Positions 1-64,000 of a stretch of DNA of 64,000 nt are shown here, piece by piece. Position 1 is the stretch's first letter; every line of letters starts with the position of its first letter. The stretch covers positions 807,457-871,456 of the forward strand of contig MU054831.1 in assembly GCA_013239625.1 (NCBI GenBank), written 5' to 3'. Both the position numbers and the translations under genes were made by a program. Origin of the DNA: Lama guanicoe. Lineage: Eukaryota. The notes under the pieces are model-generated. The model searched no databases. It was not told the DNA's origin and saw only the letters and a program-made list of their open reading frames with translations.

Positions 1-1155
1 ATGCCACCCCAGCCACAGACACCCCCTCGCAGCTCCTCCATCGGTGTCTGCACCGCTGGGCTCTGCAGCCTGGCCGAGCTAACTCACAAAACTGACCATC
101 ACGTCACCTTTGGCAGGGTGAACTCTTGCTAAGAATGAGGGAGCCCCGCTTCCTCTGCCCCAGCTAGGGGTGCAGAGGGGACGGGAGGCCTGGGAGGTGA
201 CAGCCAGCGACCTGATGTCCAGACCTTCCCAGCTGCCCCGAAAGGCCTTGCTTTTAGCTTCCGGGACTCAGGGTCCTGCCTTTCAGGTCCCTAGGGATGC
301 TTCGGGGGAGGGACGCACCACACGCATGTCCCGGACTCTTTGGCGCACGTGGCCACTAGTGGCTGGTGTCCTTCCATCAGCTAGTACGGGGACACAGTGC
401 AGTTGAGCTGGGCCAGGGCCACAGAGAGTAGTCCTTCCCTCCTGCGTTTCAGGATGGGGCCTGGTGCCTGCAGGCCCAGAGCAGGGCCGGGGCTGGAAGG
501 GGACGCTGAGCCGGGGGACTGTGGGAGGAGCTACGGGAGGCCGGGGGAGGCGCAGCCCGCAGACCCGGGGGCTCTCATGGGCAGAGGGGCTGAACTGGCT
601 TTGCAGGCCCCAAGGCAGGGCTGCAGTTCCTGGAGAAAGTTGGAAGGAAGCTAGTTGTCCAAAGAGACCCGCACAGGCAGGACTGTCCCGAGACAGCAGG
701 CGCTGCCCCTGTGGGATGCGTGTGTCCTGGAGGGTCCTGCAGGCAGGGTGGACCCTGGCCCTGTGGACATGCAGACCCCCTGACCTGCTTCTGTCAGTGG
801 GATAGATGGGAAGGGAAGGCCCCTGCATGAGGGGCCCCAGAGCAGCCCTCGTGGCGGGGCATGCTCAGGGCCAGGGCACCGGAGCAGGAGGCCAGGCTGC
901 CTCGGAGAGGAGGGGTCGTGGGAGAAGTCCCAGGACTTTTCCAAAAGTCACTGCTGCTGAAAGGGGCGGGGCCGAGGGGTGGACCTGGGGAGAGACTGAG
1001 GAGGCCCTGTTGGGGGACGAAGGTGACACAGGGCAGAGCACCTGGTGGGGCGTCTCCTGACGCTAGGGGGCCCTCCCTGGGGTGGGCGACGCTGGGACCC
1101 CAGTTGGAGGAGGCGCCTGCCCTCCCCTTTCTCTCCGTCTCCCCCGTCACCCTGA

Positions 1156-1392
<237 letters not shown>

Positions 1393-1395
1393 TGA

Positions 1396-1785
<390 letters not shown>

Positions 1786-2515
1786 TGAGGAGGCGGCCCG
1801 CAGGCACCCCCTGGAGGTTGGCACTTCTGCCTGTGCCTTGGGAGAGGCCTTCTGGTCCCGGGGAGGCAGGACCTGGGAGGCTATACTGCAGCAGGAGAGC
1901 GTCTGTGTACGTGCACGCACATGCGGTGCACATGCGGCACACGTGCAGACTGACCGGTGGGGCAGCCTGGAGCATGAGGAGGGTGGTACGCTGTGGGGGC
2001 TCCCACGCAGGCGTCCTGTGTCCACTCACCGCTGTTCTGCCCCAGGGGGGCTGGTGCTTCTCCCAGGACAGTCTCTGCTCCTCACCTCGGGTCCCCTTTT
2101 CAGAGCATTTGCTGGGGCGGCTGACCACGGACTGCTAGGGGCCGAGGATGGCCCTCAGGCAGGGCAGACGGGTGGAGTCGGGTGTGGGCTCAGGTCCAGC
2201 TCGGCCTCCCCTTGTCTGGACTCATCACCCTCCCCGCCCTCCTGCCCCTGCCTCCGCTGCTGTCCCCATGTGGCCAAGCGGCTGTCGCTGCGCTGCCCAC
2301 CCCCCAACACCGGTCCTCGCTGAGCTCCAGCCTGACTCTCGGGACCCTCCGCTCGTGCTGTGGGAGCTGACGGCCTCTTTGGGGCGCGGGAGTCCACGGC
2401 CTGAGGCAGGTCTTCCTGCCGACTTCCTTCCTGAGCACCCTGACTGTTAGTGTGAACCAGGGGACCCAGCCCCAAGCCCCCAGCCCCGGTGGGGGTGGCG
2501 GCATGTCCGTGATGA

Positions 2516-3299
<784 letters not shown>

Positions 3300-4594
3300 T
3301 AGAAACTGAGGTGAGCGCAGGACGGGCTCACGTGTCTGAGCAGCTGTTCTCCTGCTTCAGTTTCTTTTGAAATCAGGAGAAACAAGTAGAAGGGACCCAG
3401 CCTTATTAGAATCCGTGTCGCCCTCGGCCAGCGCAGCGGGGGCGTGCAGTGTGCTTAGTGGAAGAGGGCGGCCGCGGGGCCGCAGGGAGACGGGGCAGCC
3501 CCCCGGCAGCAGCAGCCAGCCAAGCTCGCGGGGCAGGTGCATGGGGCCGGGCTCCTCGGCCTCGCCGCCGGCGAGCTGGGGCGCAGGGGGACAGCCAGGC
3601 ATCCCAGGAGATGTCTGTCCGACAGCTCTGCTGCTCCAGGTCCCCACACGCTCACTCTGATGTGTGCCTGGCTGTTCATGTGTGAAAGCCATTCCCCCTA
3701 AAGAAAAGTTTACTGTTGCCCTGGAAACCGGAGGCTATCCGCATGCGGGGGCGGTGCAGGGCCATCAGGGGCAAAGGAGCGCGGGGCGGGGGGGCCTCAG
3801 TGGGCCTCTGTGAGGTTTCTGTGGGCACGCAGGGTGGGGTGGACAGCGAGGACGGCCCAGTTAGAGTAATGCTGGCAGGCTCTGGGGCGGGGGTGGGGAG
3901 CTGCCCCGAGTGGCCCGCTACCTGCCCCTAGGGTGGCTTAGGCAGGTGGGGGGGCTCACCCACAGGCTGCCCCCTGTCCGCGGATGGGCTGGCCCGGGCG
4001 AGGCCTCCTGCAGCCAGCGAGGCCCCCAAAGATGTCAGAACATCAGGAGATACAGAGGAAAATGGAAGGCACACGCAGTCACACACGTTTACACACTCAG
4101 TCCTACTCAGACACTCAGACACTTCCATCCTGCGTGGGTCACCCCACGCTCAGGCACACGGACGCCCACCTGCCCCTTCCCTGGCCTCGGGGGCCACAGT
4201 CCTGTGCTGGGAGGATGATCGCCCCTCCCGTGTCCTTCCTGTGACACCTGAGCCCTCGGGGCAGGCGGCTGCGTTTCTCCTGCAACCTGCCTGTTTCCTG
4301 GGGGTGATACCTTCTAAAGTATCTCGTTTTCTGTCATCAACTTGCCCATCATTCCTGGAGCTTCCAGGGCTCCGAGCTGTGATTTCCCATCCCTCCCACC
4401 TGTGATCCCGGCCCTCTCGCTGCTGATGCCCCACCGCCGTCACTTGGTGGGAGTTTAGAGGAACGTGTGGTGATTTCGAGGACGCGGAGGATCTCTCTGG
4501 CAAACCGGCTCGAGCCATGGGTGGCCCTGGGCAGGACCCCGGCTGGAGCTGAGCTGATCCCGTCCCCAGGATGGTCCGCCCGGGCCCACTCTGA

Positions 4595-4891
<297 letters not shown>

Positions 4892-5385
4892 TGAGGACCC
4901 CCAGCCATTCCTCTCCATACACCAGCGGGCCCTGACCAGGGAGGGCGTCTCAGCATTGCCACCCACACCCGCTTCGGGGCCGTGGCTGTCAGGTGACAGC
5001 ATCCACGTGTGTGAACGCCAGGCTTGGTCAGACCTTCTGGGTCACCAGTAGGGATGTGAGTGGGGAGGCAGGGCCGTGTCATCCCAGAGCTTAGAGCCCA
5101 CCCCTGCTGCCCCGGCCTCCCAATCGGGGGCCTGCGCCCAGCCCCTGTGCCCCGGGGCGGGGTGTTCTGAGGCCCTCATGCAGCCTCGTCCACACCTGGC
5201 CAGGATCACACCTGCCTGTGTCTTCCGGAACCTTCCGGAGCTTTACACCAACCAAGCGTGCAGTGTCTTTCCAAGCGTGGGGACAGGTGCACTTTTGGTC
5301 CTCTTGTCTTTTAAGGCAGCATTCTTGATGGTCTGTGTGTTTGGTTTGGGTTTTAAACAGGAAACCCCCAACCCCGCCCCCCCGC

Positions 5386-5723
5386 NNNNNNNNNNNNNNN
5401 NNNNNNNNNNNNNNNNNNNNNNNNNNNNNNNNNNNNNNNNNNNNNNNNNNNNNNNNNNNNNNNNNNNNNNNNNNNNNNNNNNNNNNNNNNNNNNNNNNNN
5501 NNNNNNNNNNNNNNNNNNNNNNNNNNNNNNNNNNNNNNNNNNNNNNNNNNNNNNNNNNNNNNNNNNNNNNNNNNNNNNNNNNNNNNNNNNNNNNNNNNNN
5601 NNNNNNNNNNNNNNNNNNNNNNNNNNNNNNNNNNNNNNNNNNNNNNNNNNNNNNNNNNNNNNNNNNNNNNNNNNNNNNNNNNNNNNNNNNNNNNNNNNNN
5701 NNNNNNNNNNNNNNNNNNNNNNN
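5386..5723. other. Assembly gap (338 N)
   Basis: Run of N in sequence. Confidence 1.
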
Positions 5724-8700
5724 GGAAGGAACCAGCTCTTTTGCACAGGAGCACTGCTGCGGGCACGATTTGACCGCCGTCAGGGCGTGACCCCGGCGTG
5801 TGGGGCAGCTCCCTGGACCCACGGGCTGAGGCAGGCAGAGGGCCCGAGGGAGCGCGAGGGCTCCTGGCCTCCCCGGGGGTGCCCCGCAGGGGAGAGGCGG
5901 GTCCCAGCGATGCAGGAAGCAGGGTGCCCTGGGGCCTGGCTCCATGCAGGTGGGACTGTTTTTGCAGAGAGGCCTCTGGGACCTGGGGAAGTGTCCCTGT
6001 GCAGGGCCCTCGGGGCACATTTGGAAGAATGGGGGTGTGCATCTTTACACCCACCGCCAGCTGAGGCAGCCTGACCTCCCTCTGCTGTTTTCCAAAAGAG
6101 GTGAAAGCTCCTGGCTACTCTCAGTGCTGCCCCCTCCGTCTGGGCAAAGGAGCGGGAGCTGAAGGAGGCTGTCTGGGAGGGCAGAGAGGGCAGGGCCCCC
6201 CTCTGAACCCCTGGGGCCCAAGTGGACCTGCCTTGCTCTGAGCCGATCCCTGTCTAAAGGTGAGGACGGTCCGTCCCTCCTGACCGCCAGGCCATCAAAG
6301 CTGGTTGGGCACACGAGGCCCTCTGCTCTCAAGGGAAGTGCACTTTGCAGAGAGGAGCCAGCCATTAAGTGTCCTGGACAGATGAGAAAGGCCAAGGTCA
6401 GGAGTGGAGCCGGGGCCTTGGGGAAGCCCAGACCCAGGGGCAGGCAGACGCGGCAGATACCACTCCCCTCCACATGTGTTATTCCATGAAGTGGAAGCAA
6501 GACAGGTGAAGGAAAGATCTAGAAGCCTAGCTCATGGAACAACCAAATCCACACGTTTTCCTTATCCATGGGGGTGTAAGATAGTTTTATCAGCAGCCTT
6601 TTTTGGAGTTTGAGGTTGCTTCCTTGGGCTAGGCCAGTGGAAGTTTCTGGAAGTCTGGGCCTTGGAGCACCAGCACTGTGAGCTGAAGACCAAGGCGGGT
6701 CCCCAGTAACGGGGTTGCACTGGGAGCCCTTGGGTGCAGGTGAAGGCGTGAAAGCTCCCCGATTCCCCTTGGAGGGAAGCAGGCTCTCTCGGGCGCACCA
6801 CGGATTTGTTTTGATTAGTCTTCTCTGAGTGTATGCGGGATAAAGCCATGTGGCTCGCTCCCCAGGCCGCCCCGGGGCTGGGCTTCCCTCTCTGCCGAGC
6901 GCCAGGGCCGGCGCCACGCAGGCCTCTGGGAAAGCCTGGCCGGCCGCAAGGGCCAGGGCCGCTGGGCGTCAGGCAGGCGCGGGGACAGGGCACAGGGCAG
7001 CGAGGACACCGGGAGAAATGGGTGTGGGCTCTCGCAGTCTCGGCCGGAAAGAGCTGGGTCCTTCCAACGCTTCCCCTCTCTGTGGATCTGGGGTGTTACA
7101 AAACAGCCAAACCAAACCAAAGCCGTCAGTGAGAGGCCGGCTGCCACGGCGGGCCGTCTGCGAGGGGCTTCATTTGGAAACATCCTGATCCTTTTGGTTT
7201 GGCAAGAATTGGCTTTTCCCGCGCAGCAGCTGTGCAGGCCCAGGCCCTGAGAAGGACCCCGTCTTTGGTTTCCTCTTATCCTTCGGTAGCTGCTGGCTCT
7301 CTCTCTCCAAAGCTTGAGCGAAATTGGGGCGCCCACTCTTGTCCCCCTTTGGAAAGGCTTTCCTGGCCCCAGCATGCGTCTGCACCTCACCAATCTCGTG
7401 GTTAGCGCTGCCTCCTCCCCTCCCGCCACACTCAGCCCTGGCTGCGTCTCTGCCGCCTCCTGTCTCTCCGGCGGGTTTCAGCCTGCTTCAAGGTGTGCTC
7501 ACCTCCATGGACAAGGCCCCCCATGGGGGCATCCCGTGTCCTGACCCAGGGCTCCTCACGCAGGTGCAGGGGCAGCTCCCAGGGGGCCTCTCCCTCTGGT
7601 CTGGGATGCTGGTGAGTCGGGAGGTGGGGTGGGCTGACCCAGGCAGAAGCAGTGGGCCTGGGGCTCAGTTTCCCCGATGATCCTCCCTGCCTGGACCATC
7701 GCTTTCAGAGGTGGGTGGGCAGGGGAGGGGCAGAGAGAGGAGGGCGAGGGGCTGACTGTCTGGGACGGAGGGTGCCTGGGAAAGGGGACTGGTGGCTGCG
7801 AAGGGGAGGGTCCAGGACTCGGGTGGAAAAGCACTGACCCGTCGTGTCTGCTCTGTGCCATCTGCTCCCAGCTGGGCGCACTCTGCGAGCTGAGCCACTG
7901 GGCGTGAGGCGCTGCCAGAGAGGCTGTGCACCACTCTGTGTGCGGGTCGGGCTGCCGTGGCCGGAGGGCACTCTGGAGGGGGCGGGGCGGTTCTTGCCCC
8001 CAGGGGGGTGGGTGCTGATGTCAGGTCCGGGCATCTGGAGGGGGGAGGCACACCTCTATACCACCGGCCCTGTCCCCTCGTGTCCCGGTGCTGCTGGTCG
8101 GGGTGGACTCCGCACCATGTGTGGGGTCTTCCAGCCCTCTCAGCCCTCGAGGCTGGTACTGCCACTGCGGGCAGCGGCTGCTGGGCCCCAGGGGTCCCTT
8201 CTGGCTGAATGCGGCCATCACTGTCACCAGGCGGACTGGGCGAGGACCCAGCAAGTCCTCCTTTGCTTTCTGGGAGCATCCAGCCCCAGAGCATTTGCTC
8301 TATGAACCTACCTGGTGCCCCTTGGAGCAGAATGACCCCCGTCCACAGCTGGGTTATGAAGTTCGGGGAACAGGTGGCCATGGGCTCCAGGGGTTTTCGT
8401 TCTGTGACCTCAGCCTCCAGCCAGGGACCCTCCTCTTGGGGCACATCTAGGCTGCATCTTGTCTAACGGTTTAAGCTTGGGCCTCACCGTTCTCCATGCA
8501 AGCGTCTGGCTTTTCTTTCCCCCCTGACGTGAGGAAATCCTGAAAGATTCAATTTACCTAATTAATGAGCTGCATTAACTAAGCAGGTGGGCCATGGAGT
8601 GTGGGGTCCACACTTTTGAAGTCTACCAGGAAGCCAGTCTGCATGTCGCACCCCAGCCTGGGCTCTGTTGCTAGCCCCCAGAAGCTTCCTGAACGTCTCC

Positions 8701-11416
8701 TTCTGTGAAGTGGGGTCCTAGTGCTGTGAGTGGAGTCTGGGTGCTCAAAGCCAGCCCGTGGGGTTGGCCCCTGAGCCTTTCCGGAAGGCAGCCCTGGGCT
8801 GGGGGGGGCTTTGAGGGCCCTGAGTCTGGCTTTCCCTCCTGGCCAGGTGGCCCTGGATAGCCCTTAACCCTTCCTTCTGGGAGGCTGTGCTAATGAGGAC
8901 CCTTGTGCCCGGCCCCACGCCCTCAGCCAGCCCACACCCAGAGGTGTCTTGCCCTCCTGTGGGGCCTCCTGTGGGGCCCCCGCGGAGTGTGAGCGGGTGG
9001 GCAGGCTGTGGCCCCGTGCCTGTGCCTCAGGCTCCTGGGAGCCTCCGCAGTGCCTCTCTGCCACCCGGCGCTGGGCTTTCCGCAGCGGGCAGTGCCTGGG
9101 GGAGGCGGGGCTGGAATCAGGGCGCTGACTGGCCCCTGTGGCTTGGGGCTGTCCTGCCCGGGCCCCTGAGCCCTTCCAGCCGCGGTGGGGTGGTGGGCGG
9201 TGCCCAAACAAGGGGTCGGGCCTCCAGGGAGAGGCAGAGCAGGGTCTGTGCCTGTTCCCTCTGCCCGAGTCCTGGCCGCCCCGTTTCCCCGTCGGGACCT
9301 TGTGCTCGCGGCTTTACTCGTGGAAGCCCCCCTCCCAGTCCTGGTTTCAGTCAAAGGCCCTTGGCCGGGAGCCCGGTGGCCAGCTAGGGGAGGCCACCAC
9401 TGTGCCCATAGTGAGGCGGGTGCTGGCAGAGGCCACCAGCCTGCCCTGGCCAGTCCCCGCCCGCGGGGTGCCCTCTGGGCCTCAGCGAGGGCTTCCGCTC
9501 TCTGGGCCTCAGGGTCCTCCTGGGACCAGGGCCAGGGCTGGCTTCTGCTCCTCAGCGGGTGGTCGGAGGCAGTGTCGCCCCACCCCAAGCCCCACCCCCT
9601 GTCAGGCAAAGAAGCCTGCACTGTCCGCGAACACTCCTTCCCGGAAGGAGGGGCTCTGGGGCGTCCGCGGAGCCGGCACCATGCTGGGGAAGACAGGCTT
9701 CCTCTGGCCTCAGGAGGCCCCAGGAGGCAGCACACCCTTCCCCCTGACCAGGGCCTGTCTTGACCTGGGGAGGGGCTGCCCAGAAGGCAGGAGACGGGCC
9801 GCGATGCTTCCACACAGAGCCTGGACGGCATCCAGGGGTGGGGTCTGGCCGCATCTCTGTTCCCTCTGGGTGCTGTGGGGGGTCCGGGGGAAGCGAGAGG
9901 GTGGCCGGGGGGACGGGCTGGCTGGAAGGGTTTCAGAGAGACTTCTGAGGTGGAGCTGTTAGATTTGAGACAGGAGCCAGGACAGCGCTTAGGTTTCTGA
10001 CCTACTGTCGGGGAGGGCGATGGTGGAATGACAGGGAGCCTGCCTGAGAGGGAGCTCCGGGGCCTGGACTCAGGGCCCCGAGGAGCAGCCCTTCCCCGTG
10101 TCCCTCTGCCCCAGGGGTCCAGAACGGGACCCTTCAGCGTGGTTGTGGGGTGGTGCCCGTGGCTCAGCCTCGTGAAGTGTGGGATGACCAGGGTGACATA
10201 CCTCTCCTCCCATCCTCCCAGCTCCCCTCCACCCCTGCCGGTCATGCACCTGACACCAGTGCCCCCCAGGGCAGCAGATGTCAACCTTCCCTCCCACCCC
10301 CACCCCCTTCACTGCTGCTCTCACCTCTGCAGCCCTCCTTCCTGGCTGAGGCCTTGGGCCTCCCTCACCCCCACCTTCTGCACTTCCTCCCCAACACCTC
10401 CCACCATCCCGTGTCCAAATCCTGCCCACCCTTGGGCAGGCTGTGCCCCGCCCCCAGTCCCCTGGGAACTCTGGGAGTCTGGGCTCCTGGGCTACAGGAG
10501 GAGCTGCAGGTCACCCCTGCTGGAGGCGAGGCAGGGCAGGGTGGGAGGCAGGGCGTATGGGTGGGTCCTTCCTGTGCCAGGGCGTCCCTGCCAGGAGGCG
10601 CCCTGATGGGCGGGGAGCTGTACTTGCGTTAGCCTGCCTGTCTGGCTGGGCGTCACAGGGTCTTCCAGGGTCCTCTCTGTCCTCCTGACCACATGTATGA
10701 CTCCCACATGGTGGCTAGCTCAGGGAGAGAGACACCAGCAGGGTGACGTGGCCTCTGCCGGGCCTGTCCTGGCACTGGCTGGGCACACAGTTGAGCTGCC
10801 TGGGAGAGCGAGGGTTCTGGGCGCTCTGGGTAGCTGTCGGGGGTATGCCTGGCAGCACCAAGGTGTCTGCGGTGTCCTGAGGCCACCGTTCAGCCGAACC
10901 CCTGGGCTCTGGGCGGGGCTGACGTCCGTCTCAGCTGGCACCATGGAGCTCCCACCTGCAGTGTTCTTGGAGGGGCTCAGAATCATGAGCTGTATTCCTT
11001 CATCCAAGCCCCTCTTGGGGTCTGAGAGCGTCAGGCACCACCGGGAAACAGGCGGGAGGCGGGGGGCTGCCAGGGCATCAGCACGAGCTTGAGGTCCTAG
11101 GTCCTCCTCCTTGAAGCAGGCTGAAACCTCCCTCCTCCACTGTTCTCTGCTCAGACCACCAGCTTCGCTGAGCTCAGCCCTTCTTGCCACTTCCTCTCTG
11201 CCCCCACCGTGCACACCTTCCTCCTCCTCTGTCCCCCGCCTCCTCTTGTCTCCTCTGCCGCTGTGGACCCCCCTCGCCTCCCCTCCCGGCCCCTGCCTGC
11301 CTGCCCGCCCGGCTGCTTGCTGCCCTGGCCGCCCCGCTTCGCTCTGCTCTGCAGTGTTGTGTCGTGAGCCCGGGCCGTGCTGCCGCCACCGCCACTCACT
11401 GCAAGGGTGGCCCTGA

Positions 11417-11785
<369 letters not shown>

Positions 11786-13469
11786 TGAGCCCAGGGCGGA
11801 CTGAACCCACTCTGGTTCCAGTTCCCCCATCAGGCAGCCCAGGCAGGCCTGGAGACCCAGCCTGGCACAGAGGCGCCCTCTCCAGCTGCCCTCAGCCCCA
11901 GGACGGGCACGCCGGCTTCCCACCCTGGGCCCCGGCTCCTCCCACCGCAGCCCCAGAGCCTCCCCAGCTTTGTCCCTCTTCGGACCCCTGGGCCTCCCAG
12001 GTGCTGGCCTGTCTGTCTGGAAGCTGCAGATCCTGCCTCCACTGTGGGCTGGGGGATACAGGCCCTTCTCTGCAGAGGCAGACACCCCCTCACTGCCCAG
12101 TCACCTTCCTGGCTCCCCACCTCCTGGCTGGGGCCCCAAGGCTGGTAGCTGCAGGGCATCTTTGAGCCTGGATTTGCTCCCCTGAAAATGGCGCTCCCTC
12201 TGACGCCGCCTACCGTCAGGGAAGATGGAGAGGCCATTAGAGAACACACCGGGAGCGCGGGGCCCGAGGGCCTGGTGCTCGCTGGAAGGCCTTGGCCGGC
12301 GGCTCCTCGGGACCCCCTTTCCTCTTCAGGGCTTGGCTGCCCGGGCACCTCGGGGAGAGGACGGGCGGACGATCAGAGAGAGCCAGCTGCAGAGCAGCTG
12401 TGGCTGAGGCAGGCCTGGCGTGGGGTGTGAGCAGCCTGGGTGGCCTGCGCTCCCACGGCTGTCCCGTGCCACCCCAGCTGATCCCCCTCTGCCTGGGTAG
12501 CCTGGCCTCTTCGGGTGGTTTGGAGTCCACCCTTAGTCCACCCTGTGCCAAATTCTCACCTGCTTGTGACTCCCAGTCATGTCAGGTAGTGCTAAGACCC
12601 CTGGGACCCAGCTGGGACGGGGAGTGGGGGCGGCTCTAGAGAAGAGCCAGGTGACAGGGACGCTGGGAACGCCCAGTGCCACCCTCGTTCCTCGGGGGGG
12701 CCCTGCCCCTCGTCTCCAGGGGCCCTGTCCTCCCCGGACTCTTCCACGGCCCCTCCTGTCAGCGCCGCCCCCGCCGAGCCGCTGAACAGCCTGCTGTCTA
12801 TGCAGTGTTTGGGCCACACCTGACTAGTGGCCACGGGGGAGGAGATGGGACCTAAAAAAGCCACCGATCCCTGCTTCAGTGGTTTCAGAAGCCACACCTG
12901 CCCCTGCGCCCACCATGGCGAAGGTCAGCTGGTCTGGGCTCCCGGCACTGGGCCCTTCCCTGGGCCGTGGTGGGACAGGGCTTCGTGCCCTGGGGCGGCC
13001 AAGGCGGAGAGCACGGTGGCGGTAGTGTCCCTGCAAAGCTGCAGAACGGAACGCTGGAGCCGCTCAGGTCTGAGGCCGCCTGGGGCGGCGTCCAGCCAGC
13101 GTGGCTGGAGCCAGGGGTCGAGGAGGCTGTCAGAAGCCAGATCTGGGGGTCCTCAGGCAGCAGGAGAAGGGTTTGGGTCTGTCCCAAGCACAGAGGGGAG
13201 CCTTGAACGTTCAAAGAAGGGTTGTTGAGAGTGTGCTGGGCACTGAGCGTCCAGACGGGTGATGACGGCGGCAGAGGGACAGGCGTGATTCCCAGATGTA
13301 ACCAGGAGGACCTGGTGGGCAGGCTCGGCCTGTTGAGGTTCCTGTGTGCTCGGCCCATCCCAGCGGCTCTGCCTGGCCCTGCCACTGCTCCTGGGGACGA
13401 GCCAGGCCCCGACAGTCTGCTCCCCCCGGGTGAGCTAGGCCCTGACTGCCCACTTGGTTTCCATTTCAG

Positions 13470-13555
13470 CTGATGAAGAGGCCCCTGATTATGGCTCCGG
13501 TGTCCGCCAGTCGGGAACTGCCAGAATCTCCTTTGATGACCAGCACTTTGAGAAG
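13470..13555 (+). CDS. KIF1A: KIF1A coding exon
   Basis: tcag|CTGA...GAAG|gtacca; (A)[28 protein letters not shown]. Confidence 0.97.
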
Positions 13556-14440
13556 GTACCATGCACGCGTGGCTCAGCCATCGACACTGGAAGACAGGCC
13601 TCCAGCCCGACTCGCACTCCGGGCCAGCCGCGGGCGCGGGCTCCCCCTGGGGCTGTCGCTCGTCTTCCCTAGCAGAGCCTCGCGGTGCCCTGTCCCCACG
13701 TCTGACCTGCTCTGACCCACCGGGTCCATCTCCCCACCTCCAGCGTCTCCGTGTCTCATACCTGCGCTCCCCACCCGGCCCTTGGTCCAGGCAGGGGCAC
13801 AGAGCAGGGATGCACCACAAGCTTCCGGAGCAGACTCCAAGACTTCTCCCCCTCTGGTTCCCCTTCTCGCAGGCTCCCTCCCCTGGGGGTTCCCCCAGAA
13901 CCCCAAGTTTCCACCACTCTCTTTACCCCCCCACCCCTGACATCCCAGTGAGAACTAGGAACGCCCCCGTCAGGCCCCTCCACAGTCCCCACAGCAGGTG
14001 CTGGGGTGGCTCTGCTTTGGTGCCGAAGGACTAGGTGCTGCCCCTTCTGGTCCTCACTTGACGGGACGCTGCCTTCCACCAGGGCGTCCCTTTCTGCTCT
14101 CTGGCGAGAGGGTGGCAGAGCAGGGTCCCACTCTGCCCCCAGACTGGGTGGTTCCTCCTCTCTCCTCCTTATGCTCTTTACTAACCCGACCCTCTCTGAC
14201 CCCCACCCTGAACCGCAGTGCTCCTGCAGCCCTGAGCCCAGAGCTCCCCAACACTGACTCTCTTGGAGGGGTCGTCAGTGCTGGGGTGCACGGAGGGGGC
14301 AGCAGGAGGCTGTGCGGGCACCCGGTGGCGGGGTCCCTGGCCAGGGAGCTCAGGGGAGCGGGCAGGCCTGGCTGGGGTGGGGGCGCAGAACTGAAGGCCA
14401 GAGACCGTTTCCCAGCCTCCTTTCCTGCTTTGCAGACTAA

Positions 14441-14806
<366 letters not shown>

Positions 14807-14847
14807 TGAGCCCGGGCTCATGCCCCTCTGGTCTTGGCTCCCAGCAG

Positions 14848-15016
14848 CCGTGACCCCGGAGGGCCTCCTGGACAGTCCGGAGAAAGCCGCCCTGGACGGG
14901 CCCCTGGACGCCACCCTGGACCATCTCAGCCTGGGCACCACCTTCACCTTCCGTGTGACTGTCCTGCAGGCGTCCAGCATTTCTGCTGAATATGCCGACA
15001 TCTTCTGCCAGTTCAA
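14848..15016 (+). CDS. KIF1A: KIF1A coding exon (tandem CAGCAG acceptor; alternative start 14845)
   Basis: cccagcag|CCGTG...TTCAA|gtgagc; (A)[55 protein letters not shown](N). Confidence 0.93.
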
Positions 15017-15157
15017 GTGAGCCTCTCCCCGGGCCGGGCTGTGCCGGTGGGCCTTGGCAAGGAGCAGGCCGTGCGGGGGCACCCTGGCGACCCCTGGTGG
15101 CCGTGGGTTCCCGTCCCTGGTCTCCGCACCTGCCAAACGTCTCCTCTTGCTTCACAG

Positions 15158-15248
15158 CTTTATCCATCGCCACGACGAGGCCTTTTCTACGGAGCCCCTG
15201 AAGAACACAGGGCGGGGGCCCCCACTCGGCTTCTACCACGTCCAGAAT
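15158..15248 (+). CDS. KIF1A: KIF1A coding exon
   Basis: acag|CTTT...GAAT|gtacgt; [30 protein letters not shown]. Confidence 0.97.
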
Positions 15249-15934
15249 GTACGTCCTCAGAGCCCCCTTCTCCTTCTGCGGCCGATGGGCCCCTCCCCGG
15301 GTCTCCGGCTTTGCCCGGCCCCCCTGAGACAGCTGAGCTTCATTCGTGCTCTCGGCCCTCTTCTGCGCACAGCCTCGTGCTAGGCGTGAGGACACCGGGC
15401 CTCCGGTGCCCGGCGGGGGCCTGTGGGCCATTGCTAGGCAGTGGGAGGCCTTGGTGGTCTAAGGCAGATCAGAGCCCTGAGAGCCCTCTGCAGCGAGCCC
15501 TGGGCAGACGTGGATGGGATGTGTCTGAGGTGGCTGGGGTTTGCGTTGAGGCCGGGGTGCTTGGCGAGGCAGGCCTGGCCTGGTGCTGGGGGCGAGGCAG
15601 AGGCAGAGCACACAGACAGCTGCAGGGACAACCTGGAGAGGCCAGAAAAGCTCCAGGCCCGGGAGTGCAGGGTCCTGGCCCGAGGACAGGGGATTTTTTT
15701 GGTGTGAGGCTGGAAGACGGGGCCACGATGGATCCTGCTGGGTGGCAAGCCCTTGAGGGCCAGGCTGGGGAGTGTGTTTGACTCTGAGCAGCCCAGCTGG
15801 TGGGTGTGTGGTCAGAGACGTCCCAGAGGCCCTGCTCCAAGGGCCCTGCGCATGTGGACTGTCCTGACCCCTGGTGGAGGGGAGCTCCCAGTGGTTTCTA
15901 ATCCAGGGAATCCAGGCCAGATCTGAAGGTGCGC

Positions 15935-16320
15935 TTGGAGCCATTTCCCGGGCTGCGCTATGAGGCCCCACACCCTGGGGCTCCGACACAGAAAGCTGCT
16001 GCCTCTCAGCTCTGGGGGCTGGAGGCCCGAGACCCAGTGGGCAGGGCTGCTCCTTCCGAGGCCGGGAGGGAGAGTCTGCTCCCGCCTCTGCCCTTGGCTG
16101 TAGACGCTGTCTTCGCCTCAGGTCCTCATGTCATCTTCCCTCTGTGCGAGCCTGTGCCCTGCGTCCCTGTCTTACAAGGACACCAGTCACGTTGGACTGG
16201 GCTCATACCAATGACCTCATTCTAACTTGATTGCCCTGTAAAGGCTTTGTCTCTAAACATGTGTGCTGGGCTGGGACTTCAACAAACAGACCTGGGGGCG
16301 GACACAGCTCACCCGTAACT
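15935..16320 (-). mobile_element. MLT1-family (ERVL-MaLR) solo LTR, near full length
   Basis: Hallmarks such as CTTACAAGGACACCAGTCACGTTGGA...AATGACCTCATTCTAACTTGATT and GGACTTCAACA...GGACACAGCTCACCCGTAAC resemble the reverse complement of recalled MLT1A/B consensus. Confidence 0.8.
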
Positions 16321-16659
16321 CTTGGTGGGGGGCCAGGGCCCGAGAAGGGTGAGATCAGGCTGCCGAGGCCCTTCCCCAGCTCTGTGTTCTGAAAGAGCAG
16401 CTGCGCCCGTGGCCCCCAGGCCCACCGTCTCGGGGAGGGAGCCTCAGTGCCGCTGCCCGGTGGCGTGCCCACTGGGTGTGAGACGGGAGGAGAGGCGGGG
16501 CTGGACGCACCCGGCTGAGGCGCGCCGTGCTGTCGCGTGGGCAGGGGTTGGCCCGGCCAGGGTCTCCGATCTGGGCCTGGAGTGCCGGGGTCTCTGTGAC
16601 TCTCCTCTCTGTTCCTGACCACACATGGCCGTGTCCCCTCCCGCCTGCTTCACCCTCAG

Positions 16660-16778
16660 ATCGCGGTGGAGGTGACCCGGTCCTTCATCGAGTACGTCAG
16701 AAGTCAGCCCATCGTCTTCGAGGTCTTCGGCCACTACCAGCAGCATCCGTTCCCGCCCCTCTGCAAGGACGTGCTCAG
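16660..16778 (+). CDS. KIF1A: KIF1A coding exon
   Basis: tcag|ATCG...CTCAG|gtcagc; [39 protein letters not shown](S). Confidence 0.97.
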
Positions 16779-17775
16779 GTCAGCCGCCCGGGCACTGGGG
16801 CCGTGGGGGTCATCGTGGGGGTCGTGAGGGTCAGGGCCCCTCCCCTTCCGGGCCAGCAGGGCCGGCCCTCACCCTAGACAGGCCTGGTGGCGTCAGCAGA
16901 GCCATGTGCCTCCTAATGCCCCCCTCCCCATCAATGAACAGGGGGCCAGTTTCCCAGATCGACAGGACCCAGAGCGGGTCACAGGCCCCTCCGGACGGAA
17001 GGGGGATTTTCTGAAGAGGTCGCTGTCAGCCCCTTGCCTCGGTTGGCCGTGGGCAGTGTCCCGGGGTCGAGGAAAGCCAGGCGTGGGGCTGGAGGAAGCC
17101 AGGTGGCCCACAGAGGAGGCGGCCTCTGCTGCCCACTCAGAGCTCTGGTGAAGGGCCCAGGTGTTCCGTCCCCCAGAGCCCTCAACACCTGAGACTGAAA
17201 AAGGGACGTTCGTCCTGCTCCCTCGTTGCTGCCACCTGCTGGGGGCTCGGAGGGTGCGTCACGACCGCCCACCCTACCCCGAGTCAGGCGAGAACCCAGG
17301 ATGGGCGTCAGGGGCACCGGGACCCTCTATTGCCTCCCACACCTCCCTGCGCTCTCAGCTGACGTGAGGAACCAGCATGAAGCATCCGGGGTGCTGGGGA
17401 AAGAGAAGGGCCCTGAGAGGAGCTGGTTTTATGGCATTTGACCCCAGCAGCCTCGTCTGTGTTCGGGGTGCCAAGGGGGCTGTGTCCTAGAAGCCCCTGG
17501 ACCAAGAACCAGAGTCTGACCTCACCCAGTTCTCCTGGCCTCAGAGGGCCTCCTGGGCAGGGTCTGAGGGGTCCTCCTCCTCCATCCAAGCTGGTGGGGG
17601 CCTGAGACAGGGCCTTTCGCAGGCCCTGTGGGAGGCAGGGGGGAGCAGGCCCTTGCTTGGGGTCAGGATGCTGCTGGTCCCCTCTGCCAGCTCCTGCCCT
17701 CGGCTCCCCGCTGCAGCGCAGCGTCCTGCGGGCACAGCCCTCTGTTTCCTCACACTGGCGCTTCTGTCTCCACAG

Positions 17776-17831
17776 CCCCCTGAGGCCCTCACGGCGCCAC
17801 TTCCCACGTGTCATGCCACTGTCCAAGCCAG
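17776..17831 (+). CDS. KIF1A: KIF1A coding exon
   Basis: acag|CCCC...CCAG|gtaggt; PLRPSRRHFPRVMPLSKP. Confidence 0.97.
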
Positions 17832-18471
17832 GTAGGTGGGACTCTCCTGCGTGCACCCCCAGGCGGGTGGGCGGGTGCTGGGTGGATGCCGGGCGGGCAG
17901 ACCCTCCACAGCTGAGCACAGTTCTGGTGATGGCTCTGTGCTCTCCATGCTCCTGGGGCCACCCTGCACCTACTGGGCCTCGCAGGGTCCCCGTGGAGTG
18001 GGGGGCACAGGGTGAAGGCACAGGGACGCCGCTATGTCCTTCACCCCTTGCTATGCACAGGGCAGCAGGGTGCAGGTCGGGTGCCTGCCCTGTGCCCCCG
18101 TGAGGCTGCTAGCAGCAGGCAGAGAGTCACCGGGGGCCTCAGTGAGGCAGGGCCTCTGTGCTGGAAGCAGGTGTTTGGGAGCTGAAGCAGGCTGCGGCTG
18201 AAGGGGGCGCAGCGCTGGGCTCCGGGGCGGGTGCTGGGGCCTCCGATTGAGTGTGGCTGTGGGGTCTCAAGCCGCTGCCCACTCTTCAGGGGCCTGTGCC
18301 CAGGTGCATGTGGCCATGTGCCCCCCTCCCCGGGCACGAAGAAGCCAGCAGCCACATCTGTTCCTCGGGGTGGTCACCAAGGCCCGACTGCGCCCATCGT
18401 GGGGCGTCTGGGTTGTGGGTGGGGATCTACGAACGGCTTCTCTTGGAGGGAGATGCCCTCGCTGCTGCTGA

Positions 18472-19115
<644 letters not shown>

Positions 19116-19204
19116 TGAGGCGGGTGGGGGCTGCTCTGGGGGCTGGGCAGGGTTGGTGGGAAGAGCACAGACCCCCACCCCTACCCCCCCTCCCCGGGCC
19201 AGAC

Positions 19205-19300
19205 GCCTGAGTTCTGACTGCAGCTCTGCTCCTGGTGCTGTGTGACTTTGGCTGAGTCACTTAGCCTCTCTGTGCCTCAGTGCCTCCCCTGAAAAGAAGG
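19205..19300 (+). mobile_element. MIR SINE core fragment
   Basis: GCTGTGTGACTTTGGCTGAGTCACTTAGCCTCTCTGTGCCTCAGT resembles the MIR core. Confidence 0.8.
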
Positions 19301-19342
19301 ACCTGGATCCAGGTGATGACCCTACATTCCTATTTAATCACC

Positions 19343-19432
19343 GCATTAGTTTGCTAGGGCTGCTGTAACAAAGCGGCACGAACTGGGTGGCTTAAAACAA
19401 CAGAAACGTACCCTGCCGTGGTTCTGGCGGCT
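19343..19432 (-). mobile_element. MLT1 LTR 3'-end fragment
   Basis: ATTAGTTTGCTAGGGCTGCTGTAACAAAG...AACTGGGTGGCTTAAAACAACAGAAA is the typical MLT1 terminus. Confidence 0.8.
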
Positions 19433-21119
19433 TACGTCGCGAACTATTTCATCTACCAGAAATGCTTCTTTCGCCAAGCTGTAAAGAGCTTGTCCACATT
19501 CCATTCAAGGACAGGGACAGCTGTCCACTCCCATGTGTCATCGGCTTGAGGCCACCGCCCCGCCCTGCCCTGGAGCTGCGGGTCCCCGGAGGCCATGTGT
19601 CGGGTGTTTCTGTGTCCGGTGGGCCGCGGCTCACGGGCAGTGTCCCTGGGACTCGCAGAGGCGGCTCTGAGGGTGTAGCAGCAGGGCAGTGATGAGGGAC
19701 CCATTGTCCTGCAGCCTGAAGTGCGGGATTGTGGGCAGGGAGGTGGTGGGGGCCCCAGGACAAATGCTTTTATTCTAGACATTCGGTGTCTGTCTTCACA
19801 TGAAACAGAAAAAGGATAGAACAAACACACATATGCCCATCTCAGATGTTTTTAGGGCAAATCTAAAAACAGTGCATCAAGTTAAAGAAAAAGATTAAGC
19901 GGATGCCCAGCTCGCTGACTGACCCTCCGCACGTGGACGGGGACGGATGTCCGGGTGGGGCAGTGCCGCCTTCTCCTTGAGCCTGTTCTGCCTGGAGAGC
20001 CGGAGAGAAGGGTCTGCGCCTCCCGCTGACCTGGCTCAGGCCTGGGAGGGAGGCGACGAGCTTCCGTCCCTGGTGGAGTCTTCCCCTGACACCCCTCCCC
20101 GTTACCCTCAGTCCTAGGACAGTGACCGGTGTCCAAGTGTGTACACAGAGGCCACACCCTCACTGGCCTTGGGGAAGCCAGGCCCTGGTCCCAGGACCCC
20201 ACCTTCCTCTCTGCTCCCCTTACCCCCAGGCTGCCTCCCTTTCGAAAATGCGAACAGGAGTGTTTGTCTACGTGGTTGAAAGGGATTTAGGGAGATGCTG
20301 GTATGGACGCCAGGCCCTCACTCTGGGTTCAGGGGTTCGGGCTCTGCCTCTGTGGGCTCCATGAACCTCGCAGGCCTGTGAGTGCGTGGCTCGGCCTGTC
20401 CGGGGCTCCCTGGGCATCAGCGTTTTGTCGGGCTCTGAGCCAGCAGAGTCCCTCCTCTGGGCCTCCAGGGGGCGGGAGGGGGCGGACCGCAGCAGGGGCT
20501 CCTGGGGGCCCGCCCCCCTCAGCCTCCAGCCATGGGGACACACTGCTGGGGGGACACTTTTTAGGAAGCCCCCACCCGCCTCCTCCCAGAACTCAAATGT
20601 TGCAGGAGGCTTCCAGGAAGCCGAGCAGGCAGCCCTGGCTGCAGACGCAGAACCCCGGCCGAGCGCTGGGCTTTGCTTCGTCTCCTGGCGGGGAGGCTCG
20701 GTGACTCCTCTCTGGCTTAACAGAGAAAGCGAGCTAGTGCTTGTTCCTCAAGGAAGCAGAGCGGCCAGCTTAACCATCACCACCAGAGCAAGGCGTGAGG
20801 AGCGGGGCCGCCAGGCGGGAGCCCCGGCTGGCAGTGGTTCCGGCGCCTTTGCCGACGGAGCGGCCGCCGCGCGGCCGCCGTGCGCCCAGCTTGGGCAGCG
20901 GGGCGGGGGGCCCTGCGGGAAACGCCCCCGCGGGAGAGGCTCACGCCGCAGACGGTGCTTCCCGTCTTTCTTCTCTAAGCACGAGGAGGGAGCGCTTTCC
21001 TCTCGTCTTGCTCAGGTTTCCTTGTCCAACAGGTAGCAGGGCCTGTGAGTTCTAGGGTGAGTGACTGGACTCTGTCCGTTGGGGCCGAGGGAGACAGTGA
21101 GGGGGTCATTTGTGACTGA

Positions 21120-21401
<282 letters not shown>

Positions 21402-23736
21402 TGAGTCCCCTCGGGGGGCGGCAGCAGGTCTGTTCCCAACTCCCTGGAGACGGTCCAAGTCAGGACCAGGGTGTGTTCTCAGTCCGCCCACCTGGCCACG
21501 TGGGGTCCAGCCACGCAGGCTGTGTCCGGCCCCAAAGCCTTCCAGGACCCCCTTCCTGACATGTCCAGGAATGGGTGTGGGGTGGGGGGGCTCATGGCCT
21601 CGAAGTCCCCGGCGAGATGGTCTGCACGCTGTCCTGTCACCGGCTCATGCATTCACCCGGCCTGTTCAGTCGGTCATCTGATGGAGGGGTTGCGTGGGCG
21701 TTGCTGGTGGATGAGTTGGGTCCTGCCCTCAGGAGTACCGTGGGTGGGTGGGCAGCAAGGGGCAGTGGGTGGACAAACAGGCCTGGGTTTCCCAACCGCA
21801 CTGCTGCGGGCAAGTCTGTACCCTCTGCAGGGGTCCTCAGGCGGGGGTCTTGGAGGAGTTCAGAGCTGCACTGGGTCGGCAGTCTGGCGTCCCGGGGTGG
21901 GGGCGTGCCCACTGGCATGGCTTGGCACACGCTCCTTGTCACTGGGCTGCTCCTTTCCAAGCGCCCTGGTGATGGCCACGGTGTCCGCAGCTGGGCAACC
22001 TGAGCTCGACCGCACCTGGGGCAGCGGATGGGGCGCGGGAGCCCCTGGGGCCCCCCAGCCATCCATGACATACCAGCCCTGTCTCGTTTGCTAGGCTGGG
22101 CAGGCTCGAGGAGGAGGCATCAGGGGGCCGAGCAGGGGTGGGCAGCTCCCGGCTGCTGAGAGCGGCCCTCTTGGGGGGACGTTGGCAGGCTTGGCTGTGT
22201 CTCAGATGCTGCTTTCCTAGGGGTCTGGGGACATGGGGAGGATGCCCCTGAGACCCGAGGGCTTGACCTGGCCCCTGAGGCAGAGGCCGAGAGCTGGTCC
22301 TGAGCGCGAACGGCGGGTGGGCCCACAGCCCTACGTCTTGAGGGCTGGATGTGCTTGGAGCGGGGTGGGGGACCCCAGCCTTGCAAGGAGAGCCAGATCC
22401 TAAGGACAGAGGGTCCTGGGCCCAGGTGGAGCGCGTCTTCATAGGCTCCCCGGAGGGTGGGCATAAGGAAACCATTCTGCAGCGTGGGCAGCTGGGGGGC
22501 AAGGGCAGAGACCCCAGCAGGGGCAGGCGTGGCTCTGGTTCCAGCCTTGCTCAGGAACCTTCCAGAAGGAAGTCACCCTGTGCGTATGCCCGGAGGAGGG
22601 AGGGGCCGAGGTGAAGAGTGCTGGGGGTGTCCCCGCACGCAGCGGCGCCCTGGCAGGCTGGCTGGGCTTACGGGGGGGTGGTGAGACACAGTGTGGGTGG
22701 GCCTGACGCCGTGGGAACACACCCTGGGGACACTGCAGAGAGGGCCTGGCGCCCCCACGCAGGCTGCCCTGAGGGACATGGGCTGTGCCTGGGCCTTCAG
22801 GGGCGGGGACCCCGGGGAAGGTGGGCCCGGCAGGGCCTGTGCCACAGGGAGGGGAATGTCTGCCGCGCTGAGTCCACTTAGAGCTGGAGGATGCGCTCAA
22901 CATTCCCCCGACTTCTGACCCTTCCTTTGCCCTGGAAACGCCTAGATTCTTGGGGTGACAAAGGTGGTGGGGGGTGGCTTTGGGCCTCTGCCCTGCACTG
23001 TCCCTCTGCGCTGAAGTGTTTCTGGGTTCCCATCCTCCGGCCAGCACGGCTGCTCGGGGCACGTGGGGGCTGCGTCTCAGGCGCAGTCCTTGGCAGCTTA
23101 GGAGACTGCGCTGGACCTGGGCTCAATGGGGCTTTGGCTAGACAGCTTCGCCCCGTTCCTGGAAGCCCGAAGACTCGGGCTTCCGTCCTGCGGCCTGGGG
23201 GCTGTGGGGAGTGAGGCCCAGACCCTCAGGCCCAGGGGTGGAGAAGCACGCACATGGGCGGGGCCGGGGACCTTGCCTGCAGCCGCTTTGGCCCTGCTTG
23301 GCTCCTGCCGTGCTGCACAGGCCAGCACAGCCCCACCCCAGCCCTGCCCGGAGCAGCCTCAGGGACCTCTTAGTGGTTGTCCCCAGGCAGGCTCTGTTCT
23401 GAGGCTCCCCAGGGCCCTCCTCTTCCCTGGACCATGGCTGGCATCCTCGGAGCTGTGATGGGCCCGTCTGGTCTGACGGCGATCAGGCCGGCCCTTCTCC
23501 CCCGCAGGCGCAGAGGCTCTGAGACCCAGGCCTGGCTCGGGCCTCAGAGCCTCGGGCTGCCCACCTGCTTTGCTGCGGCCTTGGCCTCCTCCCGCTCCAA
23601 GGCCCCACGCTTGCCGCCTTCCCCGGCTCAGAGTGGGCCTGCCGCCGCGGACGGCTTCTCTCCGCGCTGCCCCGCTGCCCCGCTGCCCAGTGCCCGGCCC
23701 TGCCCTCACTAACCTGTGATTGTTTGTGTTTTGCAG

Positions 23737-23763
23737 GCAGTTTCTTGATTCGGACTTGCCTAG
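23737..23763 (+). CDS. KIF1A: KIF1A alternative 27-nt microexon (QFLDSDLP+R/S)
   Basis: Branch-point CACTAAC, UG/U-rich tract, ttgcag|GCAGTTTCTTGATTCGGACTTGCCTAG|gtatca; phase 2-2, frame-preserving; similar to recalled KIF1A isoform insert QFLDSDIP. Confidence 0.85.
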
Positions 23764-25572
23764 GTATCATTCGTGCCCCTTGGTTTTATTTCAGCCTCTC
23801 CTCCCCGTTCCCACGGCCCTGAAATTTCATTTCAGCTTCTGGATCCCTTCCACACTTGCTCCCCTCTCCCTCCTGTTCCTCCCACCTTCCTTGTTAGTTC
23901 ATTTCCTTGGAACTCTTCTTTGTTTTTAATTCTTTACGGCTTTCTTCCCCTCACCTTCCCTTGGCTGAGCCCCCGCCCCACTCTTGATTTTGCTGCTTTG
24001 GTAGTCCCCTGCCTTTCCTTAGACGCTGGCTGGCCTCCTGCTCCCCCGCCCCAGCCCTGCCCGCCCCTCCTCACCCTCCCCGAAGAGCGGGAGCAGGGGT
24101 CTTGCATGTGGGCTGGTCTGGTGGCCAGGCTGCCTCCGCTGCCCCCGCCCCACTCCCTGCAAAGTGAAAGAGAAAAGACGGGGAAGGGGCCGTGGTGGGT
24201 GCAGGACCAGGGGCAGACAGGAACAGCCCGGCCGGAGACCTCCACACTGCACCTCCCACCCTGGGTGTGAGCCCCTCGCCCGGCCAGGTGGGCGACTCCA
24301 GCCATGCTCCTGGTGTGGCTGCCACACACCCTTTTAGAAGTAGGTGGGGGTAAAGTCGTCAAGAGCCCAGGCTTTGCAGTCACTCAGAGGCACGGGCTCC
24401 TGGGCCAGGGACCGTGGATCCCTCCCCACCTTGAGTGAGGCCCTGGCCCGCGGCGGCCAGCTGCAGGGTCTGGAAGACCCTAGGGATGGACATCACGGTC
24501 CCTAATCCAGGCTTGTCTGTGAGACTCTAGTCTGTTCCTGGTGAAGGGTCAGGGCCGTCGCCTTCTGGGTCCCTGTGGGGGGTGCTGTGGGTCCCTGTTT
24601 TGAACGCTGAAAGGAGCAGCAGGGAGGCCCCCACAGGAGCGTCTGAGTCTTCAAGCTGCAGGGAGGGGGCAGGGCGGTGTCTGCCCTTTTCTGGACGGAG
24701 CCCCAGGCCAGGGTGGGGGCACAACAGGCCCTTCTGAGGCTAGTTTCCTTGTAGGTCACGGCTGTGATAGTCAGCACAGACGGTCACTGCGCATGTGCCC
24801 CGGGCAGTCGCAGCAGAGGCGCCGCAGGGCCGCGAGCAGGCCGCGGTTCCTTTGGTGTGTTCCCGAGGGCGCGCACACACAGGCGTCTTCTCCAGGAGCA
24901 GATCTTTTGCAAAGGCAGCTGCAGGCCCTCCCCGGGGACACCAGCTTGGTGAGGCAGAGACCCTGTCAAGGGAAACTGCGGTGGTGGCTGCACCGGAGGA
25001 GGGTCACAGCCCTGCAGGGTGGAGAGCAGGGACCTGGCTCTCTGGGGCAGTCTGGAAGGCTCCCTGGAGGTGACGGCCTGCTCGCTGGTCCTGGAGGGGA
25101 ACGGGCTGGCTGAGGCGGCTGCAGCCTGCCTAGGAAGGCTCTGGGGTGGGATCCCATCTGCTCAGGTTCATCCCTGGGGTGGACCCGGTTTAGCGCCTGT
25201 TTCCCTGATGAGTGGAAACTTCCAAGCCCATCAGTACGACTGCACGGTCGGGGGTGTGTGTGGACATTTTGTTCAAGTTTGCATTTCTACAATGGCCAGC
25301 ACGATAGAGGCGTGCTCTGGCTGGTCTTGGACACCCCCCTACAAATATCTTGCTCCTCCAGGAAGGTTCTGGGTAAAATGGAAACATACCCTGTGGCCAA
25401 GTGGAGACATGGCACCAGGGAAGGAGGGGGTCCTGTTTCCCTTCTCAGCAGGGCCTCCTTCGCCAGCCCCAGGCTTCACGAGGACCTCACCCCTGCCCCT
25501 GAGCAGGAGGCCCCTGTCCCCAATTTCAGAGGTGGGCTCACTGGCCCCCAGTGGACTTGGCCTCCAAGAGGG

Positions 25573-25734
25573 GGCTCGGGGTGCTGAGAGGGAGGAGGAG
25601 CCCCGAGATGGGCTAACTAGTGCCTCCTTCCCGGGCCCCGCTTTGCAGAGCAGGCTCGGGGCGCTGAGAGGGAGGAGGGGTCAGAGCCCTGAGACGGGCT
25701 GGTGCCTCCTTCCCGGGCCCCGTTCTGCAGGGCA
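25573..25734 (+). repeat. Imperfect ~80-bp tandem duplication (2 copies)
   Basis: GGCTCGGGG(T/C)GCTGAGAGGGAGGAGG...GTGCCTCCTTCCCGGGCCCCG..TGCAG.GCA starts at 25573 and again at 25653. Confidence 0.9.
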
Positions 25735-25899
25735 GGAAGCCCCTGTGCCGGGTGCCCCTACGTCGGGTCCGCCCCAGGCATGAACTAGAGCAGATGGGAC
25801 AAGCGGTGATGGACGAAGGGTCTTGTCCCAGACTCTTGGGCTGAGTGGGGTCCCGGGGCTGCACTGACTGGGCTGGGGAGGCCCGGCTGTGCCCTTGGC

Positions 25900-26040
25900 T
25901 GGCTGTGTGAATACGGGCAGGTGCAGAATGCTCTGGAACCTTGTTTTCTTCCTCCCGGTTAATGGGGAGTCTGTTGGGCCTTGCCTGAGGAGGCTGTGAG
26001 GTTAAATGAGGTGATGCACACAAAGCTCTCGCAGGGGCCT
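25900..26040 (+). mobile_element. MIR SINE fragment
   Basis: AATGGGGA...GCTGTGAGGTTAAATGAGGTGATGCACACAAAGC resembles the MIR 3' core. Confidence 0.7.
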
Positions 26041-29000
26041 CGCTTCTGCAGCTCTGTTCATGACCTTGTCAGCGTTTAATTGAAAACACTCCTAATTAAT
26101 TTAAAGCGCATAGCTCCTGAGCAGAAAGCCTACTGTTTGTATTAACCACTCCCGTCTTGCCAAAGGAGCCCCACTAAGATACGAGGGCCTCACACGCACA
26201 GCTCAGAGCCGCCCAAGACACGTGGAGGTGAGGAGGGGGTTTGTGACACAACCACGGTCTGCGAAGAGTCCGGTCACACTTGCCACCCTTCTACGCATCC
26301 TCCAGGCTCACGCTCCTGCCCGGGCTGCAGGGTTCCAGCTCCCAGAGCAGAAAGGGTCCGCCAGCCCCTCGAAGGTGTGGATTGTGAAGGAGGGGCTAGG
26401 GGGCAGGGCAGCCCACGGCGACCCCCACCCTTTCCGCCAGGCACGGGGTCGGATGCCCCAAGGGGTGCCGCAGCCCCCGGGGAGGGGTCCAGTTGCGGGT
26501 TCTCGTTGCGTCTCCCCTTCTGTCCTGCCGGGCGGTGCTGTCTACGGGGCCACAGAGCCCCTCAGCCACTCACCCACCCACGCACCCGTCACGTGTGAGC
26601 CGCATCCTTCCAGGCGTCAGGAAGGGGAATTCAGGCCTAAGCCGGGAATGGTCTGTCCCCAGGAAGCACAGAGCCTGGCCTGGGACTTCATTTGTCCCCT
26701 CTGCTCTCCTTCCTCCGGCCATGCGTGTGTCTGGTCCGACGTTGAGCAGAATTCCGAGGCTGAGGTTGGGGGCCGCCCCTGCTCTTAGCTGCGTGCCCGC
26801 GCTCCGGGGTCACGCCCCCACTGGACGGGGGACTGTCCTGGCTGCAGCCCAGGGGCTCAGCCCTGGCAGCCTTCCCATCAGGTCATTTTCCCCGAGAACC
26901 TGAGCCACTCCTGACAGTGACACTCTTTCGAGAAATGTACTTCCCGGAGCGTAACGAGCTTCTGGTTGAAACCTTGAGTGTGAGATTTAATTATCGGATT
27001 CTCAGCAGGCCCTTCCGCATCAGGACGCCCACCGTGGCTGCCTGTTGGCGCACAGGGCTGTGACGCTTGTCTTGTCTGAATGTGCTCGGATGGGCCCTCG
27101 GCAGCAGGTGAGGGACAGTCACATACAGAGTAACCAGGCGCTTGTGGTGGGAGCCTGGAGAGTCCATGGCAGCCAGCTGAGATGAGGACCAGCCCCCAGG
27201 CCCCCTGCAGCCGGCACATTGTGCGCAGGCGGGGCGAACGCGGGCTCCCATTCCACGAAGCCGAGAGGAAACGGAGCACCCGCCCACGACCCGCGGCCTG
27301 CTGGTGGCCGGGCCGCTGCCCGCCCGCACGGTCTCAGCCCTTGTGAGCTAGAATCGAGATGGGAAAAACGTTTTACAGCATATGACATTTTCTTTGTCAA
27401 CAAAACTTTTTAAGTGAGTTTCCAGTTTTCCCCCCACAGGTCCTCGTGTGTTTGAGGGCCGAGCTTTATGTCCTGGAGCTGCGTTGGGGGCAGCCCTGTT
27501 TCCGGGCTCCTGGCTGGAGGAGAGCCACCAGGAGGCCTCCTTGTCCAGGACCACGTCCCTGCCTGGCTCGAGGTGGTCCGAGTCAGGAAGTCAGCTGGAG
27601 GCTCTGGATGTGGACCAGCGGGTCCTGAGAAGAGGGGCCCCTGGCTCCTGGGCTCCCCCGCCCCAGAAGGGCTGTGCTCACAGGCATCTTCTGTCCAGCA
27701 GGGACCCACAGGACCCCCCACAGCTCCGTTGTGCACGCAGCCTGGCCCGCCCACTGCCCCTTTCTCTGAAACAGGGTGCCAGAGCACAGCACACAGTTTG
27801 AAGGGCAAAGGACTGGAAGTCCCGGGCAGGGGCCTGGGACGGCCTCGCTGGAGGGAGGCACGGGGCTGCCCCTGTTCCAGACCTGTTTCCCCGGAGTGGG
27901 CTGAATCCAGAGAGTCCGTGGGGTGACGGGCTGAGCCGATGGGGAAGCTTGGCTGCTCTGCTCGAGAGGCGACCCCACCCCCGAATTCCTACCTCCATGG
28001 GTTGGGGCCTGAGGACCTGCCTTTCTGACAAGTTCCCAGTGCTGGTGCTGGGGTCCAGGGACCCCATGTCTGGGCCACAACTTCCTCTCAGATTATTTTG
28101 GGGGCTGCCTGATTGTCACTCGGGCAGAGTGAGCCTCACTGCAGGGGGTGGAGGTGCCCTCCCTGGGTGACCTCACACCCAGAAAGACCCCAAGAGGGTC
28201 CTGTGCCTCTTCATGCTCAGGGGTCCTGGTGTGGTCGCCATACCTCCCAGGCACATCCTGCAGGCACAGGGGCTCTGTCTCAGCCCTGCTGAGTCCTGCC
28301 GCATGATCGAGGGGTACCAGTCAGGGCCTCCCACACCCTGCAAGTTCAGGGCCTCCCACGTAGCTACCTGAGTCCCACGTGGGGGGCTGCCACTTGGCCA
28401 CCCTGCTGAGGCGGGCTCCACTCAGGGCACTTGCAGGGGGAAGCAAGCCAGCAGTGTTCTTTAGCGATGTTGGAGGCAGGCGGATGGAGGGGGCAGCACT
28501 GAGCCAGGCCCTGGGCCAGCAGGAGGATTTGGGGCGGGCCTACGGGAAGCGGGGTGCTCAGGCTGGGCCCAGCGTGCCGTCGGGCCTCCTGGGGCAAGGG
28601 CTCATGATAACCGTGGTGCTGCTCAGGTCCTGTTCTCAGCTCTTCACTAGCTCCCTTAACCCGAAGGACGTCTCGACGCGGCAGGGACAGTGACTGCCCA
28701 TCGTCCACCCAGCAGGCAGGGCACAGGTGTCCGATGATAGGCCGAGGCATTTGGAGCTGGGCTGTCGGGGGGGCGTTTGTTCTGGGCTGAGCTGCAGTGG
28801 GCCTTGGGCTCTGTCCGCAGGCCTGGCCTCTCAGAGCTGGGGCATTTGGGGACTCGGGGACAGAGGGCATCCCTCTGGGTCAGGGTTGTGTCTCCAGGGA
28901 TGCCTGCCTGGTCCTGCTAGGGAAGGACCCAAGGCTCTTGCTGTGGATATGGGGGAAAGGGGCGCCTGCAGTGCCTGGGCTGGGGGCTCGGAGTGGGCTG

Positions 29001-29195
29001 TGCCCTCCTTGAGCCCCCCACCCCCGTGGGCCACGTCTGGGCCTCGGGGGACAGCGGTCAGCAGCCTCGTGGCCGGGTCGACATGGCGCCCGCCTGCTCC
29101 GTCAGTTAGCTGGTCTCTGGCCGGGTGATGGCGCGTGTTCTGACGTGAATTTCTTCTGTGTGTGTACGTGTGTGTCCTGGCCGCCTCACCGTTAG

Positions 29196-29219
29196 CGTTT
29201 CGTTCGGAAGTGACACTAG
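29196..29219 (+). CDS. KIF1A: KIF1A alternative 24-nt microexon (VSFGSDT+R)
   Basis: gttag|CGTTTCGTTCGGAAGTGACACTAG|gtacag; phase 2-2, frame-preserving; similar to recalled KIF1A isoform insert VS(F/L)G(N/S)DT. Confidence 0.8.
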
Positions 29220-30600
29220 GTACAGCTCCCTTTTCTCCTCCGCGCTCACGTGCGTGGCCTGTCCTCTTCTGATTTTCAGTTCCCTCTCTCCTCCCGATGT
29301 CTCCCTGCGCTCTCTGCCCATCCTCTGGTCACCCCGCTGTCCTCACGTCCTTCCTCCGGCTCCCTGTCCTCGGTGACGTGTCCCACAGCTGCCCTGCCCT
29401 GTCCCGCTGCTTCTCCCGCGCCCTGGACCACGCCCTGGAGAGACGGTGGCCATGGAGCTGTCCGCCCCAACGTGGCCCCTCTCCTCCGCCCTCTGCACTC
29501 CTGGGTGGGGCTGGGTCCTCCAAAGGGACCCGGCTGTGTCGGGGCGTGTGCTGCGGCGTGGCTGCTGGTGTGGTCGTGTTTCCTAGCTGTGTCTTTGTGA
29601 GGATGCTTTGGATGGGAACCGGGCGAGGCTGGGGGCTGCCCGACGGGCCCCGGTGATGCAGCCACGTGGTGGATTGAGGCAAATTCCCACCTCAAATATG
29701 GCAGTCCTAAACAAAGCTGCGCCTGGCCTAAGGTGAGAACTTAGGAGCTCTGCAGTGGGAAGTTGAAACAGCAGGGAGCCTGCCCCGGAGCGGAGGCCAC
29801 CAGGCCATCTGTGGTGCCAGCACCCTGGCCCCGTGGCTGCTCGAGCTACCCTCGGGTTTTCAGGCCAGGCCACTGGCTTACACTTGGGTCATTGCCTACC
29901 AGGCTAGAGAGTAGGGAAAGAAGTGACCACTGCCTGCTCTGTGCTGTGTGGGACCCACCTCTCACAGGGCCTGCCTGTGGTGGGCAGAGGCCATGAGGTC
30001 TGCAAGGGACCACCCCGGTTTCCAACCCCAGCATCCTCCCCCGAGGGCGAGTCGGTTGGCGGAGGAGATGGCCCTGGAGAGTTTTGGCAAACCCGGGCAG
30101 GCTCCTTCAGGTCCAGGGAGAGGCCGGGGTGCCTCCTAACTCCGGTTGAGGCCAGGTGGAGCCGGCCACCCCCTCCCACCGTCTCCCCACCACCCTGTCT
30201 CTGCTCTGTCTGCTCCCATCGTCACAGCTCCCTTTGCTCCTCCATCCCTTCTCTCTCCTCTCCGCCCTTCCTACCTCCTCTTCCCCATCCTCTTATCCTG
30301 GCCTCAGCTCCAGAGCCAGGGGCTGAAACCTCCCACCCTCTGCCCAGGGTGGAGCTGAGAGAGCTCTGAGGCTCTCCTGGTGGTGGCTGGAGTCCCCTCC
30401 TAGGCCTGGTCCTGAGTAAGGAGGGGTCTGTCCTCCCTGGACACCGACACCTGGGCTTCCGTGCCTACGGCCCCAGCGGCTCTCCCTGCGGGTGGCCCAT
30501 GCGTGTCTGTCTATCTGTGTCTGTGTGTCTGCATGTCCCCATCCCTGCTGAGAGCAGCCCACACGCTGTTATCTTTTACCTCGTCTCTGCTTCCTTCCAG

Positions 30601-30715
30601 GACCTTCTACCAGTTCGAGGCTGCGTGGGACAGCTCCATGCACAACTCCCTCCTGCTGAACCGGGTCACCCCTTACCGAGAGAAGATCTACATGACCCTC
30701 TCTGCTTACATTGAG
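30601..30715 (+). CDS. KIF1A: KIF1A coding exon ending at a GC donor
   Basis: ccag|GACC...TTGAG|gcaaga; [38 protein letters not shown]. Confidence 0.95.
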
Positions 30716-30859
30716 GCAAGAAACCTATGCCCAGGGCATGCCACCAGAATCACCTGTCCCCAGACCTCAGCTGCCTGCCAAGGGACAGTGAGGGTGCTTG
30801 TTAGCCCTGGACAACCCCAGTCACCCTTGTTACCTTCTCAGAGGACTTCTAAAGTCCTC

Positions 30860-31150
30860 GAGTTAAGTCTGTGTAATTTTAACGGCAGTGCTCACAGTTA
30901 ACCAACTCTGTTCTGCGGTCTTTAGTGTGTGGGTTTGTCCTTGGGGTTGCAAGATGGCTGCAGAACCACCAGACATTGCATCTATGTTCCAGGCAACATA
31001 AAAGCAGAAGCTTCCCCTTCCCTCTCGCCAGGGTCCCAGGCTGTGACCTCCCCTCAAAGTGCAGGACGAGGCTGGGAGTGCGGGCGTTTCAAGCGGTGCA
31101 GGGTAGTGAGGAATCTGGGTGTTTGGGGTCTGCAGCCAGCAGGACGGTTG
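30860..31150. mobile_element. Probable old MaLR/ERVL LTR fragment (MLT1J/K- or LTR33-like)
   Basis: CAAGATGGCTGC...CCAGACATTGCATCTATGTTCCAGGCA motif typical of old MaLR LTRs; family and boundaries approximate. Confidence 0.45.
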
Positions 31151-31365
31151 AGGCGAAGCCATCCACCCCTGCCCCCAGAGCCTAATTACTCTGGCTGTGA
31201 CGTGGGGACCCACGTGCTGCCCCGGGGGTGAGGTGTGCTCAGGCCCCCAGCGCTGAGCCCCGGGACACGTCAGTGATGTCAGCAGTGACCCCCGAGCCTC
31301 AGGACAAAGCACCTGCTGTAAGACGGCACCGTGTTGGCTGCGAAGTCATTCCTGTGGCGTTTTAG

Positions 31366-31830
<465 letters not shown>

Positions 31831-32831
31831 TGAGCCCGCCAGGTGGGCAGAGGGGCTGCCTCATCTGGTGCCCAGGCCACGGTGAGAACCAGGCCAGGCT
31901 CCGCACCGGGCAGCCTGTCGGGTGACGCGCTCCGGGCTGGCTGGCCCCATGGGAAGGTGGACCTGCCCAGTTCCTGGCCAGCCCCCTGCCCTCGGGTCCC
32001 TCTCCCCCGGCCCTGATGTCGGGGTCAGTGAAGGCCACGGGGCACTGGTGGGGACACCGATGTCACGGTGGACGAGCATGAGAGAGCCGGGATCCGCCCA
32101 CAGGGAGCAGCAGGAGGCCTGAGGTGTCCACTCTGGGGCCTCGTGGGTGGCCTTGGAGTCACACTCACCCGTTGCATGGTGACCTTCCTCCCCAGGGCCA
32201 CAGGATCTGTGCAGCTGGGACTTCTCACCCCAGCACAGTTAGAGAAACTGGGTGATGCGGGGCTGGGTGGGAAGGGGGCTCTGGACAGAGCTTCCCGAAG
32301 GGCATGTGCTGAGCCGGCGCCTCCTGGAGGCTCGCAGCACTTGGGGGGGTGGGTCGGACCTTCCTGGGGGGTGGGGAGGAATGGCTGAGAATGTTGAGGC
32401 AGGGAGGAGGGGCCCTGCCCCAGCAGCAGGACCTGCCGAGGGTGCCTTGTCATCACTGGTCAACTCAGGGAGGCTCCCCACACGCTATCTCGTGGTCCCG
32501 TGTCCAGGACACTCTGGGAGAAAGGAGTGTGAGGTCAGGACTGAATGGCCCTGGGCTGGCTGTGACCCTCTCGTCCAGGAGGTCACCTGGTGAGCACAGG
32601 CCCCTCTCCATGAGAGTGTTAGTGGGGTGCCCTTGGAAGCATCAGTCCCCGGAAACGGGGGCCTAGAGGAAGGCTGGGATGGGGACTTCAGCACAGGGAC
32701 TGCATCACAGGGACCCTGGCAGCCAGTACCCTGCACAAGGCCGCCTGGGCAGCCATGGGACTCGTGCCCAGTGCACACCTGTTTGTGATGAGAGTCGGAG
32801 CCCGGCTGACACGGCCCCCTCCCCTCCGCAG

Positions 32832-32893
32832 CAACCGCGTGACGGGCGTGTATGAACTCGGCCTGTGCCGCGTGGCCGACGCAGGCAGCCCAG
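32832..32893 (+). CDS. KIF1A: KIF1A coding exon
   Basis: gcag|CAAC...CCAG|gtaggc; NRVTGVYELGLCRVADAGSP(G). Confidence 0.97.
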
Positions 32894-33192
32894 GTAGGCA
32901 CCTGCCCTGCCCTCCGGCCCGGGCGTGGGGTGGGGCACTTCGTTGGGAGTCAGGGAATCTGGTCCCCTGGGGAGACTCGGGGGGTCCCTCACCTGTGACC
33001 TCCGGAGCTGTTGAGGCTGGAGGACACGGCGAGTGAGAGAGGAAGGGGGAGGAGGTGGCAGCAGTGACCTGGTGGACGCCTGCCGTTTAGCTCCCGGGTC
33101 GAGGCTGACCTGGCTCTGGGGGCCGGGTGGGGCCCGCTGTCTCCGGTGGGTGAGCCCACAGTGGGGCACATATTCCTGGGCATCCCCTCCAG

Positions 33193-33338
33193 GGATGCAG
33201 CGCCGGCGCCGGCGGGTGCTGGATACGTCTGTGGCCTACGTCCGAGGCGAGGAGAACCTGGCAGGCTGGAGGCCGCGGAGTGACAGCCTCATCCTGGACC
33301 ACCAGTGGGAGCTGGAGAAGCTGAGTCTCCTGCAGGAG
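33193..33338 (+). CDS. KIF1A: KIF1A coding exon
   Basis: ccag|GGAT...GGAG|gtgagt; [48 protein letters not shown]. Confidence 0.97.
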
Positions 33339-33833
33339 GTGAGTGTGTCCGCGCCCGCCAGGCACTACTGGGATGGCACACATGACCCTCAGACTGCCTG
33401 TCACAGGGCAAGGGGCTCATGACAGCACGGCCTCTGGATTAGAGCAGAAGGTTTACTTCCAACCCAACCACAGACTCTCGGGCATGTAGACGGGATGAGA
33501 AAGGAACCTGGAAAGAAAATGGTCGGGAAAGCCAGCGTCTGGCCGCCGGGGCTGACCGCTGGCCCAGGACGCATGTGGGAAGCCTGCATTGGAGGCCTGG
33601 GTCCACCCTCAGGGCCCCTCCCAAGGCCATGGCTGCAGAGCTCAGGGCCCCATCAGGGACTTGGGGGCTGTGTCCATCTGCTCACTGTGGGCACACGGGG
33701 CGCGTGAGGCCGGAGACCGACACGACTCTCAGGGCTGCCGGCTCCGTTTCGCACACCGCGGCCCACGGGCGAGGCGGGCCCGCCACTCGGGGAGAGTGCA
33801 GAGGTGAGGCCGCACCTCTGCTCTGCCGCGCAG

Positions 33834-34034
33834 GTGGAGAAGACCAGGCACTACCTGCTGCTGCGAGAGAAGCTGGAGGCCGCCCAGCGGCCCGGCCCCG
33901 AGGCGCTGTCCCCCGCCTGCAGCGAGGACTCCGAGGCCCGCAGCTCTTCCAGCGCCTCCTCCCCGCTCGCGGCTGAGGGCCGGCCATCGTCCCTGGAGGC
34001 TCCCAACGAGAGGCAGCGGGAACTGGCCGTTAAG
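33834..34034 (+). CDS. KIF1A: KIF1A coding exon
   Basis: gcag|GTGG...TAAG|gtgggc; [67 protein letters not shown]. Confidence 0.97.
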
Positions 34035-34493
34035 GTGGGCTGCAGGCAGGCAGGCAGCCACCCTCCTGGCCCTTAACTGCTGCCAGTGACCCGTCCGGAC
34101 CCCTGGGACTGGGAAGAACGAGGGTCCGCGGAGTTACCTTGCCCCTCGCCCCGACCCCACCCTTCTACAGCCAGCTACCCAAGCAGTGACGTGCCCTCTC
34201 TTGATTACCTGTGCTGATGGGGAGCTCACCACCTGCATCCAGAACTGGTCCTCTCTGCTGCTGGGTGGCCACGGGGAAGGCCTCCCGCACTTCGAGTGAT
34301 GCCACCCCCTCCCCCACCCTTGCCCAGGCCCCAGGCCTGCCCTGGGAGGCTTCCACACTCGGCCCCTTAACCTGGGAGGGTGGAGGTGCGGCCCACCTTG
34401 ACCTGGGTGCCCGGGCCCCTGGGCCAGTCGCCCGTGTCTGGGGCAGAGCCAGGTCCTGGGAGGCTCCTGACCGGGCGTTCGCTCTCCCCGCAG

Positions 34494-34571
34494 TGCTTAC
34501 GGCTCCTCACCCACTCCTTCAACAGAGAGTACACCCACAGCCACGTCTGCATCAGCGCCAGCGAGAGCAAG
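34494..34571 (+). CDS. KIF1A: KIF1A coding exon
   Basis: gcag|TGCT...CAAG|gtgggc; [26 protein letters not shown]. Confidence 0.97.
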
Positions 34572-35136
34572 GTGGGCGTGGGGCCGCCGTCGGGGCCCTT
34601 GTGGCCGACAGAAGCCCCCATCCCAGTCCGGAGAAGGAAATAAGGGTTTTCTTAGAAGCACACCTCTCACAGCCTAGAAGGGGGCCTCAGAGCCAAGGGC
34701 GGGTTTCCCAGGCCCGAGGCTGTGAGCCAGGCCTGTGTCGGGGTCCCTGCCGGGCGGGGAGTGAGGGGCTGGCTGGGTCCAGTCCTGCCCCGGGTCCTCC
34801 CTGGCTCCCACTCGTCCCAGTCCCTTGTCCTGCCTGGCCTGGCCCTCGCCCAGCTGCCACTATCCTGGGCTGGTCAAGCCCCCTCCCCTTGGCTGTCCTC
34901 CTTTCACCTGGGGACCCGTCCTGATCTGCAGCCTCGTACCCTGTCCCAAAGCTGGCAGCCTGTGTGCTGCCCTCCACGGAGCCTCTGCCGGCTGCTCCAG
35001 GCTTCCCACACCCGGACTTCCCTCCTGGCTCCCTGGCCCCTCACCAGTCTCTCACCCCTGCACACCCCCATGCCCTGCCTCTGTCCTCTGTGCTGGCCTC
35101 GCCCTCTGCCCGAGGCTGTCAGGCTGCACGTCCTGA

Positions 35137-35556
<420 letters not shown>

Positions 35557-36240
35557 TAAGTGAACTCCAGGCTCCCCGAGAAACTTCCGCCTCCCCGAGC
35601 TGACCGAAGACAGCAGCTGTGACAGGCACAGGGCAGAGCTGGGCACGAGGGGCCAGGTGTCTGGGGCGGCCATGCACGTGCAGGGCAGGGCCAGGCCACG
35701 TGGAAGTATCTGCCTGTGCGGCTGGCGTGGCCCATTCCGAGGTCATTTCCTGCTAAAGCATAAATTTAAAATGCAGTTGTGAATAAAACCAGAATCGGTT
35801 CAAAACACTAAACAAAAGCCCCTTTCACGGGCAGCACTCATAAAACAGAGTGGGGAAAACGTGACAAAGATGAGCTTAGAGGACCGCTAAGCCCGCGGTC
35901 GGGCGCGGGGGCCTCCGGGCGCCTGCTGAGCAGGGCGTTTGCGACGGACCACCCCTGTTGCTGACCCCACCTGTATTGGGCCCATCAGATTTCGTAACAC
36001 CTCAGGGGGTCCAAAGCTGCTCCATCAAAGAACAGAAAGAAACAAAAAGGCGTGAGGCCCTCTGGGCTGGGACAGGCCTCCCTGGCCACCAGGTCTGGGG
36101 CTCCAGGCCTGGCGGCTGCCGCAGGACAACTGCTCCCTCCACGTAGACGGTCCCTGAGGAAGTCACGTCCCTCAGTTTGATCCTGGAGAGAGATGCTGGA
36201 GCCGCTCACAGCGGGTGGGGGTGGGGAGGCAGGACGCGCC

Positions 36241-36288
36241 ACGTCCGCGGGGACCCTGCCTGCAACGTCCGCGGGGACCCTGCCTGCA
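36241..36288 (+). repeat. Perfect 24-bp tandem duplication
   Basis: ACGTCCGCGGGGACCCTGCCTGCA x2. Confidence 0.95.
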
Positions 36289-36382
36289 GCGCCCGCACAG
36301 CCCTGGACTCAGCCGGTGGGCTGAGCTCCAAGTGGGCCTGGTGGACACGGGAGGAAGGTGCCCACAGCGCTCTGAGGGGTGA

Positions 36383-36772
<390 letters not shown>

Positions 36773-36775
36773 TAA

Positions 36776-37246
<471 letters not shown>

Positions 37247-37564
37247 TAGGGCTCCGAGTCCTGGTGACATCGGGCAGTGATGGCTGGGGCGGGCAGAAAT
37301 CCTCTGCCTTCTGGTGGCTAATGACATAGTCCGTCCTCTGGGGGACGCCACAGTGGGGGTCCCTGAGCCCCTAGCCCGTGGTGCCCTGGGCCCAGGAGGC
37401 AGCCTCCTGTCCTCCGGCTTTGCCCTGCTCCTCCCCGAGCACGCGGTGGCCCTGGACGTGTGAGGACGTGTGACCCAGCCCGGGTCTCCTCTTTCGCTGC
37501 TTCGTCCCTGGTGCTCCCCCCGCTGGTGCCCCAGCCCCGCCCGCCCCAGCCCCAGGGGAGCTGA

Positions 37565-37735
<171 letters not shown>

Positions 37736-38039
37736 TAAAGCCCAGCACGCCTAGATTTTACGTTCGGCCGGGGAGGGCGGGCCTTCGTGTGGGGAGGCTC
37801 CTGCGCACAGCCAGGCTGGGCAACGGCCCGGCCCCCGGCGGCCGGGAGCCTCCGTGACTTACTGAAGGAGGCTGGGGACGGGGCGGGGGGCTGCTCCCAC
37901 CGAGTCACGTGGGCAGGAGACAGAGAGTGAGTCTCTCTGGCGACAAGGGAACCAGAGTCGGCACAGCGCCCCGGTGCCGGCATCCTGACCCCGGCTGCCC
38001 ACCGGCCCTGACCACTGCTCCTCTCCCAATCCTCCGCAG

Positions 38040-38082
38040 GTCCAAGCTCTCCAGAAGGAGGTCTGCCCAGATGAGGGTCTGA
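38040..38082 (+). CDS. KIF1A: KIF1A terminal coding exon
   Basis: gcag|GTCCAAG...GTCTGA; SKLSRRRSAQMRV*, the recalled KIF1A C-terminus. Confidence 0.97.
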
Positions 38083-41020
38083 GTGGAGCCCTCCAGGGAC
38101 AGCCAGCAGGCCCGGCCCCACCCCTGTCTTCCTCGTGTTGTCCCCCCACCCAGCCCTGCCCCGCCCGACAGCCGGTGTGCCCCTTGCCCTGGGGACGGCG
38201 CGCTGGGCCCCACGAGCCACCTCTGGCCAGGGACCTGCACACGACCTGTTGCGCTCCCAGCAGAGGCCGCGTCTGCTGTCCTTTCTTTCAGAAGGCACCC
38301 CGGGTGGGAAGAGCTGGGAGAACCCCAACAGTCGGAGGGCACGGTCCCGGGGCGTCGATGCCGTTCTAATATTTTTTTAAGCATAGACAGACTTATAGTT
38401 AATACACCTTAGCTAGTGACGTTGGAACAGTCCAGTCAGAAATTAACTACAAGACTGTGATCTATTTATAAGCATTTATTTCTAACGCCTTCCCATAGAC
38501 GTGTAGGGTTCAGCTGGACCCACCCCAAGTCGTTCCCACGCGCACTTCCCCAGCCTCTTAGGGACGGGCAGGGCGGGGCAGCCGCCTCGGAAGGCCACGG
38601 TGAGGAGGCGCCTGGACGGGCCGGCGCCTCCTGGTTGGCACCAAGGGGGTGCTCCTGCCGGGCCAGAGCTGAGGCTTCTCCCCAGCTGCAGATGGGGCCG
38701 CCCGGTCCTGCGGGGGGTGTGTGTGTGTGCGCGCGCGTGCGCCCGCCAGGGAGCAGATGTCTGAAGTCCGAGCAGTGTAGAGGGTGGTGCGTGTTACTTC
38801 TAGCAGGACGCAGGGTCCACGTCTCACCTGGGCGCGTGTGGGAGGGGAGGCAGACAGGTGCCTGGCTGTGGCGCCGTCCTTGTGGGGTCCAGGAGGCAGA
38901 AGGGTCAGGATTCCACTGGCCTATGTCGTGTGTCCAGGCCAGCTGGGCGCAGGGGCTGTTTACAGGGGGTCCAGGTGGGCCAGGCCGCGAGGGGCTTTTG
39001 GTGCAGCGTCTCCAGCTGCTGTGAGATGTGGGGTGACCTCCAAGTTGCTCCAGGAAGGAAACCGCTGACCTCCCCTCTTGGTCCCAGGAGAGGAGAGTTT
39101 CTGTGGGTCCGGTGAGAAGATGCAAGGGGCTCAGGGGAGGGTGGCCAGCACTGAGGTCGTCTGTCATCAAGGGGGATTTCTCCTCCTGTGTCTGAGAGTG
39201 TCGCCTTGTCTTGTTCTGACTTCTCGTGCCGACAGCCGCTTCGTCCCCTCTGCAGACCCCGCGTCTGATGGTTGCCCAGGATGAGGCAGGTGTCAGGCTG
39301 GGCCGAGTCTGGTTCGTGTCCTGCCCAGGCCGTGAACCTTTCAGAGGAACCACGGGCCTGGGGTCTTCAGTGACCTGCTCCCGCACCCAGAGGCACACAC
39401 GGCCTCTTTTTAGCTCGAAGGAAAACAGCAGCCACACCACGAGACCCGTCCTCCCCACGGCCCCCAAGAGCAGATGAGGGCTCATGTCCTGGACTAAAAT
39501 CAAACGTTGTCTGGAAACCAGGAGGCCTGTGCTGCCCGCAAGGTGCTCCTCCGGGGGTAGAGGCTGAGCCGCAGAGAGCTGGGGTGACAGCACAGTCGGG
39601 AAGGAGCACTTCCTCTGGCTTGTTGAAGGCCTTGAGGGCAGGGAGGAGGGACGGGTCAGGTGAGCTCTTCTAGCGTGAGTCGTGAGTCGGTTCTGAGAGC
39701 CCCGCCTTCCCTCAGGGAGACTGGAGGTTCAGGGCCCCTGCTGTGGCCCACTCAGGCCAACCAGCCTGAGGCCACGGCCTCGGGGGAGAGGAGTCCGAGG
39801 CCCTCTCGCCCAGGGTGCAGGTGTCTGGGGCCAGCCAACCCGCAGGGCACCTGCTGAGTCGGGCAAGGCCGAGGGAAGGGGGTCCGCGGGAGGATTTCTG
39901 GGAGTCGCCCCGAATTCAGGAGCCTCCACAGCCATGGAGGCCCCGGGGCCGTTCCATCGTGGCCTGGTGCCATCTTGGCAGGGACTAAGAGCCAGGTGTG
40001 GCCCACCTGATGACCCCATCTTTCATCACTCCTCCTCTCAGGCCCGCTCCGGAGAGGGGTCCTGGATCAGAGTCCAGACACCCGGGGCTGCTGGGGAGAG
40101 AATTCCGATATGAATTGGGAAGGCTGCTCTCTCATGCCTGGTGTCACGTCAGCCCTGGGGAAGTGGTTTGGGACTCAGTTCCCACATCTGTGATGTAGGA
40201 GGCTGGTCTGGAGGCCCCTGCGGGCCCAAGGGTCATGGAGTGCGGATAAGGAAGGCAGGCCTGGCTGGGGGCAGAGAGGAAGACCCGGGAGGCAGTTCAG
40301 ACTGTTCTGTGTTAAGATGCTGCTCAGGCTGCAGCCTTATTTTGTTAGAGGGACGGCCGTTCTCACCCCGCCGGAGAGGGCTCTCTGTCCCCTCCAGGGT
40401 GGGGTGAGCTCCTTCCGCTGTGAGAGGAGCCCCAGGGAGGGAGATGCTGGGTCCCAGGGCAGCTGGTGCCCAGGGGTGGGTGTGGAGAGGCTCATAAGTT
40501 CAAGGTCTCCCTGCTCTGGTTCCCTGACACGGCGTGCACGCGCGCGTGCACACACACACACACACCTCCTGCCAGGGGAGGTGGCCCCCACTCAATCCTG
40601 GTCCCCCCTTGGCACTTCTGAGGCGGGCGTGGCAAGGTGCTCAGAGAGGATCCCTAAACGTGGCTGGAGCAGCAGGCGTGAGCAGGGCGCCACGCTGGCT
40701 CTCCATCAGCACCCCCCAGCAGGGGCCCAGAGGCGCCCTCCTTTGCCCCTGGGGCCGGGCCAGGCCTCCTCCCGGCGACAAGAGGCTGCAGCTTCTCCCA
40801 GGCCCGTGCTTCCCATGCCAGCCGTCCCGAGTTCCCCTGTGGCTTGTACATACGTGGTTGTGTGGCACACCCCAGCCCCTGCACTGTGACCGCCACCCGA
40901 CGTAGCGACTCCCGCTCCCAGTGTCCAAAACCCGCGTGTTAGGCTCTAGGCCCCTGTGCGTGCGTGTGCGCTTCAGGCTCTGTCCAGTTACGAAATAAAC
41001 ATGGCTCTTTACGCAGCACC
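38083..41020 (+). other. KIF1A: KIF1A 3'UTR (~2.9 kb; end approximate)
   Basis: Runs from the stop codon to the first AATAAA seen downstream (40994), which is followed by a GU/U-rich element; L1 sequence begins ~300 nt later. Confidence 0.8.
40994..40999 (+). terminator. KIF1A polyadenylation signal
   Basis: AATAAA with downstream GGCTTTATTTGTGCTCTGGGTGTTTG. Confidence 0.8.
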
Positions 41021-41299
41021 AGACGCGTGGGGCTCTGCTGTGGCTTTATTTGTGCTCTGGGTGTTTGCTGGGGCCTTAAATGGCCACAGGGCCAAGTGTC
41101 CAGCACTGTCTGGAGATAGCACACACCTCCCCGCAGCAAAGCAGAGAGGGGAGCACCGCGAGGGGTGGGAGGTACAGAGGGTGTGTATCGTGGGAGCGTC
41201 CACCTGCTTCCCTCAGTACCTGGCGCCTGTCTGAACAGCCCCAGGCGCCCTTGGCAGTGCCAGCCCTGTACTGCCAGCCTCACACCCAGGCAATCTCCG

Positions 41300-43600
41300 G
41301 TCATTTCATGTATCAGCTTTACTCCATACCAAAACCAGACAAAGATGCTACAAGAAAATAAAACTGCAGTCCAGTATTCTTCATCAACATAGAAACAAGC
41401 ATCCTCAGTAACATTTTACCAAATTGGATCTAATAGTGTGTAAAAAGGTTAATACCTCATGACCAGATTTGGTTTATCCCAGGAATGCAAGGTTGGTTCA
41501 AAAATCAATGTAATTCACTAAATTAAACTAATAAGAGAAAAATCATGTTATTGTTTCTATGGATGTAGGAAAAACATTAACAGAAGTCCCAAATCCATGG
41601 CTAATCAAAACTTTTAATAGAAGACCACTTCCTTAATCTGATAAAGGATGTCTACAATGAATCTATAGCTAACATCATACTTAATGGCAGAAAGTGGGTG
41701 CTTAGCCCTTAAGACCCAGAGCAAGACAAGCTCACCCCTGCCGTCTGTCACCCCTCCTCAACGTGGTGCTGGAGGTTCTAACCCGAGCAACGAGGCGAAG
41801 CAAAGAGAGCGACGGCCCCAGACCAGAGCGGAAGAAAAGCAGAGCTGCGTCGGTAGCAAGTCTAGAATATACCCCAAAGCTACTAGAATTAACTGAGTTA
41901 ATACCAGAGCAATATACAAACGCTAATTTCACCTCTATACACTAGCAATAAACAGTTGAAAATCTGAGTTTAAAAAACTGCCATTTATAATGGCAAAATG
42001 TGAACTACGTAGGTAAAAGTCAAAAAATAAGAGGCGTCAACATGCTGAAAGTTACAAACACGGATAAGAGAAATCAAAGAAGACCTACGTGAAACGAGGA
42101 GCTATGTCATGTTCGTGACCGGGAGGTTCGGCATTTGTTAAGATGACCTCCCTCCCCAGACTGACCTGTAGATTCAGCATGACCTCAGTCGAGCGTCCTG
42201 ACGTATCAGCTACCTGATTCTAAAAGTTACGTGAAAAATAAAGGACCTAGAAATGCTAGGACAAACTTGAAACTGAAGAATAAAGTCGGAAAAATCACAA
42301 TACCCAGTTTAAAATTACTAAAAAGCTACAGCGATCAGGACAGTGTGGGGTGGCGAAGGGACAGTGTGGATCAACCAAGAGAGAATCCAGAAACAGACCC
42401 ACACAAGTACAGCCAACTGGTTTTTTTTACAAAGGTGTAAAAGCAGCCAGTGGAGAAAGGGTGGCCTTTCCCGCAAGTAACATTGACGTGTTTTAGTTGA
42501 TATGTTAATTGATTGTTATGTTTTCATAGGTATGTTTTTAAAAATGAACATCAACCTAAACCTTACACTTTATACAAAAAGTAACTCAGAATGTTATGTA
42601 AAACCTAAATCCACACATCTTCTGGAAGACAGTAGACAAGGAAGTCCCCAAGATGAAAAGCTAGGACAAGTGTTGTCAGACGTGCCACCAAAAGCTCTGC
42701 CCACGAAAGAAAAGAAACTCAGCACTGAACTTCATTACCGTGAAAAACCCCTGCTCTGTCAAGAAAATGAAGACCAACCAGACACGGAGACACTCACAAG
42801 TCACATACCTGACGTGGGACTTGTCTCCAGGACACATTAAGAATTCTCAAAACTCGGTGGTAAGAAATCAAGCAACCAATCTGAAAATGGTAAAAGATGC
42901 CGCTACACACGTTACAAAGGTTACGATGAAAAACCACCACAAAACCCTGACAGTATCAAGTGTTGCTGAGGAGATGGAGGGACTGGAACTCTCCTCCACA
43001 GTTTGTAAAAATGCGAAAGGCACAGCTGCTCTGGAAGTGGGTTTGGGAATTTCTTGGGAAGTGAAGCGTGCACCTCCACCTGACTCAGCAGCCCCACCGC
43101 GGGACGTCTGCCCTGGAGGAATGGAAACTGCGCCGAGGGAAACTGATGTGCGTACGTTGAGAGCAGCTCTACTCATAATTGCCTCCAAATGGAAGCGATT
43201 CACGTGTCTTTCAGCAGGCGGGTGGTCAGACAGGATGTGGTCCGTCCACACCACGGAAATCTGTTTAGCAATCGAAGCATGGAACCGAAGCATGCAGAAA
43301 CTTAGGTGACTCGCAAAGGCATTACGCCGAGTGAAAGAACTAATCTGCAAAGGCTACATTCTGTGTGACTCCATTTATACAACATTCTCCGGAAGACACA
43401 GCAGTGATGGGAGAACAGAGTAGGGGATATGGTTGGGGACTGTGTTCGCGTAAGAGAGTTTTTGGGGTGATGGAACTGTTTGGCACCCTAGTAGCAGTGG
43501 TGGTGACATGAATATACACATGTTTTAAAATTCATAGACCTGTACATTGATGGAAAAAATAAGTCAATTATCACTCCATGATAATTTTAAAAATTAAAGT
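41300..43600 (+). mobile_element. Old LINE-1 (L1M-type) ORF2 RT region through 3' end, degraded
   Basis: ACCAAAACCAGACAAAGA, CATGACCAGA..TGGTTTATCCCAGGAATGCAAGGTTGGTTCAA (GFIPGMQGWF), CCAGAAACAGACCCACACAAGTACAGCCAACTG, and 3' motif GGCTACATTCTGTGTGACTCCATTTATAC; many stops and indels. Confidence 0.9.
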
Positions 43601-43624
43601 TTTTTAAAGCATCTCAAAAAAAAG

Positions 43625-43980
43625 ACAGTTTTTTAAAATGGTGTTGGAACATCCATATGGAAAAAATAAACCTCGCACCGTACCCCAAATTAATTCAAAA
43701 TGGGTCATCGATCTGCATGTGAATCCAAACCCTGTAAACTCCTGGGGGAGAAGCTTTGTGACCTTGAGGTTGTCGGAGATTTCGCAGATACGAAACAAAA
43801 CCATGACCCCTAAAAGAAAAATCAGAGAAATCAGACTTCATCAAAATGAAAATTTTCTCATTTTTGAAAACATTTAATAAAATGAACAGACAAGGCGTGG
43901 GCTGATCAGACACCAGTGTCCAGAGGGACACAGAACTCCGAAACTCTCCGACGAGACAGCACACCATCCAGTCCGAAGAA
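43625..43980 (+). mobile_element. Second L1 ORF2 C-terminal fragment
   Basis: ATGGTGTTGGAACA...AAATTAATTCAAAATGGGTCATCGATCTGCATGTGAA matches L1 ORF2 C-terminal region. Confidence 0.75.
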
Positions 43981-44099
43981 AAGGATTCTTAGAGTGGGGG
44001 GAGCAGATTAAAGAAACTTGGGAAACCTTTCATGGATTCTGATTTTTCAAAAAAGTTAAAAGCTTTAGATGACCCCTCACCTCAGATCTTAAGGCGCTT

Positions 44100-45260
44100 G
44101 GCGGTCACGATGCCCGCTCCAACAAGAAAAAGCTGAGTATAACGGAGAGCCAGCGAGTTCAGAACCGAGGCCTCAGGGCCGGCCGCTGCCCCCAAACCTG
44201 GAGCGACAGCAGAGCCACGGCAGGGTCCGCTGGCCGGAGTGGGGCCGGAGTGTGGCCGGAGCGGGCACAGACGGGCAGGAACCCCTACATGGCAGTGGGG
44301 ATGCCTTGCTGGAGGCTGAGCACAGGCTAGATGCAGACAGAGAAACTCCTTGGGCCTCGGGCCTTGAGGGACCTCACTCTCTCGTGGATTTTACCACCAG
44401 GAGCCCCACCAAGTTCTCCTGGTGAAAAGCAAAGAAAACTCCCTTATGTTTCTGCCAGGGGGTGAGGAAGACAAATCCAATCGAAATCTGCCCAGAGCTT
44501 TATCCATAACAGAGTCCTCTGGCGTGCAGTCTGGGGAGGGGCAAACCAGGACTCAGGGGGGACTCCCTGAAATACTGCAGCCGGCACTGCACCTGATGGT
44601 GACACACGGGGGCCCCTACCCGAGACTGAGAACTAGACAAGGGGCCTCTCTCACCAGCCCCGTCCAAACCATGCTGGGAATTCCAAGTGCAACGAGACAA
44701 GAAAAGGAAGTACTAGGTACACGGACTGGGAAGAAAGAAATGAAACTGTGTTTGCAGATGGCAAGACTGTCTATGAAGAAAATCTGGAAAAAAAAGAAAA
44801 AAAATCCTTTCTGGAACTAGAAAGTGATTATAGCAAGGTCACAGGACATGAAGTCCACACACGGACGTTGATGGCTTCCCTGCACACCCGTGATGAACAG
44901 CTGGAATCTGAAATTTTAAAAACACCATTTATAGTAACATCTCCCCAGAAAAGGAGAGAAGTAAAAATGTAGGTAAAAATCAAGCAGAATATGTTATTAT
45001 TAGAAAACTACAAGATTCCGATGCACGGAATCAAAGAGGTGAGTAAATGGGGAGGCAGTCCGCGGTCACCGACTGCAGACTCACTGCTGGACGATGTGAG
45101 GTTTCCTGGTTGGATCTACAGACTCAAACTGCCAGGACGCTAGTCTGATGCTGACAAACTGAGTCTGAAATGTGTACGTCCCAGCCAGAGACAGAAGGGC
45201 CAACACAGTACTGGAGAGAACAAAATCGTAGGACACCCTCCCCGACTTCGAGACATACTC
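44100..45260 (+). mobile_element. L1 5'-region-like sequence followed by another L1 ORF2 RT fragment
   Basis: 44590-45260 has ACAAGAAAAGGAAG...GAAATGAAACTGTGTTTGCAGATGGCAAGACTGTCTATG (degenerate FADD RT motif); assignment of 44100-44560 is less certain. Confidence 0.7.
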
Positions 45261-45495
45261 TCAGCTTCCAAAGATCAGGGGAGGGACGGACGCTTGGGTG
45301 GGAAACTCAGACAAGAGGACCTGCCGGGGTGGAGACGAGGCGTCAGGTGACTCGGCCCATCTGCACAGCAAGACTGTCTCTGGTGGGGCGAACGGAGGCT
45401 TGGCTGTCAAGCCCCCATATTAAATGCCATCTGATCGGGGAGGCGCCACCCAGTCGGGCTCCTGGGCCGCAGGGGTGGGGCTGGCAGTCAGGGCA

Positions 45496-45544
45496 CAGGT
45501 GTGGCGCTCCCACGGTGGCAGGCGGCCCAGGTGGACTCTCCCAC
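45496..45544 (+). promoter_or_regulatory. Tandem E-box + TC-box (PTF1-like) elements in the AQP12 proximal promoter
   Basis: CAGGTG-tggcgc-TCCCAC (45496-45513) and CAGGTG-gactc-TCCCAC (45528-45544), 87-135 nt upstream of the ATG. Confidence 0.6.
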
Positions 45545-45630
45545 AGCTCGCCGCCCTTGGGGCCGCCGGCCAGCCCCCGACACGTCAGCTCAGCTCCCGG
45601 CTCAGCCCGGCTCCCAGGAACCTCTGGGCG

Positions 45631-46237
45631 ATGGCTGGTCTGAACGTGTCCCTCTCCTTCTTCTTTGCTACCTTCGCCCTCTGCCAGGCGGCCAGGAGGG
45701 CGTCCAAGGCCCTGCTCCCCAGGGGCGCCTATGACCACTTTGCCCGGGAGGCAGCGGGTGCGGCCCAGCTGGGGGCCTGCTGCCTGGAGATGCGCGTGTT
45801 GGTGGAGATCGGCCCCTGGGCGGGGGGCTTCGGCCCTGATCTGCTGCTGACCCTGCTCTTCCTGCTCCTCCTGGGGCACGGGGCCACCCTGGACGGGGCC
45901 TCGGCCAATCCCACCGTGTCCCTGCAGGAGTTCCTCCTGGCTGAGGCCTCTCTGCCCAGCACGCTACTGAAGCTGGCGGCCCAGGCGCTGGGCATGCAGG
46001 CGGCCGGCGCACTGACACGGCTCTTCTGGGCCTGGGAGCTCAGTGACATGCACGTTCTGCAGAACCTCATGGACCTGCACTGCAGCACGGCCCTGCGCAC
46101 GGCCGTGCCCCACGGCGCGCTGGTGGAGGGCTCCGGGGCCTTCTTCTTCCACCTGACCTTCCTCCACCTCCGAAACACCCTCCCTGTCTGCAGGGTGCCG
46201 GCCGTGGCCCTGCTGGTCACCGTCATGGCCTGTGCAG
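45631..46237 (+). CDS. AQP12: Aquaporin-12 coding exon 1
   Basis: gcgATGG; MAGLNVSLSFFFATFALCQAARRASKALLP...DGASANPTVSLQEFL...ALLVTVMACA; donor GCAG|gtgaga; first pore box NPT at 45907-45915. Confidence 0.96.
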
Positions 46238-47343
46238 GTGAGACCTGGCGGCCTGTCTCCGGCCTCTGGGTGGCCAGCCTGCACACTGACGCCTCTGGAC
46301 GCCCAGGGGTGGGGATGCTGGCCGAGGGGCCACAGAGACTCGGGGCGGCCCAGGCACTGGTGGGATGGTGACCAGCTAGGCTGGACACAGTGTGCTGGGC
46401 TGGGACCCCTGGGCCCTGTCAGGGCTGCCCTTCCTGGCTCTGTCTGTCCGTACCCCCGGCTCTCCTATTCATCCCAGAAGGTCTACACCTGGGGCAGGTG
46501 GGGCGGCCGGTGCAGATTATTCAGGGCCCGGCCCAGGCTCTGGCCTGGAAGTCCCTACATCCTCGGTCACCCCCTCCTAGAGTGCCCAGGCGTGTTGTTT
46601 CTTTCTTCCTCACCCTCTCCCCACTGGGCCCCACATATCACCCCAGAGGGCAGCTCCTCCCACCCCCCCCATCCCCTCTTTGTCTGGGGTCTATCCGCCC
46701 CAGGGCCGGGACTGTTGACCAAGCTCTCATGGGACCCTGCACCCCTGTGGAAGCTGCCCTGGGTTCTTCCCAAAGCCCAGAGCCTGCCCTGGCCCTGCCC
46801 GGGGGAGGTCCCTGCCCACAGGCCGTGGTCAGCCTGGCCTGGGGCTGAGGGACACTGGCGCTCCTCACATGTCCCCTCGCCGGCCCCGTCCAGTCCTCTG
46901 TCCTGTTGTCTCTCCGTCAGGCCGCGTCCATCTCTCTGTCCGCCCCCCCCCAGTCTCCATCTCTCTCCATCTCTGCGTCTCCTTCTCTCATCTCTCTGTC
47001 TCTCAGAGACAACCTCCCACGGGGGGAGCGGGGAGGAAAGTGCTGGGGCAGCCGAGTCACCCAGGGCGAGAGGTTGGAACGGGCGTCGGACATGCCTGGA
47101 GAGACTCCTGCTCCAGCTGCTCCCTGGCCCTGTGACCTTCGGCCTGGCTGAGCAGCCCTCCTGGGGTGCCCATCTACAAGGGGGTGAGGATGGGCTGAGC
47201 TCCCGGCCTGTGTGCCAGGAGCCTGCCAAGTCCAGGCCTGGGCCCAGCAGGACCCTCAGCGGGGATTTGGGGGTGGGCCGGGCCCGTCGGAAAGGTGGCT
47301 GCAGGCAGGACCGGGACGAGGCCTGTCTGTGCTCCCCCTGCAG

Positions 47344-47460
47344 CTGGGCCCCTCACGTCCGCCTTCTTCAACCCCACCCTGGCTGCCTCGGTCACCTTTC
47401 ACTGCTCGGGGCACACCTTGGTGCAATACGCCCAGGTATACTGGCTGGGCCCTCTGACAG
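47344..47460 (+). CDS. AQP12: Aquaporin-12 coding exon 2
   Basis: gcag|CTGG...ACAG|gtaagg; (A)GPLTSAFFNPTLAASVTFHCSGHTLVQYAQVYWLGPLT(G); superaquaporin Cys after the second box is retained. Confidence 0.96.
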
Positions 47461-49929
47461 GTAAGGGCAGAGGGGCCCCTGGGGCTCTGGGGGTCCCTGG
47501 TGACTGATGGACAAGGCCAGACCTGGGTGGTGGCTCCCATGGGGGACAGGAACAACACACGAAGCATCCCGGGTGGACATGCCTGTGGGACCCAGCTCGT
47601 TGGGGGGGTCAACTTAGGGGCCGCTGGTGTCCAGAGTGCTTCCCACGGTGGGTCCTGTGGGGCGGGGATAGGGCCGGGGAGCAATCCCGGGCTCCCCTCT
47701 GTGACGGAGACATGGGGGCTCCTCCTTGGCCCCAGTGATAGACCCTGTAGGAAAGGCTCCCGGAGTCACGTGCCCCTCCCTGACCACCCTGGAGGGGCGA
47801 GGTGATGTGAGCGGCTCATCTTGGTTTGGGCATCACACAGAGGGGCGGGAGCCAGGGAGGAAGGCGGCAGGGGTGGGGGAGACGCAGACCATCCGAGGGT
47901 GCTGGGCAGACAGACGGACGATTCCTGTCACGGGGATCCCTGTGTCCGGCTCCCGCGCTCCTTGCACGGCGCCCCCACAGACCCTGAGCCAGGATCCCCT
48001 GACCAGGCACCCACTGGGCCTGGTGACTGCGGAGCCACAGGGGAGAGTGGGCCGAGTGGGGCAGGAAGAGGGACAGGCCTCTCAGGGGACTGTGGACGCG
48101 GCAGTGGCCGTCCCCTGCGGCTCCTGGGTGAGCTGCCCTGGGACTCCCTGAAGCTGGCGTCCCTCGGCCCCCCCCCCGCCTTGGGGCCCTCCCTCCCCTG
48201 CACCTGTGCCCTTAGCCGCAGGCCACAGCAGTGGAGCCGGGGACCCTGGCCTCAGGGAGTCTGAGGCCCCGGGTGGAGGTCACACCCTCTCCTGCACCTG
48301 GTCGCAGCCCTTGACCCCACTGAGCTCTCCGCACCCTTGTCAGATGGGTAACTGGGGTCCAGTGGAACTCGGGGTGCACGCAGGGAGCACGGCCCAGCTT
48401 CCCAGGAAGGGGGTGCGGGGAGAAGCAAGCCCGAGGGGGTGGGACTCCCAGGCCGACACGCGTCCCTGGGATGAGGCGGCGTCCTCGCTACTGTCCGTAA
48501 ATTCCGTCTCGCCTCCCACGGCTCGGGCACACTAGGTCCGGGAGCCACGCTTGGAGGGGCGCTCGCTCTCTCTGAAGCCTGAGGGTCCCTGACTGCCCGG
48601 CTCTGTGCTGCTGTCACTCCTGGGGGTCCCTGGACCCCCTCAGGAGCCTTCGGGCTGTGGGGAGGAGGCTGGGGGTTGAGCACCCCGTGTGCAAAGCCCA
48701 CTTCATTCCCGGGGGTGGGGGCGTCCCCGCCAGGGCTCGGCTGCCCTGAGTGCACACACCCTCTCCCCGACGGGGGTGGGGCCGGCGTCCAAGGCTGTTC
48801 CCGCAGGACCCGCCTGGGGACCCAGCACTTCTCACGCGGCCTTGCCCTCCCCTCCTCCCAGGCTGGCCCCAGCTGAGCCCATCTCCAGTGAGCCCATGCC
48901 CACTGAGACTCGGCAGCGCCCCGGCTCCCTGCATTGCGGGGGGCGCCTGCTGCACCCAGGCTGTTAGCATGTGCCCTCCACTTGCTTTGCAGCTGCTGTC
49001 CCCTCCCCTCCCCACCTTGGTGGGCTGACACGGTTACAAAATCTTTCAGCCATGTCAAAGCAGTTCCAGGAAGCAGCAGTCATGTGTTCCATTTACCATC
49101 TTACCCCGAACTTCAGGGAGAATGTGCCCCGAGGACACGAGGCTGGGGGCAGCACCGCAGTGGTGCCGGGCAGGAAGTAGGGGCGCTCGCTGGGTGGGAC
49201 TTGCACCCTGCACCCGTGCTGGCGGCCCTGGGCCATGGCTCCTCCTCTCTGGGCCTGCCCTCCTCCTCAGCAGCGTGGGCCCAGTGTCCGCCGGAGGATT
49301 CGAGGAGGTGCAGCTGAGGGGTGTGGGCGCAGGGCCATTCTCTGGGCCACGGTGGCTGGAGCTGCCCACGGAGGCCAGTGTTGGCCAGGCTGCACTGACC
49401 TTTGCAGGGCCAAGCAAGCGTGCTAGAGGGGCCCACACACCAGAGTTTATTCCTTCAAGGATTTGCATCAAACGTGAAAAAAAACATGCTTTCCTCTCCT
49501 GCCTTGGCAAACTCACCTTCCCTGTGACCCGGACAGCTGGGTGGGGATTCGGGGCCCTCTGCTCCAGGAGTTCCGGCCAGAACCAGGAGGTCAGCCAGGC
49601 CCCGCCCCAGGCCCCGCCCACATGTGGCTCTTCCCCACCCCACACTCACCCATCCTGCCCAAAAGAGCCCCCCCCATCGGTGACGGGTCACCCTCAGGAG
49701 GCAGCCCTGGGAAGAAAGGCCGAGACTCAGGGCATCTGTGCGGGGTGCGGGGCCAGGTCCCCAGAGCACAGTCTGGAGGCGCACACGGTTCCCGTGGCCT
49801 GTCCCGTCTCCAAGGGGTAAGCTAGTGGAGGGGTGGCGCGAAGGGCCAGACCAGGGTCCAGGTAAGGGCCCCACCCAGGCCCGGGCGCAGTGAGCCCCCG
49901 CCCTGTGGTCTGACGCCGGCCTCCTGCAG

Positions 49930-50153
49930 GGATGGTCCTGGCTGTGCTGCTGCATCACGGCCGCCTCCCACGCCTCTTCCAGAGGAACCTGTTCTACAGT
50001 CAGAAGAACAAGTACCGAATCCCCAGAGCGAAGCCTGCCCAAGGGCCCGGAGACACCGAGAGGCCTGCGGAGGGGTGCAGGGGGCAGGGGCTCGGGCGGC
50101 GTCGGGTGGGCGGCAGCCGCCAAGCCCCCGCTGGGCCAGGAGGGTCCCTGTGA
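49930..50153 (+). CDS. AQP12: Aquaporin-12 coding exon 3 (total CDS 948 nt, 315 aa)
   Basis: gcag|GGATG; MVLAVLLHHGRLPRLFQRNLFYSQKNKYRIPRAKP...GGSL*. Confidence 0.95.
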
Positions 50154-50251
50154 GCATCACGTGAGCACCTGGCCCTGGCTGGATCCCGGGACCTCCCTGA
50201 GCTGAGAGGGGACCCAACCCACACCCCCTTCCTCCTCAGAAACCATTTGTC

Positions 50252-50257
50252 AGTAAA
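50252..50257 (+). terminator. Probable AQP12 variant polyadenylation signal
   Basis: AGTAAA ~100 nt after the stop; no AATAAA seen until ~51440, inside the transposon. Confidence 0.5.
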
Positions 50258-51389
50258 CCACCCCAAGCCCTGCCGTCTCCCTGGGCCCGACAGGCGTCTG
50301 AGGGCAGGCGGGGTGAGGCAGGCACCCCCTGGAGGCTGGGCCTCCATCTTCCCACAGGGCCTCTCTCGCCTCCTCTTTGTGGAGTCAGAATCAAAGCTGA
50401 GACCTAGGGGGACAGGCTGGAGGTCCAGGGTGAGCCAACCCGGTCCCGAGAAGGCCCAAGGGTAGGACATCCCACAGACGTGCCCGCCTGGCCTGGACGC
50501 GCCCCAGCACCCCCAGCCCGGGGGACCTGAACGGCCACCACACCTGGAGACCTGCTTGGAACGGTGTGGCTGGAGCCCAAGGCTGCAGGGGAGTGGGCTG
50601 GACACAGGGCACCCAATCCCACCATCCGCCAGTGCCCAGACCCGCAGGTCCCCACAGCCAGGCACTGGGGCCCTCACTGCAGAACCCCCGGGCTCCCCGC
50701 CAGGCTGAGAGGAGCCCCAGCCATTTTCTCCCCAAAGACCAGAGCTGATCTGGAATCTTCCTCCCCAAGAGAACAAAGCCCCCTCGGCTGGGGGTTCCTG
50801 GAGACCCATCCAGAGAGCAAGGCTGGCAGGGAGGCCCTGGGCAGCCTTTCCCAGGGGACGCCATGTGGAGGCTGTGTCTTCCTGCACCAGCTCCCTGGGG
50901 GCGGGAGAGAAGGAAGGCTCCCCACCCCGCTTCCTGTGGCCGCCTCTTTGCCCCCTTAAATCTGCCCCCCAGTGCAGCCTGGCAGTGAGGCCGCCCTGTG
51001 TGAGCCCTAGTCTCCTCCTCCCCTCCATGGAGTGGCCGCCAGGGAGGGGCGGGCAGGCCCAGGCGTCCCAAGGCCTCCGTGGGAGCGGGCCTGAGAGCCA
51101 GCCCTGTGCGGCTTCCAGAGAGAGAACAGTGCACACGGAGGATGATGGAAAGGGGCCAACCAGCACTTCTCACAGGGGGCTCTGTGTGCAATGTGCCACG
51201 GCCAGCACTGCGGGGCGGTCTCCGCGGCAGCAAAGGTCAGAGAGGTCGTAACCCCGGGGAGAAAGAGGGGCTCCCCACTGGGCAGCACCAGGGCCGGGGG
51301 GGTGGGGGGGCAGCACATCCGTCCCCGCAGAACGTCCCTGCAGCCTCCGCACAAATGCTCCCAGGGCAGGAATGCTGGTGCCTGGGCAG

Positions 51390-52190
51390 TCAATTTTATC
51401 AGCAAATCAGTTCAAGAAAAGCAAATACGTGGACATTGCAATAAAGCGTATCAGCAAGTTATTAAAATTATTCTAGGAGTTTAGAATTTTGATTTTGGAA
51501 AACTTCAGCACTGCAAAGCAAAATCCACAGGCTTGGAAACAAAAATTAAATTTAAGGAACACCGCATTAGGCAGAAAAGAAAACTTTCATATGATGCTTT
51601 GATGAACCAATTACTACTGACATGGACGGTAACTTAAAAACTAATTTTTCAGTATAATTGAAGATACAGTGATAAATGCGCAAAGAAGTCCTGGAAACGA
51701 TGTGCAAATCACGACTCAGTTTCTTACATGATCTCTGCAAGTTACAGGAAATATTAGAATGACACTATAGATTTACATTTAAATTCAGACTTTCACAAAA
51801 CTCACTTGTATGAAGAGTTAAATCTTTTTAAAAAATTGCTCTGAAGGAGTCATCAGCTCAAATGTCCTAAAATATACCTTTCAAAATACTTAGAAAGTAT
51901 CGCAGTGTCATCACAGCCCGCCAACACCCCGAACAGCCCCAGCCACGGTTTCGTCAGCAGAAAGATCCTTCTCAAAGTGGAAAGTTGCCAAAAACGATCT
52001 GTAATCCTGCATCTGCCCAGAGTGACCAGTTCTGCTTTCAGTTAGACTAGCTGAAAACGAAGTTGCTGAACGTATAAATTTTGATTCCCTAATTAATGAA
52101 TTCGCAGGAAAGGGAGACTGGAAACTCGTACGATCAATCAAGACCTCTCATTAATAAAGTGTGACTTATTGTGTTATATAAAAATCACAC
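51390..52190 (+). mobile_element. hAT DNA transposon fossil (Tip100/Zaphod-like), transposase C-terminal region
   Basis: From 51933: TAPATVSSAERSFSKWKVAKNDL*SCICPE*PVLLSVRLAENEVAERINFDSLINEFAGK, the hAT dimerisation motif (AERSFS) with stops; AT-rich island. Confidence 0.85.
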
Positions 52191-52224
52191 CAAGTTTTCA
52201 CACCAAGTTCACACTGTGTTCACA

Positions 52225-52490
52225 TAAAACAATCAGCCAGTTATTTACCAGCAAAGTGGTCTCTCTGGCCGCAGCAAAGAATTTCAATTCAGGACACGCA
52301 ACCAGGATGTGGGCATGAACAGGATTGCAAGCAAATCCTGTTTGAAAAAAGGCGAGGAAACCCGTGTGGAGGAGCAGGGCAGTGGGAGGAGCTGGCGACG
52401 CAGGACCCCTCTGATTAAAGGGCTCCCCACGCGCCGAGAGGAAAACCTGTGAATTCTTTTGCTGAAGTTCATGCATTTCAGAACCAGCCA
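52225..52490 (-). mobile_element. Probable ERV1-type LTR fragment
   Basis: Reverse strand GTGTCCTGAATTGAAATTCTTTGCTG...TTTGCTGGTAAATAACTGGCTG resembles recalled artiodactyl ERV LTR 3' ends. Confidence 0.45.
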
Positions 52491-52493
52491 CCC

Positions 52494-52643
52494 ACCTGCG
52501 CTGTAGCACAGGGAACTACACTCAGTCGTTCACTGGAATGGAAAAGAATTTGAAAAAATACATGTGTGTGTACAACTGCATCACTTTGCCGTACACCTGA
52601 AACTACCACTGTAAATCGGCTACACGTCAATAAAAAAAAAAAA
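52494..52643 (+). mobile_element. 5'-truncated L1 3' end with poly(A) tail (cetartiodactyl-type)
   Basis: TAGCACAGGGAACTACACTCA...ATCACTTTGCCGTACACCTGAAACTA...TGTAAATCGGCTACACGTCAATAAAAAAAAAAAA. Confidence 0.85.
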
Positions 52644-55299
52644 GAATTGTTAAAAAATCGCCACCTCTCCGTCTTTACAGACTGGCTTTGTGCAGGGCGA
52701 GGCCCTCGCCAGTCGGCTGGCTCGCATTCAAGGGGCCCCTGAGACCATTTTTGGAAGAGGCACTTTTCGGGGATCGTGCACGAGAGGGAGAGGGGCTGGG
52801 CTCTTTTCCGGAATCTCGTGCTCCCCCTGGTGCCTGTTCATGGTACTGCAAGGCCTCTGGGGCGGCTGCGCCGAAACAGGACAGAGGCCCGTTCCGGCCC
52901 GGGGCAGCTCTCCGGAAAGCCTGTCACCTCTGAAGTCCTTCTGCCAAGCACGTGCAGCCCAAATCGAACAAGGCCTCTGCTCCAATTTTACTTCACAAGA
53001 CGCGCAGGGATGGGGGCGGGGCACCGCCTGGGGCCCGTCCCGGGAGTGGGCTGTCCGCCGGCTCGGACTCCAGGACGCCAGTCACAGAAGAGGCAGGATG
53101 AGCAAGCACAGAGGTGCGTGCCCGTGCGCTCACATACGTGTTCACACACGCGGCTCCGGGCAGAGCCCCCAGGAGGGCCCTCCAGCGGCTGGTCGGCCTA
53201 GGGGGACTTAGTTCCTTGGGGTCTGGGCCCAGGCTCCCTGGCCCTCCGCAGGCACCTGTTCTGACGTGACTGAGCGACCTGGACATCTGCTTCTGTGACA
53301 GAGGAGCGGCACTGCTCACCGTCCTGACAGGTGCTGGTCACAGCCTCACCCTGTGCCTGTGCCGCTTAGGGATCAGGTGCCGCTGACGTGCTCGAGGGCC
53401 TTTGCCCTGTGCCGGGGGTGGGGGGGAGACTGGCTGATCACGCGGTGCCCCCCCAGCCCAGGGCCTCCAGGGAGGGCACGATAGGAGAGAGACCTTTGGG
53501 AGGCCAGAAGGTCCAGTGGGCAGTGGAAGAAGGCCTTAGGGAGTGCCCTGCTTCTCCTGGGGAGCCCCCCAGGCATGGGCCGCAGCACGGGTGCCTGCTG
53601 GGGCCTGCGGGGCGTAGATGCCGGAGACAGGAGAGCCTGCCGAGGGCGGTGGCGTTGACTGCCACCTGGCTACAGGTGGAGAGGGGCTGCCCTCTGCTGA
53701 GGCCTCCGGGCACAGCCCTGGGACTTTCTTTGCCCCATCCACTCCCCCACCCGCTCCAGTGGGCTAACCTGCCCCTTTGGAGGCAGGAAGTGATCAGGGT
53801 GGTGTTTGGGGGGCTCTGGGGGCCTGGGGGTGGGCCGAGCAGGGCTGCCCTGCACTCACCTGTGGTTCCCTGCACTCCTGACGCCAGGCTGGACGTCCAG
53901 GTCGGCTCCAGAAAGGGCTGTCCGTCTCTGGCCTGCTGCCCCTTCCCCTCTCCAGTACACCCCCACCCATCCAGTCTGCAGTGAGGGAGGGGTCCTTTGA
54001 GAGGACTCCTGTGTCCACAGAGAGGGCCCCCAAGAAACCCCACCCCAGAGGCAACAGCTCGCCTGGCTCCTGGCGCCGGGCTTCTAAAACCACCCTCCAG
54101 TCAGAGGGCTTCTCGGAGAGACGGCTGACTCTAGGACGGGGGCTGGGAACGTACGAGACAGCCTGGCGCACCTTGCAGGGCCAGAAAGCTGGGAAGCGCC
54201 CCCTGAAACACCCACATGGGCGGGAGCACGTCAGAGGGACACAGGACCCACAGAAAGAGCTCCCCAGGGGCCACGCCTGGAGCAGTTTGGACAAAAACAA
54301 TAGACTGAGTCAGTAGCTCAAAGCATAAACTCAGTCTCCACGCACCCACGCCGATGCCCACAGGTTACCGCATGAATATGCTGACAGCGTAGAAGAGAGT
54401 CCGGAGTGAAGAGCCCCCATGTCTGCGCAGGCGCTCTGCTCTGCCGGACGCTCCCCGAGGCGGGCGATCGGGGTCCAGGCCGAAGGGCTCCATCGTGCTG
54501 ACAGAGAGTGGCCTTGCCCTCGGCGGTCCCCCCGCCCCCCGGAACCCGTGACCCCGGGCCAAGAGGGGAGACGGGTTGGATGAACCCGCCTAGGGGCACA
54601 GCCTGCAGAATACACGCCCAGCCCTGCTGCCCTGCTCAGAAGCGTCACGGGCGTCGGAAACAGGGGAGGCCTGAGCGTCCGTCACAGTAGGAAGCGCCCA
54701 GGGGTCAGGGCCGTTCGACGTGACCCCTGGGCAGGACATTAGCTGAAACGAGACTGCACGAGTGAACTGTGGACACGAGGCAGTCAGGACAACCAGCGCT
54801 GGTCCGGTGATCGTATCAGAAGCGCCGGACCGTTTGGACTGTCTTCTCGGTCTGTCTCTAAATTCAACACTATTCTAGAAATAAGCCCTGAAACAAAAAA
54901 CAGAAGGAAAGAGCAGTCAATAAAAAATGAAACAGCAGAGCAAGGCCTCTTCCTATCAGTGCCCACGTGAAATGCAAGCGGGTCAGACCCGCCAGGGGCA
55001 AGAGCCGGCAGGATGGCCGGGAGGCGCTGGCCGGGAGGCGCTGACCAGGCCGCCGCCAAGAAGCGCCCTTCAGCGACCTTCACACGGGCTAGAAGTGAGC
55101 GGACGGGGAAGAGACAGCACGCGGACCCTGAGGTCCGAGTGGCCGCATTCGGAGCGGACGCGGACTCTGAGCCGAGACATCGCCGGGGCAGCGCGAGACC
55201 CTGCACAGTGATAAAGGGGTTAATGCGCCAAGAGGCAGCAGTCATCAATGCGCCTGCGCCAAGCTGTGCAGGCCCTGGAATCCTTCCCCGTTTCCATGG

Positions 55300-56150
55300 A
55301 TACAGAGCCTTCTAGCCGAGTGTAGTTGTCCGAGCTTCTCCCCCACCCTCTTCCTGGGTCCCCAGAAGGACAGAGGGAGCTGCCTGCAGCCACTTGTGTG
55401 GAGAGTGAACACACACCGGCCCTTCACGCCCAATCTTGCCATGGTCCAGACAAATGGTGTTTCACCCGCCTCTTCCAGCGCTCTGGCCAGCCGCCACTCT
55501 GAAGACGGAAGTGTCTTCTCGGGTCTGAAGGAGCGTAACTCGGTCACCAAGCCGGGGCAGACCTCCCGTCCCAGCTCTTCCATGGCACTCTGAGCACCCG
55601 CATCTACCGCTGCATCGGCAGCCCCGGCCAGAGTTGGCCGGCCTGTCGGGACCTGTTTGTAGCCTCCGGGTCTACGGGGCATCGGTCTGACCCGTCAGCC
55701 CAGTGCGGGGCCTTGCCGGGGCCTCTGCCCCCAGCCGTCTGCCGTCTCCGGTGCTCCTGCTGATGCACACAACAGCTCTTGTCGGCATTCAATGCCTCAG
55801 CAGGTGCAGGAGGACCACGTCCAGGTTCAGTCCATCTCTGCAAAGTTGCAGCACCCCATCCACTCATGTCATGGGCCCAGGTCACCAGGTTAGCCGTTTG
55901 CCAACTCCAGTCACCCTCTGACCCTGGAAGGGACTTCTGATGGGCATCAGAAGTTCCCAGTTTAATATCCCCCTCAGATTTCCACAGTGGTTTGCATGAG
56001 ACCATCTCCTTAGTAGGGGAGTGTTCCACTGACTAGCCTGCTGGTCATACAGCCTGGCCACTGGCCGCACCCACGAGTCAGTGAAAGCCCAGCATCGAGG
56101 CAGACAGCCTGCAGCTCAGCCCTCTGAGCTGATTTGTTTTCACCTTCTTC
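55300..56150 (-). mobile_element. ERVL-class internal (pol RNaseH/integrase) fossil
   Basis: Minus-strand frames give DAHQKSLPGSEGDW...TWAHDMSGWG..TLQRW...NADKSCCVHQQE (degenerate HHCC zinc finger) then GGYKQVPTG...AVDAGAQSAMEEL, resembling ERVL/ERV3-16A3-type integrase. Confidence 0.7.
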
Positions 56151-59100
56151 CATCAGACGGTGACCATCCGAGCAGGACGCTGCACACTCCCCTTGGGACT
56201 GCCGTCCACAAGCCGGGCAGCCCTCTGCCCATCGAGGCCTGCTTCTAGGACACTGTCCCCGCAGTCACGGGACAGTCCCAGGTCAGTGCCAAGGGATAAG
56301 AGGCTCCTACTGGCGTCCCCTGGTGGCACGCGACTGCGTAAACAAGGAAATAACCGTCCATCTGGTCCTGGAGCTCTCCCGTCACCGACCTCCCCACGGG
56401 CAGTTTCTTGGGCGTCACTTAAGCTGCCGTGAGTGTTGCAGGTTTCAGGATTACTCTGTGACCCGGGGTCACAGCCTCGTTCTCATCCAAGCCCTGGAGC
56501 AGGCTGGCTGTCTCTCAGGTGGAAAGGTGCTGCTCCAGCGTTCCAGTGGTGGCCGCTGGGTGGCGCTCACTGACATTTGCCGTGAGGCCCAGTCTGTGCT
56601 CCACGCCGGCAGTAGCCCTTTGTGCCTTCTGGCTCGATTCGGCCTTACTGCCCTCCAGCTTCTAGCGGGACATTAGTTACGGTGGAAATCCCTTGTGTCC
56701 ACCAGGTGCCTGATACTCTTTCAAAATGAGAACCTCTGCAGGCTGGACCGCCTTGCTGATCTCCGTGTAGAATGCCCGGTCAGCGTGGGCTGGAGGCCGG
56801 GTCTGCAGGCCTCCTGTGTTACAGGGCGCGGGAGGGGAAACGTCCCCCGCAGACACCGCGTTGTCCCCATGGAGCGTTCAGCGGAGCAGATGCGGACACC
56901 TCGGGTGAAATCTGTGCAAACACCCTGACCTTCCCCCGAACTCCCACCTTCACCGCGTCACCTCCGTGACCCCGACGCGCTCAAGCCCACCGTGGCTTCT
57001 CCTGGCGCTTCCCCCACAGGTCTTGGCATCAAGCTCCCAGGCAAGGAGTCCCAGAAGCGAGTCGCCTTCGAGCAGCCCCGACCTCCCTGTGAGCTTCTGC
57101 GCGGGGCCGAGGGGGCGCTCCCCTCCGCTAGCGTCACGCTGATGCCCCCTTAGAAGGCACGTGCGTCCATTCTGTCCCACCTGTGGGAAGTGTAATCACA
57201 GACCCTCGCTGTTGCAAATAAATAAAACAGTCCAGAGCCACAGCGGGGATCCTGCTTTGCTGTCTCAAGTAATTCTGACGCTTTTCTCTTGGTTCTACTG
57301 CTGTTGGCTGAGTGGCCACACAGCGTCTCGGACGGGCGCCTGGTGGAAGCGTGGTTTCTAGGGCACTGGTTCATAAATGCACGTTCTGTGCGTGGGAGCC
57401 TTGCCCAGTGCCCACGGTGCCGGGTTTCCACGCGGCGCAGGCCGAGCGCTCCTGTCGTGGGGGTCACGGGGCGCCTCCTACGGGAGGGCCCTTGGTCTCT
57501 CACATACAGCGACCTTGAACTTCCTCTCGTTGGGTTTCGCTGCTGTGGCCAAGTGGTCACGCGTCGCTCACACCGAGGCTGGACCGTAACTCTGAGGACG
57601 GCCATCTGTCCACGGGGCTCACGTGGACACGGCCTTCCTGAGCGGACCGTCCCTCCCCGCGGTCCTGCACGGGGACAGACGGGGTTGGGGGGCGGCCAGC
57701 CCTCCAGGCCCCAGAACAGGAACTTCCGGGGGAACCGAGAGATGGATTTACTCTGGTGGCAAGACCAACAGGCTCGACTAACTTTGGACTTAAAAGCACC
57801 TGGGGGCCCCTGACAAGACGCCCGCTACGTAAACCCCCACGGGCGGGCGCGTTTTCGGGGCTTGGGAGACCTGCCTGCGGGGCCGCTGCGCAGGCGGGAC
57901 TTCTCCTTGAGAGGCAGCCCGGCCTCCCAGCTGGTTTCCCGGCGGGACCCTCCCCCCGCCCCCACTCCGACCCCGACGAGCGGCACTCAGACCCGGGTCC
58001 CCGAGCCCACGCGGGGGTTCCTGCAGTGAGACGGGGCCCCGGGCCGGTCCAGGGGGGCCTGATCTCTGCTGTGACCCCGGGCACCGAGGGCTCGCTAGTC
58101 TCCCCTGGGCTCTGCAGGGAGACAGCCCTAACCTGCCGAGAAAGGGCCCAGGTGCCCGGAGCAGGGGCCGCAGGTCACACCCGCCCCTGCAGCCAGGCCT
58201 GCCCCAGGCAAGGTGGGAAGGTGACAGAGAAGTTCCAGGACCCCTGGCTCCCTCCCCTGCTCGCAAGTCTGGTCCTGGGTTTTGAAAGGACCTCAGACAT
58301 GCAACCCCTCACCTGCTCCCTGGCCACACCTGGTGACAGTAGGATCTGACGGCTGGGGGCAGGTCAGAGCTCTGCGGGGTCAGGGCCAGCCGGAGACACA
58401 GGCCCACTGAGGCCCCTGCACGACTTGACCTTGGCCACTGGCAGCCCCGCGCACTCAGCCCCTCTCACCACTGCCGTCGGGCCAGGTAGGGCTGCCCTGG
58501 GGCTTGACCCGGTCGTGGGCGCCCAGCTGTCCTTCAGTCCTCAGGGCACTGTCAGAGCATGTCACCACCAGGGACAAAGGCTGCAGCCACCTCCATCTTT
58601 CTCTCCCTCCCTCTCCCCCACTTCCAGTGCCAGCACCAGGGCTCCTGCACAATCTGGGACAAGGTTTCCCCTCTCCTGACCTCAGGGGCTTCCACCAAGG
58701 GCCCCTCCAGAATGTGGACCCACCACCTCCCCACCCTGCCCAGGGGGACGGGGGCCCCAGCACTCGGCCCTGAGCCCGGGCGTGGACCGGTGGCGTCCGA
58801 CCCGGCGGGGGGCTTTGTGGGGGGTCCTTTCTAGGCCTCACCGTCAGAGGCTTTTGCTCGGCCCAGGACTTTCGTCCCTGTCCCCCAGCCTCTGCTGTCC
58901 CCCTCCCTTCCCCGTCCTTGCCTCCATACAACCCTCACCTCCGGCCCCCCCGCCCCGCCCCCGGACTGAAGAGGCAGCTGATGGCCGGCCGGGTGGGGGC
59001 AGGACAGGCTCTCCTCCCTCAGCCCACCGTCCTCCTGAGAGCAGCTGCAGCCAGGCTTAAAGCCCCAGCGGGGCAGGACAGGCCTTCATGGAGAAGCCAG

Positions 59101-59342
59101 CTGCCCGAGAAGGAGAGACCCACGGACGGACGCCAGGCCCCGCCAGACCGACAGCTTGCTCTTTTCATGTGGAAATACACTTTGAGGGGGAGACGCGGCC
59201 TTTGAGGTGGGAGGCTGTCAGAGGCAGCGGCCAGGAGGCCCTGCCCGGGCCGGCGCGCCCCCCGCGGCCGTGCGCTCTCTGGGGCATCATCAGACCCGTC
59301 CTGCGCAGGCGTCACTGGAAGGCTGCTGGGGCAGCTGCCTCC

Positions 59343-59373
59343 TTTCCTTTTCTTTCTTTTTTTTTTTTTTTTT
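59343..59373 (+). repeat. T-rich/poly(T) tract
   Basis: TTTCCTTTTCTTTC followed by a T homopolymer. Confidence 0.9.
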
Positions 59374-61997
59374 AAAGAAAGGAGCGATAGCTAGCTAAGA
59401 TTTATATCCACTTTCTCTGTCCAAATCCAGCCTTCCTCCCGTCAGTCCTGAGTAGAATGACACTGTTGAAGCCTTCGTGTCACAAACTGTCTTCTTTCGT
59501 GTTCCGTCCGCCCCACAGCACGCCAGCCCCAGTGGTCGCATCACGTGCGGAAGCTGGTTTGCCGGCAGGCCTGCCCTTCCTGCCCCTTGTCTTCCCCTGT
59601 GCCCTGAGTGATGGCAGTGACCTAGACAGACAAGGGTGTTCAGGGCCCCCGCCGCACGGCGACCCCGTTATCCTCGGCTGTGGACCCTGCGTTACATTCG
59701 TTCTTCGTGTGCTCAGGATGGAGATGGATGTTTACTGCTGTAAGACAGGCTTTGTCAGAGCACAGTCGTCGTCTGCAAAGCGGGAAGGATGCAAGGAAGA
59801 TTACTGCTAATACTGGGAAAAAAGAGTGTAGCCCTCTCCTTTTAAGATGAACTTAAAAATAAAAACGGTCAGGAGTCGAGCAGGGTGGGGCTTCCCAGCA
59901 GCGCCTTCGGTCTCTGCGTGAAAGCCGCCGGCCACTTAGACGCTGCATCAAACCCAGGTCTGAGCAGGAGCAGTGGGGTTCTGGGTGGTCCTCTGGGTCC
60001 GTCCTCGGCAGCTACCCAGCCCTGGTGGCTCCTCAGGGGTTCCAGATGGCCACCGTTTCCCCGGAGGTTCCTCACCTTCAGCTGGCTGCTCCTGAGCGCT
60101 CACACTTCCTCAGGCCCTACCCAAGCCCCTCACAGCCAGCCCGCTTCAGACCCCCCCAGGGGGACTGTGGCCACGCACAGAGCAGCACCCCAGCCAGACA
60201 CACTGCCCCAGGTGTGATCGAGCAGAGGGAGAACAAGCTTGTGTCCCCATGTGCTGGGCCCCACTCTCCTGGTGATGCGGCCTCTAAACAAACCAGCTTT
60301 TTTTCCCGATGCCTGTTCCTTGTTCATTCGTGGTGAACCCACCCTGATTGATGTGCCACACGGCCCCTAAGCCCCTGAGGGGGATCTGGGTGCAGACTTG
60401 GCCTGCCCCGGCTCAGAGGCCGGCCTGGTGTGAGATGCCCAGTCTGTGGGTTGTGATCAGGGCCCAGAAGTCAATTCTTGGGACGCTTGTCCAGTGAGGG
60501 GCACCCGTGGGCAGTGGAGGGACAGCTCTGCCTTGACCTGTGCAGGTCTCACAGTGCACTGAGCCTCTGAGCTCAGAGGGAGCCTCAGAATCCTTCTTAA
60601 CACCGGGCTCTAGGAAGGTACAACCACCTGGTGAGATCTAACCTTCCTGTGTAAAGTCCTTTCTGCTGCCACTCTACACTGGCCATCTGGGCACCCCTGT
60701 CCTCGCTCCCACAGCACTCGGCGGGGTGGGCAGCAGGACTGGAGCCAAGCCCCAGGCCCGATTCCGCCTTTCTCCCCGGATTCTCAAGTCTGGTCAAGAA
60801 CAGGACTGGATGTCCACCCTAGGATAAGAATACTCCTGGTCCCTCGGAAAACGAAAACCCTGCAGAGTCAGGGTGACAGACGTCAGGGACTGGAGAGTGT
60901 CAGCTTGGCCGTGCCCCCTTCAGCAGGGTGGGGTTGGGATGACAGCAGGCAGGGTTTGGAGGGGGAGCTGGAGGACCAGGCAGGGTGCAGACACGTGGGC
61001 AGGACTGTATGGGACATGTGTGTGGGGCGCACCAGCTGGGTGAAGGGAGTGGGCACCATGGAGACCACTGTTGGGGACAGAGGGTGGGGAGAGTCATAGG
61101 GAGCACTGGATGAGGTGGGGGGCCCTGGTCCCAGGGCTGGTGCCCGTGTCTGGGGGCCCCGGGGGTGTCCTGAGGTCGAGGGAGGAGGCAGAGTGGAGGG
61201 AGGAGACGATGCACACCTGCCCCTAGGGTCCACCTGCCACCACACACCTGCGTTCACCCAGTCCCTGCTCCACCGTACGCGCCCAGCCCGCCTCGTGCCT
61301 TCCCAGGACAAACACAGCCAGCCCTGCCCGGGGCACATGGGTGGGCAGAGGTGACAACAGGCTTGGGTCCTGAGAAGAGAAAATGAGCGGGGCTCCTTTG
61401 AGGACGGCCTGGGGGGAGGGCCTGGGGGCCAGAGGCGGCCTGAGGAGGGGTGAGAAGGTGAGGCCGAGTGCCTGGGCCAGCAAGTGGGCAGCGGCTCCAC
61501 CGATGCTGGACAAAGGCGGAGGGGACCGAGGCCTGGTTGTAGAGGCTGGGACCCTGGTCCGTGCTGGAGGACGGGGTGGGGCAGGTGTGGGACGGCCAGA
61601 TCATCAAAGTGCTGGAAAGGTCTGGCCCAGTGGAGGGCCAGGGGCCGAGCGCGTGCAGATGGGACGCAGACGGAGGGGCTGGGCTGGAGACTCCTGCACT
61701 CAGCGCCCTGAGTGGCTCTGCACCCACTTCTGCCTGAGGCTCCTGGTGCTGCGGAGTCAGAGACGGGGCTGTTCCATCTGCGGCAGGTGCCTTGGGGAGG
61801 CCCACGTGCTGAGCGAGGGAAGCCTGACATCTCCAGAGCCCAGAGCCACCTGCCAACACACAGGAAGCCCCCAGAACTAGAGCAGGGCCGCCCCGACCCG
61901 ACGTGCATGCCCAGAAGTGAGTGCGGGCCTCTCCCTCAGAACTCCATCTGATCTGCGGGAAGACGGCAGCCCGTTGAAGTTGCAGGGGCCCTGTGAG

Positions 61998-62180
61998 TTG
62001 GAACCCCAGAGTGTGGACCCCTAAGCACGGATCCCCCTCCCGAGAATGGACCCTTCCCAAGCCTGGGACCCCGAGTACAGACCCCCTGAGCAGGATGCCC
62101 CTGAGCATGGACCCCACTGAGCAAGACCCCTTTTGCTCAGGACCCCCTCACGTGGACTCTTTTGAGTGCACCTCTCTGAG
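61998..62180 (+). repeat. Degenerate ~15-17-bp minisatellite
   Basis: About 11 diverged units of (T)GGACCCC(C/T)..GAGCA. Confidence 0.75.
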
Positions 62181-62839
62181 CGAGGTCGCCCTGAGCCCGG
62201 GGCCTCGTGGGACTGTGTGACCACAGGCCTGAGAGGCTGGCCCTGCCGGGATCGGCTGCCACGCCTGGGCAATCGCGTGGATGGGAGAACAGGGCAGGGA
62301 GGTGCCTCGGGGCCGGAGGACACGCAGGTAAGGGGAGACAGAGCTGGGGTTGACCCCAGGCCCACGTGGACAGCCCCCGCTGGGGCTCTGAAAAGCTCCA
62401 CTTGTTCCAGCTTGAGTCTGGATGCCCGGCCCCACACGGGGAGGCAAAGAGGTGGCTCAGCACACCAGCCTGGGTGTCCACCGGCAGGACTTCCAGCTAC
62501 CTCCGCCCCCCGAAGGAAGCACCAAAGCACGTGCCCCTCGACCGCCCCTCCCTGCCCCCCGCCCCCAGCACAGCTCTGCAGACACTGAGGGGCCGAGGGG
62601 CTCTGGAGGAAGAAAGTGGGCCGTGGCCTCCAGCATGGCCCTTCCAGATGCTGCAAACAGCTCCCATCTAAACTCCAGGCGGACGGGGAGTGGGGCAGGG
62701 GCGGAGAGCAGGTGGGAGTGCCCCAGGAGAGCCCCCAGGTGGAAAGTCCTAGAAAGCCACCAGGGAAGATGGCCCCAGGCCCTCCCCACACACACATCAT
62801 GAGAGCGTGAGTGGCCCGCACACAGCCCAGGAGAAGAGC

Positions 62840-62845
62840 TTTATT
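62840..62845 (-). terminator. GPR35 polyadenylation signal
   Basis: TTTATT on + (AATAAA on -), ~335 nt after the GPR35 stop. Confidence 0.7.
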
Positions 62846-63180
62846 CTGGCCCTGTGGGTCTCACGGCCCCCAGCAGGCACCCGCCCCTGTGCCGCAGGTG
62901 AACCCAGTTCTAGGCACAACAGGTGTGCAGCCCCGTCCAGGGGTCCCTATGGTTGGCCGTGCTCAGGCCCCAGTCCTCCTGCCCTCATCGCTGTCCCTTC
63001 TCTACCCCAGGGGTGGGGGTGTCACCTCCCCAAGCTCCACGCCTGGATTGTCCTGACCACATGGGACTCCTGAGAGTGCCCACAGCGCACAGTGAGGTCA
63101 GGGCTGATCCCGGGGCTCCTTGCTGCTGGTCGCGGGCTCCCCCGGTGGGCAGCACTTCCCGGGAGCCTGTGGCTCCTCTC

Positions 63181-64000
63181 CTAGGCCAGGGTCACACACA
63201 GAGACTCCTGGCTCTTACGGGCCTTGGCACTGGGGGGCGTGGCCAGCGCAGACGCCTCCTGGAACTCCTTGGCCATGTAGTAGTAGCAGACAGCGTCCAG
63301 GCAGCAGTTGGCGTACGAGAGTTTGCTAGTGACGTTGAGGGCGAGGCGGAGGGCGCAGGAGTGCAGGCCCGTGGCCACCTGCACGGTCAGCACCACGTGA
63401 AAGGGCAGGAAGCAGACCACGAACACCACCAGGTTCGCCCAGACCATGCGGGCGGCCTTCTGGGTGGACTCCACCTGGCCCGTGTCAGCCGCTGCCTTCG
63501 GGGCCAGGGCGGCCACCACCTGCAGGGAGCAGAAGACCAGCACGGCCAGCGGCAGGTAGAAGCCCAGCAGCGAGAAGACGGTGGTGTAGGAGCTCTGCCG
63601 GGAGCTGTTGGAGAAGCAGAAGCCGCCCTCCTGCCTCCCCAGGAACCAGCGAAGCACCAGGGAGCCGACCACCAGTGCCCAGAGCGCCGCGCACACGGCC
63701 ACGGCCCGCCGCGGGGAGCGGAGCGCGCGGGCGCGCAGCGGGTGCCGCACGGCCACGTAGCGGTCCAGGGCGATGGCCATCACCAGGCTGATGCTCATGT
63801 ACCTGTTGACCAGGTAGATGCCCTGGGAGAGCTGGCAGAGCAGCGTGTCCGTGGGGCTTTTCCTCTTCAGGGAGTGTAGGAAGAAGGGCAGGGCGCAGAG
63901 CAGGCAGAGGTCGGCCACGGCCAGGTTGGCCATGTAGACGCGGGTCTCCGTCCACCGCTGCAGGCGGTGGCACAGCACCCAGAGCGCCCAGACGTTGAGC
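63181..64000 (-). CDS. GPR35: G protein-coupled receptor 35, intronless CDS, 5' end outside window
   Basis: LNVWALWVLCHRLQRWTETRVYMANLAVADLCLL...AIALDRYVAVRHPLRAR...CFLPFH...NCCLDAVCYYYMAKEFQEAS...SQESLCVTLA*; class A GPCR motifs, GPR35 C-terminus and synteny. Confidence 0.97.
   Translation of the reverse strand, partial: LNVWALWVLCHRLQRWTETRVYMANLAVADLCLLCALPFFLHSLKRKSPTDTLLCQLSQGIYLVNRYMSISLVMAIALDRYVAVRHPLRARALRSPRRAVAVCAALWALVVGSLVLRWFLGRQEGGFCFSNSSRQSSYTTVFSLLGFYLPLAVLVFCSLQVVAALAPKAAADTGQVESTQKAARMVWANLVVFVVCFLPFHVVLTVQVATGLHSCALRLALNVTSKLSYANCCLDAVCYYYMAKEFQEASALATPPSAKARKSQESLCVTLA

Follow-up and report, generated by a model that had tools for sequence, protein, structure and literature searches.

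Inverted compound microsatellites in the KIF1A 3'UTR form a potential, probably incidental long-range duplex

Inverted-repeat SINEs (IRAlu-type) give rise to double-stranded RNA (dsRNA) in 3'UTRs that is edited by ADAR, and the inverted pair measures ~300 bp. Long-range pairing in 3'UTRs is also described by the STAU1 hiCLIP atlas, which reports that 3'UTR duplexes with spans of more than 100 nt are AU-rich, symmetric, and feature few bulges, that the duplexes have a median of ~20 paired bases, and that STAU1-bound duplexes, which may reach across kilobases, are associated with slower decay (PMC10164587). The Z-RNA formers found in ADAR1-deficient cells include GU-type simple repeats located in 3'UTRs (reviewed in PMC13313186). 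Hereditary spastic paraplegia and neuropathy have been linked to KIF1A, a neuronal motor gene, and compaction of its 3'UTR by a structure could affect the stability, editing, or localisation of the mRNA.

The potential helix in the KIF1A 3'UTR shares features with all three systems. As in the STAU1-bound duplexes (PMC10164587), both arms belong to one 3'UTR and are separated by a distance on the kilobase scale, and the paired bases greatly outnumber the atlas median. Unlike the STAU1 duplexes, it is built from simple repeats, features an asymmetric loop, and is G-C-rich instead of AU-rich (43 G-C, 12 A-U, and 7 G.U pairs; 69% G-C), as predicted from the sequence. Like the IRAlu pairs, it is an intramolecular 3'UTR inverted repeat and a possible long dsRNA, but it covers 62 bp compared with roughly 300 bp, and its arms are not oppositely oriented copies of a transposon or other dispersed repeat within the window (the whole 64-kb stretch of DNA that was analysed). 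The resemblance to the GU-type Z-RNA formers lies in a 26-nt GU/GC tract that pairs with a complementary 34-nt AC/GC tract, so that an alternating purine-pyrimidine duplex would result in the 3'UTR; that class is defined by antibody and Z-alpha enrichment in mouse cells, whereas the KIF1A pair is known from sequence and thermodynamic prediction. Were the helix to form in vivo, it would provide a clean example of long-range dsRNA driven by simple repeats rather than by transposons, as well as a candidate endogenous Z-RNA.

Extent of the 3'UTR and its microsatellite tracts

The + strand was taken as the mRNA strand in an earlier sequence-only reading of this locus, and this is borne out by the PH-domain exon, by the final coding ORF, which ends at 38082 (stop codon ~38080-82), and by the position of the poly(A) signal (Table 1). 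The gene structure is based on single exons identified by reference, each taken on its own. No AATAAA or ATTAAA is found on the + strand between the stop codon and 40994, which agrees with the placement of both arms within one 3'UTR whose 3' end is predicted from this signal. Only the weak poly(A) variants AATACA (38401) and ACTAAA (39493) are present upstream. A 375-aa minus-strand ORF was rejected as a gene, having no Pfam match and a divergence equal to that of the other frames, and an AT-rich hairpin at 38387-38458 was rejected as a structured element (z = -0.86).

Table 1. Coordinates of the features discussed in the text
Feature	Position	Strand	Description
PH-domain exon (Pfam PF00169)	36830-37050		upstream of the 3'UTR
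KIF1A 3'UTR	38083-41015	+	~2.93 kb; stop codon to ~20 nt beyond AATAAA, 3' end predicted from the signal
Marginal outer helix, 5' side	38582-38593	+	CCGCCTCGGAAG; 12 bp including one G.U
Duplex 5' arm	38694-38760	+	microsatellite 1 with both flanks, ~20 nt each; cofold
Microsatellite 1	38717-38742	+	compound alternating purine-pyrimidine, (GT)6(GC)4GT(GC)2; 26 nt
Duplex 3' arm	40513-40588	+	microsatellite 2 with both flanks, ~20 nt each; cofold
Microsatellite 2	40532-40565	+	compound alternating purine-pyrimidine, GCGTGCAC(GC)3GTGC(AC)8; 34 nt
Marginal outer helix, 3' side	40615-40626	+	CTTCTGAGGCGG; partner of 38582-38593
Third GT/GC alternating tract	40955-40971	+	shorter, in the orientation of tract 1; just 5' of the poly(A) signal
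Poly(A) signal AATAAA	40994-40999	+	sole canonical signal of the UTR

Microsatellite 2 is the longest alternating run in the window and microsatellite 1 the second-longest, and the only two (GC)4 runs of the window are found one in each tract. The tracts are 1.8 kb apart in inverted orientation, and the reverse complement of tract 2 shares the block order of tract 1. A repeat search recovered the central inverted repeat as the matches I1-I4, which include 49 nt at 73% and 24 nt at 92%; between the tracts, the complementarity is 24 nt at 92% and 28 nt at 86%. Microsatellite 2 also contains a perfect 18-nt palindrome at 40534-40551. The third GT/GC tract was rejected as a competitor for the 3' arm, with a predicted pairing with tract 2 of ~0. 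Only the microsatellite cores match each other, and no other copy of the arm flanks is present in the window, which speaks against a transposon origin of the arms. The arms have no Rfam match, and a known RNA family was rejected. Both results fit the earlier view that neither arm is SINE-like, since neither belongs to a repeat dispersed through the window.

Pairing energies and the ensemble fold

All sequence strings quoted in the sequence-only reading are present where it placed them, and the imperfect central helix of ~65-75 nt that it described is thermodynamically possible. RNAcofold of 38690-38760 with 40512-40592 gave a heteroduplex of 62 intermolecular pairs with a 6-nt asymmetric internal loop and several bulges, at -115.5 kcal/mol vs -64.3 kcal/mol for the arms folded separately. 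The pairing of the flanks lies above both nulls: shuffling the flanks with the microsatellite cores fixed gave z = -3.6 (p ~0.0025), and swapping them for natural GC-matched sequence of the window gave z = -3.7 (p = 0.004). The helix ranks first among 8,911 pairs of 80-nt UTR windows; an unrelated pair, 39763 x 40683, comes within 8 kcal/mol of it. With RNAduplex, the full arms including the tracts reach z = -4.85, but this does not hold when the microsatellite is masked (unanchored, z = +0.27 for the outer and -0.34 for the inner pairs), so the microsatellite drives the signal.

The central helix had been described as part of a nested helix of four to six tiers, and this larger architecture is not supported, since four of its six tiers do not exceed chance. 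The ensemble pair probability is 0.000 for 38550/40667, 38558/40657, and 39024/40189, and 0.015 for 38641/40612, and Smith-Waterman alignment without the microsatellite gave p = 0.05-0.46. These outer nested pairs are what is expected by chance in sequence of 64-70% G+C. The tier at 38582-93/40615-26 is marginal; it co-occurs with the core helix at an ensemble probability of 0.19 and reaches p = 0.02 in an anchored test against shuffled sequence, but p = 0.10 against the natural null.

Folding of the whole UTR favours a different arrangement. The minimum free energy (MFE) structure has no arm-to-arm pairs and features local hairpins instead, and the long-range helix has an ensemble probability of ~0.16-0.19, with local pairing probabilities of 0.62 for tract 1 and 0.31 for tract 2. 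Stacks of at least 6 bp with a span of more than 1 kb and P > 0.15 number 17, of which six belong to this helix and 11 lie elsewhere, several of the latter at P 0.4-0.8. In the folding model, each tract thus prefers its own local hairpin (38712-38747 and 40534-40551), and only a minority of the ensemble takes the long-range form.

The mismatches with G on the 5' arm and U on the 3' arm had been counted as at least four and read as a mark of selection on RNA structure. The count is right, with five such pairs in the cofold pair list, but the sense and antisense strands do not differ significantly in energy (z = -1.6 anchored and -0.56 unanchored) and arm 1 has a G content of 44%; the argument for selection is not supported. 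Additionally, the antisense strand shows flank pairing as well (z = -2.35), as expected for inverted homology at the DNA level.

The arms in a close relative and in a distant ortholog

Related sequences were found through spurious ORFs over each arm, and the matches consist of proteins only. For the close relative (Logan contigs; P0001, P0003 and P0002, P0004-7), the DNA changes were reconstructed by altering the window sequence step by step to make it encode the proteins of the relative. Both tracts are present despite changes in length and sequence. Nine differences were deduced in the arms, none of them compensatory, and each is neutral or destabilising (0 to +5.9 kcal/mol) except for an AC expansion. 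The cofold energy is ~-93 kcal/mol in the relative vs -115.5 kcal/mol here, which is within the shuffled-flank null (-96 to -99 kcal/mol), and the flank signal is gone. The nine visible changes in 152 nt are close to a background of ~5% per nt, which is our own estimate from 85-90% amino-acid identity in non-coding frames. The loss of the helix in the relative could look larger than it is through ascertainment (regression to the mean).

The distant ortholog fragment P0008 has 34-41% identity in one non-coding frame, in a single protein comparison, and comes from an 825-nt ENA contig that could be host contamination, possibly human. Where arm 2 would lie, it retains a tract of the AC type, and the flank and the GC block are not conserved. 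The presence of this tract suggests that it has outlasted a typical neutral microsatellite. Taken over these few species and from translations, the changes argue against conserved pairing of the arms.

Origin and possible roles of the pairing potential

As a sequence feature the potential helix is real, and it most likely arose as a by-product of the repeats without selection, a reading to which we assign a probability of about 0.58. Two old, fast-evolving compound microsatellites in opposite orientation, one of the GT/GC type and one of the GC/AC type, would allow the mRNA to form the 62-bp GC-rich imperfect duplex because the tracts are reverse-complementary and their flanks match over ~20 nt on either side. 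The flank match may be the remnant of a small inverted duplication. We infer that the helix is probably unselected from the preference for local hairpins, the minority share of the long-range form in the model, and the loss of pairing in the close relative; the inverted simple-repeat pair is real and probably incidental.

A selected long-range element, as proposed in the sequence-only reading, would fold the 3'UTR back, loop out ~1.75 kb, and be read by Staufen1/2 and ADAR in the control of KIF1A mRNA localisation and stability in neurons. It could draw on the 62-bp potential helix with its above-chance flank pairing and top rank in the UTR, on the ensemble probability of ~18% reached jointly with the 38582/40626 helix, on the five G.U pairs that are possible on the sense strand only, and on the binding of STAU1 to kilobase-spanning 3'UTR duplexes linked to slower decay (PMC10164587). 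This reading is nevertheless quite unlikely in view of the lack of compensatory changes among the nine in the close relative, where the flank signal is lost, the lack of conservation that the distant fragment shows for the outer flank of arm 2, the strand asymmetry that is not significant, the tiers at chance, and the local hairpins of the MFE structure. The asymmetric loop, the bulges, and the G-C content of the helix also differ from the AU-rich, symmetric long-range STAU1 duplexes, and no literature tying the KIF1A UTR to a Staufen structure was found. The tracts could instead produce an incidental but physical dsRNA, in which a Z-prone duplex present in a fraction of the transcripts is an unselected substrate for ADAR1 editing or Z-alpha binding. 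The mutual pairing of the two alternating tracts and the ensemble probability of ~0.18 agree with this, as do the reports that GU-type simple repeats are one of two classes that form Z-RNA without ADAR1 (PMC13313186) and that low-complexity repeats are strong drivers of RNA-RNA duplexes (PMC12905285). Competition from the local hairpins and the unfavourable separation of 1.8 kb make it unlikely, though.

The tracts might also act separately as putative single-stranded protein-binding sites, with their complementarity a side effect. The UG repeats would then be targets of TDP-43 or CELF-type proteins, and the CA repeats of hnRNP L-type proteins. The AC-type tract that persists in the distant fragment without its flank or GC block, and the retention of both tracts in the close relative, are consistent with such sites, but microsatellites can persist neutrally, and we regard this account as improbable. 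Equally speculative is a switch in which a ~60-bp Z-prone duplex forms in neuronal KIF1A mRNA, alternates between local hairpins and a compacted 3'UTR, and is read by ADAR1, Staufen, or Z-alpha proteins, with the tract positions maintained across mammals; it would make a simple-repeat-based structural element part of a motor-neuron disease gene.

With the by-product reading preferred, the locus mainly serves as a caution that in UTRs of 65% G+C short complementary words can be expected to line up in chains by chance, and that complementary microsatellites yield a strong, probably unselected pairing potential. Three observations count against the by-product reading: the flank complementarity is statistically real and belongs to the top-ranked duplex of the UTR, the isolated heteroduplex is favoured over the self-folds by 51 kcal/mol, and the AC-type tract persists in P0008.

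Gene setting and extent of the 3'UTR

The 3' end of KIF1A lies on the + strand of the window, in a gene model that is based on single exons by reference. The PH-domain exon is found within an ORF at 36830-37249 (Pfam PF00169, E=6.5e-6), and the terminal coding ORF stops at 38082. The earliest AATAAA/ATTAAA 3' of this stop on the + strand is at 40994, with just two weak poly(A) variants before it, AATACA at 38401 and ACTAAA at 39493. Because the stop is at 38082 and the first canonical signal is at 40994, the 3'UTR is placed at ~38083-41015, its 3' end being predicted from the poly(A) signal. The 5' arm (arm 1, 38694-38760) and the 3' arm (arm 2, 40513-40588) of the core helix are both within this predicted 3'UTR. 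The sequence-only reading had named poly(A) cleavage upstream of 40500 as telling against its nested long-range duplex, and such cleavage has no backing from the poly(A) signals.

Several further features are located in and around this region. The intron preceding the PH-domain exon holds a tandem repeat with a 24-nt unit at 36241-36296 (2.3 copies, 93% matches), and a 338-N run (an assembly gap or masked stretch) is at 5386-5723. An AT-rich island at 38370-38490, inside a UTR that is otherwise 65% G+C, features a 17-nt inverted repeat (38387-38403 / 38442-38458). Shuffled sequences fold just as well (z=-0.86), but the island could nevertheless be a conserved patch with a regulatory role. The - strand carries a 375-aa ORF at 38466-39593, antisense to the 3'UTR, with an AATAAA at its final codons and no match in a Pfam search. 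In a close relative this ORF is 221-254 aa with 85-90% identity, equal to that of other non-coding frames, and it most probably arose by chance in GC-rich DNA. Directly beyond the KIF1A poly(A) site, G+C falls sharply to 43% (41300-44000) and AATAAA motifs and A-rich runs are abundant; this region looks like interspersed repeats.

The microsatellite pair and the core helix

All complementary strings quoted in the sequence-only reading are present where it placed them, and a repeat search recovered the inverted repeat at the centre of the structure, whose two arms are separated by ~1.8 kb and are complementary at 73% over 49 nt, 86% over 28 nt, and 92% over 24 nt. The core consists of two compound alternating purine-pyrimidine microsatellites, tracts 1 and 2, which when reverse-complemented share one order of blocks, in which a GT run precedes a block with CGCGCGCGTGC. 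No other alternating run in the 64-kb window is as long as either of them, and both of its (GC)4 runs fall within them. Arm 2 has a hairpin of its own because microsatellite 2 includes an 18-nt perfect palindrome, GTGCACGCGCGCGTGCAC, at 40534-40551. This palindrome has cruciform or Z-DNA potential at the DNA level. A third, shorter alternating tract of GT/GC type (17 nt, 40955-40971) is located 23 nt upstream of the AATAAA in the orientation of tract 1 and is predicted to pair negligibly with tract 2.

The proposed structure was partly confirmed: its core helix stands up to testing, unlike the nested outer tiers. The helix of 38694-38760 with 40513-40588 features 62 intermolecular pairs (43 G-C, 12 A-U, and 7 G.U), the heteroduplex of the isolated arm fragments is 51 kcal/mol better than their separate self-folds, and the helix ranks first among 8,911 pairs of 80-nt segments of the UTR. 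Next in strength among the potential long-range duplexes is 39763-39842 with 40683-40762 (-99.6 kcal/mol by RNAduplex, 8 kcal/mol behind the core helix), which is microsatellite-free and illustrates how readily such pairs arise in this GC-rich UTR.

The unanchored and anchored tests give split answers regarding chance. Unanchored RNAduplex against dinucleotide shuffles bears out an excess for the full arms (z=-4.85), which is gone when the tracts are masked (z=+0.27 for the outer part, z=-0.34 for the inner), and Smith-Waterman alignment of arm 1 with reverse-complemented arm 2 gives p=0.002 in full and p=0.05-0.46 with the tracts removed; these tests attribute the whole signal to the microsatellite. 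In the anchored tests, however, the microsatellite cores were fixed and randomisation was confined to the flanks on either side of the arm 2 core (19 and 26 nt). The cofold was -115.5 against a null of -99.0±4.6 with both flanks shuffled (z=-3.6, p≈0.0025), with z=-3.4 for the outer flank only, z=-2.0 for the inner flank only, and z=-3.7 (p=0.004) when the flanks were swapped for natural GC-matched window sequence. The claimed 65-75-nt imperfect helix is therefore real as pairing potential.

In the whole-UTR partition function, tiers 38550/40667, 38558/40657, and 39024/40189 have a probability of 0.000 each and tier 38641/40612 one of 0.015. Tier 38582-93/40615-26 is marginal (p=0.02 shuffle-anchored, p=0.10 natural-sequence anchored), and it reaches P=0.19 in the ensemble by accompanying the core helix. 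Between the outer pairs, at 38603-38632, a 30-nt imperfect palindrome (80%, GCCTGGACGGGCCGGCGCCTCC-like) forms a strong local hairpin in every fold. The predicted minimum-energy structure of the whole 2,933-nt UTR contains no arm-to-arm pairs, and the GU/GC tract self-folds at 38712-38747. In the ensemble, local pairing has P=0.62 for tract 1 and P=0.31 for tract 2, and a coherent long-range conformer of ~81 pairs (38582-38753 with 40520-40626) makes up ~0.18. Six of the 17 long-range stacks (>1 kb) with P>0.15 are in the core helix and 11 are elsewhere, several of the latter reaching 0.4-0.8; predicted long-range pairing is therefore generic for this GC-rich UTR. Rfam gave no match.

Comparison with relatives

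The comparative evidence is thin and indirect, consisting of protein translations from one close relative and one distant fragment. Relatives were searched with spurious ORFs that happen to overlie each arm. The close relative was seen in Logan contigs of 2.3-3.9 kb, as conceptual proteins P0001 and P0003 at arm 2 and P0002 and P0004-P0007 at arm 1, with 85-90% identity in non-coding frames. P0001 and P0007 are each on a contig of 2,848 nt and therefore probably on one and the same, which, if shared, would place both arms in one molecule of the relative. Both tracts are retained, and the DNA changes were inferred by editing the window until its translations matched the relative's proteins.

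Microsatellites of the window and changes in the close relative (each change inferred from translation)
Feature	Position	Composition or change
Microsatellite 1	38717-38742	(GT)6(GC)4GT(GC)2
Microsatellite 2	40532-40565	GCGTGCAC(GC)3GTGC(AC)8
Relative change	38699	C>A
Relative change	38711	lost
Relative change	38733	G>A
Relative change	after 38747	A inserted
Relative change	38755	A>G
Relative change	40531	G>T
Relative change	40548	G>A
Relative change		AC run +10 nt with CGC interruption
Relative change	about 40573-76	4 nt lost

The AC expansion excepted, each change on its own either leaves the helix energy unaltered or weakens it (0 to +5.9 kcal/mol), and there is no compensation among the nine. 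Combined, they give a helix of ~-93 kcal/mol, a value inside the null obtained with shuffled flanks (-96 to -99). The closest available relative thus lacks some of the extra flank pairing seen in the window, a pattern that resembles regression to the mean following ascertainment. Nine visible events per 152 nt approximate the background divergence of about 5% per nt, a figure that we estimated ourselves from the non-coding frames and their 85-90% identity in amino acids.

An exhaustive HMMER search added one distant fragment, P0008 (170 aa, E=8e-7), from an 825-nt ENA contig for which human contamination is possible. It is colinear across ~150 residues, up to a CTYVVV motif close to the poly(A) signal, and reads ...SLTDNAHTRTHTHTHTRAAA... 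at arm 2. The GC block is on the opposite side of its AC-type tract, and the outer flank, the one that pairs in the window, differs and is shorter. The AC-type alternating tract at the arm 2 position is old. In each of fourteen small runs under a second organism label, the share of the UTR's sampled words present is exactly 0.23, the value expected of a relative ~5% diverged; these runs may come from the species that also gave the Logan contigs of P0001-P0007.

Readings of the pairing potential

The evidence best supports two inverted alternating-repeat tracts that are old and change rapidly, perhaps with the remnant of a small inverted duplication; on this reading their pairing potential is real but incidental. 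A selected Staufen/ADAR element, as originally proposed, is less likely. That proposal drew on G in the 5' arm opposite U in the 3' arm, and five such pairs were counted, which do not demonstrate RNA-level selection: arm 1 is 44% G, flank pairing on the antisense strand is likewise beyond chance (z=-2.35), and the sense-minus-antisense difference is insignificant (z=-1.6 anchored, -0.56 against random window pairs). The G.U data fit DNA-level inverted homology equally well. The original interpretation is partly supported overall: the potential to pair is borne out, but neither selection nor function is supported. STAU1 long-range 3'UTR duplexes can span kilobases and are AU-rich and symmetric (PMC10164587), whereas the KIF1A helix is GC-rich and interrupted. 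No paper on a KIF1A 3'UTR duplex was found in the literature collection searched.

The arms may also form physically real, unselected dsRNA, which would be Z-prone because of its purine/pyrimidine alternation; this is favoured by the report that, in cells deficient in ADAR1, GU-type simple repeats make up one class of sequences forming Z-RNA (PMC13313186). Low-complexity repeats have been described more generally as drivers of RNA-RNA duplexes (PMC12905285). Additionally, the UG and CA runs could be separate putative single-strand protein sites.
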